In this document: positions 1 to 41,245 of the stretch, piece after piece
Layout: every line of letters starts with the position of its first letter
Position numbering within the stretch: the first letter of the stretch is position 1
UHGV virus genome: UHGV-0086138
DNA: 41,245 bases
Source of the DNA: a virus
Direction: 5' to 3' (one strand)
Notes under the pieces: model-generated
Databases searched by the model: none
What the model saw: the letters and a program-made list of their open reading frames with translations, nothing else
Told to the model about the DNA's origin: nothing
Program-made: the position numbers and the translations under genes

Positions 1-49
1 ATGTTTGCAGTTTCAAGGCATTTCCTTAAATCTGCTGGTGATGCCCTGT

Positions 50-700
50 TCATGCTGCACGCTCCCGCCCCTGGTTGTCTGTTGGTGACAGCGGAGCATT
101 GCTGAATGCATTTGTTAATCCGGCAATATCCAACGCGTATCCTGGGTGTAGTTGCACTGCCGGGTCTTCGCACTGATTACCCCAAACATCGAAGCCATGA
201 GACGACTGGCGGGCGAACAGTTCAATGCGAGAAACATCGCCTAACAATTGCACAAGTTTTTCACGAACGACATCTGGTTTTCTTGAATGCTCAAGCCGCG
301 GTGCGGTAAATGACTGAACGATACCTGCATTAATGCGCGGAGGTAGTTTTCCCTTTACCGCAAACAGGCAATCTTCACTGTTGGCGCGAGTCATGTGTCC
401 CATCCCCATAACCAGTTTATCTGGTTGTCGACTACCACATTTTATCCACGTGAAGCCCTTCATGGTCATCAGACGGAATCCCCAGGCTTCAACAACTTTT
501 AGTGCTTCGAGTGGTTGTGTTGGCACCCACCACATGGCCAACAGACAGTTTTCACCGGCCAAATCCCACACAGGAAGGCGGCAGATATCCAGCACACTCA
601 TAACCGGATATTTAAAACCAGCACCGCGATTACCATCTGTGGCTTTGTCCCGGTATGCCCAGGGTGGATCTGCATAGATTAGTGTGTATTTCTTAGTCAT
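50..700 (-). CDS. DNA N6-adenine methyltransferase (MT-A70-like, DPPW motif)
   Basis: ORF contains LIYADPPWAY catalytic motif; ATG at 700 preceded by GGGGTGG RBS; track ORF 50..712 trimmed to the ATG. Confidence 0.75.
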   Translation of the reverse strand: MTKKYTLIYADPPWAYRDKATDGNRGAGFKYPVMSVLDICRLPVWDLAGENCLLAMWWVPTQPLEALKVVEAWGFRLMTMKGFTWIKCGSRQPDKLVMGMGHMTRANSEDCLFAVKGKLPPRINAGIVQSFTAPRLEHSRKPDVVREKLVQLLGDVSRIELFARQSSHGFDVWGNQCEDPAVQLHPGYALDIAGLTNAFSNAPLSPTDNQGRERAA

Positions 701-992
701 AAACCACCCCACAACATCCTATGCCGCTATAGTCGCCACGGCGAAGGCCGTTACCTTTTGTGATACATTGGTCCCTGCGAACCGCGATCCTTGCACGTTC
801 AACATCACCAGAAGCAACATCCATACACTGAAGCCAAAGGTGGGCGGCAACGCGGAACTGCCCTTTTTTCTCTCTTTCAATCGCGCGTTTTTCGATCTCT
901 ATCGCCGCAGGAGTAACGGCAACAACCTTTGAAGGGCTGCGCATTGAAACCTTGTTCATGTGATATTTTTCAAGTCGGCTTAACTTTCTCAC
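693..992 (-). CDS. hypothetical protein
   Basis: 99-aa ORF with GTG start and GAGGG RBS; stop overlaps methyltransferase start (coupling); no recognisable domain. Confidence 0.4.
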   Translation of the reverse strand: MRKLSRLEKYHMNKVSMRSPSKVVAVTPAAIEIEKRAIEREKKGQFRVAAHLWLQCMDVASGDVERARIAVRRDQCITKGNGLRRGDYSGIGCCGVVYD

Positions 993-1101
993 TTAATCCA
1001 ACCCTCTCTGAAAATTAATGCCAGCAGATAAAGCCATGCTGAAACAGAGGCCAGGAATAAGTACCATCCTGACCATTTGCTCCAGTGCCTTAGCAGCACA
1101 C

Positions 1102-1350
1102 TCATGCCGCGTTGCTCACAGGACGATATACACGTTGCTGAACAGGAGGTTTTTTACCCTGGAACTCTGCCGGGCTTGCTGCCTGACGTTCATCAAGCCA
1201 ACGCTCAACTTCATCACGGTTCCATGCGCAGCGTTTATCGGTGATATACCAGCGTTTAGGAAATTCCCCTGCGCGCTCCATACGGTCGATAGTGCTCCAT
1301 GACAGTGGCACCACCGCCAGGAGTTCCTTCTTACCTAATGCACCTTTCAT
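1102..1350 (-). CDS. AlpA-family (prophage CP4-57-type) DNA-binding regulator / excisionase-like protein
   Basis: 82 aa; HTH-like segment and conserved W/R-rich region typical of AlpA family; AGAGAGGT RBS. Confidence 0.7.
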   Translation of the reverse strand: MKGALGKKELLAVVPLSWSTIDRMERAGEFPKRWYITDKRCAWNRDEVERWLDERQAASPAEFQGKKPPVQQRVYRPVSNAA

Positions 1351-1399
1351 AAATACCTCTCTTGGTTGCAGTGCGGCGCGCGTGGCGCCGCGGTGGTGG

Positions 1400-2281
1400 T
1401 TACATAGATGTTTCGTTTAATTCTTCCCGACGAACGCTGTAAACGTCGGTGGCTTTTGCCAGCAGTTCGTCATCATCTGAAAGTTTTTGTGCAATGTATT
1501 TGTAAGCCTTATCCAGTTCGGAGACAGTGCTGTAATTCATCGCTGCGCTGGTAAAGGCCATCAGCATTTCTTCTGGATCACGGCTATCCGCTTTACGCGT
1601 TTGCTCATCAGGCTTTTTCACTGGTTTAGCGTTGATCAGACTGTTCATTCCCGCAGCAGTAGTCGTTTGCGGAGTAATGTCTCGCTCAACGCGCGGTGCC
1701 GTTTCCTGTAATTCGTCAGGGGTGTAAACACCGAGAAGTACATCAGGAGCGTGCAGGCGAGCCCATCGTTTCGTGCAAAGATAGGCAAGCTGCTGGCGCG
1801 GATCCTGTTCCCACAATGGAGAGTTACGCACTCCGGCTTGCGCCATACTGATGGTAAGCTCACGGGGTTCTGCTTCTCCTTTAAGAACTGCTGACACAGT
1901 TACCGTCAGATTCGGTGATTTATCTGTTTTGCCGTTAACATTCGACCAGTCACCGCTCCAGCGATAATTCAGGCGTGTCGCTAGCAGGCTGGAAGAGGAT
2001 ACGACCGCGTTTACCAACTGTGCTTCGTAGCCTAACGTTCCGTTTACCACATGCGTTTTCTGCGCCACGGCGAAAGGGTTCATTCCCCACTGTGCCGCCT
2101 GCATGGTCACCGCCAGACAATCGGCAGGTTTGCCTTCAAGATGTTTCGGTACAGTCGCTTTGCTTTGTGACATCAACTCCGCGAAACGCACCAGTTGATT
2201 CATGCCCTCCGGGCTGAAGATTGCCGCAGCAGTACCTACAGTTGCGCCTGGTTGTGATGTGATTGCGATATCATTGCTCAT
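1400..2281 (-). CDS. RecT/Red-beta family single-strand annealing protein
   Basis: 293 aa; resembles phage SSAPs (e.g. shares ERDITP segment with lambda Bet as recalled); 4-bp ATGA overlap with upstream exonuclease gene. Confidence 0.8.
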   Translation of the reverse strand: MSNDIAITSQPGATVGTAAAIFSPEGMNQLVRFAELMSQSKATVPKHLEGKPADCLAVTMQAAQWGMNPFAVAQKTHVVNGTLGYEAQLVNAVVSSSSLLATRLNYRWSGDWSNVNGKTDKSPNLTVTVSAVLKGEAEPRELTISMAQAGVRNSPLWEQDPRQQLAYLCTKRWARLHAPDVLLGVYTPDELQETAPRVERDITPQTTTAAGMNSLINAKPVKKPDEQTRKADSRDPEEMLMAFTSAAMNYSTVSELDKAYKYIAQKLSDDDELLAKATDVYSVRREELNETSM

Positions 2282-3099
2282 ACGTACATATCCTGTTTAC
2301 GTGCCCAGTCAGGGCGTTTAATAATTTCCACGCCGCCCCATTCATCATTGATGCGGCATTCGTGATAGGTATTCAGATCCCGGCGGAACAGAGCGTGCCC
2401 GGCATCGACATCCGGCGCATCCAGCTCGAACACGCGTACCGGATACCGACCACAATCAATGCTTTCGCTCACGGCAAGAAAGAAAAAACCATGCGACTGA
2501 CCAGTAACCCTCATCGCTCCTTCGCGGTACATTGCGTCCTGCACGTGGTAGCGGAATTCCTCGATGTGGCGTGCAAAACGGTCCATATCTGCAACCTTTT
2601 TCACGTCGACGATCACGTTGTGCTCGTTCAGCCATTTGTCTGGACGAATGCGGCACAACTCACCAGTCTCTTCATCATTCCAGTACATTGATGCTTCGCA
2701 GTAACCAGGTGCTTCCAGCATCCAGCGTGCCGCCGGGTGAGCCATTGCGCTATCACGCATCAGCTCCAGTTTTCGCCACTGCTCTGCATCAAGTACCGAA
2801 ATCCCCATATCCGCTACATCACGAATAAATGCCTCTTCGTCAGCTTTACCTTGTTTTGTCCGACGATCGAATTTCGGTGAAACGATGAAGCGTTTGTCAA
2901 ACTCTCCAGGTTCCAGAAGCAGACAGTGCAGAGCAGTACCCATGTCCAGTGCAGACTTCTTCTCTTCGTCTTCCGGAGCAGCCTTCACCCATTTCAGAAG
3001 GGCAGGGTTCTTAGCCACCATATCTAGCTGCGACTTACTCACGCCGTCACCGGCGTGGTAGTCCTCGTTGCTGATATCGAAATAAATTCCCGGATTCAT
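2278..3099 (-). CDS. PD-(D/E)XK-type exonuclease (exonuclease VIII/RecE C-terminal-like partner of the SSAP)
   Basis: 273 aa; position immediately upstream of SSAP with overlapping stop/start; conserved acidic/lysine residues consistent with PD-(D/E)XK nuclease fold. Confidence 0.65.
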   Translation of the reverse strand: MNPGIYFDISNEDYHAGDGVSKSQLDMVAKNPALLKWVKAAPEDEEKKSALDMGTALHCLLLEPGEFDKRFIVSPKFDRRTKQGKADEEAFIRDVADMGISVLDAEQWRKLELMRDSAMAHPAARWMLEAPGYCEASMYWNDEETGELCRIRPDKWLNEHNVIVDVKKVADMDRFARHIEEFRYHVQDAMYREGAMRVTGQSHGFFFLAVSESIDCGRYPVRVFELDAPDVDAGHALFRRDLNTYHECRINDEWGGVEIIKRPDWARKQDMYV

Positions 3100-3395
3100 G
3101 CCGCGTCCCTCTGCCCATCAATCTGATCAGCCAGATCCCAGCGGGCGATAATTGCCATTGCCTCGCGCCGGTAGGCATCCATTAGTTCTTCGAACTCAGG
3201 GCTGTCTTTAGCGGCCTCCAGTACTTCCTGGCGAACGCCTTTAACTGTTACAACGTCGAAAGTTGATGCCAGTTGATGAAGCCGGATACTCTCAATCAGT
3301 TCAACTTGTCGGTCATATAGCTGTTCTGACAGGCGGTAGTCCTTGTCGAATGCCAGCATGATTTTTTGAAGATTTTTCTGCTGATTAACGTTCAT
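3096..3395 (-). CDS. hypothetical early protein
   Basis: ORF in early-left operon; start assigned to ATG (MNVNQQ) that overlaps stop of upstream small ORF (TGATAATG). Confidence 0.5.
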   Translation of the reverse strand: MNVNQQKNLQKIMLAFDKDYRLSEQLYDRQVELIESIRLHQLASTFDVVTVKGVRQEVLEAAKDSPEFEELMDAYRREAMAIIARWDLADQIDGQRDAA

Positions 3396-3397
3396 TA

Positions 3398-3550
3398 TCA
3401 GCCCTCCCATATCTCGTTATCGTTGGCCACATCGCGAGCTTCTTTGCTGACGAAAGCCCACTTAATGCCTTCCTGTAAGGTGCGGAACTTCCAGCTCATG
3501 AATCCGCATGCAGTAACGCAGTACCAACCGTTGATGATTTTCCACTGCAT
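3398..3550 (-). CDS. small protein (50 aa), first gene of leftward early operon; not in ORF track
   Basis: ATG at 3550 with GAGGT RBS, translation MQWKIINGWYCVTACGFMSWKFRTLQEGIKWAFVSKEARDVANDNEIWEG, TGA stop; sits directly downstream of a TTGACA promoter and operator. Confidence 0.45.
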   Translation of the reverse strand: MQWKIINGWYCVTACGFMSWKFRTLQEGIKWAFVSKEARDVANDNEIWEG

Positions 3551-3568
3551 AACTTGTTACCTCGGTCT

Positions 3569-3585
3569 GTTACCGTTGAGGTAAT
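3569..3585. promoter_or_regulatory. operator-like palindrome GTTACCGTTGAGGTAAT overlapping -10/+1 of leftward early promoter
   Basis: matches ATTACCy-N3-AGGTAAT family; lies between TTGACA promoter and the small ORF start. Confidence 0.55.
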
Positions 3586-3606
3586 AATTATGCGTATCTG
3601 GTTTGA

Positions 3607-3612
3607 TGTCAA
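3607..3612 (-). promoter_or_regulatory. -35 hexamer (TTGACA on minus strand) of leftward early promoter (PL-like)
   Basis: perfect TTGACA, 16-17 bp from AT-rich -10 (TAATTA), flanked by two operator palindromes. Confidence 0.5.
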
Positions 3613-3630
3613 TAGATATGAGTTAAAAAA

Positions 3631-3647
3631 ATTACCCATTAGGTAAT
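3631..3647. promoter_or_regulatory. operator-like palindrome ATTACCCATTAGGTAAT
   Basis: 17-bp inverted repeat upstream of leftward promoter. Confidence 0.6.
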
Positions 3648-3654
3648 CGAATAG

Positions 3655-3682
3655 GCAATAAAAAAGCCGCCAGAAGGCGGCT
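3655..3682 (-). terminator. rho-independent terminator downstream of repressor gene
   Basis: hairpin AGCCGCC-AGAA-GGCGGCT followed by T-run on minus strand. Confidence 0.6.
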
Positions 3683-3703
3683 TACTTACTGAAAAATATG
3701 ATT

Positions 3704-4288
3704 TTATTGTTTGTTTTTTTCGTTCTGGTTGATGACAAATTCAATGTAACTTTCGATCTTTGCTTTCTCGGTTTCGGGTAACAATGCGTAGCGCGAGCGA
3801 TCATAGTTGATGGTCGCAGGGTCGTGCGGGTGAATCAGTAATTCATAGCCGTGACGCCCGAATGCGGATGCAACATTCTCCAGGGTGGAAATGGAAACGC
3901 TGACCTCATTGTTTAACAGGCGGCTGATTGTCACCTGGGCGACGCCGGATGCGCGGTGTAGTTTTCCCTGCGTTGAAAGGTCGCGGCTTTCGCTCATCCA
4001 GCGTTCCAGGTTGTGAGCCGCCAGCTGACCTATATCACTCGGGCCGACAGGCTGAAAACCTTCCTGAGAAAGCGAGCGATCGATATCAAGCCAGTTACGG
4101 GGTTTATTGGCGGCAGCTTCAATTTTTCGCGCAACCTGGTCGCCGATAACCTTCTTGCCAAGAGCCCAGCGGTTTACCAGATTTGCCTGAGTTCCAAGTT
4201 TTTCTGCCATCCGCGTCTGAACACCATTGAATTCACGGTCGATCAAGTCGTTGAGATTTTGCCTGCGGACGTCCTGGATACTTTTCAT
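3704..4288 (-). CDS. prophage repressor with two XRE-type helix-turn-helix regions; no LexA-like S24 peptidase domain evident
   Basis: 194 aa; HTH-like segments near residues 25-45 and 110-135; divergent from Cro-like gene with three operator palindromes in between. Confidence 0.7.
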   Translation of the reverse strand: MKSIQDVRRQNLNDLIDREFNGVQTRMAEKLGTQANLVNRWALGKKVIGDQVARKIEAAANKPRNWLDIDRSLSQEGFQPVGPSDIGQLAAHNLERWMSESRDLSTQGKLHRASGVAQVTISRLLNNEVSVSISTLENVASAFGRHGYELLIHPHDPATINYDRSRYALLPETEKAKIESYIEFVINQNEKNKQ

Positions 4289-4342
4289 TTTCTGGAAAAT
4301 CGCCTCATATATGAATCAGTAGATGATTCAATTTAAAGCAAT

Positions 4343-4359
4343 ATTACCCAACAGGTAAA
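4343..4359. promoter_or_regulatory. operator O1 ATTACCCAACAGGTAAA (repressor/cro intergenic)
   Basis: first of three tandem palindromes between divergent repressor and cro genes. Confidence 0.65.
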
Positions 4360-4360
4360 T

Positions 4361-4377
4361 GCACCTCATAGGTAACT
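4361..4377. promoter_or_regulatory. operator O2 GCACCTCATAGGTAACT
   Basis: degenerate member of same palindrome family, 2 bp from O1. Confidence 0.5.
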
Positions 4378-4390
4378 ATCCTTGATTTTT

Positions 4391-4407
4391 GTTACCTTAT
4401 GGGTGAA
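4391..4407. promoter_or_regulatory. operator O3 GTTACCTTATGGGTGAA within spacer of cro promoter
   Basis: follows TTGATT -35 (4382-4387). Confidence 0.55.
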
Positions 4408-4430
4408 TATTTATTATCTGAAATAAATAT
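4407..4430. promoter_or_regulatory. AT-rich inverted repeat ATATTTATT-N6-AATAAATAT in cro leader
   Basis: 9-bp arms, between cro promoter and RBS. Confidence 0.4.
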
Positions 4431-4442
4431 CAGGCAATAGCT

Positions 4443-4673
4443 ATGAGCGATAACGGACATTTCGATTTCAAAAAGCACTGGCTTGCACTTACTCCGGATG
4501 AGCGTGAAGCCTTCGCACAGGAAGCCGGAACGACGAGTCACTATATCCAGACTCACTTAACAGGTAAGCGCAAAATGCCAGGTAAAGTATTGATGAATGG
4601 GCTTTTTAAAGCCTGTAAAACAAGACAATGGCTGCGCTTAAAAGCAGAACTGGCATACTTCTTCTACTCATGA
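4443..4673 (+). CDS. Cro-like HTH regulator
   Basis: 76 aa; HTH segment; divergent from repressor; followed by intrinsic terminator. Confidence 0.65.
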   Translation: MSDNGHFDFKKHWLALTPDEREAFAQEAGTTSHYIQTHLTGKRKMPGKVLMNGLFKACKTRQWLRLKAELAYFFYS

Positions 4674-4695
4674 TATCCAGCTACAACCCTCTGTA

Positions 4696-4718
4696 GACCG
4701 CCACCCGGCGGTCTTTTC
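4696..4718 (+). terminator. rho-independent terminator after cro
   Basis: hairpin GACCGCC-ACCC-GGCGGTC then TTTTC. Confidence 0.65.
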
Positions 4719-4727
4719 ATATCTATT

Positions 4728-4744
4728 CGTACCTCAAAGGTAAT
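4728..4744. promoter_or_regulatory. operator-like palindrome CGTACCTCAAAGGTAAT
   Basis: located after cro terminator and before TTGATC promoter-like hexamer. Confidence 0.55.
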
Positions 4745-4823
4745 AAAAAACCAAATCTGGTTGATCTTTTTTTTGTGTCAGCACAAAATGACCGTAATCC
4801 CAATACTAATAACAGGGCTTACC

Positions 4824-5024
4824 ATGGAAATCATTACACGTATTGATGCCGCAAAGCGCGGACTTAAACGCTACTACACCGGAAAAACATGTAAGCACGG
4901 ACATGACAGTGAACGCTGGGTTTACAACGGACACTGTGTTGAGTGCACCATGGAATCAAACCGTCGTATCAGGGCAGAGATTAAGCAGATCATGATTAAT
5001 TCCTCCCCACAACATTCAAGCTGA
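4824..5024 (+). CDS. small Cys/His-rich protein in CII-equivalent position
   Basis: ATG 4824 with AGGG RBS; C-x-H...H-C-x-x-C arrangement; function unknown. Confidence 0.45.
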   Translation: MEIITRIDAAKRGLKRYYTGKTCKHGHDSERWVYNGHCVECTMESNRRIRAEIKQIMINSSPQHSS

Positions 5025-5039
5025 TAGCGGAGATTAATC

Positions 5040-5903
5040 ATGAGCAGACATGCAACAGATTGGGCCTGGGAGACAGATCCAGGTAGCTCATCATTAAAGC
5101 TCATACTGCTCTCGATGGCTGACAGAGCCGATGAATATAACCTCTGCTACCCCAGCATAGAACGCCTCGTTAAAGACACTTGCCTGAATAAAAAAACCGT
5201 GCAGGCCGGGCTTATATCGCTCATGAAAATGGGGCTTATTTCAGATACCGGAGAGAGAAAGGGAGCGACAAAAAGAGTGCGGGTTTTCTCTCTTAATATA
5301 ACCAAAAACGGGAACATTAAAGGCAACCGAGAGGGGGGCAATGAACCCGAAAACGGTAATGTTACCGAAAACGGGAATATACCCAAAAACGGGATGTTGA
5401 ATGATCCCAAAAACGGGATGTTGAATGATCCCAAAAACGGGATGTTGAATGATCCCAAAAACGGGATGTTGAATGATCCCAAAAACGGGATCCAGAACCA
5501 GTCATATAACCAGTCATTTAACCAAGAGAGGGAGAGCAGGACAAAAAACGGGGATTCTGTGCATCATGACCCCGGCGCAAACAACGCCGTGATGAATAAC
5601 TTTGTTCCTCCTGGTGGGCCAGGGCAATTAGGCAAATTTGTCATGCATGAACAATGGCAGCCATCAGATGACTTTCTTCGGAAAAGCTCATTGCAGGGGA
5701 TCTACCTGGACAGTCTGCCAACGGCACAGGAACTTGCAGAGTTCAGAATTTACTGGATGGCTGAGGGTAAGGCATACCATCAGGCACAGTGGGAGCAGAA
5801 GCTGGCAAGGCGGCTGCAGATTAGCAGACAGAAGCAATCAACATTACCTGATAACAACGTTCCGCACTGGAACAGCCCTGAAGCATGGGAGGATTTCTTG
5901 TGA
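5040..5903 (+). CDS. replication initiator (lambda O-like role) with N-terminal HTH and internal iteron array
   Basis: 287 aa; N-terminal HTH-type domain; 4 perfect 24-bp direct repeats inside gene (encode PKNGMLND x4); followed by P-like gene. Confidence 0.75.
   Translation: MSRHATDWAWETDPGSSSLKLILLSMADRADEYNLCYPSIERLVKDTCLNKKTVQAGLISLMKMGLISDTGERKGATKRVRVFSLNITKNGNIKGNREGGNEPENGNVTENGNIPKNGMLNDPKNGMLNDPKNGMLNDPKNGMLNDPKNGIQNQSYNQSFNQERESRTKNGDSVHHDPGANNAVMNNFVPPGGPGQLGKFVMHEQWQPSDDFLRKSSLQGIYLDSLPTAQELAEFRIYWMAEGKAYHQAQWEQKLARRLQISRQKQSTLPDNNVPHWNSPEAWEDFL
5347..5491 (+). repeat. iteron-like direct repeats inside replication initiator gene (4 perfect 24-bp units CCCAAAAACGGGATGTTGAATGAT at 5382-5477, flanked by degenerate copies)
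   Basis: perfect tandem units read directly; analogous to ori iterons inside lambda O. Confidence 0.7.
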
Positions 5904-6685
5904 ACAACGTTTTTACCGCGATACAAAACCGTGACGGAGAAGCCCTTTCTCGCATGTCAGGTTATGAGCATCAGTACACCAACAATGACAACGTGGTGAA
6001 CATGTCAGCAGAGAGGCTTGTTGATGCCCTTTTCAAACAGCTGAAACAACTGTTTCCGGCGGCAGTGGTAACCAACCTGAAGACGCCAGAGCAGGAAGTC
6101 GCTGCAAAACAGCAGTGGATTGCTGCGTTTGCCGAAGGTGGGATCCGAACCCGTGAACAGGTTTCTGCTGGTATGCGCCACGCCCGCGCCAGTGAATCTC
6201 CGTTCTGGCCGTCGCCAGGGCAATTCATCAAGTGGTGCAAAGACAGCAAGATGGTTCTTGGCGTCACCATTGACGATGTGATGGCGGAGTTTCACCGGTA
6301 CAGCAAGGAAAAAAGTTTATATCCTGGTAGTCCCGAAAGATTCCCGTGGCGACATCCGGTTATGTACTGGGTCGTATGTGATACCCGCCGTGCAATGTAT
6401 CAGCGCCAGCTTAGCGAGATTGAGGTTGAGAAACATGCGCGCAGGCTGCTCGATGATTGGGCGAAAAAGGTGGCTTCTGGACAGCAGATACCCGATCCGG
6501 TGATCAGCATACAGGCAAAGCCAGAGCCCATGAGTACACCTCCGGACACAGGGAGAGACGTTTACCATCCACCAGGGCGAAGTTTCGGATGCATGCCTAA
6601 CGCCGCCACCCTTGGGGGAATAACACCGGCGCAGTGGCTGATGGAGGAATACAGGCGAGGAAAGGCGGCAGGATTTATCAAGTAA
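5900..6685 (+). CDS. replication protein P-like helicase loader
   Basis: Recalled similarity to lambda P (segment ...GMRHARASESPFWPSPGQFIKWCK vs lambda ...GMRVARRQNRPFLPSPGQFVAWCR); start assigned to GTG 5900 after GGAGG RBS, overlapping O stop (GTGA). Confidence 0.8.
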   Translation: MNNVFTAIQNRDGEALSRMSGYEHQYTNNDNVVNMSAERLVDALFKQLKQLFPAAVVTNLKTPEQEVAAKQQWIAAFAEGGIRTREQVSAGMRHARASESPFWPSPGQFIKWCKDSKMVLGVTIDDVMAEFHRYSKEKSLYPGSPERFPWRHPVMYWVVCDTRRAMYQRQLSEIEVEKHARRLLDDWAKKVASGQQIPDPVISIQAKPEPMSTPPDTGRDVYHPPGRSFGCMPNAATLGGITPAQWLMEEYRRGKAAGFIK

Positions 6686-6690
6686 TACCA

Positions 6691-6710
6691 GCGCGATAGC
6701 GCATTTTTTT
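6691..6710 (+). terminator. weak intrinsic terminator after P-like gene
   Basis: short GC stem (GCGC-GATA-GCGC) followed by T7 run. Confidence 0.4.
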
Positions 6711-6721
6711 ACGCTCAAATA

Positions 6722-6738
6722 ATTACCCATCAGGTAAT
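6722..6738. promoter_or_regulatory. operator-like palindrome ATTACCCATCAGGTAAT
   Basis: after P-gene terminator. Confidence 0.6.
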
Positions 6739-6783
6739 AAAATATTCTAAACTCTATTGATTTCGTGTCTTATGTGGTTTTTA

Positions 6784-6800
6784 ATTACCTCAGAGGTAAA
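6784..6800. promoter_or_regulatory. operator-like palindrome ATTACCTCAGAGGTAAA overlapping RBS of 6803 gene
   Basis: follows TTGATT-17-TTTAAT promoter-like element; AGGT of right half doubles as Shine-Dalgarno. Confidence 0.6.
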
Positions 6801-6802
6801 TC

Positions 6803-7147
6803 ATGAGAAAACAGATGCAGGCTCTTGGTCGACTCAAAACAGGCCAGATGAACAAAACAGAATCTGCGTATTGCCAGCATCTTGAGCAGCGTAAACGTGC
6901 AGGGGAAATCGCCTGGTATCGATTCGAGGGTATCAAGCTGCGGTTAGCTGATAACACGTTCTATACGCCAGATTTCGCTGTGATGCTCGCCACCGGAGAG
7001 ATGGAACTGCACGAAGTGAAAGGTTTCTGGACCGACGACGCCAGGGTGAAAACCAAAGTCGCCGCAGATCAGTATCCGTTCCGAATCATCGGGGTAACGG
7101 TTAAGCCAAAGAAAGCAGGTGGCGGATGGAAAATCGAAGAGTTCTGA
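6803..7147 (+). CDS. DUF1064-family phage protein
   Basis: 114 aa; typical size and motifs of DUF1064 proteins found in phage replication modules. Confidence 0.6.
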   Translation: MRKQMQALGRLKTGQMNKTESAYCQHLEQRKRAGEIAWYRFEGIKLRLADNTFYTPDFAVMLATGEMELHEVKGFWTDDARVKTKVAADQYPFRIIGVTVKPKKAGGGWKIEEF

Positions 7148-7208
7148 ATCGACGATCTTTTTAGTTATCAATGTTATCAATAAGTTATGTGGATAAGCGA
7201 GGGTAAAG

Positions 7209-7688
7209 ATGGAAAGTAATATCAAAGGGTTAGTTGCCGCCGGGCATGAGATGGCTTCGGAACTGAAAGCAGAATGTGGTGCCGTTGATATGCGTAGTGT
7301 GGCAAAGCTGATCAGCGATTTGGCAACGCAACTGGAAGTGCAACTGGTGCGTGCTAATGCGCTGGCGGCGGAGAATGCGGGGCTGAAGTCTGGCGCTATG
7401 GACGAAATCAAGGTTATCAACCGTGGAGGGCAGGCATATTGCGTAAAAGATGGAGTGCAAGTTAATCCCATGTATGCAAGAGGGTGGAATGACTATCGCG
7501 CAAAGTCTCTGCAATCAGACACCCCAGCCACCGATGCTTTCCTGGCTGAAATTGAACGCAAAGCAATCCGCAAGTTCATTAACAGCATTGAACACATCCT
7601 GCGTGACAAGTTGTCACCGTATGACACCGAAGAGATGCTTGAGGCTATGCGTATTTTTCTGGAAGAACAGGGAGGTGAGCAAAAATGA
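7209..7688 (+). CDS. hypothetical protein
   Basis: 159-aa ORF, codon usage consistent with neighbours. Confidence 0.5.
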   Translation: MESNIKGLVAAGHEMASELKAECGAVDMRSVAKLISDLATQLEVQLVRANALAAENAGLKSGAMDEIKVINRGGQAYCVKDGVQVNPMYARGWNDYRAKSLQSDTPATDAFLAEIERKAIRKFINSIEHILRDKLSPYDTEEMLEAMRIFLEEQGGEQK

Positions 7689-7987
7689 CAATCACAAAAC
7701 AACGAGTAGAAAAAATCATATATCGCCATGAAATGGGACTGAACAGCGATGTCACCGCCGAAGAGGTTTATGACCTGGCTGTACTGGCGCTGAATTTATC
7801 AAATATCGCAAACCTGAAGCGATACGAGCTTGATATGGATGGTTGTGACTCGTTCGGTCAGGATTGTGGCGCTGACATGACTGAAGATCCTGATGGCGAT
7901 TATGTCCTGTTTGATGACGTGGTTAAGTTGTTTGAGTTTGATACATTCGAAAGCCCAGCAAGGGAGACAACCAGTGAGCAAGATTGA
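7685..7987 (+). CDS. hypothetical protein (N-terminus MTITKQR shared with two downstream genes)
   Basis: 100-aa ORF; acidic C-terminus. Confidence 0.5.
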   Translation: MTITKQRVEKIIYRHEMGLNSDVTAEEVYDLAVLALNLSNIANLKRYELDMDGCDSFGQDCGADMTEDPDGDYVLFDDVVKLFEFDTFESPARETTSEQD

Positions 7988-8372
7988 CTATCAGGCACTG
8001 CGTGAGGCGGCGGAACGTGCAATTCAAGCAATGGAACGCCTGTTAATGTTGCCAGCTGCTGATGATTTGTTAAGTGAACAGGAACTTAAAGATTACGGTG
8101 TGGATATTGATGTGCTCAACGCCTTCAAATTTCTGACCGGACCAGAAACCGTGCTGGCGCTGCTGGATGAACTAGAAGCTAAAAACAAACGCATTACAGA
8201 ACTGGAAGCGAGGGAAGTTCAATTACCGACTCGCTACGACCTTCGATATGGGCACCCAATAAATGCTGATAAGCGACATGTCATGATACCTAAAGAAAAT
8301 GGCAGTTGGCTTTGCCTGATTGACTTAGAACACGCACTACGCGTCGCTGGCATTCGCATCAAAGGAGAGTGA
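7974..8372 (+). CDS. Ead/Ea22-like protein
   Basis: GTG start after GGGAGA RBS; N-terminus SKIDYQALREAAERA typical of Ead/Ea22-like prophage proteins (recalled). Confidence 0.5.
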   Translation: MSKIDYQALREAAERAIQAMERLLMLPAADDLLSEQELKDYGVDIDVLNAFKFLTGPETVLALLDELEAKNKRITELEAREVQLPTRYDLRYGHPINADKRHVMIPKENGSWLCLIDLEHALRVAGIRIKGE

Positions 8373-8373
8373 G

Positions 8374-8781
8374 ATGACCACTATTACCAAAGAGCGACTG
8401 CTGACAATCAAGCAGTGGCGCGAAACATACGGACCGGGTAGCAACGTTGTACTGCCAGCAGAAGAAGCGGAAGAACTGGCACGAATTGCACTGGTATCGC
8501 TGGAAGCAGAGCCGGTGGCAAAGATTATAGCTCATTACCCATTAGGAGTTGACGTAGGCAAACAAAAGTTCGTACAGGCCATTGGAGAGCTTCCTGACTT
8601 TGGCGGATATCTATTTGCCGCCCCGCCAGCGCCGGTAGTGCCGGAAGAAGCAACTCCGGAAAACGTAGAAATGCTCTCTGGCTATGTTTCCACGTACAAA
8701 TTAACCGATAGCGAGCGCGATATTGCTGCCGAAATATGGAACGCCTGCCGCGCCGCTATGCTTCATGGGAAAGGAGAGTGA
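8374..8781 (+). CDS. hypothetical protein (paralogous N-terminus MTTITKER)
   Basis: 135-aa ORF. Confidence 0.5.
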   Translation: MTTITKERLLTIKQWRETYGPGSNVVLPAEEAEELARIALVSLEAEPVAKIIAHYPLGVDVGKQKFVQAIGELPDFGGYLFAAPPAPVVPEEATPENVEMLSGYVSTYKLTDSERDIAAEIWNACRAAMLHGKGE

Positions 8782-8782
8782 T

Positions 8783-9046
8783 ATGGCAACTTTAACAAAA
8801 AAAGAACGGGCATGGTTGAACGAATTACAGGACGTTCTTGATCGCTGCCCATCACCGAAAAAAATTGGTTTTTACACCATTGGCGATAAAAGCATTTACC
8901 TGTATGACCTGCGCCGCATGGATGAAATCATGGAGGCTCTTGATAATCGTTCGTCAATGGATTGGTGTGTTGCTGTCCATGATATGAATGCAGGGTTTGA
9001 TGAAAAGATTTTGTTCCCCTCATCAGTTGAAAGCACTGCGGGTTAA
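8783..9046 (+). CDS. hypothetical protein
   Basis: ATG 8783 with GGAGAG RBS; 87 aa. Confidence 0.5.
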   Translation: MATLTKKERAWLNELQDVLDRCPSPKKIGFYTIGDKSIYLYDLRRMDEIMEALDNRSSMDWCVAVHDMNAGFDEKILFPSSVESTAG

Positions 9047-9056
9047 GGAGTAACAC

Positions 9057-9635
9057 ATGACCACTATTACCAAAGAACGTATTGAATTGTTCATTAAAAA
9101 TCCGCTTGGAAACGGACTTACCCGTGGCGAACAAATGGAACTGGCACGAATTGCACTGGCATCACTGGCAGCAGTATCGGATGAACGAGCAGCCTATGAA
9201 TTATTTATGGAGAAGCGTTTCGGGGAATCTGTAGATCGCCGCAGGGCGAAAAATGGCGATAGAGAATACATGGCATGGGATATGGCGCTTGGCTGGATTA
9301 TCTGGTGTCACCGCGCCGCCATGCTTCAGGCTGGAAACTTTCGGGAAAATAAGGATTCGTCAACCAATAATTTTCGGGAAACCTCGGAAACGTCAACCAA
9401 CTCTCCGGTAACTCCGGATAGTTGGATAAGCTGTAGTGAGCGAATGCCTGAGAAGAATCAGAACGTGCTCATTTCGGTGAATTTCGATAGCTCTCTGGTT
9501 GAACCGCTAATATGCTCCGCACGCTATACCGGAAGCACTTTTCGGCGCGGAGATGCAACGATTAAGTCGGGTAATGGTATTGAGCAAGCAACTCACTGGA
9601 TGCCGCTACCGGAACCGCCGCAGGAGGTGAAATGA
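9057..9635 (+). CDS. DUF551-domain protein
   Basis: 192 aa; C-terminal region with W...PLPEPP pattern typical of DUF551. Confidence 0.55.
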   Translation: MTTITKERIELFIKNPLGNGLTRGEQMELARIALASLAAVSDERAAYELFMEKRFGESVDRRRAKNGDREYMAWDMALGWIIWCHRAAMLQAGNFRENKDSSTNNFRETSETSTNSPVTPDSWISCSERMPEKNQNVLISVNFDSSLVEPLICSARYTGSTFRRGDATIKSGNGIEQATHWMPLPEPPQEVK

Positions 9636-9696
9636 TGCTTGGCCTGAAGTATTTTATGTAATTGGTATTGCTATATTTTTATCTGGGGATAAACGA

Positions 9697-9939
9697 ATGT
9701 TCTCTCTGATTCAACGTGGTCAGATATACACCGATAGCGCTGGCTATCCAGTAAAAATCATTCGTAGTACTGATCACTCAGTATTCTTCAAGAGGATGGA
9801 TGGCTATCCTGGAAGAGTGTGCATCAGAAAATTCAATAATTTATTCGAACACATTGATCACAGAGAATATCACCAGATCCTGGCTGAAACAGAACAGGAG
9901 AACCATCTGAAAAAATTACGTGCCATGCAAAGGAGATAA
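9697..9939 (+). CDS. hypothetical protein
   Basis: 80-aa ORF. Confidence 0.45.
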   Translation: MFSLIQRGQIYTDSAGYPVKIIRSTDHSVFFKRMDGYPGRVCIRKFNNLFEHIDHREYHQILAETEQENHLKKLRAMQRR

Positions 9940-9974
9940 ACCGGTAAAGGTGTTCGCGATAAAGGTAAATATTG

Positions 9975-10313
9975 ATGGCTAAATCAGCAGCAGAGCGCAA
10001 AGCCGCTCAGAGAGCCAGACAAGCTGAATCCGGTGTACGTAAGCTGGAGATTGTGCTTGATGCTCAGGAAATTGAAATGCTGGAGCGGAACTGCGCCGCC
10101 CGGCGCCCTGGTCGAGATCCCTATGAAATGGCCGAGTACATCGCGCTGATGATCCGCCAGGATGATGCCCGGGTGCGCGGGCGTATAAAATCGATCAGCA
10201 GAAAACGTTGCGGTAAGTGCGGCGAGAGAGTTCCAGTTAATTCATGCCCGTGTAATGGTGACTCGCAATGCTGGGTGACTAAAGGCTGGCATGAAACGAA
10301 ATTAATAGTGTGA
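9975..10313 (+). CDS. hypothetical protein with Cys-rich C-terminus
   Basis: ATG 9975 after AAGGT RBS; stop TGA embedded in 14-bp palindrome. Confidence 0.5.
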   Translation: MAKSAAERKAAQRARQAESGVRKLEIVLDAQEIEMLERNCAARRPGRDPYEMAEYIALMIRQDDARVRGRIKSISRKRCGKCGERVPVNSCPCNGDSQCWVTKGWHETKLIV

Positions 10314-10322
10314 CATGTCACG
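10309..10322. repeat. 14-bp palindrome TGTGACATGTCACG (copy 1)
   Basis: perfect palindrome core GTGACATGTCAC; contains stop codon of 9975..10313; upstream of terS. Confidence 0.8.
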
Positions 10323-10395
10323 AGTAGATTATGCATGATGAATTTGATGGGTTTTGAATACTGCCGCCAACTATGGCGGCTTTATTTTGCATGGT

Positions 10396-10424
10396 ACTAT
10401 TACCACAACGGTAACTATTACCAC
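10396..10424 (+). repeat. two 11-bp direct repeats ACTATTACCAC (10396-10406, 10414-10424) just upstream of terS start
   Basis: read directly. Confidence 0.6.
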
Positions 10425-10431
10425 GGTGGTT

Positions 10432-11028
10432 ATGATGCCTGCTGAACCTAAAACCTATAAACGCAAATCAACGCAATTTAAGCCACTAACAGCAATGCAG
10501 GAGGCTTATTGCCAGTCATACATCAAAACGCCTGAAAACCAGACTCAGGCAGCGATTAACGCAGGATTCTCCCCAAATACAGCGGCAGTTAAAGCCAGTG
10601 TCATGATGCGCGATGAACGCATTCAAAAACGGATTGCCGAGCTGATGGAGGAGCGCAACAAACGAATGCGCGTCAGTGCCGATTACGTTCTTATGCGCCT
10701 GGTGGAGATCGACCAGATGGATGTGATCGACATCCTCAACGACGATGGGAGCCTTAAACCAATCCGTGAGTGGCCGAAAATCTGGCGCACTACGCTTAGT
10801 GGCTTTGATCTGTCATCGACCATCATGAACATGAACGAGGATTCGATAGAGACAATCCTCAAAAAAATTAAATGGCCTGACAAGGTGAAGAACCTTGAGC
10901 TGATTGGTAAGCATGTTGATGTCAACGCGTTCAAAGAACGTCTGGATGTTAATGTGAATGTGACAATTGCTGATCGCATAGCAGCAGCCAGGAAGCGACT
11001 CAAAGAACGTCAGGATGGTAATCAGTGA
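10432..11028 (+). CDS. terminase small subunit
   Basis: Precedes large terminase with overlapping stop/start; start placed at ATG 10432 because upstream part of track ORF is low-complexity translation of direct repeats. Confidence 0.65.
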   Translation: MMPAEPKTYKRKSTQFKPLTAMQEAYCQSYIKTPENQTQAAINAGFSPNTAAVKASVMMRDERIQKRIAELMEERNKRMRVSADYVLMRLVEIDQMDVIDILNDDGSLKPIREWPKIWRTTLSGFDLSSTIMNMNEDSIETILKKIKWPDKVKNLELIGKHVDVNAFKERLDVNVNVTIADRIAAARKRLKERQDGNQ

Positions 11029-12500
11029 CAGATGCAGCGTTATCTCCTGAAGAGCAGTTGATCGAGGATATTGCAGGGTTCACTCACGATCCGCTTGGCT
11101 ATGCCCTCTATGCGTTCCCGTGGGGGGAAGAGGGGACTGAACTGGCACATGCTACCGGCCCACGTCAGTGGCAGGCCGATGCGTTCCGAGAGATACGTGA
11201 TCACCTGCAGAATCCCGAGACGCGCTATCAGCCGCTTATGCTGGCACGTGCTTCGGGCCACGGTATTGGTAAATCAGCATTCATCTCAATGTTGATCAAC
11301 TGGGGCATGTCCACTTGCGAGGATTGTAAGGTCGTGGTGACCGCCAACACCGACAACCAGCTACGAACGAAGACCTGGCCGGAAATTATCAAGTGGTCGA
11401 ACCTTGCTATCACGAAAGACTGGTTTACCTGTACCGCTACCGCGATGTACAGCAATGATCCTGGGCACGACAAGCGGTGGCGAGCTGACGCAATCCCCTG
11501 GTCTGAGCACAACACTGAGGCATTCGCCGGACTACACAACGAGCGCAAACGCATCATCGTGGTATTCGATGAAGCGTCGAACATTGCGGATCTGGTGTGG
11601 GAAGTTGCTGAGGGTGCGCTTACGGACGAAGACACTGAGATTATCTGGGTGGCGTTCGGAAACCCTACTCGTAACACCGGGCGTTTCCACGAATGTTTCC
11701 GCAAATATAAACACCGCTGGAAAACTGCGCAGATTGACAGCCGGACGGTGGAAGGCACTAACAAACAGCAGTTGCAGAAATGGGTTGATGACTACGGGGA
11801 AGATAGCGACTTCGTTAAAATCCGTGTGCGCGGCATATTCCCTGATGCATCTGAATTGCAGTTTATCCCTACCGGTCTTACTGATGAGGCAATGAAACGG
11901 GTGGTAACCGCTGCGCAGGTGGCGCATGCTCCGGTGATAATCGGCGTTGACCCGGCATACTCCGGCGTTGATGACGCTGTGATATACCTGCGGCAGGGGC
12001 TGCACAGTAAGGTGCTATGGACTGGTAACAAGACCACCGACGATCTGATTATGGCGAAGCGTATCGCTGACTTTGAAGACCAGTATCAGGCTGACGCGGT
12101 GTTCATCGACTTCGGTTACGGTACCGGTCTGAAGTCAATCGGTGATGGTTGGGGGCGCACATGGCAACTTGTTCCGTTCGGTGGCGCGTCTACTGACCCG
12201 CAGATGCTCAACAAGCGTGGGGAGATGTTCAACTCATGCAAGACATGGCTGAGGCTGGGCGGGATGCTGGATGACCAGGAAACAGCGGACGACCTGTCGG
12301 CGGCAGAGTATAAAGTTCGAGTGGACGGTAAAATCGTTATCGAACCGAAGGAAGATATCAAGGAGCGGCTTGGGCGTTCTCCTGGTAAAGGCGATGCGCT
12401 ACTGCTGACGTTTGCTTTCCCTGTGTCAAAGCGTCTGCGAATTCCCGGGCAGCAGAACCAGCAAGGCAAGGCCATCACAGATTACGATCCCTATGCTTAA
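11025..12500 (+). CDS. terminase large subunit
   Basis: 491 aa; ATPase-like N-terminal and nuclease-like C-terminal regions; position before portal. Confidence 0.85.
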   Translation: MTDAALSPEEQLIEDIAGFTHDPLGYALYAFPWGEEGTELAHATGPRQWQADAFREIRDHLQNPETRYQPLMLARASGHGIGKSAFISMLINWGMSTCEDCKVVVTANTDNQLRTKTWPEIIKWSNLAITKDWFTCTATAMYSNDPGHDKRWRADAIPWSEHNTEAFAGLHNERKRIIVVFDEASNIADLVWEVAEGALTDEDTEIIWVAFGNPTRNTGRFHECFRKYKHRWKTAQIDSRTVEGTNKQQLQKWVDDYGEDSDFVKIRVRGIFPDASELQFIPTGLTDEAMKRVVTAAQVAHAPVIIGVDPAYSGVDDAVIYLRQGLHSKVLWTGNKTTDDLIMAKRIADFEDQYQADAVFIDFGYGTGLKSIGDGWGRTWQLVPFGGASTDPQMLNKRGEMFNSCKTWLRLGGMLDDQETADDLSAAEYKVRVDGKIVIEPKEDIKERLGRSPGKGDALLLTFAFPVSKRLRIPGQQNQQGKAITDYDPYA

Positions 12501-12550
12501 TCCGCTAGTGGGGATAATGTCGTTGATATCCTCTGATGAGGATAAAACAA

Positions 12551-12573
12551 AGCCAGCTCATCGGCTGGCTGTT
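12551..12573. terminator. bidirectional terminator between terL and convergent minus-strand gene
   Basis: hairpin AGCCAGC-TCATCG-GCTGGCT flanked by A-run and T-run. Confidence 0.55.
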
Positions 12574-12587
12574 TGTGACATGTCACG
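12574..12587. repeat. 14-bp palindrome TGTGACATGTCACG (copy 2)
   Basis: identical 14-mer next to bidirectional terminator after terL. Confidence 0.8.
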
Positions 12588-12590
12588 GTG

Positions 12591-12947
12591 TTATTGCTCG
12601 CTTAACTTCTGCTTCAGCAAGTAACCTTCGAGCATCCAGATTTTGTTTACAGCATTCTGCCGGGCAATCTTCCGACCAATTTCTGCATCAAAATTTTCCG
12701 GACTTGCACAGGCACTCTCTCCGGTGACGGTGAAGCCATTCTTCAGTACCAATACGCAGAAAGTCAGGAGGTCTGTAGATTTATGCGCTGTCCATGAATC
12801 GCCAACGCCCATATTGGCAGCACGAATGCCGTCATAAGCAGTAAAGAAATGCTCTTCAAGAATGATGCTTTCGATATATTGAGGCGTAACTCGCGGAGCG
12901 GTTTTGCCTTTCTCAACGATTTCTTTTTCGATTTGCTGGTCGTTCAT
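12591..12947 (-). CDS. small phage protein, possibly Gp49-like family
   Basis: 118 aa on opposite strand to flanking structural genes; segment FCVLVLKNGFTVTGESACASPENFDAEIGRKIARQNA resembles Phage_gp49_66-type proteins (recollection only). Confidence 0.45.
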   Translation of the reverse strand: MNDQQIEKEIVEKGKTAPRVTPQYIESIILEEHFFTAYDGIRAANMGVGDSWTAHKSTDLLTFCVLVLKNGFTVTGESACASPENFDAEIGRKIARQNAVNKIWMLEGYLLKQKLSEQ

Positions 12948-13145
12948 AATCTCACCTTAAAAAAATGCCCGGCGAACCGGGCGAACTGGAAGCAATGAGT
13001 TATGCCTTCCGTGGCTGTACTGGTTTACAGCATGAAGTCATCGCAATGGCGTCCTGCTGTAAAAAGGGCGGTGATAGTCCTTCAAGGGAAACCATCACCG
13101 CCAAGCCCCTGGAACTTCTGGCATCACGGTCCTTAGGCGTGATTC

Positions 13146-13222
13146 TGGCGTGGCATGCAGGATTCGAACCTGCGACCAACCGCTTAGAAGGCGGTTGCTC
13201 TGTCCAACTGAGCTAATGCCAC
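13146..13222 (-). tRNA. tRNA-Arg (anticodon UCU)
   Basis: Cloverleaf read from reverse complement: 7-bp acceptor stem GTGGCAT/ATGCCAC, D-arm GCTC..GAGC, anticodon stem ACCGC/GCGGT with loop CUUCUAA, T-arm GCAGG-TTCGAAT-CCTGC, 3' CCA encoded. Confidence 0.85.
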
Positions 13223-13543
13223 AACGCTGAGAGCACTTAGCCTGTTAAGGCGCCACACTTTGTCGCGGCTCCATAAATGCTCTCATCGTTGTACCCTCGT
13301 CTCTTCCGAGGCGTCACACCGAATCGCCGGGATGGTGAATCCCCGTGCGCGGAATAAAACCGCTCGACTTGCACATTCCGGCTACCTGGTTCGTTTGCCC
13401 GAGCAAGGGAGGGTGCCCCTTAAACGTATCCAGACCGCTATCGGCGCATGTGCCATACGCCGTACTGCTCAAAATAAAAGCTCACTCCACCTGTTCAATT
13501 TAACGACAAGCCAGTCAGGTTAATAACCGGAATGAACCATTTG

Positions 13544-13560
13544 CTTACCTGAAAGGTAAT
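13544..13560. promoter_or_regulatory. operator-like palindrome CTTACCTGAAAGGTAAT upstream of structural operon
   Basis: same motif family, about 90 bp upstream of 13650. Confidence 0.55.
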
Positions 13561-13649
13561 AATTCGTGCGTTAAATGTCAACTGTCTACGATAAATAAAT
13601 CATATGTGGTTAAATTGGTAATAATTTAATTGCGTACGGAGTCATTGAT

Positions 13650-13856
13650 ATGTGCATGGGTAGCTCACCGTCAGTGCCTGCAACACCAGAAGTTCAGGCA
13701 GCACCACAGGAGCAGGATGCCGCCGTTGTTGATGCCCGCGACGAAGAAACTCGTCGCCGTCGCGCTGCTGCTGGTCGTAGTTCTACGCTGCTTACCGGTT
13801 CTCAGGGTGACACATCAACCGCTAATACCAGCGGTAAAACGCTGCTTGGTCAGTAA
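13650..13856 (+). CDS. small low-complexity protein upstream of portal
   Basis: 68 aa; RBS context CGGAGTCATTGATATG nearly identical to that of portal gene. Confidence 0.4.
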   Translation: MCMGSSPSVPATPEVQAAPQEQDAAVVDARDEETRRRRAAAGRSSTLLTGSQGDTSTANTSGKTLLGQ

Positions 13857-13870
13857 CCGGAGTCATTGAA

Positions 13871-15550
13871 ATGGCGGAAACAACTAAAGAGCGATTGAAC
13901 AAACAGTTCGCACAACTTGAAAGCGAGCGTCAGTCGTTCGAGCCGCACTGGCGCGAGTTGAGTGATTACATCAACCCGCGTGGTTCCCGCTTTCTGACTT
14001 CTGAGGTCAACCGTAACGATCGACGCAATACACGCATTATTGATTCGACCGGGACTATGGCGGCGCGCACTCTCGCCAGCGGCATGATGTCAGGCATCAC
14101 AAGCCCCGCGCGTCCGTGGTTTCGCCTGGCTACGCCAGATCCTGAAATGATGGATTATGGCCCTGTTAAGTTGTGGCTTGAGGCGGTGCAGAACCGCATG
14201 AACGATATGTTCAATAAGTCGAATCTCTATCAGTCGCTGCCGCAGTTATACGGAAGCCTCGGCACATACAGCACTGGTGCAATGGCAGTGCTGGAGGATG
14301 ACGAGGACATCATTCGCACAATGCCATTCCCGATAGGCAGTTACTACCTGGCTAACTCACCTCGTGGCAGTGTGGACACCTGTTTTCGCAAGTTCTCTAT
14401 GACTGTTCGTCAGCTTGTTCAGGAGTTCGGGCTAAATAACGTCAGCGAATCCGTAAAAAGCATGTGGGAAAGCGGAACCTACGAGAAGTGGATTGAAGTG
14501 ATGCATTCGGTTTACCCGAACATTGACCGCGATACATCGAAGCTGGATAGCAAGAACAAGCCATTCAAATCGGTTTATTACGAGGTTGGTGGCGATAACG
14601 ACAAGTTGTTGCGTGAGTCCGGATTCGATGAGTTTCCAATTATGGCTCCGCGCTGGGAAGTTAACGGCGAAGATGTTTATGGATCATCATGCCCGGGTAT
14701 GCTGGCGCTTGGACCTGTTAAGGCATTGCAGCTTCTCCAGAAGCGCAAGTCGCAGTTGATTGATAAAGCCACCAATCCGCCGATGGTTGCTCCGACTTCC
14801 CTCAAGAATCAGCGCGCCTCTCTTCTTCCTGGCGACATCACGTATATCGATCAGATTACTGGTCAGGATGGTTTCAGGCCTGCTTATCTGGTTAACCCCA
14901 GTACAGCAGATCTGGTAGCAGACATTCAGGACACCCGCCAAATCATTAACAGCGCCTACTTTGTCGATCTGTTCATGATGTTGCAGAACATCAATACCCG
15001 CTCGATGCCTGTTGAAGCAGTGATCGAAATGAAAGAAGAAAAGCTTCTGATGTTGGGGCCGGTTCTGGAGCGTCTGAACGACGAATGTCTTAACCCTCTC
15101 ATTGACCGCGCTTTCTCGATGATGGTGCGTAAAAACATGCTGCCGCCACCGCCTGACGCGATGGAAGGTATGCCCCTGAAGGTCGAATACATTTCCGTCA
15201 TGGCTCAGGCGCAGAAGTCTATCGGCCTGTCCAGTCTGGCGTCTACGGTCAACTTCATTGGTCAACTTGCGCAAGCGAAACCAGAAGCTCTCGACAAACT
15301 CAACGTTGATCAGGCGATCGATGCATTCGCTGATATGTCCGGAGTGTCTCCAACCGTCATTGTTCCGCAGGAACAGGTTGAGCAGGCTCGCCAGCAACGG
15401 GCACAGCAACAACAGCAGCAACAAATGATGGCGATGGGGATGGCGGCGGCACAGGGGGCCAAGACGCTAAGCGAAGCTAAAACTTCGGATCCGAGTGTGT
15501 TGTCAGCTATGGCGAATGCAGTTAGTGGTCAGGGTGGGCAATCACAATGA
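13871..15550 (+). CDS. portal (head-to-tail connector) protein, podovirus type
   Basis: 559 aa, size and position after terminase; Q-rich C-terminus. Confidence 0.8.
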   Translation: MAETTKERLNKQFAQLESERQSFEPHWRELSDYINPRGSRFLTSEVNRNDRRNTRIIDSTGTMAARTLASGMMSGITSPARPWFRLATPDPEMMDYGPVKLWLEAVQNRMNDMFNKSNLYQSLPQLYGSLGTYSTGAMAVLEDDEDIIRTMPFPIGSYYLANSPRGSVDTCFRKFSMTVRQLVQEFGLNNVSESVKSMWESGTYEKWIEVMHSVYPNIDRDTSKLDSKNKPFKSVYYEVGGDNDKLLRESGFDEFPIMAPRWEVNGEDVYGSSCPGMLALGPVKALQLLQKRKSQLIDKATNPPMVAPTSLKNQRASLLPGDITYIDQITGQDGFRPAYLVNPSTADLVADIQDTRQIINSAYFVDLFMMLQNINTRSMPVEAVIEMKEEKLLMLGPVLERLNDECLNPLIDRAFSMMVRKNMLPPPPDAMEGMPLKVEYISVMAQAQKSIGLSSLASTVNFIGQLAQAKPEALDKLNVDQAIDAFADMSGVSPTVIVPQEQVEQARQQRAQQQQQQQMMAMGMAAAQGAKTLSEAKTSDPSVLSAMANAVSGQGGQSQ

Positions 15551-15843
15551 CAGATTACGAAGACGATCAACTGAAAGAAGAAAACGCCCGTAAGCAACGT
15601 GACATGGCGCAGCGTGAAATTGATGACATTCGCTTTGTCATGAGCAGTGAACAGGGGCGTCGCGTTGTCTGGTCGGTGCTGGAGAAAGGCCGTGTGTTTT
15701 CCGCTATCTCACCGATGGACGCTATGGCAATGGCATTTAATGAGGGGCAACGCAATCTGGCGCTGGAACTGTTTCAGCGCGTTATGGCGCATTGCCCTGA
15801 ACAGTATTTGAAGATGGCCAAAGAGGCCAGTGAACAGGAGTGA
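15547..15843 (+). CDS. hypothetical head-assembly protein
   Basis: 98 aa between portal and scaffold, overlapping stop/start. Confidence 0.45.
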   Translation: MTDYEDDQLKEENARKQRDMAQREIDDIRFVMSSEQGRRVVWSVLEKGRVFSAISPMDAMAMAFNEGQRNLALELFQRVMAHCPEQYLKMAKEASEQE

Positions 15844-15845
15844 TC

Positions 15846-16541
15846 ATGAATTTATTTGAGCGTTTGCTGTATCGCCGTCTTTGCAATGAGCAACCAGTCG
15901 ATGGTGGAGCAGCTCCGGCTGCGTCAGAACCGTCAGCGCCTGCAGGTGATAACCCTGCTCCAGTTGGTGATCCATCACAACAGGAAGGTGATAAGCCACA
16001 ACCTGTTGCTGATGGCGATAAACCTGCTGATGACAAAAAGCCTGAAAACGATAAGCAGGATGAAAAAAAGGACGGCGATAAACCAGAGGGTGCGCCTGAG
16101 AAGTACGAGTTTCAGGCAGCCGAAGGCGTAGAGCTGGATACAGAAGCGTTGAAGGAATTCGAGCCGGTGGCGCGAGAACTTAACCTGACCAACGAGCAAG
16201 CGCAAAAGCTGGTTGATGCTTATCCGAAGATTCTGGCAGGTGTTCAGCAGCGCCAGGCAGAAGCCTGGCAGAAAACAACCGAGCAGTGGGCTGCGGATGT
16301 AAAAGCTGACAAAGAAATCGGTGGCGACAAGTTGATTTCTAACCTTAGCGCCGCACAGCGTGCGCTTGACCAGTTCGGGACACCTGAACTCAAAGAATAT
16401 CTGAACACCACCGGACTGGGTAATCACCCTGATCTGGTCAAAACGTTCGTGAAAATCGGAAAGGCGATGTCTGAAGATGGCATGGTCACCGGTGGTAATG
16501 AAGGCCAGCGTAGTGCGGCCGAAGTGCTCTATGGCAAATAA
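15846..16541 (+). CDS. scaffolding-like protein
   Basis: ATG 15846 after GGAG; acidic, Pro/Ala/Asp/Lys-rich low-complexity N-half; directly upstream of major capsid gene. Confidence 0.5.
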   Translation: MNLFERLLYRRLCNEQPVDGGAAPAASEPSAPAGDNPAPVGDPSQQEGDKPQPVADGDKPADDKKPENDKQDEKKDGDKPEGAPEKYEFQAAEGVELDTEALKEFEPVARELNLTNEQAQKLVDAYPKILAGVQQRQAEAWQKTTEQWAADVKADKEIGGDKLISNLSAAQRALDQFGTPELKEYLNTTGLGNHPDLVKTFVKIGKAMSEDGMVTGGNEGQRSAAEVLYGK

Positions 16542-16555
16542 GAGAGGAAATGACA

Positions 16556-17542
16556 ATGGCTGTTAAAGGCTTAATTGCGCTGACGCTGGCAGACTGGGGT
16601 AAGCGCGTCGATCCTAATGGGAAAATCGATAAAATTACCGAACTTCTCAGTCAAACGAATCCGATTCTGGAAGACATGCTGATTGTTGAAGGCAACCTTC
16701 CAACCGGACACCGCACCACCATTCGTTCTGGTTTACCTTCAGCTACCTGGCGTTTGCTGAACTATGGCGTACAGCCAAGCAAATCAACCACAGTGCAGGT
16801 AACCGATTCCGTGGGCATGCTGGAAACCTATGCTGAAGTCGATAAGTCACTGGCTGATCTGAACGGCAATACCGCCGAATTCCGCCTGTCTGAAGACCGC
16901 GCATTTATTGAAGCGATGAATCAGCAGATGGCGCAGACGCTGTTTTATGGTGATTCCAGCGTTAACCCTCAGCAGTTTATGGGACTGTCCTCCCGCTATT
17001 CCAGCCTGTCTGCGGGTAATGCTCAGAACATCATTGATGCTGGTGGCACGGGTACAGATAACACCTCAATCTGGTTAGTGGTGTGGGGCGAAAACACCGT
17101 GCATGGCATCTTCCCGAAAGGGCAGAAGGCTGGCATCCAGATGGAAGATAAAGGCCAGGTGACACTGGAAGATGCTAATGGCGGCAAGTACGAAGGCTAC
17201 CGTACCCATTACAAATGGGACAACGGACTTGCTCTGCGTGACTGGCGTTATGTTGTTCGCATTGCAAACATCGATGTCAGCAATCTTTCAGAACCTTCCT
17301 CTGCCGCAAATATTGCGAAGTTGATGGTTAAAGCACTGCATCGAATTCCAAACCGTGGCATGGGTCGCCCGGTGTTCTACATGAACCGCACTGTAGGCCA
17401 GGCTCTTGATCTGCAATCTCTGGAGAAAACATCTCTGGCGATCAGCGTAAAAGAGACAGAAGGCGAGTGGTGGACTTCATTCCGTGGTGTACCAATCCGT
17501 GAAACTGATGCGCTTCTGGAAACAGAAGCCCGCGTGGTGTAA
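16556..17542 (+). CDS. major capsid protein
   Basis: about 329 aa, position after scaffold, followed by stem-loop; ATG 16556 chosen for RBS spacing (AGAGAGG). Confidence 0.75.
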   Translation: MAVKGLIALTLADWGKRVDPNGKIDKITELLSQTNPILEDMLIVEGNLPTGHRTTIRSGLPSATWRLLNYGVQPSKSTTVQVTDSVGMLETYAEVDKSLADLNGNTAEFRLSEDRAFIEAMNQQMAQTLFYGDSSVNPQQFMGLSSRYSSLSAGNAQNIIDAGGTGTDNTSIWLVVWGENTVHGIFPKGQKAGIQMEDKGQVTLEDANGGKYEGYRTHYKWDNGLALRDWRYVVRIANIDVSNLSEPSSAANIAKLMVKALHRIPNRGMGRPVFYMNRTVGQALDLQSLEKTSLAISVKETEGEWWTSFRGVPIRETDALLETEARVV

Positions 17543-17558
17543 CGCCTGTTATTAACCT

Positions 17559-17578
17559 GTGGGTCGTAACAGACCCAC
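17559..17578 (+). other. stem-loop after major capsid gene (GTGGGTC-GTAACA-GACCCAC), no T-run
   Basis: 7-bp inverted repeat read directly; possible transcript stability/processing element. Confidence 0.4.
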
Positions 17579-17593
17579 TAATGGAGAAAGAAG

Positions 17594-18031
17594 ATGATCA
17601 CCGACAAACTGTTGATGTTCTCCGAAGCTCAGGCGGTTACGAATACCGCGGCTTCTACTGACGTAATCGATCTCGGTCCAATTGACGGAAAACGTCGTGA
17701 TATCGGCGTGGGTTACCCGCTTGAGTTTTGGGCGCTGGTTAACACAGCCGCCGCGGCAAGCGGTGATGCAACTGTAAACATCCAGTTGCAGACGAGTGAG
17801 AATAACAGCTCATGGACCACTATTTATGATAGTGGCGCACTGGCAAAGACCGCCCTGACAGCAGGTAAACGAGTTGTTTCTGCAAAGGTGCCTGCCGGTG
17901 TTCAGCGATATCTGCGTGTTAACTACTCCGTCGCAACTGGCCCACTAACGGCTGGCGAATTCACTGCTGGTATCAGTCTTGATGTTGATGCCAATACGCC
18001 GTATCCGATCCGCTCAAAAGTAACTGGTTAA
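17594..18031 (+). CDS. hypothetical virion protein (possible capsid accessory/decoration)
   Basis: 145 aa immediately after major capsid gene. Confidence 0.45.
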   Translation: MITDKLLMFSEAQAVTNTAASTDVIDLGPIDGKRRDIGVGYPLEFWALVNTAAAASGDATVNIQLQTSENNSSWTTIYDSGALAKTALTAGKRVVSAKVPAGVQRYLRVNYSVATGPLTAGEFTAGISLDVDANTPYPIRSKVTG

Positions 18032-18041
18032 GGTGATATCG

Positions 18042-18377
18042 ATGTCAGGTGAGAAACCAAGATACCGCGTTCTGCGCCTCTCTCATATCCATAACACTCT
18101 GTGGCCGGAGGGGGCAGAAATCGAATACGAAGGTGAGCCTGGTAGCGCACTGGAACCTGTTAACGATGCAGCCAGACAGGCAAAAGCAAAAGTTGCAGGA
18201 AAGGTGTCAATGGCAGCAACCAGCACCAAAATCATCAACGATGTGTCAGATGATGGTGAACTGGATAAGCTCCGTGAAGAGTACGAATTGCTCTTTAACG
18301 AGAAGCCACACCATAACGCCAAAGCCGAAACGCTCCGCGAGAAGATCGCAGATAAGCGTAAAGAACTGGGCGTGTAA
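18042..18377 (+). CDS. hypothetical protein
   Basis: ATG 18042 after AAGGTGA; followed by GC hairpin. Confidence 0.45.
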   Translation: MSGEKPRYRVLRLSHIHNTLWPEGAEIEYEGEPGSALEPVNDAARQAKAKVAGKVSMAATSTKIINDVSDDGELDKLREEYELLFNEKPHHNAKAETLREKIADKRKELGV

Positions 18378-18394
18378 GCCTCGCGAATCAGACA

Positions 18395-18414
18395 AGGGGC
18401 TTCGGCCCCTTTAT
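18395..18414 (+). terminator. terminator-like hairpin (AGGGGC-TTCG-GCCCCT) followed by TTATT
   Basis: read directly. Confidence 0.45.
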
Positions 18415-18433
18415 TGCAGGAGTATAGAAACTT

Positions 18434-19039
18434 ATGGCCTCTGTAGTAGAGATCTGCAATCGTGCGCTGTCCAATATTGGCAATAGCCGCAGCATTAACA
18501 GCCTGACGGAAGCCAGCAAGGAAGCGGGGGAATGTTCGCTGCACTTTGAGGCCTGCCGTGATGCTGTGCTTTCTGATTTTGACTGGAACTTTGCTACCAA
18601 ACGCGTGGCGCTTGCAGATACGAGCAATCCACCGCCTGACTGGGAATATGCGTACCAGTACCCGTCAGATTGTCTGCGCATTACTGAAATTATGCTTCCT
18701 GGTGTACGCAATCCAACAGCAGCAATGCGCGTTCAGTACGAAGTTGGTGCAGACACCAACGGAACAGGAAAGTTGATCTACACAGACCAGCCTCAGGCAT
18801 GGCTCAAGTATGTCTCTCGCGTTACAGATGTGAACATGTTTGATGCCATTTTTATGGAGGCGTTGGCCTGGCGTCTTGCGGCAGCTATTAACATGGCGCT
18901 GACTGGGAATGCAGACCTCGGTACGTTTGCCCTCAATATGTACAATCGCGTGATTCTTAGTGCTGGCTTGCATAGCCAGAATGAATCACAGGAACCACAG
19001 CCACCGGTTGATGAGTTTACCATTGCGAGGTTGTCCTGA
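18434..19039 (+). CDS. tail tubular protein A-like (T7 gp11-like)
   Basis: 201 aa; N-terminal segment resembles T7 gp11 as recalled; immediately precedes an 823-aa gene. Confidence 0.55.
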   Translation: MASVVEICNRALSNIGNSRSINSLTEASKEAGECSLHFEACRDAVLSDFDWNFATKRVALADTSNPPPDWEYAYQYPSDCLRITEIMLPGVRNPTAAMRVQYEVGADTNGTGKLIYTDQPQAWLKYVSRVTDVNMFDAIFMEALAWRLAAAINMALTGNADLGTFALNMYNRVILSAGLHSQNESQEPQPPVDEFTIARLS

Positions 19040-21510
19040 TGGCTATCAGTTGGATCCAGCCCAGCTTTGCCGGTGGTGAGATTGGACCGTCGTTGTACGG
19101 GCGTATTGACATGGCGAAGTACCAGGTGGCATTGCGCAAGTGCGATAACTTTATCGTGCGGCAGTATGGCGGCGTTGAGAATCGACCTGGTACGCGTTTT
19201 GTCGGTGCCGCCAAATACCCAAATCGGAAATGCCGCCTGATCCCGTTCCAGTTCTCGACGGTTCAGACCTATGCTCTGGAGTTCGGACACCAGTACATGC
19301 GCGTTATCAAAGATGGTGCGTTGGTGCTGAACAGCAGCAATGTTATTTATGAAATTGCCACGCCATATACTGAAGCCGATCTGTTCCGAATTAAATTCAC
19401 GCAAAGCGCAGACGTGCTTACGCTGGTTCATCCGGCATACCCGCCGAAAGAGTTGCGCCGCTATGCGCATGACAACTGGCAACTGGTTGATGTGGTAACG
19501 AAGAACGGGCCATTTGAAGATATCAATATTGACGAGTCAGTGACGGTTTATGCCAGCGCCAGCACCGGGACAATTACGTTAACGGCAAGCGCCTCTATTT
19601 TTGGCTCGGAGCAGGTAGACAAATTGTTCTATCTGGAACAGCCTGCAGTGGATTCAGTGCCGGTATGGGAAACCAGTAAGAGTACGTCGATTGACGATGT
19701 TCGCCGTGCAGACAGTAACTACTATCGCGCTGTTACAGCAGGTAAAACAGGCACTTTGCGCCCTTCGCATACAGAAGGCACATCATGGGATGGCTGGGGC
19801 GGATCCGGTGATGATGATACCGGCATTGAGTGGGAATATCTGCACAGTGGTTTTGGCATTGCCCGTATCACTGCTGCAAATGGAACTACTGCAACTGCCG
19901 AGGTGATTTCCTATATCCCTTCGCAGATAGTTGGCGAGGATAATGCCAGCTATAAATGGGCTAAATATGCCTGGAACAGTATTAACGGTTATCCTGGCAC
20001 TGTTGTTTATTATCAACAACGTCTTTACTTCGCCGCATCGACTGCGTTCCCTCAGACTATCTGGGCCAGCCGTACTGGGGATTATAAGGATTTTGGCAAA
20101 AGCAATCCTACGCAGGATGACGACAGAATTATCTACACCTATGCCGGGCGTCAGGTTAATGAGATCCGCCACCTGATTGATGTTGGTTCGCTGGTGGCGC
20201 TGACTTCCGGAGGTGAGTACGTCATCACCGGCGACCAGAACAAAGTATTAACCCCATCATCATTTGCATTCAGCTCTCAGGGATCAAATGGCTCGAGCAA
20301 TGTCCCACCAATTGCCGTGGCGAATATTGCTCTGTTCGTCCAGGAGAAAGGCAGTGTTGTCCGTGATCTTGCCTACTCATTCGATGTTGACGGCTATCAG
20401 GGGAACGACCTGACCATCCTTGCCAATCATCTTTTTCAGAAGCACAGCATTGTTGACTGGTGCTTCTCTATTGTCCCTTACTCCAGCGCCTTCTGCATTC
20501 GTGATGACGGTAAATTACTGGTGATGACCTATTTGCGTGATCAGCAGGTTTTTGCATGGGCACCACAATCCAGTACCGGAAAATATGAAAGCACATGCAG
20601 TATCAGCGAAGGCAATGAAGATGCGGTGTATTTCGTCGTTAACCGAACCGTTAACGGGCAAACAGTGAGATACATCGAGCGGCTGTCCAGCCGTTTATTT
20701 ACCAGCGATGAAGATGCTTTCTTTGTTGATTCTGGCCTTAGCTATGATGGAAGAAATACGTCTGACAGAACGATGACCATCACTGGTGGTTCTGGTGAAT
20801 GGGATTACCGTGCGGAATATACAATCAGTGTTTCTGGTGGTGCGTACTTCACCAGTAGTGATGTCGGCGCGCAACTACAGTTCCCTTATACCGGAACTAA
20901 TCCTGATACTGGCGATGAGGTGTCAAAAGAATTACGTTGCGACATTATTTCTGTAACCAGCAATACCGCTGTAGTGGTTCGTGCTAACAGGAACGTCCCG
21001 CCATCCCTCAGGAATGTGGCCACCACGAACTGGCAGATGGCGCGCCGGACATTTGGAGGCCTGTCTCATCTTGAAGGCCAGACCGTAAACATTCTCTCTG
21101 ATGCGAACGTGGAACCACAGAAAGTGGTTTCCGGAGGTGCCGTCACGCTGGAATCTCCGGGGGCTGTAGTGCACATCGGCCTGCCAATAACTGCTGAATT
21201 CGAAACACTGGATATCAACATTAACGGACAGGAAACGCTGCTGGACAAAAAACAGGTGATCCCCTCCGTTACTCTGGTTGTGAATGCCAGTCGCGGCATC
21301 TGGGCGACTACGCCCGGCGGTAAATGGTACGAATATCCACAGCGTGAATTCGAGTTCTACGATGATCCTGTTGATGATGCTACCGGAAAAGTAGAAGTGA
21401 AACTGGACAGTAACTGGGGCAAAAACGGACGTGTAAAAATCCGTCAGCTTGATCCGTTGCCGCTGTCTGTTCTTGCCGTTATTCCTCGCCTTACTGTTGG
21501 GGGATTCTGA
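19039..21510 (+). CDS. tail tubular protein B-like (T7 gp12-like)
   Basis: 823 aa; size and synteny after gp11-like gene. Confidence 0.6.
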   Translation: MAISWIQPSFAGGEIGPSLYGRIDMAKYQVALRKCDNFIVRQYGGVENRPGTRFVGAAKYPNRKCRLIPFQFSTVQTYALEFGHQYMRVIKDGALVLNSSNVIYEIATPYTEADLFRIKFTQSADVLTLVHPAYPPKELRRYAHDNWQLVDVVTKNGPFEDINIDESVTVYASASTGTITLTASASIFGSEQVDKLFYLEQPAVDSVPVWETSKSTSIDDVRRADSNYYRAVTAGKTGTLRPSHTEGTSWDGWGGSGDDDTGIEWEYLHSGFGIARITAANGTTATAEVISYIPSQIVGEDNASYKWAKYAWNSINGYPGTVVYYQQRLYFAASTAFPQTIWASRTGDYKDFGKSNPTQDDDRIIYTYAGRQVNEIRHLIDVGSLVALTSGGEYVITGDQNKVLTPSSFAFSSQGSNGSSNVPPIAVANIALFVQEKGSVVRDLAYSFDVDGYQGNDLTILANHLFQKHSIVDWCFSIVPYSSAFCIRDDGKLLVMTYLRDQQVFAWAPQSSTGKYESTCSISEGNEDAVYFVVNRTVNGQTVRYIERLSSRLFTSDEDAFFVDSGLSYDGRNTSDRTMTITGGSGEWDYRAEYTISVSGGAYFTSSDVGAQLQFPYTGTNPDTGDEVSKELRCDIISVTSNTAVVVRANRNVPPSLRNVATTNWQMARRTFGGLSHLEGQTVNILSDANVEPQKVVSGGAVTLESPGAVVHIGLPITAEFETLDININGQETLLDKKQVIPSVTLVVNASRGIWATTPGGKWYEYPQREFEFYDDPVDDATGKVEVKLDSNWGKNGRVKIRQLDPLPLSVLAVIPRLTVGGF

Positions 21511-21974
21511 TGATCGATGTTCGAATTGTTCCCGCTACCGAAGAGCATCTTCAGATGATTTTGCCGGATGTTCGTCAGGCTGATATTGACGAACTGTATG
21601 CGGTATCGCTGATGACTACCGAAGATGCGCTGCGTGTTGGTCTTCGCACTGCGACTATGGCCTGGTCAGGATTTGCGAACGGAGAACTGGTAACCATGTT
21701 TGGCGTATCTCCGGCGTCAATGATCGGTGGCAATGGTACGCCCTGGCTGGTAGGAACCAGCCGTATTGAAAAATATCAGAAGACATTTCTTCGCCACTGC
21801 CGCCCTGTATTGCAGCAGATGCTGGCAGTTTATCCGCGCCTGGAAAACTACGTCGATGAGCGAAACCATGTTGCCAAAGCATGGCTGCACTGGCTTGGAT
21901 TCAGGCTTGAAGAAGCCGCGCCTTATGGTGCTCTTGGTCTTAATTTCCACAGATTTCACATGGAGAGAAAATAA
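21510..21974 (+). CDS. hypothetical internal virion protein
   Basis: 154 aa, synteny with T7-type internal protein genes. Confidence 0.4.
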   Translation: MIDVRIVPATEEHLQMILPDVRQADIDELYAVSLMTTEDALRVGLRTATMAWSGFANGELVTMFGVSPASMIGGNGTPWLVGTSRIEKYQKTFLRHCRPVLQQMLAVYPRLENYVDERNHVAKAWLHWLGFRLEEAAPYGALGLNFHRFHMERK

Positions 21975-22519
21975 TGTGCGATCCGGTTATTGCTGGTGGC
22001 GCAATGCTCGCCATGAGTGGCATTCAGGCATACACCCAGTACCAACAGGGAAAGTATGCCTCGAAGGTTGCAGAAGCGAACGCAGATATAGCCACAGCTC
22101 AGGCAAATGATGCAATAAACAGAGGTAACGCTGAAGCTGAGCAACGGCGCAGAGAGACCCGACAGCGGCTTGGTACACAGGCGGCGACAATGGGGGCTAC
22201 CGGCGCTGATTTATCTACAGGTAACGCGCTGGATATATTTGGTGACACTGCTCAGTTTGGTGCTCTTGATTCGCTAACGACGGTGAATAACGCGCAACGC
22301 GAGGCTTACGGTTATCAGGTGCAGGCTGCCAACTATAAAGCAGAAGCCAGTTCAGCCCGTAAACAGGGGAATGTAGGAGCAGCAACAACATTGCTCACTG
22401 CGCCTCTGAAGGCATACGGTGCGTACCAGATGTTTGGTGGGACGTGGAGTCCGTTTACTCAAAGCACTCCTGCGCCAATCGGGGCAGCAGCAGGAACCAG
22501 ATTACCCGGAGGATTATAA
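21974..22519 (+). CDS. internal virion protein (membrane-associated, gp14-like position)
   Basis: 181 aa, hydrophobic N-terminus, Ala/Gln-rich. Confidence 0.45.
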   Translation: MCDPVIAGGAMLAMSGIQAYTQYQQGKYASKVAEANADIATAQANDAINRGNAEAEQRRRETRQRLGTQAATMGATGADLSTGNALDIFGDTAQFGALDSLTTVNNAQREAYGYQVQAANYKAEASSARKQGNVGAATTLLTAPLKAYGAYQMFGGTWSPFTQSTPAPIGAAAGTRLPGGL

Positions 22520-25140
22520 TGCCAGTCGTACCAACAGTATCCGGACGTCAGGTTGAGAGTCGTGGAGTTCAGTCAGCAGGCTTGCAGACGTTTTCTCAGC
22601 CAGGTATTGGTGATGCTTTTGTTCGGGCAGGGACAGAGGCAATTGATGTTTTTGGTCAGGCAAAACAGCGTGCCAATATTGCCTTTGTTCAGGAGGCATC
22701 CCTTAAACTCAGTCAGACAGGCAGTGATCTGCTGAATAATCCTGAAACAGGATTGCTTAACCTGAAAGGGAAAAATGCTATTGGAAAAGGCCATGAGTAT
22801 ACGCAGCAGTTTGATGCTCAGGTTGAACAACTGGCTATGTCGCTGCCAGATGAACAGGCTCGTAATGCTTTCATGCAGCAGGCGCAGCAACAGCGTATTC
22901 AGTTCACTACGCAGGCCGGGAGGTACGAAATAGGACAGGTTCGCCAGTATGAGGCGGATATGCAGGATGCGACACTAAAAAACCTATCGATGCAGTTCCG
23001 TAACCCGACAATGGCAAACCAGGCAGGATTGAAGGCATATCATAGCATCATCGCTTACGGCGAAGCCCACGGCCAGAGTCAGGAAGAGATCGAACAGAAC
23101 TGGGTTTCGTGGCGCGAGAATGCCGCGAACGGTGCGGCGGAGGCGTGGTATGTGCCGATGTATCAACAGATGATGGGGCCGAACGGCAAGATTGAGGTAA
23201 CCGATACACCGAGTGAGGCGCAGTTATTCTCTGCAATAATCTGGCAGGAGAGTGGCGGAAATCAGTACGGAAAGGACGGAACACCTCTGGTGTCGCCAAA
23301 AGGCGCTGTTGGCGTAGCGCAGGTGACGGAAGATACTGGCCCCGAAGCTGCCCGCCTTGCTGGTGTGCCGTGGGACCGAGATAAATGGTTGAATGACCCG
23401 CGCTATAATGCCCGCTTGGGGCAAGCTTATTTCGGCGCGCAGATGAAGAAATACGACAATAACCCGGTTCTGGCAGTAGCTGCCTATAACGCTGGCCCAG
23501 GAAAGGTTGACGGCTGGATTAAACAGATTGGCGATCCGCGCACAGGCGAAGTCAGTAACGCCCAGTTTGCCGCAGCTATCCCATACGACGAGACGCGCAA
23601 TTATGTGGCAAAAGTAACTGGCAGTGCTGGAGCTATTCCTGGATCTGCGACGATGGAAAACCTCATCGCACAGCCATTCTGGAACGCCATGAGTCCGGAC
23701 AAAAAGTCGCAGATGATGAGCAAGGTTGCTGGCATGTACGACATGCAGGCTTCAGCCGGTCGCGTTGCGCTACAGAGTCGAATGCAGGACGACCTATCCA
23801 AAATTGAGGCCGGTAAGCAGGTGACGCCTATTTCAGCGCACGAATGGGCCGCCGTTATGCCGCTTCAGGCAGCGCCTGCCGAGCGCCTGCAGATGGAAAA
23901 AACCTTCCAGCAATACCAGCAGGCAATGACGCTACAACCTGTTTATCAGACCATCATGCAGGGCAACGTCCAGCAGGGTACCGCCGCCGTGCAGGCAATG
24001 GCACCGCAGGAAAACGACCCTGACTTTAAATACAAAGCCGAGCTTTATGCATCGGCAAAGGTCAAGCTTGGGCAGGTACTGAAGGCGCGGGAAGCGGATC
24101 CGGGGGTATGGCTGCAACAAAACTCTCCGGTTGTGCAGGCTGCATTCCAGCAGTACCTCAATGACCCTTCATCTGGTGAATACCTAGTTTCCCGCATACA
24201 GTCTGAAAAAGACCGCCTGGGGATAATGAGCAAAAAAGTTTTACCGGAGTCCATGGTTAACGACGTACTGCAGCGTATTGACAACACGCAGGAATCTAGC
24301 GTAAAGGCCATTCAGTCGGTGGCGCAGTCGTTCGGCAAATACTCGGATCAGGTGATGTGGCAGGTGCAAAATAAAGCATTCCCAGCTTTAAAGGTTGTAA
24401 TGTCTACAGAAAACCAACGGGCAGCAGATGCGTTGTGGCAAATACGGAATGTATCTACTTCTGATTTGAGATCTGGTTTGGATAAAAACCAGGCAGACAG
24501 TGCAGACTCATCGTGGACAGATCAATTTAAAGATTTTTCTTCAACTCTTATTCCTCAGAGAAATGGTGCTGAAAACTGGACTATTTATAACGAGCAGGGA
24601 AAACGCTTGACCTACAACTACATGCAGCGCGGAATGTCGGCGTCTGATGCAGCAAAACAGGCGTATCAGGACCTTCTCGGCGAGCAGTACCAGACCAATG
24701 GCACTTGGCGGCTACCTAAGCGTGCAGGGATAGATATTCGTGACGTTAACGATGGTGCCAATGCGTATCTGAAAAACCTGTCAGCAGATCAGATTATGCC
24801 GCTTATTGGTGACCCAAGGCTACCTGATGAGGTCAACCGTGAGCAGAGTATCTCCCGCATTCGTGATAATGCGCAGTGGGTTACCAACAGCGACGAAACA
24901 GGACTTACCCTGATGCTCAACGGGCTGATCGTCAACGGTGCCGACGGCAACCCGATTACGGTGCCGTTCAACGATCTGGCGAAACTGGGAACAACCAACC
25001 GATCAGTATGGAACAGCATTACCAAGTTCATTGATACTCCGGTGAAATATACTCCCGGACAGTCTAAGGAATACAGCGCAGAAAGTCAGCGCGACAACCT
25101 GATTAACATTTTCCAGAACGGCCAGCAATCAGGACGATAA
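22519..25140 (+). CDS. internal virion protein with soluble lytic transglycosylase domain
   Basis: ATG 22519 after GGAGGA; SLT-like motifs (IIWQESGGNQ, AYNAGPG). Confidence 0.8.
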   Translation: MPVVPTVSGRQVESRGVQSAGLQTFSQPGIGDAFVRAGTEAIDVFGQAKQRANIAFVQEASLKLSQTGSDLLNNPETGLLNLKGKNAIGKGHEYTQQFDAQVEQLAMSLPDEQARNAFMQQAQQQRIQFTTQAGRYEIGQVRQYEADMQDATLKNLSMQFRNPTMANQAGLKAYHSIIAYGEAHGQSQEEIEQNWVSWRENAANGAAEAWYVPMYQQMMGPNGKIEVTDTPSEAQLFSAIIWQESGGNQYGKDGTPLVSPKGAVGVAQVTEDTGPEAARLAGVPWDRDKWLNDPRYNARLGQAYFGAQMKKYDNNPVLAVAAYNAGPGKVDGWIKQIGDPRTGEVSNAQFAAAIPYDETRNYVAKVTGSAGAIPGSATMENLIAQPFWNAMSPDKKSQMMSKVAGMYDMQASAGRVALQSRMQDDLSKIEAGKQVTPISAHEWAAVMPLQAAPAERLQMEKTFQQYQQAMTLQPVYQTIMQGNVQQGTAAVQAMAPQENDPDFKYKAELYASAKVKLGQVLKAREADPGVWLQQNSPVVQAAFQQYLNDPSSGEYLVSRIQSEKDRLGIMSKKVLPESMVNDVLQRIDNTQESSVKAIQSVAQSFGKYSDQVMWQVQNKAFPALKVVMSTENQRAADALWQIRNVSTSDLRSGLDKNQADSADSSWTDQFKDFSSTLIPQRNGAENWTIYNEQGKRLTYNYMQRGMSASDAAKQAYQDLLGEQYQTNGTWRLPKRAGIDIRDVNDGANAYLKNLSADQIMPLIGDPRLPDEVNREQSISRIRDNAQWVTNSDETGLTLMLNGLIVNGADGNPITVPFNDLAKLGTTNRSVWNSITKFIDTPVKYTPGQSKEYSAESQRDNLINIFQNGQQSGR

Positions 25141-25141
25141 C

Positions 25142-26839
25142 ATGCCAATTTACACAGATGATCCGGGACAGGGCATTAACCAGCCAATTGGCAACGCGCC
25201 AGCAGGGCTTGGCGAATCGCTGCTTTCTTCCCTTAAGCAGGGATTTGAAGAGGGGCCGGTCATGTCCGGCTACCGCTTTGCGCAGGCCGACTCGCTGACG
25301 AATGACCCAAACTCTACAGTTATCAGTAAGCAGGACGCAGATGAGCTCCTGAAGCAGTACGGCGTAAAGAGCATAAACGTGCCAGATTCTGGCGTTACGC
25401 AGGCTTTTCTCGATCATGTTATTGCCGAACGCAAAGATTCTCTGGCACGCCAGCAGATTGCGATGTCGGCACCGAGCGGGTGGGTAGCCACGCCGCTTAA
25501 TTTCGCAGCCAGCCTAGCTGGTTCAATGGCAGATCCTGGTAACGTGGCGCTGGCGCTGGTTCCGTTCGCTGGAGAAGCAAAGGCAGCTTCTGTGCTTGGC
25601 CGATTTGGCGAGCGATTTGTTGCTGGTGCACGCATGGGGGCAGCGCAGGCGGTGGTGACCGTGCCGCTTACCGGGCTGGCAGCGGCGGCGGAAGGTGACG
25701 ACTTCACCTATAGCAACGCGTTGGAAAGTACTTTCTTTAACACGATGGCTGGCGGCCTAATGCATGCCGGCGGCGGCCTTATCGCCGATATCGTGCGACC
25801 GCGTCGCGTTCCCGATGCTGCAACGGGAGAGTCCCCGGCGTTTTCTGGCGATGCGCAGCCAACCCCGGTGATAACGCCTGACAACATTCCGGCGGGCGTG
25901 AATATCCCTGAGGTTGGCGCTAACGCAGATCTGGCGGCGGCCATTTCCAGTGAAGCGGAGAGCTACGCATACAGCCGGGCTTATGACGACGTGGTTCCTG
26001 ACTATATGGCGCGCCAGCAGGAGTTACAGAGCGGGCAGATCGGTAACGTAGCCGACCTGCGTGCCGAGCTTGCGGCTAATCAACGTCATGCTGACTCGCT
26101 TGATGCGACGCTGCAGCAGCGCACCAAAAAGTATCAGGGGCAGCGGATGAAGTTTAAGGATGCGCGCTCTAGGGCACTGAAAGAGATTCAGGCCGAGAAA
26201 GACGCCATCGCTGCACGCAATCAGGAGATCAACACATCGCTGGAGCAGAACGCGACAGCAGAGCAGGCGCGCTGGCGCCAGTCTCAGATTTCCCGCGGCG
26301 AGATCCCCGACGACCTGAAAGTCACCATTTCCGAGCGTGCGCAGCAGATCCTGGACGGCATGCAGATGTCGCCGGTCGCTGGCGCAGTTCGCACTGCCGC
26401 AAGCGCCATCAGGGATGCTGACTGGAGCGTGAACCAGCAGGCGTATCGCGCTGCGCTGGCACACATGATGGAAGGACGTAGCCCAGATGTTGAGCCCTTC
26501 TATGAACTGCACAAACCGGCACTGCGTGAACGCGCCATCCATCGCATACAGAATCCGGCACGGCAGGTTGATGAAACGGCTCGCCCAGCAAGCGAAACAG
26601 CCGATCGGGTTTATCAAGAAACGCAAAAGGCAGATCATGAAATTACCGCTGCCGCTGCAGACCTTGATAACGAGCTCAACCTGAGTAACGCCCTGCTTGA
26701 CGATATCGCTGTCGATAACCCTGATCTTGCGACCACGTTGCGCCAGAAACTCAATGATATTCGTGTCGACGCCAGCGACAATAGCATGAGCAACGCTTTC
26801 CGGGCATTTGCCGCCTGTATGATTAACCGGGGGATGTGA
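25142..26839 (+). CDS. internal virion / ejection protein
   Basis: 565 aa; Ala-rich; synteny. Confidence 0.5.
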   Translation: MPIYTDDPGQGINQPIGNAPAGLGESLLSSLKQGFEEGPVMSGYRFAQADSLTNDPNSTVISKQDADELLKQYGVKSINVPDSGVTQAFLDHVIAERKDSLARQQIAMSAPSGWVATPLNFAASLAGSMADPGNVALALVPFAGEAKAASVLGRFGERFVAGARMGAAQAVVTVPLTGLAAAAEGDDFTYSNALESTFFNTMAGGLMHAGGGLIADIVRPRRVPDAATGESPAFSGDAQPTPVITPDNIPAGVNIPEVGANADLAAAISSEAESYAYSRAYDDVVPDYMARQQELQSGQIGNVADLRAELAANQRHADSLDATLQQRTKKYQGQRMKFKDARSRALKEIQAEKDAIAARNQEINTSLEQNATAEQARWRQSQISRGEIPDDLKVTISERAQQILDGMQMSPVAGAVRTAASAIRDADWSVNQQAYRAALAHMMEGRSPDVEPFYELHKPALRERAIHRIQNPARQVDETARPASETADRVYQETQKADHEITAAAADLDNELNLSNALLDDIAVDNPDLATTLRQKLNDIRVDASDNSMSNAFRAFAACMINRGM

Positions 26840-29388
26840 TGGCAGCAAACGAATTTTTGACGCAGTGCGAGCGCAGTGTAAATGCTGCCGCTGGTCGCGA
26901 GCTTTCTTCCGATGAGATGGAGTCGCTGGTGCGTGACATGAACGACACCACTAGGCGAATTCTGGCGACCAATGAGGCGCTGTCTCTGGAAGAGGCCGCG
27001 ATGCGCGCAGCGGAAGAACTGAGCAATACCGATATGCTGGCAAAACAGATTGAGGCTCGCAATAAGGCAATCAACACCCGTATTGCAGCACAACGACTTA
27101 GAGAGCTTCGTACTATCTGGAAAGACCGCCCGGATATCGGGCTTGAAGCAATGCTGGTTGGCCGCAACGATGCGCGTACCGGCGCCCGCCGGTCGGTATC
27201 TTCGGAGGTGGCGCAACTGCGCGGCAAGTATCATTCCGGTATCAACTACGATTTTGACCGTGCCGGGCTAGTGCAATTCATCGCCAGCGGCAGCAATGAC
27301 AGGGAAATTGCCGATGCAATGTGGCGCATAGGGCGCGGGCAGTCAACTGACGGTATGACAAAGCAATCCGTAAGCGCTGCACAAATCATCATGAAATGGC
27401 AGGAAACTGCGCGCATTGATGAGAACCGCGCCGGGGCATGGATACGCAAAGAGCCGGGCTATATAGTGCGCCAGTCACACGATATCATGAAGATCCGCGC
27501 CGCAGGTTATGAAGCATGGCGAAATGCTATTCTCCCGCGCCTTGATGAGCGCACTTTTGACGGCGTGGCTGACCGCGAGCAGTTCATGCATAACATTTAT
27601 AACGGGCTGGCTTCCGGCGTGCATCTTACATCTGAAAAGCCAGATTGGATGAATGGCTTTAAGGGATCGGCGAACGCAGCTAAACGCGCCAGCCAAGAGC
27701 GAATTTTGCACTTCAAAGATGGTATCTCGTGGCACGAGTACAACCAGCAATTCGGCACCGGCAGCCTGCGAGAGGCGCTGTTTGGTGGCTTAAACAGCGC
27801 TGCCCGCACAACGGGCATGATGCGCGTACTGGGCACTAACCCACAGAACATGTTTAAGTACCTGACGGACACCATTGCTGAAGATATCAGCAAATCCGGA
27901 AGACCGGCAGCGTTAGCTGACTACATGACGAAGGTGCGTCGCATTAACCGTACCGTAATGCCGCAGGTTGACGGCTCGCTAAATATTCCTGGCAGCGTAG
28001 GCTGGGCCAATGCGTCGGCGGCTGTACGCGGCTGGTTGCGTATGAGCCAGCTTGGTGGCGCGGTAATCTCATCGTTTAACGACGTGCCTATCGCCGCTAC
28101 CGAGATGCGCTACCAAGGGCAGAATTTTATGCAGGCGTTGCTTGGTGCTATGAGAGGCCGCTTCACGCGTTACAACAGCGCGGAGCAGAAAGAGATCCTT
28201 TCCTCTATCGGAGTTTATTCCGACTCCATGACGCAGGAAATCATCCGGCGCATATCTGGTGATGACACGCTGAATGGAAAACTTGGTCGCGCGCAGCAGC
28301 TTTTCTTTAAGTACAACCTCATGAACTTCTGGACCGAGAGCGGTCGTAACAGCAACGCCATGATGATAACCAACTGGCTTGCAAAGAATGCTGACCAGTC
28401 TCATGCGCGGCTACCGGAAGACCTGCGACGCGTGCTGGATCTGCACGGTATTGGCGAACGTGAGTGGGAAATTTTTCGCAACATGGACATGGCCGATAGC
28501 GAAGGTCGTAAGTTCATGACGACCAGCGGCATGCGCGGCGTGCCTGACGAAGTGATTGCCGGTTATGTAGAGAGTAAGGGGATCAAACCAACGCAGCGCG
28601 CTATCGCTGACGCACGCGATCAATTGGAAGGGCAGTTGCGCGGCTACATCCTTGACCGCCTGAATATCGCCATGTCAGAGCCTGGCGATCGCACGCAGGC
28701 GTTTATGAAGATGGGCACGGTGCCAGGAACGGTGGCTGGGGAAGCAATACGATTCGCTGGTCAGTACAAATCGTTCACTGCAAGCTTCATGCAGAACGTA
28801 CTAGGACGCGAAGTATTCGGGCGTGGTTATATTCCTGCTGGGCTTGGTGAGTCGAAAACCGGATCGCTGACGAATGCGCTGCTACGTAACGGGAAGGGGG
28901 CTTTCCTTGGTGCTGCAAACCTCTTTGTCTGGGCGACTATGTTTGGTTATATCTCCATGCAGTCAAAACTCATGCTGAAAGGGCAAACACCACGCCCGGC
29001 AGATGCCAAGACGTTTCTCGCAGCCGCATCTCAGGGGGGCGGTCTTGGCATCTTGGGTGACTTCATGTTTGGCGAGGTCAACCGCATGGGGGCCGGGCCG
29101 GTTACGTCGCTAATGGGACCGGCTGCATCGAACGCTGACAGCATTATCACGCTGCTCCAGCAGACCACGAGGGGGGATGCAGATTTGGGTGACTGGTATC
29201 GCACGGCACTTGACAATACGCCATTCCTCAACGTGTTCTGGCTTCGTACGGCGATGAATGGTTTAATATTGAACCGGATACAAGATGCCCTTGACCCAGG
29301 CTCTCTTGAGCGTTATCAGCGCCGTGTTGAGCGTGAACAGGGTAACGACTTTCTGATCCCACCATCGCAGTTCATGCTAGGGAAGTAA
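26836..29388 (+). CDS. internal virion / DNA-ejection protein
   Basis: 850 aa; synteny with large podovirus ejection proteins. Confidence 0.5.
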   Translation: MMAANEFLTQCERSVNAAAGRELSSDEMESLVRDMNDTTRRILATNEALSLEEAAMRAAEELSNTDMLAKQIEARNKAINTRIAAQRLRELRTIWKDRPDIGLEAMLVGRNDARTGARRSVSSEVAQLRGKYHSGINYDFDRAGLVQFIASGSNDREIADAMWRIGRGQSTDGMTKQSVSAAQIIMKWQETARIDENRAGAWIRKEPGYIVRQSHDIMKIRAAGYEAWRNAILPRLDERTFDGVADREQFMHNIYNGLASGVHLTSEKPDWMNGFKGSANAAKRASQERILHFKDGISWHEYNQQFGTGSLREALFGGLNSAARTTGMMRVLGTNPQNMFKYLTDTIAEDISKSGRPAALADYMTKVRRINRTVMPQVDGSLNIPGSVGWANASAAVRGWLRMSQLGGAVISSFNDVPIAATEMRYQGQNFMQALLGAMRGRFTRYNSAEQKEILSSIGVYSDSMTQEIIRRISGDDTLNGKLGRAQQLFFKYNLMNFWTESGRNSNAMMITNWLAKNADQSHARLPEDLRRVLDLHGIGEREWEIFRNMDMADSEGRKFMTTSGMRGVPDEVIAGYVESKGIKPTQRAIADARDQLEGQLRGYILDRLNIAMSEPGDRTQAFMKMGTVPGTVAGEAIRFAGQYKSFTASFMQNVLGREVFGRGYIPAGLGESKTGSLTNALLRNGKGAFLGAANLFVWATMFGYISMQSKLMLKGQTPRPADAKTFLAAASQGGGLGILGDFMFGEVNRMGAGPVTSLMGPAASNADSIITLLQQTTRGDADLGDWYRTALDNTPFLNVFWLRTAMNGLILNRIQDALDPGSLERYQRRVEREQGNDFLIPPSQFMLGK

Positions 29389-29389
29389 T

Positions 29390-29761
29390 ATGAACAGAAT
29401 TATATTAATGATTATTCTTATGCTTTTAGTTGTAAAATCTTTTGCAGATACTACCTCACCGTTAATGATTCAGCCTAAAAATGGGGAAACACTGGAGGAT
29501 TCTAAAAAGCATACAATGGAATATTTTGGATGTATAAAAGGGCAGGTCGTAAAATACGCTAAGACAGGAGAAAGTGTTGATTCTATATCCAAAGCTTCGG
29601 TTGTGTCATGCGAGTCGTACATACAAAAGATTGCTGAATCAAATATATACTATTTAAATTCCTCTCAAGACGGTAAGCGGAAATTTATTGGAAGGCTTAA
29701 ATCAGATGGTGAAAATTTAGCAACGAAATTTGCTATGGATGAAAAGCTAAAAAATAAATAG
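29390..29761 (+). CDS. secreted protein with signal peptide (accessory gene)
   Basis: N-terminal hydrophobic signal (MNRIILMIILMLLVVKSFA); strongly AT-rich codon usage; GGGAAG RBS. Confidence 0.5.
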   Translation: MNRIILMIILMLLVVKSFADTTSPLMIQPKNGETLEDSKKHTMEYFGCIKGQVVKYAKTGESVDSISKASVVSCESYIQKIAESNIYYLNSSQDGKRKFIGRLKSDGENLATKFAMDEKLKNK

Positions 29762-29769
29762 GTGACTAC

Positions 29770-30066
29770 ATGCAAGCGATAGGATTCATTGTTTATATCG
29801 TCGTTGGTCTTTTTCAGTTGGCAGCAATTATGGCTGGGCTTGAATCATGGTGGGGATTGCACTGGATAATTGCAGCCCCCATTGCTTTCATCGTGAGCTA
29901 TATTCCATTTGTTGGAGCGATTGTTGGTATGGTTGGCGCTGTGGATGTATGGCGGTGGGAGTGGTGGCAGGCTGGCCTTCTCTTCTTTGGTGGGATCATC
30001 TTTGCTATTGTCTGCGGTGGAATGTCATCATTTTTCGAATGGCTATCATTCAGAAAAGGAACGTGA
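29770..30066 (+). CDS. small integral membrane protein (3 predicted TM helices)
   Basis: 98 aa, W- and G-rich hydrophobic segments; AGGTGA RBS; stop within 14-bp palindrome and followed by terminator. Confidence 0.5.
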   Translation: MQAIGFIVYIVVGLFQLAAIMAGLESWWGLHWIIAAPIAFIVSYIPFVGAIVGMVGAVDVWRWEWWQAGLLFFGGIIFAIVCGGMSSFFEWLSFRKGT

Positions 30067-30075
30067 CATGTCACA
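30062..30075. repeat. 14-bp palindrome CGTGACATGTCACA (copy 3, reverse-complement orientation)
   Basis: contains stop codon of 29770..30066, adjacent to terminator hairpin. Confidence 0.8.
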
Positions 30076-30100
30076 GGCCGCTTTCGCGGCCTTGTTTTTA
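30075..30100 (+). terminator. rho-independent terminator after accessory genes 29390..30066
   Basis: hairpin AGGCCGC-TTTC-GCGGCCT followed by TGTTTTT. Confidence 0.65.
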
Positions 30101-30259
30101 ACGAATGCCACCGCCGCCCGGGCGGGAATCCGCAGAACGCCCACCGCAGCGGGAGCCGTCAGCGGCAGTATCGCTGTCGTGCTGACAACGACCGGCAAAG
30201 GCCTGAGTTGAAGCTACCAGAGACAACAAAACGAACAGTGCAGCAAATGCTTTTTTCAT
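30098..30259 (-). CDS. small secreted peptide candidate
   Basis: 53 aa from ATG 30259: signal-like MKKAFAALFVLLSLVASTQAFA then Gly/Arg-rich tail; weak RBS. Confidence 0.3.
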   Translation of the reverse strand: MKKAFAALFVLLSLVASTQAFAGRCQHDSDTAADGSRCGGRSADSRPGGGGIR

Positions 30260-30352
30260 TGTGACATTTCCATCTATAAGCCACCTCAATGTGGCGTCAA
30301 TGAGTGTAGCACTGACTTTTGTTTCGTCCACAAAAAAGCCCTCGCCGCGGGC

Positions 30353-30877
30353 TTACCAAAACTTGTACCACGGGGATTTATCCTTCAATGGACAATCCTT
30401 CCATCGTGTGGCTAACCATTCATATTCTTTAAAATATGTGTTTATGTTTTCTTTTTCTCTAATAGCTTGTATAAGAGGTAGCGCAATCTGATAGTTATTT
30501 ACAACGGAGCTGTAAAATACTTCCTTAATCATGGTCTCATCATAAGTTTTCCGCTTCACGCTCACAGCCATGCGTTCGTAGAAACCTAGACAGTAAATTA
30601 TTTCTCTCTTCTCTATCTTTTCTTCATCCGTAAGATCAGCCTGCCCATTGCTTGGATACATATAAGAGCGGAATGATTTGTTCGACTCGTGAATGCGGCG
30701 CATAGTAGATAGGCCTTTCTTATAATCTACATCAAACCTGCTTTCACCAAGGAATACTGAAGTGTGTACTTTTCTCGCTGTATTTACATTATAAATAATA
30801 GTAGCGATAGCTATGAACAAGCCAAGCGAAACCGCGACTGCACTTACGATTTGAGCCACAGCCATGGCAAATTGCAT
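30353..30877 (-). CDS. membrane-anchored protein of unknown function (AT-rich accessory gene)
   Basis: N-terminal TM helix then about 140-aa soluble domain; start ambiguous between ATG 30877 and GTG 30892. Confidence 0.5.
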   Translation of the reverse strand: MQFAMAVAQIVSAVAVSLGLFIAIATIIYNVNTARKVHTSVFLGESRFDVDYKKGLSTMRRIHESNKSFRSYMYPSNGQADLTDEEKIEKREIIYCLGFYERMAVSVKRKTYDETMIKEVFYSSVVNNYQIALPLIQAIREKENINTYFKEYEWLATRWKDCPLKDKSPWYKFW

Positions 30878-30910
30878 TTCTTCACTTAACACAAACTGTC
30901 TCCAGACATG

Positions 30911-30933
30911 AAAACGGGGCCTAATGGCCCCGT
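30911..30933 (-). terminator. intrinsic terminator within leader upstream of membrane-protein gene
   Basis: 8-bp GC stem ACGGGGCC-TAAT-GGCCCCGT followed by T-run on minus strand; lies between mini-ORF and gene start. Confidence 0.55.
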
Positions 30934-31020
30934 CATTAAACTATCCGAATGTTAAACGCCTTCGTACTCGTCAAATTTTCTCATGTGGGCTCCTCCTGTA
31001 TCGGTGCCTAATCGCTATGG

Positions 31021-31037
31021 ATCACCCGTAAGGTAAT
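31021..31037. promoter_or_regulatory. operator-like palindrome ATCACCCGTAAGGTAAT
   Basis: upstream of minus-strand mini-ORF/leader and membrane-protein gene. Confidence 0.5.
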
Positions 31038-31081
31038 AGTACTCTATTCACCACCCTGTCTGCAATCGTACAGAATTATTT

Positions 31082-31099
31082 AAAAGCACATCCATGTGC
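31082..31099 (-). terminator. weak terminator downstream of antirepressor gene
   Basis: short hairpin GCACA-TCCA-TGTGC followed by TTTTAAAT on minus strand. Confidence 0.35.
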
Positions 31100-31108
31100 C
31101 ACCGCCCG

Positions 31109-31819
31109 TCAGAAGAACCCTGCCTTGTCGTTGATGTATTCCGCGTGCGTCTGGATATCACGCAGGCATTTGCTCACACCGACGATGTAGCAGAACATGG
31201 TGGTCAGCTCCGCCGCCGCGCCCGATACGTCGTGCCCGTCTTCCTGTAACTGGTTCAGCAGATTCATCAGCAGTGAGTTCTCCGTCAGGCCGAGAACACC
31301 AGACGGCGAGTGAATCAGGCTGCGGTAGCCGGGCTTCAGCGGGGCGCTGTAGGTTTTGTTCTCTATCTTCATTGCCTGCATCACTGCTGATGCTGTGGCG
31401 TTTGCAACCTGGTCGGCAACCATCTTTATGCGTTCTTCCTGCGGGAGCGAGTTTTTAATGTAACTTCCGGTGCGGCGGATCTGAGGAAGAACCTCACCTG
31501 TAACCCATTTACGAAAGCGGTAGGGGATAGTGCCTGGTGTCACTGCGTCGCGGCAGCGGAGGATCAGTGTGTAGAGGCCTGACTCGGAGATGATGTTGAT
31601 CTCTTTTACTCGGCTGTCAAAAATTGCACGATGTTCATGCCCTATGTTGAACATAGACCTTTCATCATCATCCAGTTTTTCAAGTGCTTGGGTGACGTTT
31701 TGGATACGCAGCGCACTACAAACGTCTTGGGCTACAAACCATGGTTGGCCATCGATAATGATGGAACGGATAGGGTTAACAGATTCAAATTTGAAGATGG
31801 CAGTTTGAGCATTAGCCAT
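31109..31819 (-). CDS. antirepressor (Bro-N domain plus C-terminal antirepressor domain)
   Basis: Bro-N-like N-terminus (FKFESVNPIRSIIIDGQPWFVAQDV); ATG 31819 with GGAG RBS; C-terminal domain paralogous to 32969..33226. Confidence 0.75.
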   Translation of the reverse strand: MANAQTAIFKFESVNPIRSIIIDGQPWFVAQDVCSALRIQNVTQALEKLDDDERSMFNIGHEHRAIFDSRVKEINIISESGLYTLILRCRDAVTPGTIPYRFRKWVTGEVLPQIRRTGSYIKNSLPQEERIKMVADQVANATASAVMQAMKIENKTYSAPLKPGYRSLIHSPSGVLGLTENSLLMNLLNQLQEDGHDVSGAAAELTTMFCYIVGVSKCLRDIQTHAEYINDKAGFF

Positions 31820-31975
31820 GGTGGTTATCTCCACTTAGTGATTTTAATCACCACCGCAACGCCAATTACTGGTGGTGAACTGGACAAGGTTGGCGTACCG
31901 GCCTAAGTGGTACCGGCGTCCTTTCGGACCCCTGCCCAGCCCACCATAATTCGGATATAGCTGTGCTTAACGCAT

Positions 31976-31997
31976 AAAAAAACCACGTCTGGCGTGG
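31976..31997 (-). terminator. intrinsic terminator inside antirepressor leader (minus strand)
   Basis: hairpin CCACG-CCAGA-CGTGG followed by T7 on minus strand, about 160 bp upstream of ant start. Confidence 0.5.
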
Positions 31998-32087
31998 TAT
32001 GCGCCACTTAGTAACTCGGGACGCCAATCCCGGCACTGGATTTTGCCAGTACCCGATTACTATGGCACAAGAGGAGTGCGATGTAAA

Positions 32088-32104
32088 TTTACCGCAAAGG
32101 TAAT
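32088..32104. promoter_or_regulatory. operator-like palindrome TTTACCGCAAAGGTAAT at antirepressor promoter
   Basis: overlaps -10/+1 of a putative minus-strand promoter (TTGATT...TTATCAT). Confidence 0.55.
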
Positions 32105-32181
32105 GATAAACGCGAAGAAATATTAAAAATCAACCGTATTTGGTTGGTTGCGTTTAACGCTTGATCACCTGAAAGCAAGAT

Positions 32182-32198
32182 ATTACCTTTAAGGTAAT
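32182..32198. promoter_or_regulatory. operator-like palindrome ATTACCTTTAAGGTAAT
   Basis: 20 bp upstream of the 32218 gene RBS. Confidence 0.6.
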
Positions 32199-32217
32199 GT
32201 TATTGTGAGGAAAAGCA

Positions 32218-32946
32218 ATGGAAGTTTTCTGGATAGTTGTTGGTGTGGTTGCGGTGATTATTTATGTTATCAACCAGAACAAGACTAAGATCTCTGATCG
32301 TACGGTCGTTAATCATAACAAAACGATAAAGACCGAAGATGGGGAGATAACGATTAATCGTACACAGGTGATAGAACACACCTCTACTCAGTTTCAAAAA
32401 ACTGGAGGTAATGCGCCTAATATTTCCGCACCTCCTGCTTATGATAGTGCGGTAATCCAGACATATTATAAACAGCAGGAGTTAGCAAAAGAGAGGCAAC
32501 TGATTCAGCCAAAGCCGTTTACAGCTGAGCTTCCACCTGGAGTGTCAACGCGTCCGGCATATCATGGAAGATTCCCTGGTGATGACATATCGTCTCAGTC
32601 ATCTAAAAAAGCACCTCAGGCAGTATCAGAGCCAGCAAGAATACCTTCTGTATCGCCGCCAAAAGAAGAATCAGCTAACAGAGTTTCAAGTGGTAGCAAG
32701 CAGTGCTTGCGATGCAGAATAAACCTACCATATGAAAAATTCAGGAAATCGTCAAAAAATCCAGATGGATTGACTAAGTGGTGTGCAAGGTGTCTCGATG
32801 GCCCAAAGAATACACGCCATATGAAGTGGTGCCCAATTTGTAATGTCCGCAGAAAACGAACCAGCTTTTACCCTAATAATCAAAATGCGGACGGATTAAT
32901 GGCATGGTGCAAAACGTGCTGGGATGAGCACAAAGCGAAACGATAG
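32218..32946 (+). CDS. membrane-anchored protein with duplicated C-terminal CxxC zinc-ribbon-like motifs
   Basis: N-terminal TM helix; two repeats of C-x2-C ... DGL-x-(K/A)WC-x(2)-C; GAGGA RBS. Confidence 0.5.
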   Translation: MEVFWIVVGVVAVIIYVINQNKTKISDRTVVNHNKTIKTEDGEITINRTQVIEHTSTQFQKTGGNAPNISAPPAYDSAVIQTYYKQQELAKERQLIQPKPFTAELPPGVSTRPAYHGRFPGDDISSQSSKKAPQAVSEPARIPSVSPPKEESANRVSSGSKQCLRCRINLPYEKFRKSSKNPDGLTKWCARCLDGPKNTRHMKWCPICNVRRKRTSFYPNNQNADGLMAWCKTCWDEHKAKR

Positions 32947-32968
32947 GCCGCTCTTGCGGCCTTTAAAT

Positions 32969-33226
32969 TTACCGGGTTTGTTTTCGTAATTGTTCGGCAC
33001 AATAGTCGAGATGTGTTTGCAGATCCCGCATAGACATCTGTGACCTGGTGACGTAGTTAATCAGTGCAGTCAGTTCGGCAAGTGGGCCATCGACATTAAA
33101 TCCATCCTTATCGAGATCCCGGAGTAATTTCATCAAGTGCGATCCCTCCACCAGTGATCTGACGCCTCCCGGCGTGTGAATCCTTTCGGTAAATCCGTCT
33201 TCCAGTGGATAGTGATACTGCTGCAT
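32969..33226 (-). CDS. small antirepressor-domain protein (paralog of Ant C-terminal domain), LexA-box controlled
   Basis: ATG 33226 with GGAG RBS; 86 aa aligns with C-terminal part of the 31109..31819 product; near-consensus LexA box lies upstream, which argues against the track start at 33349. Confidence 0.55.
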   Translation of the reverse strand: MQQYHYPLEDGFTERIHTPGGVRSLVEGSHLMKLLRDLDKDGFNVDGPLAELTALINYVTRSQMSMRDLQTHLDYCAEQLRKQTR

Positions 33227-33245
33227 CTTATCTTCTCCATACGAT

Positions 33246-33265
33246 AACTGTATATTTATACAGTA
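33246..33265. promoter_or_regulatory. LexA (SOS) box AACTGTATATTTATACAGTA
   Basis: CTGT-N8-ACAG with AT-rich spacer, 18 of 20 matches to consensus TACTGTATATATATACAGTA; about 20 bp upstream of the 33226 start. Confidence 0.7.
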
Positions 33266-33301
33266 ACAAATAATTTGTTTGCTATCCAGCACGTTTTGCA
33301 A

Positions 33302-33318
33302 ATCACCTGAAAGGTAAT
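33302..33318. promoter_or_regulatory. operator-like palindrome ATCACCTGAAAGGTAAT
   Basis: in divergent region between small antirepressor gene and tailspike gene. Confidence 0.55.
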
Positions 33319-33421
33319 ATCTGTTCGTATTTATGGGTTGTCTATCCATATGTGGTTTTTTAGGTAATAGAATGACCAGATATGCGGCGCAACGGGTGCT
33401 GCGACTATCTGGAGATTTAAC

Positions 33422-41245: not shown

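What the first reader, a model, noticed from the sequence alone, without database searches (positions are those of the whole stretch)
31820..32104. Structured 5' leader with internal terminator and triple CCACTTAG repeats upstream of the Bro-N antirepressor
Between the operator/promoter at about 32088 and the antirepressor start (31819) lie about 270 nt containing an intrinsic terminator on the coding strand (31976-31997) and three copies of CCACTTAG (31841, 31903 inverted, 32004). In the transcript the middle copy can pair with either flanking copy, and the copy next to the start codon abuts the GGAG Shine-Dalgarno. This is the architecture of an attenuator or riboregulated leader, reminiscent of post-transcriptional control of ant in P22 immI, and may yield a short terminated RNA of about 100 nt.
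Basis: seen in the sequence. Interest (0 to 1): 0.6.

Follow-up and report, generated by a model that had tools for sequence, protein, structure and literature searches.

The report
P1-type C4 antisense RNA controlling antirepressor
The repeats and terminator upstream of this prophage's antirepressor gene are a copy of a well-known phage RNA switch (the C4 antisense RNA of phage P1 plus an IsrK-like leader RNA) that keeps the antirepressor silent, so the finding is real but ordinary.

Summary
The leader is a known module. Rfam finds a full-length isrK RNA (31976-32052, minus strand, including the terminator) and a full-length C4 antisense RNA (31868-31951, minus strand), both above gathering score. 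The middle repeat is the C4 loop b'. The flanking repeats are targets b1 (inside isrK) and b2 (overlapping the ant Shine-Dalgarno). This reproduces the a1-b1-c4-a2-b2 layout annotated in phage P1. Across 16 non-redundant loci, including P1, P4 and Gifsy-1, b' co-varies with b1 and b2 (0 of 100,000 permutations), and a' co-varies with a1 and a2 (about 98% paired, 4 of 7 pairs compensatory). Published Gifsy-1 compensatory mutations fall exactly in the a1:a' register. The likely mechanism is that processed C4 blocks ant translation, while the terminated IsrK-like RNA carries decoy sites. Unlike P1 and Gifsy-1, there is no icd or orf45 intermediary. The b' allele differs from phiV10/ZX5 although the primary repressor is identical, which predicts P1/P7-like heteroimmunity. 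The module occurs in 455 of 5,426 complete E. coli genomes. It is a new member of a known kind and of low interest.

The parts
32088..32104 (.). Operator-like palindrome (ATTACC-N5-GGTAAA) abutting the -35 of the leader promoter; likely a binding site for the primary repressor.
   Evidence: 17 sites of ATTACC-N5-GGTAAT (up to 2 mismatches) in the window against 1.2 expected, including sites flanking the HTH_3 repressor gene 3704-4288; half-sites are conserved and the spacer varies in ZX5 and phiV10. This parallels operator Oc4 of P1. Binding is inferred.
32059..32087 (-). Promoter of the isrK-C4-ant transcript (-35 TTTACA 32087-32082, TG-extended -10 CATAGT 32064-32059); predicted transcription start near 32052.
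   Evidence: The predicted start coincides with position 1 of the Rfam isrK match. In Gifsy-1 the same model start reproduces the published numbering from the start site.
31976..32052 (-). IsrK-like leader RNA (two 5' hairpins, a1 and b1, and an intrinsic terminator); expected to give a roughly 77-nt terminated RNA, with some read-through.
   Evidence: RF01394, 63.5 bits (gathering 50), full length. RF03163 c4-a1b1, 43.4 bits (gathering 46.7) at 32013-32065. Searches give the fold.
32021..32027 (-). a1: UUGGCGU in the loop of isrK hairpin 2, complementary to a' of C4.
   Evidence: a1:a' is 97.8% paired across 13 loci, 4 of 7 pairs have compensatory changes, and slid controls give 29-55%. The Gifsy-1 mutants G28A/C162U and G31A/C159U fall in this register.
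   Evidence: cognate versus non-cognate permutation, 0 of 100,000; duplex -12.6 kcal/mol.
31976..31998 (-). Intrinsic terminator of the IsrK-like RNA (stem 31998-31982, then a U-run).
   Evidence: it is part of the isrK model. In read-through RNA it is enclosed by a conserved, co-varying lower stem (GCGCAU/AUGCGU).
31868..31951 (-). C4 antisense RNA gene; predicted mature RNA is about 31945-31870 (5' GGU after the RNase P site, 3' ACCA).
   Evidence: RF01695, 66 bits (gathering 45), full length; the predicted mature RNA folds into a 16-bp closing stem plus two hairpins (-43.1 kcal/mol) with a' at least 0.98 unpaired and b' 0.55-1.0 unpaired. The ends are inferred from the P1 misc_RNA coordinates and the GGW RNase P rule.
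31890..31896 (-). a': ACGCCAA in the single-stranded junction of C4.
31859..31865 (-). a2: UUGGCGU, starting 3 nt after the C4 match, the same position as a2 in P1.
   Evidence: a':a2 is 98.9% paired, 4 of 7 pairs compensatory, slid controls 20-35%.
31848..31855 (-). GGUGGUGA box complementary to the C4 3' arm (UCACCACC). It can form a hairpin with a2 in the loop, or pair with ACCACC just before the ant AUG.
   Evidence: a matching helix is present in 17 of 18 loci, with compensatory changes in P4 (GCUAUCGCC/GGCGAUAGC) and Aaphi23.. Its function is not established.
31831..31838 (-). b2: CUAAGUGG, overlapping the ant Shine-Dalgarno (GGAG 31832-31829); the site of translational repression by C4.
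   Evidence: in every locus where b2 could be located (all but Aaphi23) it lies on the SD, the start codon or the first codons of the downstream gene; permutation 0 of 100,000. P1 annotation of b2.
31109..31819 (-). ant: Bro-N antirepressor, the regulated gene.
   Evidence: Pfam Bro-N, 71.5 bits; 81% identical to vB_EcoP_ZX5 ORF4, and identical from about residue 72 onward. Overexpression of ZX5 ORF4 lowers the prophage titre about 1,000-fold (PMC9782041).

Best explanation
This is a P1 immI-type secondary immunity module.

1. One promoter is probably controlled by the primary repressor through an abutting operator. It transcribes isrK, then C4, then ant.
2. Most transcripts stop at the isrK terminator. 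They give a roughly 77-nt IsrK-like RNA that carries sites a1 and b1.
3. Read-through transcripts contain the tRNA-like C4 element. It is cut out (RNase P at AAUUAU|GGU, with a 3' ACCA) as a stable RNA of about 76 nt.
4. The exposed loop b' (CCACUUAG) and junction a' (ACGCCAA) of C4 pair in trans with b2 and a2 on ant mRNA. They cover the Shine-Dalgarno, so Ant is not made and lysogeny and immunity are kept.
5. The a1/b1 copy on IsrK binds the same C4 surfaces. It therefore acts as a competitor (decoy) in trans, or as a partner in cis, that can relieve repression.

Shown here: family membership, the geometry, the accessibility of a' and b', and specific co-variation of both segment sets with both target sets.
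Shown by others in homologues: RNase P processing and repression at the RBS in P1; a1:a' pairing and activation by IsrK in Gifsy-1; antirepressor activity of the ZX5 Ant.
Inferred for this locus: processing, trans action, the decoy role and repressor control of the promoter.
For: - Rfam gives full-length matches above gathering score to C4 and isrK, and a near-threshold match to c4-a1b1.
- The segment geometry matches the P1 record's a1, b1, c4, a2, b2 features. a2 starts 3 nt after the C4 match, and b2 runs into the SD.
- All 14 fetched relatives, plus P1, P4 and Gifsy-1, carry an upstream a1/b1 element in tandem with C4. This element reaches the isrK gathering score in all but Aaphi23 (36.1 bits) and P1 (a c4-a1b1 match only).
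- b' has 15 different sequences among the 16 non-redundant loci (VT2-Sakai and Aaphi23 have only short exact matches), and b1 and b2 follow it. Cognate runs are mostly 8-10 nt against a non-cognate mean of about 4-5 nt; 0 of 100,000 permutations for each target.
- a':a1 and a':a2 are 97.8% and 98.9% paired, with 4 of 7 pairs compensatory and slid controls of 20-55%.
- In the folded mature C4, a' and b' are unpaired. Segment duplexes are -10.3 to -12.6 kcal/mol.
- The Gifsy-1 compensatory mutations map exactly to a1:a', and trans IsrK raised anrP translation 139-fold.
- IsrK and STnc1160 (the C4 homologue) are highly expressed in Gifsy-1 lysogens.
- RNase P processing at GGW and RBS occlusion by b' are reported for P1.
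- The ZX5 Ant homologue behaves as an antirepressor.
Against: - There are no expression or processing data for this phage.
- RNA-RNA pairing of only 7 + 8 nt is short.
- The role of a1/b1 is unresolved even in P1, where the record calls these sites 'putative'.
- c4-a1b1 scores just below its Rfam gathering threshold in the window (43.4 against 46.7).
- The ant leader can also fold on its own and partly bury b2, so repression could have a cis component.
Confidence: 0.82

Rival explanations
1. Purely cis-acting attenuator or riboswitch-like leader. The middle repeat alternates between pairing with the upstream and downstream copies within one transcript, and this decides termination or RBS access. 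No trans-acting RNA is involved.
For: In Gifsy-1 the full-length transcript adopts an inactive cis structure in which the IsrK a1 region pairs with the downstream element. Conserved alternative helices exist in the unprocessed leader.
Against: The terminator lies upstream of the middle copy, so pairing with that copy cannot influence termination of the same nascent RNA. The middle copy sits in a conserved, tRNA-like, RNase P-type C4 structure that is a stable trans-acting RNA in P1, P4 and Gifsy-1, where it is STnc1160. The MFE fold keeps IsrK and C4 as independent domains.
Confidence: 0.1
2. P4-type transcriptional immunity. C4 pairs with a1/b1 and a2/b2 on nascent transcripts and causes premature termination, at the isrK terminator or through Rho, rather than mainly blocking translation.
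For: P4 shows the same isrK-like + C4 tandem by Rfam. The Gifsy-1 authors describe CI/seqA/seqC termination control and suggest STnc1160 could act this way. b1 lies immediately upstream of the terminator and overlaps the conserved lower stem. A blocked ant RBS would expose the RNA to Rho, as with icd in P1.
Against: In every locus where b2 could be located it sits on the translation initiation region, which points to translational control. The candidate antiterminator that involves b1 is only 5 bp and is not conserved. In Gifsy-1, constitutive expression of the downstream RNA did not reduce the IsrK effect.
Confidence: 0.25
3. Gifsy-1-type activation through an upstream ORF. IsrK opens the RBS of a small ORF (orf45) that overlaps C4, and ant is translated by coupling to it.
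For: Gifsy-1 experiments. The conserved AUG in the C4 5' arm is present here at C4 position 5.
Against: In the window that frame stops after 14 codons at the UAG inside the b' loop, 82 nt before the ant AUG. Across loci its length varies from 8 to more than 111 codons. The Gifsy-1 authors themselves noted that the nucleotide sequence, not the amino-acid sequence, is conserved.
Confidence: 0.04
4. The leader encodes a small protein (for example the 56-aa ORF 31866-32036, or the 'hypothetical proteins' annotated over this region in relatives), and the repeats are incidental.
For: ORFs of 34-56 aa exist. Several phage records annotate hypothetical CDSs over the region.
Against: Two Rfam structural matches, base-pair co-variation, non-conserved frames, and no CDS called by PGAP.
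Confidence: 0.02

Closest known systems
Phage P1/P7 immI: c4 antisense RNA - icd - ant (Rfam RF01695 C4, RF03163 c4-a1b1)
   Same: - The order is the same: repressor-controlled promoter, a1, b1, terminator-like hairpin, C4 (b' in the hairpin loop, a' in the junction), a2 3 nt after C4, b2 on the SD, then the antirepressor operon.
- The same RNase P-type 5' GGU and 3' CCA context is present.
- Specificity resides in short variable segments.
- Alleles differ between phages that share the primary repressor, which is the basis of P1/P7 heteroimmunity.
   Different: - b2 overlaps the SD of ant itself. There is no icd gene and no icd-ant coupling.
- Ant is a Bro-N protein, not P1 Ant1/2.
- The upstream part matches isrK fully, whereas P1 matches only c4-a1b1.
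- The host phage is an integrated epsilon15/phiV10-type podovirus, not a plasmid prophage.
Salmonella Gifsy-1 IsrK - orf45 (STnc1160) - anrP (Rfam RF01394 isrK)
   Same: - isrK and C4 lie in tandem 24-25 nt apart, upstream of an antirepressor.
- The a1/a'/a2 sequences are identical (UUGGCGU/ACGCCAA).
- b2 overlaps the antirepressor SD.
- IsrK is a terminated short RNA with read-through.
   Different: - The orf45 frame is absent here (14 codons).
- The b' allele differs.
- The antirepressor family differs, and so does the phage type (lambdoid).
- The published model does not name the downstream element as C4.
Satellite phage P4 immunity: CI RNA with seqA/seqC
   Same: Rfam finds isrK-like (seqA region) and C4 (CI) elements in tandem. 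b2 lies on an SD. The 3'-arm:box helix co-varies.
   Different: The gap between the elements is 107 nt. P4 is reported to act by premature transcription termination. The a and b segments differ, and the downstream genes are replication genes rather than ant.
P22 immI sar RNA / ant
   Same: A small RNA limits antirepressor synthesis post-transcriptionally in a secondary immunity region next to the tailspike gene.
   Different: sar is transcribed from the opposite strand and is fully complementary to its target. No sar match exists in the window, although the relative TL-2011b carries a separate arc-ant-sar module.

Membership tests
C4 antisense RNA (RF01695; P1/P7 c4, P4 CI) | Covariance-model match at or above the curated gathering score, full length | tested here: met
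   66.0 bits against 45, model positions 1-87 of 87.
C4 antisense RNA (RF01695; P1/P7 c4, P4 CI) | Long closing stem enclosing two hairpins, with a single-stranded loop (b') and junction (a') | tested here: met
   Folds of the leader and of the predicted mature RNA. Stem co-variation in 13 loci.
C4 antisense RNA (RF01695; P1/P7 c4, P4 CI) | a' and b' complementary to a2/b2 downstream, with b2 on the RBS of the first gene of the ant operon | tested here: met
   b2 overlaps GGAG of ant. Difference: the first gene is ant itself, not icd.
C4 antisense RNA (RF01695; P1/P7 c4, P4 CI) | A second target set, a1/b1, upstream of C4 on the same transcript | tested here: met
   c4-a1b1 (RF03163) scores 43.4 bits, just under its gathering score of 46.7.
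C4 antisense RNA (RF01695; P1/P7 c4, P4 CI) | Specificity segments co-vary with their targets between phages (the basis of heteroimmunity) | tested here: met
   0 of 100,000 permutations for b':b2 and for b':b1. 4 of 7 compensatory pairs for a'.
C4 antisense RNA (RF01695; P1/P7 c4, P4 CI) | Excision from a longer transcript by RNase P (5' GGW, tRNA-like 3' CCA) | not testable with these tools
   The sequence context is present (AAUUAU|GGUGGG ... CACC-A-CCA). Cleavage itself was not observed.
isrK Hfq-binding RNA (RF01394) | Covariance-model match at or above gathering score, including the Rho-independent terminator | tested here: met
   63.5 bits against 50, model positions 1-77 of 77. The terminator was also found independently.
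isrK Hfq-binding RNA (RF01394) | Located upstream of an antirepressor gene and transcribed from its own promoter, with read-through | tested here: inconclusive
   The position and a promoter-like site are present. Read-through was not measurable.
isrK Hfq-binding RNA (RF01394) | Activation of the antirepressor through translation of orf45 (Gifsy-1 model) | tested here: not met
   The orf45-equivalent frame is 14 codons long and ends in the b' loop.
isrK Hfq-binding RNA (RF01394) | Hfq binding | not testable with these tools
P22 immI sar antisense RNA (RF00262) | sar covariance-model match; RNA encoded opposite the arc-ant junction | tested here: not met
   No sar match in the whole window at gathering score, or in 31700-32250 at E up to 1.

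The most novel reading that the evidence does not exclude
The module may be a self-contained RNA toggle. One promoter would make both the antisense repressor (C4) and its own decoy (the terminated IsrK-like RNA carrying a1/b1), so terminator read-through would set the Ant on/off threshold without any icd or orf45 intermediary. Conserved alternative helices of the unprocessed leader would couple RNase P excision of C4 to the state of the ant initiation region. These helices are the C4 3' arm with the GGUGGUGA box, and the C4 5' arm with the ant start codon. The primary repressor is 100% identical to that of phiV10 and ZX5 while the b'/b1/b2 allele differs. C4 alleles would therefore define P1/P7-like heteroimmunity classes among Uetakevirus-type E. 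coli prophages.
Probability: 0.25. Interest if true: 0.5.

Novelty: new member of a known kind. Interest (0 to 1): 0.25.

Why it matters
It assigns a function to a stretch that genome annotation leaves blank or mislabels as hypothetical ORFs, in a module present in about 8% of complete E. coli genomes.

It shows that epsilon15/phiV10-type podophages use the P1-type RNA-based secondary immunity, acting directly on a Bro-N antirepressor.

It gives a testable prediction: phages with the same primary repressor but different C4 b' alleles (this phage versus phiV10/ZX5) should be heteroimmune.

It also links two literatures that are usually treated separately. Gifsy-1 'IsrK/orf45' is the a1b1-leader plus C4 homologue of P1/P4, and the published Gifsy-1 compensatory mutants are a1:a' pairs.

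Tried and rejected
- P22 sar-type antisense control. No sar match was found in the window. Rejected as the homologue.
- Gifsy-1 orf45 translational coupling. The frame is truncated to 14 codons here and is not conserved elsewhere. Rejected for this locus.
- Small-protein coding of the leader ORFs. Rejected on non-conserved frames and RNA co-variation.
- b1 as part of an antiterminator. Only a 5-bp UGGCG/CGCCA hairpin forms in the nascent RNA, and it is not conserved in phiV10-type sequences. Not adopted.
- The two extra CCACTTAG copies (32774-32781 and 36750-36757) as further C4 targets. Both read CUAAGUGG in the sense mRNA of their genes, but no a-type TTGGCGT lies nearby, and TTGGCGT is not enriched in the window (8 against 6.05 expected). 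Treated as chance.
- C4 5' arm pairing with the ant start codon. It is 95.7% paired, but with no two-sided changes, and the +/-3 slid controls reach 70-77%. Left as unproven.
- Technical failures. One strand folding batch and one repeat finder failed on input limits and were replaced by scripts.

Full report
**Observation**

CCACTTAG occurs exactly at 31831-31838 (+), 31903-31910 (-) and 32004-32011 (+). The window holds 5 copies against 0.69 expected, and no shuffle reached 5. A terminator-like hairpin lies at 31998-31982 and is followed by a U-run to 31976. A promoter-like TTTACA-17-CATAGT with an upstream TG lies at 32087-32059. GGAG at 31832-31829 overlaps the start-proximal repeat. The leader folds far better than shuffled sequence (-103.8 kcal/mol, z = -4.9).

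**Identity**

A scan of the whole window against Rfam at gathering thresholds returned two full-length matches inside the leader. One is C4 antisense RNA (RF01695) at 31868-31951 (-), 66 bits against a gathering score of 45. The other is isrK (RF01394) at 31976-32052 (-), 63.5 bits against 50, and it includes the terminator. A permissive scan adds c4-a1b1 (RF03163, 'a1, b1 targets of C4 antisense RNA') at 32013-32065 with 43.4 bits, just under its cut-off of 46.7. It finds no sar RNA. The upstream repeat lies inside isrK, and the downstream repeat lies on the ant Shine-Dalgarno.

**A second segment set**

I enumerated all complementarity between C4 and the rest of the leader. Only two C4 segments have a complement on both sides. 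They are CCACUUAG (31910-31903) and ACGCCAA (31896-31890). The complement of the second, UUGGCGU, lies at 32027-32021 in the loop of isrK hairpin 2, and at 31865-31859, 3 nt after the C4 match.

The P1 GenBank record annotates exactly this architecture: operator Oc4 over the promoter, a1, b1, c4, a2, b2, icd, ant. In the P1 sequence:
- a1 and a2 are TTGACAG, and b1 and b2 are GTTAGTG.
- b' (CACTAAC) is in the C4 hairpin loop and a' (CTGTCAA) is in the junction.
- a2 starts 3 nt after the C4 match, and b2 runs into the icd SD.

Using P1 nomenclature, the window has a1 32027-32021, b1 32011-32004, b' 31910-31903, a' 31896-31890, a2 31865-31859 and b2 31838-31831.

**Comparative test**

The leader has relatives in 241 phage records. 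Fourteen loci were fetched: phiV10, TL-2011b, PH444, Klebsiella ST512-KPC3phi13.3, Yersinia vB_YpM_41, Salmonella 118970_sal3, VT2-Sakai, P27, IdasGreatGrand, Ayreon, SfV, two Stx phages and Aaphi23. All of them carry an isrK-like element and C4 in tandem. The isrK match reaches its gathering score in 13 of the 14; Aaphi23 scores 36.1 bits. P1, P4 and Gifsy-1 have the same tandem arrangement, although P1's upstream element matches only c4-a1b1.

The b' loop has 15 different sequences among the 16 non-redundant loci. In 12 of the 15 first-batch loci (window included; phiV10, TL-2011b and PH444 share one allele), an exact b' complement of 8-9 nt was found in both b1 and b2. Examples are phiV10 CCTTTTAG/CTAAAAGG, 118970_sal3 CCGATAAC/GTTATCGG, P27 CCTTTTTC/GAAAAAGG and Klebsiella CCTTTGTAG/CTACAAAGG. 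For VT2-Sakai, Stx2_EH1910 and Aaphi23 the exact-match search found only the a-type segment on both sides.

In a matrix of cognate against non-cognate pairs, the diagonal sum was reached by none of 100,000 permutations, for either b2 or b1. The a segments vary less. Where they do change (Klebsiella AGACCAA/TTGGTCT; two Stx phages CTGCGA/TCGCAG), a1 and a2 follow. a':a1 is 97.8% paired and a':a2 is 98.9% paired. Four of 7 pairs show compensatory changes, and slid-partner controls give 20-55%. In every locus where b2 could be located (all but Aaphi23), it lies on the SD, the start codon or the first codons of the downstream gene.

**Experimental anchors from homologues**

- *P1.* C4 is cut from a longer transcript by RNase P at a GGW motif to a 77-nt RNA. 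b' occludes the RBS and a' binds upstream (summarised in PMC5320573; PMC8198154). The window has AAUUAU|GGUGGG at the corresponding 5' site and ...CACC-A-CCA at the 3' end.
- *Gifsy-1.* IsrK is a terminated short RNA. Read-through gives isrK-orf45-anrP mRNA. Trans IsrK raised anrP translation 139-fold, and pairing was proven with G28A/C162U and G31A/C159U (PMC4825925).
- *Mapping the Gifsy-1 mutants.* I placed those residues on the Gifsy-1 sequence. G28 and G31 lie in a1 (26-32), C159 and C162 lie in a' (158-164), and they are in exact antiparallel register. 'orf45' starts at the conserved AUG of the C4 5' arm. The published 'helix b-I' is therefore a1:a', and 'orf45'/STnc1160 is the C4 homologue. 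The Gifsy-1 authors noted only a structural analogy to P4 seqA and CI. A 2025 review still lists IsrK and c4 as unrelated items.
- *Expression.* IsrK and STnc1160 are highly expressed in Gifsy-1 lysogens under all conditions tested.
- *The regulated protein.* It is a Bro-N protein and is 81% identical to ORF4 of vB_EcoP_ZX5, identical from about residue 72 onward. Overexpression of ZX5 ORF4 reduced the prophage titre from 10^9 to 10^6 PFU/mL (PMC9782041).

**Mechanism proposed for this locus**

The promoter at 32087-32059 starts transcription near 32052. Most transcripts end at the terminator and give the IsrK-like RNA with a1 and b1. Read-through transcripts yield C4, predicted mature at about 31945-31870. 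In this RNA a' is at least 0.98 unpaired and b' is 0.55-1.0 unpaired. C4 pairs with b2 (-12.6 kcal/mol) and a2 (-10.3 kcal/mol), covering the ant SD. IsrK offers the same sites (b1 -12.6 and a1 -11.9 kcal/mol), so it can compete for C4, as the Gifsy-1 data imply.

Processing, trans action, the decoy role and the balance between translational control and P4-like termination control are all inferred for this phage.

**Differences from the references**

- There is no icd gene (P1).
- There is no orf45. The frame from the conserved AUG stops after 14 codons at the UAG in the b' loop, and its length varies from 8 to more than 111 codons across loci.

**Context**

- The palindrome ATTACC-N5-GGTAAT occurs 17 times (up to 2 mismatches) against 1.2 expected.
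- Copies flank the HTH_3 repressor gene 3704-4288. This repressor is 100% identical to the phiV10 and ZX5 repressors.
- One copy (32088-32104) abuts the -35 of the leader promoter, like Oc4 in P1.
- phiV10 and ZX5 carry the CCUUUUAG b' allele. The window therefore has the same primary repressor with a different C4 specificity.
- Cross-allele b' duplexes are weaker than cognate ones (-7.1 and -6.8 against -12.6 and -9.2 kcal/mol). This is the P1/P7 situation and predicts heteroimmunity. Because a' is shared, partial cross-reaction cannot be excluded.

**Extra structure**

- A lower stem enclosing the terminator and its U-tract co-varies: GCGCAU/AUGCGU, GCGACAA/UUGUCGC and GGCGAU/AUCGUC.
- A GGUGGUGA box (31855-31848) is complementary to the C4 3' arm in 17 of 18 loci, with compensatory changes in P4 and Aaphi23.
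- A possible helix between the C4 5' arm and the ant start codon is 95.7% paired but has no two-sided changes.
- The roles of all three are unknown.

**Prevalence and annotation**

The leader matches 455 of 5,426 complete E. coli genomes, and 71 records are at least 99% identical. RefSeq leaves the leader unannotated, and several phage records place hypothetical CDSs over it.

**Verdict**

It misses that this is the known C4/IsrK (P1 immI / P4 CI) module. I classify it as a new member of a known kind, with a distinct specificity allele and direct control of a Bro-N ant. Interest is low.

Noticed in passing
window 3569-3585, 3631-3647, 4343-4359, 4728-4744, 6722-6738, 6784-6800, 10399-10433, 13544-13560, 31021-31037, 32088-32104, 32182-32198, 33302-33318: The 17-bp palindrome ATTACC-N5-GGTAAT occurs 17 times (up to 2 mismatches) against 1.2 expected. 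The sites listed sit at promoter-like positions and flank the HTH_3 repressor gene 3704-4288, which is 100% identical to the phiV10 and ZX5 repressors. These look like scattered operators of the primary repressor, reminiscent of the dispersed C1 operators of P1.
   Followed up: partly
window 32969-33349 (-); PGAP-style start near 33226: A small gene next to the tailspike shares the C-terminal domain of Ant (43% identity over 74 aa) but has no Bro-N domain. A promoter-like site at 33344-33316 overlaps one of the palindromes. It could be a truncated paralogue or a modulator of Ant.
   Followed up: partly
window 32218-32946 (+): A 242-aa ORF lies divergent from the leader promoter. It has a hydrophobic N-terminus and a Cys-rich C-terminus (weak Stc1 match, below cut-off). 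It is absent from phiV10 and ZX5 and is preceded by a perfect palindrome at 32182-32198.
   Followed up: no
window 31952-32003 (-): In read-through RNA the isrK terminator and its U-tract are enclosed by a lower stem (GCGCAU/AUGCGU). This stem co-varies across loci (GCGACAA/UUGUCGC, GGCGAU/AUCGUC). It is not part of the Rfam isrK model and its function is unknown.
   Followed up: partly
window 31848-31855 (-) with 31871-31878 (-): A GGUGGUGA box between a2 and b2 is complementary to the C4 3' arm in 17 of 18 loci, with compensatory changes in P4 and Aaphi23. It would place a2 in a hairpin loop, or pair with ACCACC just before the ant AUG.
   Followed up: partly
window 32774-32781 (-) and 36750-36757 (+): Two further CCACTTAG copies both read CUAAGUGG (target orientation) in the sense mRNA of their genes (the 242-aa ORF, and the hexapeptide-repeat transferase gene 36485-37423). 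No a-type site lies nearby, so they are probably chance.
   Followed up: yes
window 30353-30892 (-): A DUF4760 protein gene lies directly downstream of ant. It has its own promoter-like site (31102-31075) followed by a palindrome (31021-31037). It may be a lysogeny-expressed accessory gene.
   Followed up: no
window 13146-13222 (-): A phage-borne tRNA-Arg (anticodon TCT).
   Followed up: no
L002 (TL-2011b) 226-1410 and 397-464; L014 (Aaphi23) 748-828: TL-2011b carries a P22-type arc-ant-sar module in addition to the C4 module. In Aaphi23 the isrK-like region overlaps Rfam 'Aggregatibacter sRNA 82' (RF02900), so that sRNA is probably the a1b1 leader of a C4 module.
   Followed up: no
L017 (Gifsy-1) 34131-34316 (-): The Gifsy-1 'orf45'/STnc1160 region is a full C4 match (69 bits). 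The published compensatory mutants G28A/C162U and G31A/C159U are a1:a' pairs. This equivalence is not stated in the Gifsy-1 paper or in a 2025 review.
   Followed up: yes

What the first reader, a model, noticed from the sequence alone, without database searches (positions are those of the whole stretch)
32218..32946. Membrane protein with duplicated zinc-ribbon-like C-terminal repeats inserted between two antirepressor genes
The 242-aa product has an N-terminal TM helix, a low-complexity linker and two copies of a C-x2-C...DGL-x-(K/A)WC-x2-C motif. It has its own operator palindrome (32182-32198) and is divergent from the Bro-N antirepressor. I cannot assign it to a known family; its location in the immunity-accessory region suggests a role in lysogeny control or exclusion.
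Basis: partly seen in the sequence, partly recalled or inferred. Interest (0 to 1): 0.5.

Follow-up and report, generated by a model that had tools for sequence, protein, structure and literature searches.

The report
Membrane-tethered double zinc-ribbon prophage protein
An optional gene of an epsilon15/phiV10-like E. coli prophage encodes a membrane-anchored protein that holds two basic zinc-ribbon modules in the cytoplasm and appears to be switched by the phage's own repressor; the gene is real and conserved, but its job has never been tested.

Summary
ORF 32218-32946 (+) encodes 242 aa with one N-terminal TM helix, a variable disordered linker and two C-x2-C-x22-C-x2-C zinc ribbons. It is preceded by the perfect palindrome ATTACCTTTAAGGTAAT and followed by a terminator.

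New findings:
- **Host element:** the window is a Uetakevirus (phiV10/epsilon15-like) prophage. The gene is a cassette absent from phiV10.
- **Operator:** the palindrome is one of 14 TTACC-N5-GGTAA sites (0.63 expected) that flank the repressor gene, which is identical to phiV10p40. It overlaps the predicted -10. In Providencia relatives it changes to TTAACC-N5-GGTTAA together with that phage's other sites.
- **Zinc ribbons:** they are Stc1-type modules that usually accompany phage HNH/EndoVII nucleases and helicases. Here there is no catalytic domain, and the domain charge is +14.
- **Family:** about 50 clusters (PHROG 6762), almost always between the ejection-protein and tailspike genes, next to a C4/IsrK-controlled antirepressor.

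Best model: a repressor-gated membrane tether that presents a probable nucleic-acid-binding module at the inner membrane after derepression. The function is untested. This is a new variant of a known kind, of moderate interest.

The parts
32161..32166 (+). Predicted -35 hexamer TTGATC of the gene's own promoter
   Evidence: Read from the sequence. The same TTGAnC lies 15-16 nt before the operator in diverged homologues: TTGACC in Enterobacter/Citrobacter-type loci, TTGAAC in Providencia, TTGATC in L077.
32184..32189 (+). Predicted -10 hexamer TACCTT, 17 nt after the -35 and embedded in the left operator half-site
   Evidence: The same TTGACA-N16-TTACCTTT layout occurs at window 13545 (-). Lineages that lack the palindrome keep TTGTCA-18-TACCTA. 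The generic scan missed it because only 3 of 6 bases match the consensus. The assignment is inferred, not shown.
32182..32198 (.). 17-bp perfect palindrome ATTACCTTTAAGGTAAT, a repressor operator covering about -14 to +2 of the promoter
   Evidence: It is one of 14 sites in the window (0.63 expected). phiV10 has 14 sites of the same motif, mostly at equivalent positions. The site co-varies with the resident phage's operator type.
32207..32211 (+). Shine-Dalgarno sequence GAGGA, 6 nt before the ATG
   Evidence: Read from the sequence.
32218..32946 (+). CDS of 242 aa: membrane-tethered tandem zinc-ribbon protein (PHROG 6762)
   Evidence: pN/pS against TL-2011b is 0.2 overall, 0.07 in the zinc-ribbon part and 0.8 in the linker (counts are small).
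32224..32277 (+). Residues 3-20: single N-terminal TM helix with predicted N-out/C-in topology (E2 before the helix; K22, K24 and R28 after it)
   Evidence: Topology is inferred from the positive-inside rule and from the need for Cys4-Zn sites to sit in the cytoplasm.
32281..32385 (+). Residues 22-56: conserved juxtamembrane segment (SDRTV..TIKTEDGEI.I.RTQV), predicted beta-hairpin
   Evidence: Near-invariant columns in A1. AF2 places strands at 27-39 and 42-54 but with low confidence. Its partner is unknown.
32386..32688 (+). Residues 57-157: variable, P/S/A/Q-rich, disordered linker
32695..32805 (+). Residues 160-196: zinc ribbon 1 (C163, C166, C189, C192)
   Evidence: It aligns to PacI residues 3-41 (E 0.11).
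32821..32943 (+). Residues 202-242: zinc ribbon 2 (C205, C208, C231, C234) plus a C-terminal helix
   Evidence: It matches the zinc-ribbon parts of PHROGs annotated as endonuclease VII and Lar-like.
32945..32971 (+). Intrinsic-terminator-like hairpin GGCCGC-TCTT-GCGGCC followed by TTTAAATTT, overlapping the stop codon
   Evidence: (dG -18.6 kcal/mol, z -2.2). The same hairpin closes the alternative cargo in EC.W1-9.
32130..32157 (.). Left junction of the cassette: a degenerate second copy of the p24-like gene's 3' end (compare 32965-32992)
   Evidence: (repeats D10/D11).
32089..32103 (.). Second operator, TTACCGCAAAGGTAA, belonging to the divergent IsrK/C4-ant promoter; 94 bp centre-to-centre from the gene's own operator
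   Evidence: It is conserved in phiV10, EC.W1-9 and Enterobacter relatives that lack the cassette at this place.
31868..32065 (-). Leader of the antirepressor operon: c4 a1/b1 targets (32013-32065), IsrK (31976-32052, with terminator 31982-31998) and C4 antisense RNA (31868-31951)
   Evidence: Rfam scores are C4 66 bits (GA 45), IsrK 63.5 bits (GA 50) and c4-a1b1 43.4 bits (GA 46.7). Candidate promoter TTTACA-17-CATAGT lies at 32087-32059.
31109..31834 (-). Bro-N antirepressor (left neighbour)
   Evidence: PF02498 at 1e-19 and phrog_130 'anti-repressor Ant' at 2e-57.
32969..33226 (-). p24-like gene (85 aa; the listed 126-aa ORF probably starts at this internal ATG), a stand-alone homologue of the Ant C-terminal domain (right neighbour); operator at 33303-33317 upstream
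   Evidence: phrog_450 at 9e-47; 43% identity to Ant residues 160-233; phiV10p24 is 258 nt; operator site.
3704..4288 (-). Prophage repressor (two-HTH, 194 aa) whose operators flank it (3570, 3632, 4344, 4392)
   Evidence: 100% identical to phiV10p40. PF01381 matches at 1e-9. PMC9782041 reports the same sequence in ZX5 and that its overexpression blocked the lytic cycle.

Best explanation
The gene is a self-contained accessory cassette (promoter/operator, gene, terminator) of an epsilon15/phiV10-like prophage.

Product: a bitopic inner-membrane protein with its N-terminus out and the bulk of the protein in the cytoplasm. A roughly 100-residue flexible linker carries a rigid, strongly basic tandem Cys4 zinc-ribbon domain. 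That module normally accompanies phage HNH/EndoVII nucleases and helicases. Here it has no catalytic partner, so it can bind but cannot cut.

Regulation: the -10 of the promoter lies inside an operator for the prophage's main repressor. The protein is therefore predicted to be absent in the stable lysogen. It would be made together with the neighbouring C4/IsrK-controlled antirepressor when repression is lifted, that is, on induction or early after infection.

Most likely action: it holds nucleic acid, most plausibly DNA, at the cytoplasmic face of the inner membrane during the early lytic phase. I favour trapping of incoming foreign or superinfecting DNA once repressor immunity is off. Anchoring of the phage's own genome, as phi29 p16.7 does, is the alternative.

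Status of each step:
- Shown: the anatomy, the conservation, the insertion, the operator regulon and its co-variation, and the domain kinship.
- Inferred: the topology, repression by the operator, nucleic-acid binding and the biological role.
For: Anatomy.

Cassette nature:
- The gene is absent from phiV10, ZX5 and other relatives whose flanks match. It is present in TL-2011b and in 129 of 5426 complete E. coli genomes.
- EC.W1-9 carries different cargo at the same junctions.
- A terminator follows the stop codon.

Repressor control:
- There are 14 TTACC-N5-GGTAA sites against 0.63 expected, including pairs on both sides of the repressor gene.
- The repressor is identical to phiV10p40, which PMC9782041 reports as blocking the lytic cycle in ZX5.
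- phiV10 itself has 14 sites of the same motif, mostly at equivalent positions.
- The operator overlaps the conserved -35/17/-10 promoter.
- In Providencia relatives the upstream palindrome is TTAACC-N5-GGTTAA, and that variant recurs 3 times in 14 kb (expected 0.03-0.06). TTACC-type loci carry 2-6 sites (the ORF's own plus 1-5 more). Loci with no palindrome before the gene essentially lack the motif, with at most one 1-mismatch match.

Domain kinship:
- The ribbons match the zinc-ribbon part of PHROGs annotated as endonuclease VII, HNH and primase.
- 1737 relatives were found. Of 70 sampled, 40 hit Stc1 (best 3e-18), 8 Endonuclease_7, 8 HNH, and others are helicases.
- The domain has net charge +14, with conserved K/R.

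Selection: pN/pS is 0.07 in the ribbons and 0 in the TM segment, against 0.8 in the linker.

Context: 12 of 14 representative loci place the gene between the ejection-protein and tailspike genes, usually after p24 and ant. P22 keeps sieA and immI in the equivalent interval (PMC10883804).

Precedent for a membrane DNA anchor: phi29 p16.7 (PMC4974454).
Against: - No experiment of any kind exists for this family.
- The -10 (TACCTT) is weak by consensus, and the generic promoter scan did not report it.
- An operator does not prove silence in the lysogen. phiV10's lysogenic-conversion gene oac also has a one-mismatch site inside its promoter.
- Roughly 40% of diverged lineages keep the promoter but have no palindrome, so repressor control is not universal.
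- The name-giving Stc1 domain is, from my own recollection, a protein-protein adaptor. In PacI and Hpy99I the Cys4 sites are largely structural. Nucleic-acid binding by the isolated module is therefore not established.
- A basic domain next to the membrane could instead bind anionic lipids.
- There are no PADLOC or NCBIfam matches.
Confidence: 0.4

Rival explanations
1. Classical lysogen-expressed superinfection-exclusion moron. The protein would be made in the lysogen and block DNA delivery by related podoviruses at the inner membrane, as P22 SieA or HK97 gp15 do. It might do so by engaging the cytoplasmic end of the ejection-protein conduit.
For: - It is an inner-membrane anchor encoded on the strand opposite to the late genes, with its own promoter and terminator.
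- It occupies the ejection-protein to tailspike interval that holds sieA in P22 (PMC10883804).
- It is mobile between different prophage types.
- Several lineages have no operator in the promoter.
- The oac precedent shows that an operator-bearing promoter may still be active in lysogens.
Against: - The operator covers the predicted -10 and start site, which is a repressive position.
- The operator co-varies with the resident repressor's specificity, so control by the repressor appears to be selected.
- There is no similarity to SieA (three TM helices, FxRYPxEAxxFNK motif) or to any PADLOC model.
- The bulk of the protein is cytoplasmic, not periplasmic.
Confidence: 0.2
2. Protein-sequestering tether acting in lysogeny control or anti-defence. 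The zinc ribbons would bind a protein rather than nucleic acid and pull it to the membrane when the prophage is derepressed. Candidate targets are the phage repressor, Ant or p24, or a host nuclease or defence sensor. The effect would be to reinforce the switch to lytic growth or to neutralise a host defence.
For: - The gene is conserved beside the ant/p24 module in several enterobacterial genera.
- It shares repressor control with ant and p24.
- The juxtamembrane segment is conserved but has no recognisable nucleic-acid-binding features.
- From my own recollection, Stc1's tandem zinc finger is a protein adaptor; 24 of 30 family members give sub-threshold Stc1 hits.
- The overall layout (TM, long flexible linker, globular cytoplasmic domain) is that of the E. 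coli tether ZipA, again from my own knowledge.
Against: - No partner could be identified.
- The gene also occurs without ant or p24 nearby.
- The domain is extremely basic (+14), and its relatives are overwhelmingly fused to DNA enzymes.
Confidence: 0.2
3. Decaying remnant of a zinc-ribbon HNH/EndoVII homing-nuclease gene with no current function.
For: The ribbons are the accessory modules of such nucleases and the catalytic core is missing.
Against: - The full-length architecture, including the TM helix and juxtamembrane segment, is conserved from E. coli to Providencia, Serratia and Pectobacterium at 40-63% identity, with all eight Cys retained in full-length members.
- Purifying selection acts on the TM segment and the ribbons.
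- The ORF is intact in 129 E. coli genomes.
- The promoter is conserved.
Confidence: 0.03

Closest known systems
Stc1-type tandem Cys4 zinc finger (Pfam PF12898) and the zinc-ribbon modules attached to phage HNH / endonuclease VII / beta-beta-alpha-Me nucleases (solved examples: PacI, Hpy99I)
   Different: This protein has no nuclease or helicase domain and no HNH/EndoVII Pfam hit. It scores below the Pfam Stc1 gathering threshold (21 against 24.8 bits). It is fused instead to an N-terminal membrane anchor and a long disordered linker.
Bacillus phage phi29 p16.7 (membrane protein that recruits replicating phage DNA to the membrane)
   Same: Both are integral membrane proteins that bring nucleic acid or replication proteins to the membrane (PMC4974454). 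From my own recollection rather than that paper, p16.7 is also a small early-expressed protein with an N-terminal TM anchor and a cytoplasmic C-terminal DNA-binding domain.
   Different: There is no sequence or fold relationship. From my own knowledge, p16.7 uses a coiled coil and a helical DNA-binding domain, not zinc ribbons. It serves protein-primed replication in a Gram-positive lytic phage. DNA binding has not been shown for the present protein.
P22 SieA (and other inner-membrane injection blockers such as HK97 gp15 and T4 Imm)
   Same: Both are inner-membrane proteins encoded in the interval between the ejection-protein and tailspike genes of a temperate podovirus, next to the antirepressor (immI) module (PMC10883804).
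   Different: SieA has three TM helices, no zinc ribbon and is expressed from the prophage. This protein has one TM helix, a large cytoplasmic domain, an operator over its -10 and no sequence similarity.
E. coli ZipA (bitopic N-out/C-in membrane tether with a P/Q-rich linker)
   Same: The overall design matches: N-terminal anchor, charged juxtamembrane part, long flexible proline-rich linker and globular cytoplasmic binding domain. The comparison rests on my own knowledge of ZipA and for this protein.
   Different: The resemblance is in architecture only. The C-terminal domains are unrelated, and ZipA is a host cell-division protein.
Phage P1/P7 immI (C1-controlled c4-icd-ant) and Gifsy-1 isrK-anrP
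   Same: The neighbouring antirepressor operon carries C4 and IsrK RNAs and a repressor operator at its promoter. As with P1 C1 (my own knowledge), one repressor controls many dispersed operators.
   Different: This describes the neighbourhood and its regulation, not the protein. Neither system is known to include a membrane zinc-ribbon gene.

Membership tests
PHROG 6762 (unknown function) | Full-length match to the family profile | tested here: met
   E 1.1e-150, residues 1-242 on profile positions 1-242.
Pfam Stc1 domain (PF12898) | Score at or above the curated gathering threshold (24.8 bits) | tested here: not met
   21 bits, E 5e-4. 24 of 30 family members hit, with best E 1.2e-4; the window protein's 21 bits is below threshold.
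Pfam Stc1 domain (PF12898) | Eight cysteines forming two C-x2-C...C-x2-C zinc sites in tandem | tested here: met
   C163/166/189/192 and C205/208/231/234 are conserved in all full-length homologues. The domain is modelled as a compact tandem unit at pLDDT about 89. Zinc itself was not measured.
Pfam Stc1 domain (PF12898) | Linked to bona fide members through intermediate sequences | tested here: met
   Profile search with A1 found 1737 relatives. 40 of 70 sampled match Stc1, best 3.4e-18.
HNH / endonuclease VII / beta-beta-alpha-Me nucleases | Catalytic beta-beta-alpha-Me core (His/Asn metal site; Pfam HNH, HNH_5 or Endonuclease_7 match) | tested here: not met
   No such Pfam hit at E <= 1. 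PHROG, PDB and BFVD matches cover only the zinc-ribbon parts. There is no DH..N motif between the Cys pairs (read from the sequence).
P22 SieA-type injection blockers | Polytopic inner-membrane protein (three TM helices) with the cytoplasmic FxRYPxEAxxFNK motif, expressed from the prophage | tested here: not met
   A single hydrophobic segment, no such motif (sequence), and an operator over the -10. SieA features are taken from PMC10883804.
Known anti-phage defence systems (PADLOC-DB 2.0) | Match to any defence-protein model | tested here: not met
   0 families at E <= 1.
Moron-type accessory cassette | Own promoter and terminator, transcribed against the flanking genes, present or absent between otherwise collinear phages | tested here: met
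   EC.W1-9 carries alternative cargo in the same slot.
Regulon of the phiV10-type repressor | Operator TTACC-N5-GGTAA overlapping the promoter, changing with the resident phage's operator type | tested here: met
   Actual binding and repression cannot be tested with these tools.
Membrane DNA anchors (phi29 p16.7-like, by function) | N-terminal TM anchor with the C-terminus in the cytoplasm | tested here: inconclusive
   The TM helix is predicted. Orientation is inferred only from charge distribution and the Cys4 sites.
Membrane DNA anchors (phi29 p16.7-like, by function) | Nucleic-acid binding by the cytoplasmic domain | not testable with these tools
   Only indirect support: net charge +14 and relatives fused to nucleases and helicases.

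The most novel reading that the evidence does not exclude
A repressor-gated hand-over of protection. While the prophage repressor is active it provides immunity and keeps this gene off. When the repressor is inactivated, by induction or by Ant, the cell loses immunity and at the same moment makes a membrane-tethered, nuclease-less zinc-ribbon DNA trap. The trap captures or blocks DNA entering at the cytoplasmic face of the inner membrane. That would be a new class of lytic-phase superinfection exclusion in temperate podoviruses, built from a domesticated homing-nuclease DNA-binding module.
Probability: 0.15. Interest if true: 0.65.

Novelty: new variant of a known kind. Interest (0 to 1): 0.38.

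Why it matters
The protein defines a small, uncharacterised family. About 50 clusters at 50% identity have the full architecture, found in enterobacterial genera such as Escherichia, Enterobacter, Serratia and Providencia. It sits in roughly 2.4% of complete E. coli genomes, including prophages of pathogenic strains such as TL-2011b from an O103:H25 outbreak isolate.

It combines a known nuclease-accessory zinc ribbon with a membrane tether, a combination that has not been described.

Its promoter gives an unusually clean comparative signal: the operator in front of the gene changes together with the resident phage's operator type. This makes it a convenient handle for studying how accessory cassettes are wired into a prophage's repressor regulon.

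If the protein acts on DNA at the membrane, whether by exclusion or by anchoring, it would add a new mechanism to podovirus biology. If it does not, it remains an ordinary hypothetical accessory gene.

Tried and rejected
- Pfam, NCBIfam and PADLOC gave no significant family for the whole protein.
- The PDB sequence search gave only a marginal PacI hit at E 0.11.
- Foldseek of the full-length model against PDB gave nothing below E 0.04. Re-modelling the C-terminal domain alone was needed to obtain usable hits.
- The afdb50 fold library was not available.
- The scan of representative genomes returned only 2 loci. The viral-contig scan was far more useful, with 79 loci.
- Literature searches found nothing on a prophage TM plus zinc-ribbon exclusion protein, on bacterial Stc1 domains, or on this gene in TL-2011b or phiV10.
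- The epsilon15 genome paper, which may already describe the operator motif, is not held. I therefore cannot say whether the regulon has been published.
- A degenerate HNH nuclease was rejected: there are no catalytic residues, and the spacing between Cys pairs (22 residues) is too short for a beta-beta-alpha-Me core.
- A Sec signal peptide was rejected: the N-terminus is acidic (M-E), there is no cleavage motif, and the positive charges follow the helix.
- A structural or virion role was rejected: the gene is on the opposite strand, has its own promoter and terminator, and is dispensable in close relatives.
- The alternative cargo genes of EC.W1-9 were scanned in case they revealed a theme for the slot. 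They match nothing in Pfam or PADLOC.
- My first placement of the ant-operon -35 in my notes (32137-32132) was wrong. By recount, the upstream candidate is TTGATT at 32133-32128 with -10 TTTATC at 32110-32105. The candidate that fits the IsrK 5' end is TTTACA-17-CATAGT at 32087-32059.
Full report
**1. The observation**

ORF 32218-32946 (+) exists and encodes 242 aa. A GAGGA Shine-Dalgarno sequence lies 6 nt upstream.

- The N-terminal 21 residues are the only hydrophobic stretch. The Kyte-Doolittle 19-residue maximum is 2.33, and no window outside residues 1-22 exceeds 1.6. AlphaFold2 models them as a confident helix.
- Residues 57-157 are 55% P/S/A/Q/T/G, are predicted disordered, and vary in length among homologues.
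- The C-terminal 85 residues contain two units with identical spacing, C-x2-C-x22-C-x2-C. The units share 13 of 37 positions without gaps.
- All eight cysteines and the D-G-L..W-C signature are conserved in all full-length homologues, from E. coli to Providencia, Serratia and Pectobacterium.
- The palindrome at 32182-32198 is perfect: ATTACCTT-T-AAGGTAAT.

**2. What the window is**

The region is 95% identical to Escherichia phage TL-2011b. Its flanks match phiV10, ZX5, phiv142-3 and other Uetakevirus (epsilon15-like) phages.

In those other phages the match breaks into two pieces. The ORF is missing, and the flanks join within about 40 nt of each other. The gene is therefore an insertion. It lies between the operator of the antirepressor operon and the 3' end of the p24-like gene.

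- The cassette is bounded on the left by a degenerate second copy of the p24 3' end (32130-32157 against 32965-32992).
- On the right is a GC-rich hairpin plus T-tract that overlaps the stop codon.
- Phage EC.W1-9 carries two unrelated unknown genes between the same junctions, closed by the same hairpin. This is a cargo slot.
- TL-2011b has the same intact 242-aa ORF, although its record marks it only as a misc_feature.
- The cassette is found in 129 of 5426 complete E. coli genomes. It is always chromosomal and always annotated 'hypothetical protein'.

**3. The palindrome is the phage-wide operator**

TTACC-N5-GGTAA, allowing one mismatch, occurs 14 times in the window against 0.63 expected. 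None of 100 shuffles reached 14.

- Two sites lie on each side of ORF 3704-4288 (-). This is a two-HTH protein that is 100% identical to the phiV10 repressor p40.
- PMC9782041 reports the same protein in ZX5, where its overexpression shut down the lytic cycle.
- phiV10 has 14 sites of the motif, mostly at equivalent positions.
- Other sites in the window precede the p24-like gene (33303), the DUF4760 unit (31022), the antirepressor operon (32089), a tRNA-Arg unit (13545) and early genes (6723, 6785).

For the ORF, a -35 (TTGATC, 32161-32166) is followed after 17 nt by TACCTT (32184-32189), which lies inside the operator's left half. The operator would therefore cover roughly -14 to +2.

The generic promoter scan did not report this promoter because the -10 matches only 3 of 6 consensus bases. 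Comparative data support it:
- Homologues 44-63% identical keep TTGAnC, a 15-16 nt gap and then the operator.
- Lineages without a palindrome still keep TTGTCA-18-TACCTA.

**4. The operator co-varies with the resident phage**

- In Providencia prophages the palindrome in front of the gene is ATTAACC-N5-GGTTAAT. That variant occurs three times in 14 kb, against 0.03-0.06 expected.
- Loci with a TTACC-type site in front of the gene carry 2-6 sites in all, that is, 1-5 besides the ORF's own.
- Loci without a palindrome in front of the gene essentially lack the motif, with at most one 1-mismatch match.

This is the strongest evidence that repressor control of this gene is maintained by selection. 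It remains an inference that the bound repressor represses.

One caveat stands. phiV10's conversion gene oac, which must act in lysogens, also has a one-mismatch site inside its promoter.

**5. The protein family**

- PHROG 6762 (unknown function) matches end to end.
- The word-index search found 33 clusters, all in the order Enterobacterales.
- The exhaustive profile search found about 50 full-length clusters. It also found 1737 proteins that share only the zinc-ribbon part, often as arrays of 3-10 units.
- Of 70 such relatives, 40 match Pfam Stc1 (best 3e-18), 17 DUF6510, 8 Endonuclease_7 and 8 HNH. Others carry SF1/SF2 helicase domains.
- The window protein itself scores 21 bits on Stc1, below the 24.8-bit threshold. 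24 of 30 family members give sub-threshold hits, with best E 1.2e-4.
- It matches 44 predicted viral structures at E <= 1e-3, many of them HNH, EndoVII or beta-beta-alpha-Me nucleases.
- No catalytic domain or motif is present.
- The domain has net charge +14, with 20 K/R in 85 residues, many of them conserved.
- Against TL-2011b, substitutions indicate purifying selection on the TM segment and the ribbons and relaxed constraint on the linker. The counts are small.

**6. Genomic context across the family**

In 12 of 14 representative loci the gene lies between the last ejection-protein gene and the tailspike gene of epsilon15-like prophages. It is on the opposite strand to both.

The usual order is tailspike <- | -> p24 -> ant ... 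-> this gene | <- ejection proteins. In E. coli the gene is inverted and sits between ant and p24.

It also occurs:
- in a Serratia podovirus prophage, between the ejection-protein genes and the terminase gene;
- next to a tape-measure gene in another prophage;
- in a small Buttiauxella island with a CI-like repressor and resolvases.

The ejection-protein to tailspike interval is where P22 keeps sieA and immI (PMC10883804).

**7. The neighbours**

- The left neighbour is a Bro-N antirepressor.
- Its leader carries a C4 antisense RNA (66 bits), IsrK (63.5 bits) and, just under threshold, the a1/b1 target element. This is the P1/P7 immI and Gifsy-1 isrK-anrP type of control (PMC4825925 by title and abstract).
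- The right neighbour is the conserved p24/epsilon15-gp19 gene. It corresponds only to the C-terminal domain of Ant. 'Two antirepressor genes' therefore overstates what is there.

**8. Mechanism**

*Shown:* a conserved, selected, optional cassette. It encodes a single-pass membrane protein with a flexible linker and a compact basic tandem Cys4 module of the nuclease/helicase-accessory type. Its promoter carries the resident repressor's operator.

*Inferred:* N-out/C-in topology, from an acidic N-terminus, K22/K24/R28 after the helix, and Cys4 sites that need the cytoplasm. Also inferred are repression in the lysogen, expression on derepression, and nucleic-acid binding.

*Best model:* a repressor-gated tether that holds DNA at the inner membrane early in lytic development. 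This could be a trap for incoming DNA once immunity is lost, or an anchor for the phage genome in the manner of phi29 p16.7 (PMC4974454).

*Rivals:*
- a lysogen-expressed SieA-like exclusion protein;
- a protein-sequestering tether acting on the lysis-lysogeny switch or on a host defence;
- a decaying nuclease remnant, which conservation and selection make very unlikely.

**9. Comparison and novelty**

The zinc ribbons are a known module, but the protein falls below Pfam's Stc1 threshold and lacks any nuclease core. By function, the closest analogues share no sequence or fold with it:
- phi29 p16.7, a membrane DNA anchor;
- P22 SieA, which shares the genomic interval and the inner-membrane location;
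- ZipA, which shares the tether design.

The architecture is undescribed as far as the held literature shows. I rate it a new variant of a known kind, of moderate interest. Most of the value lies in the operator co-variation and in the possibility of a lytic-phase, membrane-based DNA trap.

Noticed in passing
window 31868-32065 (-): The Bro-N antirepressor gene is preceded by a C4 antisense RNA (31868-31951, 66 bits), an IsrK sRNA with its terminator (31976-32052, 63.5 bits) and a just-sub-threshold c4 a1/b1 target element (32013-32065). This is a P1/P7 immI-like and Gifsy-1 isrK-anrP-like control region in a Uetakevirus prophage. phiV10 annotates part of it only as 'similar to hypothetical protein SF0880'.
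   Followed up: partly
window 3570, 3632, 4344, 4392, 4729, 6723, 6785, 10400, 10418, 13545, 31022, 32089, 32183, 33303: There is a dispersed regulon of 14 TTACC-N5-GGTAA palindromes (0.63 expected). phiV10 has 14 sites of the same motif, mostly at equivalent positions. One repressor appears to control the accessory and early units all around the genome, reminiscent of P1 C1. Providencia relatives use TTAACC-N5-GGTTAA instead. I could not check whether this has been published, because the epsilon15 genome paper is not held.
   Followed up: partly
window 32093-32969; L003:3194-4266; L002:4179-4221: This is a cargo slot between the ant-operon operator and the p24-like gene. It is empty in phiV10, holds the zinc-ribbon gene here and in TL-2011b, and holds two unrelated unknown genes (139 and 168 aa) in EC.W1-9. 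The slot is bounded by a duplicated p24 3' end and a shared GGCCGC..GCGGCC hairpin. The EC.W1-9 cargo is also preceded by a one-mismatch operator (TTACCCTAGAGGTAG).
   Followed up: partly
window 30353-30892 (-), with site 31022-31036: A DUF4760 protein (PF15956, 1.6e-30; phrog_2284) with an N-terminal hydrophobic segment lies in the same accessory region. It sits behind a small upstream ORF and a one-mismatch operator. It has no PADLOC hit, and its function is unknown.
   Followed up: no
window 13146-13222 (-) and 13545-13559: A phage-borne tRNA-Arg (anticodon TCT) lies downstream of a TTGACA-N16-TTACCTTTCAGGTAA promoter/operator. This is the same layout as the zinc-ribbon gene's promoter.
   Followed up: no
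window 5382-5491 (inside ORF 5040-5903): A perfect 24-bp tandem repeat of 4.6 copies encodes PKNGMLND repeats in the replication-initiator-like protein. It is probably an iteron-type origin embedded in the gene.
   Followed up: no
window 32969-33349 (-): The 126-aa ORF listed mechanically is probably an 85-aa gene starting at ATG 33226, as in phiV10p24. Operator 33303-33317 lies inside the upstream extension.
   Followed up: partly
L013 (phiV10) 24692-24706: The promoter region of phiV10's O-acetyltransferase conversion gene oac contains TTGATC-N9-TTACCCGATAGGTGA, a one-mismatch operator. Either oac is partly repressor-controlled or such sites do not always repress. This is a caveat for reading regulation from the operators.
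   Followed up: no
window 33422-36496 (+): The 1024-aa tailspike has an epsilon15/phiV10-type N-terminal adaptor and a C-terminal Peptidase_S74 intramolecular-chaperone domain (residues 872-933, 9.6e-9). The receptor-binding middle part differs from TL-2011b and phiV10.
   Followed up: no

What the first reader, a model, noticed from the sequence alone, without database searches (positions are those of the whole stretch)
33226..33330. LexA box in front of a small antirepressor-domain gene: candidate SOS-to-antirepressor induction circuit
A 20-mer AACTGTATATTTATACAGTA (33246-33265), matching the LexA consensus at 18 of 20 positions, lies about 20 bp upstream of an ATG (33226, GGAG RBS) that opens an 86-aa protein homologous to the C-terminal domain of the Bro-N antirepressor encoded at 31109..31819. 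Combined with a repressor lacking an obvious self-cleavage domain, this suggests induction through a LexA-controlled antirepressor (as in coliphage 186 Tum or Gifsy-type prophages) rather than RecA-mediated repressor cleavage. The ORF track start at 33349 would place the LexA box inside coding sequence, which I consider unlikely.
Basis: partly seen in the sequence, partly recalled or inferred. Interest (0 to 1): 0.7.

Follow-up and report, generated by a model that had tools for sequence, protein, structure and literature searches.

The report
Known LexA-controlled phage antirepressor switch

Summary
AACTGTATATTTATACAGTA (33246-33265) is the only site in the window within 3 mismatches of the LexA consensus (0 expected). 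It lies 19 nt upstream of a minus-strand ATG (33226) with a GGAG ribosome-binding site. That ATG opens an 85-aa protein (not 86).

This protein is 85.5% identical to Ant of Salmonella phage SPC32H, and its 194-aa partner (3704-4288, minus) is a full-length homologue of SPC32H Rep. It has two HTH regions and no S24 self-cleavage domain. The Rep-Ant complex is solved (PDB 5D50). SPC32N, the clear-plaque variant, differs from SPC32H by one base in the same box (ACAG to AAAG).

Across 15 orthologous loci the box keeps its register. The half-sites are invariant in 10 loci while the centre varies. A conserved promoter-like site uses the left arm of the box as its -10. The 126-aa long ORF is closed by stops in 13 of 15 loci.

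It occurs in about 10% of complete E. coli genomes.

The more interesting side finding is the Bro-N paralogue. It sits behind an isrK/C4 antisense-RNA cassette and Rep-type operators, so the prophage has a second, differently wired antirepressor with the same C-terminal domain.

The parts
33246..33265 (.). LexA (SOS) box. Reads AACTGTATATTTATACAGTA on the + strand and TACTGTATAAATATACAGTT on the ant strand.
   Evidence: 18 of 20 to consensus; unique in the window, 0 expected. CTG sits at -37 from the ATG in 10 of 15 orthologous loci, with invariant CTGT/ACAG half-sites and 7 different central octamers. Intact in TL-2011b, phiV10 and ZX5 with other centres. The SPC32N variant has ACAG->AAAG here.
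32969..33226 (-). ant: 85-aa antirepressor (stop codon included in the coordinates)
   Evidence: 85.5% identical to SPC32H ant, annotated anti-repressor protein. PDB 5D50 chain E 'Anti-repressor protein', E = 7e-46 over residues 2-84. phrog_450 E = 7.5e-47.
33235..33238 (-). Shine-Dalgarno GGAG, 8 nt before the ATG
   Evidence: Read directly from the sequence; the ATGGAGAAGA block is conserved in the orthologues.
33260..33288 (-). Predicted ant promoter: -35 TGGATA (33288-33283), 17-nt spacer, TG (33268-33267), -10 TACTGT (33265-33260). The -10 is the left arm of the LexA box.
   Evidence: Same hexamers and register (-62/-39 from the ATG) in 11 of 15 loci; weaker TGGAAA/TATATG in the 4 Klebsiella phages. 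This is a prediction only; no transcription start site data were available.
33302..33318 (.). Rep-type operator ATCACCTGAAAGGTAAT (family palindrome ATTACC-N5-GGTAAT), lying between the divergent ant and tailspike promoters
   Evidence: 17 copies at up to 2 mismatches in the window against 1.2 expected. The copies in epsilon15 coincide with that record's 'protein_bind repressor' features. Conserved in all 15 loci.
3704..4288 (-). rep: 194-aa repressor, the presumed target of Ant
   Evidence: 42% identity over the full length to SPC32H Rep, E = 2e-53. PDB 5D50 chain A E = 4e-42, 5D4Z E = 4e-20. HTH_3 hit and no S24 peptidase. Rep and Ant occur in the same phage records.
3569..4359 (.). Cluster of Rep-type operators flanking rep (3569-3585, 3631-3647, 4343-4359)
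   Evidence: SPC32H and epsilon15 have the same layout around rep.
32945..32962 (.). G+C-rich hairpin between the convergent ant gene and the 32218-32946 gene; likely a shared terminator
   Evidence: The terminator scan scores it on the + strand. On the ant strand the T-run is poor, so its role for ant is inferred.
31109..31819 (-). Bro-N antirepressor paralogue; its C-terminal domain is homologous to Ant
   Evidence: Bro-N E = 1e-19. Residues 155-231 hit 5D50 chain E, E = 1.2e-13. 81% identical to ZX5 ORF4, with the last 162 residues identical. Overexpressing ZX5 ORF4 lowered lysogen counts about 1000-fold (PMC9782041).
31868..32104 (-). Control region of the Bro-N paralogue: Rep-type operator (32104-32088), promoter-like TTTACA-17-CATAGT (32087-32059), isrK/c4-a1b1 RNA (32052-31976), C4 antisense RNA (31951-31868)
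   Evidence: Rfam isrK 63.5 bits (gathering 50), C4 66 bits (gathering 45), c4-a1b1 43.4 bits. Promoter and terminator scan. Operator. The same cassette precedes the Bro-N gene in phiV10, Tyrion, TL-2011b and Klebsiella phages.
33345..33373 (+). Predicted tailspike promoter TCCATA-17-TAGAAT, divergent from ant
   Evidence: TTCATA-17-TAGAAT is present in the same register in all 15 loci and is the top score in 13. Prediction only.

Best explanation
This is the ant-LexA-Rep antirepression switch of epsilon15-like (Uetakevirus) temperate podophages, here in an E. coli phiV10/TL-2011b-type prophage.

In the lysogen, Rep (3704-4288) occupies ATTACC-N5-GGTAAT operators and keeps lytic genes off. Host LexA sits on the box at 33246-33265. 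That box overlaps the -10 and the start region of the ant promoter, so LexA keeps ant silent.

Rep has no S24 self-cleavage domain, so RecA* cannot inactivate it. DNA damage instead makes LexA cleave itself. The ant promoter then fires and the 85-aa Ant is made from ATG 33226. By homology with the SPC32H structure, an Ant tetramer binds two Rep dimers, breaks the DNA-binding Rep tetramer and releases the operators, which induces the prophage.

Shown here: the box, its uniqueness and its conservation; orthology of Ant and Rep to the experimentally and structurally characterised SPC32H pair; absence of a cleavage domain; and invalidity of the long ORF. Taken from the literature: LexA control and the Ant-Rep mechanism in SPC32H. 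Inferred: that this E. coli Ant acts on this more divergent Rep, and the exact promoter.
For: - Box unique in the window, 18/20, 0 expected.
- Ant 85.5% identical to SPC32H ant, same length, same position divergent from the tailspike gene.
- The box keeps the same register in SPC32H. SPC32N differs by C->A in the ACAG half-site. By my recollection of Kim & Ryu 2013, this is the constitutive-Ant, clear-plaque mutation.
- PDB 5D50 holds Repressor and Anti-repressor chains matching the window proteins at E = 4e-42 and 7e-46.
[quoted passage not shown] Ant is made after LexA self-cleavage (PMC7380047 citing Kim & Ryu 2013).
- Rep has HTH only, no S24.
- Half-sites are invariant and the centre variable over 10 loci in at least 6 genera.
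- A conserved promoter-like TGGATA-17-TGnTACTGT overlaps the box.
- Rep and Ant co-occur in the same 35 phage records.
- The long ORF is closed in 13 of 15 loci.
Against: - There is no experimental datum for this E. coli copy. The one paper on a near-identical phage (ZX5: Rep 100%, Ant 97.6% identical) tested only the Bro-N paralogue and left this gene as hypothetical.
- Rep is only 42% identical to SPC32H Rep while Ant is 85% identical, so cognate binding is an extrapolation.
- In the Klebsiella/Superficieibacter clade the left half-site reads ATGT, so LexA control may be weaker or lost there.
- The promoter is a consensus prediction. A higher-scoring but non-conserved alternative exists in the window (TTGTTA-17-TATCGT).
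- The primary papers could not be read here.
Confidence: 0.88

Rival explanations
1. In this E. coli lineage the working antirepressor is the Bro-N paralogue (31109-31819), controlled by the isrK/C4 RNA cassette and Rep-type operators. The small LexA-controlled protein is then an auxiliary partner, for example a trigger that only starts a feedback loop or a subunit forming mixed oligomers through the shared domain, and not the sole inducer.
For: The paralogue carries the same C-terminal domain. Its near-identical ZX5 version lowered lysogeny about 1000-fold on overexpression with an identical Rep. Rep-type operators abut its promoter, which would give positive feedback once Rep is titrated.
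Against: SPC32H and epsilon15 lack the Bro-N/C4 cassette entirely, yet SPC32H induction runs through the small Ant according to the literature. The small ant and its box are conserved in every relative, whereas the cassette is accessory. The two readings are not mutually exclusive.
Confidence: 0.1
2. The real gene is the 126-aa ORF from ATG 33349. The palindrome would then be coding sequence, or an intragenic LexA roadblock, and not a promoter operator.
For: The frame is open in the window and in SPC32H. Automatic gene callers often output 126/127-aa products, for example P0013 with 833 member sequences.
Against: A stop closes the extension within 0-13 codons in 13 of 15 orthologous loci, including epsilon15, a close relative of SPC32H. 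There is no Shine-Dalgarno before 33349, whereas GGAG precedes 33226. The crystallised SPC32H Ant is 86 aa. Curated and PGAP annotations use the short start.
Confidence: 0.02
3. The palindrome is a chance A+T-rich inverted repeat, or the site of another regulator. Under this reading ant is not SOS-controlled here.
For: No binding data exist for this copy. The intergenic region is A+T-rich. A Rep-type operator nearby could be the real control element.
Against: 0 of 100 shuffles give any site within 3 mismatches. The half-sites are invariant while the spacer drifts across genera. The SPC32H/SPC32N difference lies in the half-site. The sequence fits the E. coli SOS-box consensus exactly at CTGT-N8-ACAG.
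Confidence: 0.03
4. Induction proceeds classically through RecA-stimulated self-cleavage of the repressor, with Ant dispensable.
For: This is the default paradigm for temperate enterobacterial phages.
Against: Rep has no Peptidase_S24 match. Its C-terminal half is an HTH-type domain homologous to the solved SPC32H Rep(92-198) tetramerisation domain.
Confidence: 0.03

Closest known systems
Salmonella phage SPC32H Ant / Rep / LexA antirepression system (Kim & Ryu 2013, J Virol 87:11775; Kim et al. 2016, PNAS 113:E2480; PDB 5D50, 5D4Z)
   Same: Orthologous Ant (85.5% identity, 85 vs 86 aa). Same gene position, divergent from the tailspike gene. LexA box in the same register relative to the ATG. 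Homologous double-HTH, non-cleavable Rep. Same ATTACC-N5-GGTAAT operator motif dispersed over the genome. Same phage genus (Uetakevirus).
   Different: The host is E. coli. Rep is only 42% identical, so immunity may differ. The central octamer of the box differs (ATAAATAT vs ATGTTTAT). The window also carries the isrK/C4-Bro-N antirepressor cassette, which SPC32H lacks.
Coliphage 186 Tum; Salmonella Gifsy-1/Gifsy-3 and Fels-2 antirepressors (Shearwin et al. 1998; Lemire et al. 2011, PMC3121763)
   Same: Same logic: a LexA-repressed gene for a small protein that inactivates a non-cleavable phage repressor by binding it.
   Different: No detectable sequence similarity. tblastn of Ant against 50,697 phage records at E <= 1e-5 returns only Uetakevirus-type phages and related Klebsiella prophages, and there is no Pfam family hit. 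From my recollection of its abstract, the SPC32H paper describes Ant as structurally distinct from those antirepressors.
P22 immI (ant, mnt, arc, sar RNA)
   Same: An antirepressor gene located next to the tailspike gene of a temperate podophage.
   Different: P22 Ant is large, is controlled by Mnt/Arc and sar RNA, and is not required for SOS induction (the c2 repressor is cleaved). No sar match in the window and no sequence similarity to the small Ant.
P1/P7 immI (c4 antisense RNA - icd - ant) and Gifsy-1 isrK-orf45-anrP. These are relevant to the Bro-N paralogue, not to the finding itself.
   Same: Full-length Rfam matches above the gathering score to isrK and C4, directly upstream of a Bro-N antirepressor gene.
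   Different: The antirepressor's C-terminal domain is the SPC32H-Ant-type domain. The promoter is flanked by this phage family's Rep-type operators. No icd/orf45-like ORF was examined here.

Membership tests
SPC32H-type Ant-Rep-LexA antirepression system | Small (~86 aa) Ant protein homologous to SPC32H Ant | tested here: met
   85.5% identity over residues 2-84; 5D50 chain E E = 7e-46; alignment.
SPC32H-type Ant-Rep-LexA antirepression system | LexA box immediately upstream of ant, overlapping its promoter | tested here: met
   The box is at the same register as in SPC32H. The overlap with the promoter rests on a conserved consensus-type prediction, not on a mapped transcription start site.
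SPC32H-type Ant-Rep-LexA antirepression system | Cognate Rep: two-domain HTH repressor without an S24 autocleavage domain, homologous to SPC32H Rep | tested here: met
   42% identity over the full length; 5D50_A E = 4e-42 and 5D4Z_A E = 4e-20; no Peptidase_S24.
SPC32H-type Ant-Rep-LexA antirepression system | Synteny: ant lies between the injection/structural genes and the divergently transcribed tailspike gene | tested here: met
   The window has extra genes (29390-32946) inserted on the far side of ant.
SPC32H-type Ant-Rep-LexA antirepression system | LexA binds the box and ant is SOS-induced | not testable with these tools
   Needs a gel shift or footprint and expression assays. Indirect support comes from half-site conservation and the SPC32N base change.
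SPC32H-type Ant-Rep-LexA antirepression system | Ant binds Rep and releases it from its operators | not testable with these tools
   Inferred from homology to 5D50 and from Rep/Ant co-occurrence. No complex prediction tool was available.
Canonical gamma-proteobacterial SOS box | CTGT-N8-ACAG palindrome with an A+T-rich centre, close to TACTGTATATATATACAGTA | tested here: met
   18 of 20, both half-sites perfect, centre ATATTTAT.
186 Tum / Gifsy / Fels-2 antirepressor family | Sequence homology to Tum-type antirepressors | tested here: not met
   tblastn against all phage records returned only Uetakevirus-type phages and related Klebsiella prophages. No Pfam hit at E <= 0.01 other than a sub-threshold DUF724 match. 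It works like Tum but is not a member.
186 Tum / Gifsy / Fels-2 antirepressor family | LexA-repressed promoter driving the antirepressor | tested here: met
   (sequence level only).
P22-type immI antirepressor | Large Ant with Mnt/Arc repressors and sar antisense RNA | tested here: not met
   No sar match in the window. The protein is 85 aa with no ANT-type Pfam domain.
P1 immI / Gifsy-1 isrK-type RNA-controlled antirepressor (applies to the Bro-N paralogue only) | C4 antisense RNA and its a1/b1 (isrK) element upstream of an antirepressor gene on the same strand | tested here: met
   C4 66 bits (gathering 45), isrK 63.5 bits (gathering 50), both full length. Recurs in relatives.
P1 immI / Gifsy-1 isrK-type RNA-controlled antirepressor (applies to the Bro-N paralogue only) | Small translationally coupled ORF (icd/orf45-like) between the RNA and ant, targeted by C4 | not tested
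   Not examined. The ZX5 record annotates a short 'ash family protein' ORF at that place.

The most novel reading that the evidence does not exclude
The prophage carries two antirepressors built on the same Rep-binding domain but wired to different inputs. The stand-alone 85-aa Ant is under LexA (SOS). A Bro-N-Ant fusion is under a P1-type isrK/C4 antisense-RNA immunity cassette, and its promoter abuts Rep-type operators.

If both act on the same Rep, SOS-made Ant would derepress the Bro-N-Ant promoter. That would give a positive-feedback commitment step, or let an infecting phage antagonise a resident prophage. Because SPC32H Ant works as a tetramer, mixed oligomers are possible.

This would also make the 5D50 structure a template for the so far uncharacterised C-terminal domain of a large class of Bro-N 'antirepressors'. 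The conserved Rep-type operator between the ant and tailspike promoters could add Rep feedback on ant itself.
Probability: 0.3. Interest if true: 0.45.

Novelty: already known. Interest (0 to 1): 0.15.

Why it matters
As a discovery it does not matter much. The mechanism, the proteins and even the crystal structure of the complex are published for the sister phage SPC32H.

Its practical value is for annotation. The gene is labelled 'hypothetical protein' in all E. coli records listed in the searches here, and the module is in 529 of 5,426 complete genomes (about 10%), including O157- and O103-associated phages. Automatic callers often output a wrong 126-aa product. A recent study of a near-identical phage overlooked it.

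Recognising it tells us that these prophages should be SOS-inducible through LexA and not through repressor cleavage. That is relevant to antibiotic-triggered induction.

The side observation is the only part that might repay experiments: a second, RNA-controlled antirepressor sharing the same domain.

Tried and rejected
1. The long 126-aa ORF from 33349: rejected. Stops in 13 of 15 orthologues, no Shine-Dalgarno sequence, and the solved protein is 86 aa.

2. Other CTGT-N8-ACAG hits at 13015 and 17557: rejected as LexA sites. Their centres are G+C-rich and they fail the 20-mer consensus at up to 3 mismatches.

3. A LexA box in front of the Bro-N paralogue: none found. Its control region turned out to be isrK/C4 plus Rep-type operators.

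4. Homology to Tum, Gifsy or P22 antirepressors: none at tblastn or Pfam sensitivity.

5. Alternative ant promoter TTGTTA-17-TATCGT. It scores highest in the window, but it is not conserved in SPC32H and other relatives, and its start site would fall at or after the Shine-Dalgarno sequence. An upstream TAGACA-17-GATATT is likewise not conserved.

6. The primary papers (PMC3807360, PMC4983836, PMC2698709, and the J Virol DOI) are not held. Mechanistic statements therefore rest on citing papers, database annotations and my recollection of the abstracts.

7. The genome-contig scan returned only 6 loci, because a single-protein query finds close relatives only. The large protein search showed almost only stand-alone 85/86-aa forms and did not list fused architectures among the top 120.

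Full report
**What is in the sequence**

The 20-mer AACTGTATATTTATACAGTA lies at 33246-33265. It matches the E. coli SOS-box consensus TACTGTATATATATACAGTA at 18 of 20 positions. Both CTGT/ACAG half-sites are perfect and the centre is A+T-rich. It is the only site in the 41-kb window within three mismatches of the consensus, and none of 100 dinucleotide-preserving shuffles produced any such site. The looser CTGT-N8-ACAG pattern occurs three times against 0.61 expected. The other two occurrences have G+C-rich centres.

The associated gene is on the minus strand:
- ATG at 33226.
- GGAG at 33238-33235, 8 nt before the ATG.
- Stop codon at 32971-32969.

The product is 85 aa. The box ends 19 nt before the ATG.

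The product is 43% identical (E = 3e-16) to the last ~75 residues of the Bro-N protein encoded at 31109-31819.

**Which start codon**

An in-frame ATG at 33349 would give 126 aa and put the box inside coding sequence. I extracted the orthologous upstream regions from 14 other loci: SPC32H, epsilon15, Tyrion, BUCT554, four Klebsiella phages, and prophages in Citrobacter (two), Erwinia, Superficieibacter, Pseudocitrobacter and Scandinavium.
- The frame upstream of the short start is closed by a stop within 0-13 codons in 13 of the 15 loci. Only the window and SPC32H keep it open, and epsilon15, a close relative of SPC32H, does not.
- There is no Shine-Dalgarno sequence before 33349.
- GenBank submitters and PGAP use the short start.
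- The crystallised SPC32H protein is 86 residues.

The 126/127-aa products in automatic gene calls, for example P0013 with 833 members, are artefacts of longest-ORF calling.

**What it is**

The window is an integrated phiV10/TL-2011b-type (epsilon15-like, genus Uetakevirus) prophage of E. coli.

The 85-aa protein is 85.5% identical to the product of the gene annotated 'ant: anti-repressor protein' in Salmonella phages SPC32H and SPC32N. That gene has the same length and the same position, divergent from the tailspike gene. The protein matches chain E ('Anti-repressor protein') of PDB 5D50 at E = 7e-46.

The window's candidate repressor is 3704-4288 (minus strand, 194 aa), divergent from a small cro-like ORF.
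- It aligns over its full length with SPC32H Rep (42% identity, E = 2e-53).
- It matches 5D50 chain A ('Repressor', E = 4e-42) and the Rep C-terminal-domain entry 5D4Z.
- Pfam finds HTH_3 in the C-terminal half, a weak HTH-like match in the N-terminal half, and no Peptidase_S24.

**Published mechanism**

The primary papers are not in the held library. They are Kim & Ryu 2013, J Virol 87:11775, and Kim et al. 2016, PNAS 113:E2480.

Citing papers state two things:
- In several Salmonella prophages, LexA self-cleavage leads to synthesis of an antirepressor that inhibits the repressor by protein-protein interaction. Kim & Ryu 2013 is cited for this (PMC7380047).
- SPC32H Rep binds DNA as a tetramer, and the tetrameric Ant binds two Rep dimers and breaks the tetramer (PMC9638917; also the bioRxiv preprint).

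From my own recollection of the 2013 abstract, SPC32H and SPC32N differ by two nucleotides. One of them lies in the LexA-binding site overlapping the ant promoter and makes Ant constitutive. The sequences bear this out: in the ant-tailspike intergenic region the two records differ at one base, which turns the ACAG half-site into AAAG.

**Independent comparative evidence for the box**

In 10 of the 15 loci a CTGT-N8-ACAG box has its CTG exactly 37 nt before the ATG. The flanking TACTGT and ACAGT are invariant. The eight central bases occur in seven different versions. TL-2011b, phiV10 and ZX5 add further central variants with intact half-sites. This is the pattern expected for selection on LexA contacts and not for mere shared descent.

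In the four Klebsiella phages and the Superficieibacter prophage, the left half-site reads ATGT and one base is inserted. Whether LexA still binds there is open.

**Promoter geometry (predicted)**

I scored all 15 upstream regions with an approximate sigma-70 matrix. One candidate recurs at the same register in 11 loci:
- -35 TGGATA (window 33288-33283).
- A 17-nt spacer.
- An extended -10, TGnTACTGT (TG at 33268-33267, hexamer at 33265-33260).

The four Klebsiella phages carry a weaker version at the same register. This candidate accounts for the otherwise unexplained conserved blocks CTGGATAG and TTTGnTAC in the alignment. It also makes the left arm of the LexA box the -10 hexamer, which is the classic occlusion arrangement. 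The transcript would start near 33253, giving a leader of about 27 nt.

A higher-scoring alternative in the window (TTGTTA-17-TATCGT) is not conserved, and its transcript would start at or beyond the ribosome-binding site, so I set it aside. No start-site data were available, so this remains a prediction.

**Rep operators**

The alignment also showed a conserved palindrome, ATTACC-N5-GGTAAT, at 33302-33318. It is 37 bp upstream of the box.
- The motif occurs 17 times in the window at up to 2 mismatches, against 1.2 expected.
- Copies flank rep (3569, 3631, 4343) and precede several operons.
- In epsilon15 the same motif coincides exactly with the record's 'protein_bind: repressor' features. 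SPC32H has the same layout.

It is thus the presumed Rep operator, apparently conserved despite Rep divergence.

The copy at 33302-33318 lies between the predicted ant promoter and a tailspike promoter candidate found in all 15 loci: TTCATA-17-TAGAAT, which reads TCCATA/TAGAAT at 33345-33373 in the window. It overlaps neither promoter, so its role here (tailspike control, feedback on ant, or both) is not established.

**Co-occurrence and prevalence**

tblastn of Ant and of Rep against 50,697 phage records recovers essentially the same set of records (35 and 36-37). Rep falls into discrete identity classes: at least 98% in E. coli phages, 75-78% in Enterobacter, 45% in Klebsiella and 42% in Salmonella. 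Ant is far more conserved (58-99%).

The ant-box segment is present at 90% identity or more in 529 of 5,426 complete E. coli genomes. Every record listed annotates it as 'hypothetical protein'.

The only paper I found on a near-identical E. coli phage is on vB_EcoP_ZX5 (Rep 100% and Ant 97.6% identical to the window's). It tested the Bro-N 'ORF4 anti-repressor' by overexpression and left the small gene unannotated (PMC9782041).

**Comparison with known systems**

- SPC32H type: this is a member. All sequence-level defining features are met. LexA binding and Ant-Rep binding cannot be tested with these tools.
- 186 Tum and the Gifsy/Fels-2 antirepressors: it works like them but is not a member. 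Neither tblastn against all phage records nor Pfam detects any similarity.
- P22 type: it is not a P22-type Ant. There is no sar, Mnt or Arc, and the size is different.

**Side finding: the Bro-N paralogue**

The C-terminal domain of the Bro-N paralogue also matches 5D50 chain E (E = 1.2e-13). Its last 162 residues are identical to ZX5 ORF4, whose overexpression lowered lysogen counts about 1000-fold.

Upstream of it on the same strand lie full-length Rfam matches above the gathering score to isrK (31976-32052) and to the C4 antisense RNA (31868-31951). These are preceded by a promoter-like site (32087-32059) that abuts a Rep-type operator (32104-32088), and a second, perfect operator lies at 32182-32198.

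The same isrK-C4-Bro-N cassette follows ant in phiV10, Tyrion, TL-2011b and Klebsiella phages. It is absent from SPC32H and epsilon15.

So this prophage has two antirepressor modules that share one domain. One is under LexA and the other is under a P1-immI/Gifsy-isrK-type RNA switch. Whether they cooperate is the only open question of some interest.

**Verdict**

The system is already known and structurally characterised in a sister phage. Interest is low (0.15). The value lies in correcting the annotation of a common E. coli prophage gene, and in the possible two-input antirepressor design.

Noticed in passing
window 31868-32104 (minus strand): Full-length Rfam matches to isrK (31976-32052) and the C4 antisense RNA (31868-31951), plus a near-threshold c4-a1b1 match, directly upstream of the Bro-N antirepressor paralogue. 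They are preceded by a promoter-like site abutting a Rep-type operator. This is a P1-immI / Gifsy-1 isrK-anrP-type cassette. It recurs in phiV10, Tyrion, TL-2011b and Klebsiella phages but is absent from SPC32H and epsilon15.
   Followed up: partly
window 3569, 3631, 4343, 4728, 6722, 6784, 10399, 10417, 13544, 31021, 32088, 32182, 33302 (17-mers): The dispersed palindrome ATTACC-N5-GGTAAT has 17 hits at up to 2 mismatches against 1.2 expected. It lies in front of many operons. In epsilon15 it is identical to the sites annotated as repressor-binding. The motif is conserved although Rep is only 42% identical between the E. coli and Salmonella phages.
   Followed up: partly
L007 and L013-L016, about 40 nt upstream of the ant ATG: In the Klebsiella phages and the Superficieibacter prophage, the LexA box has ATGT instead of CTGT in the left half-site and a 1-nt insertion. 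LexA control may be weakened or altered in this clade.
   Followed up: no
window 33345-33420 (+ strand): The tailspike promoter candidate TTCATA-17-TAGAAT is conserved in all 15 loci, with a lone GGTAAT half-operator over its spacer/-10. It is followed by a conserved G+C-rich palindromic block (about 33384-33405) in the tailspike leader.
   Followed up: partly
window 32218-32946 (+ strand): A 242-aa protein (phrog_6762) with C-terminal zinc-ribbon/endonuclease-VII-like repeats is inserted between ant and the isrK/C4 cassette. In phiV10 and ZX5 the cassette follows ant directly on the same strand.
   Followed up: no
window 36485-37423 (minus strand), repeats near 36520-36610: A hexapeptide-transferase-like ORF ends in four tandem copies of an 8-residue unit (TAAQQHSS). 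This is a 24-bp tandem repeat that could vary in copy number.
   Followed up: no
window 39512-39528: ATTGAGTGGGAGTGATT is one mismatch from the attP/attB core reported for phage ZX5 (guaA 3' end). It marks the right prophage end. The integrase is not in the window, which starts at the MT-A70 methylase gene (50-712).
   Followed up: partly
L019 (E. coli SW070919 chromosome) 4954-9341: This chromosome is 100% identical to the window over ant and the box, yet its tailspike gene is split by an IS3-family insertion. The tailspike gene is intact in the window.
   Followed up: no
window 13146-13222 (minus strand): tRNA-Arg (anticodon TCT), also present in SPC32H and ZX5.
   Followed up: no
L018 (TL-2011b) 1037-1104: An Rfam sar RNA (P22 immI antisense) match just above threshold in TL-2011b. 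There is no counterpart in the window.
   Followed up: no
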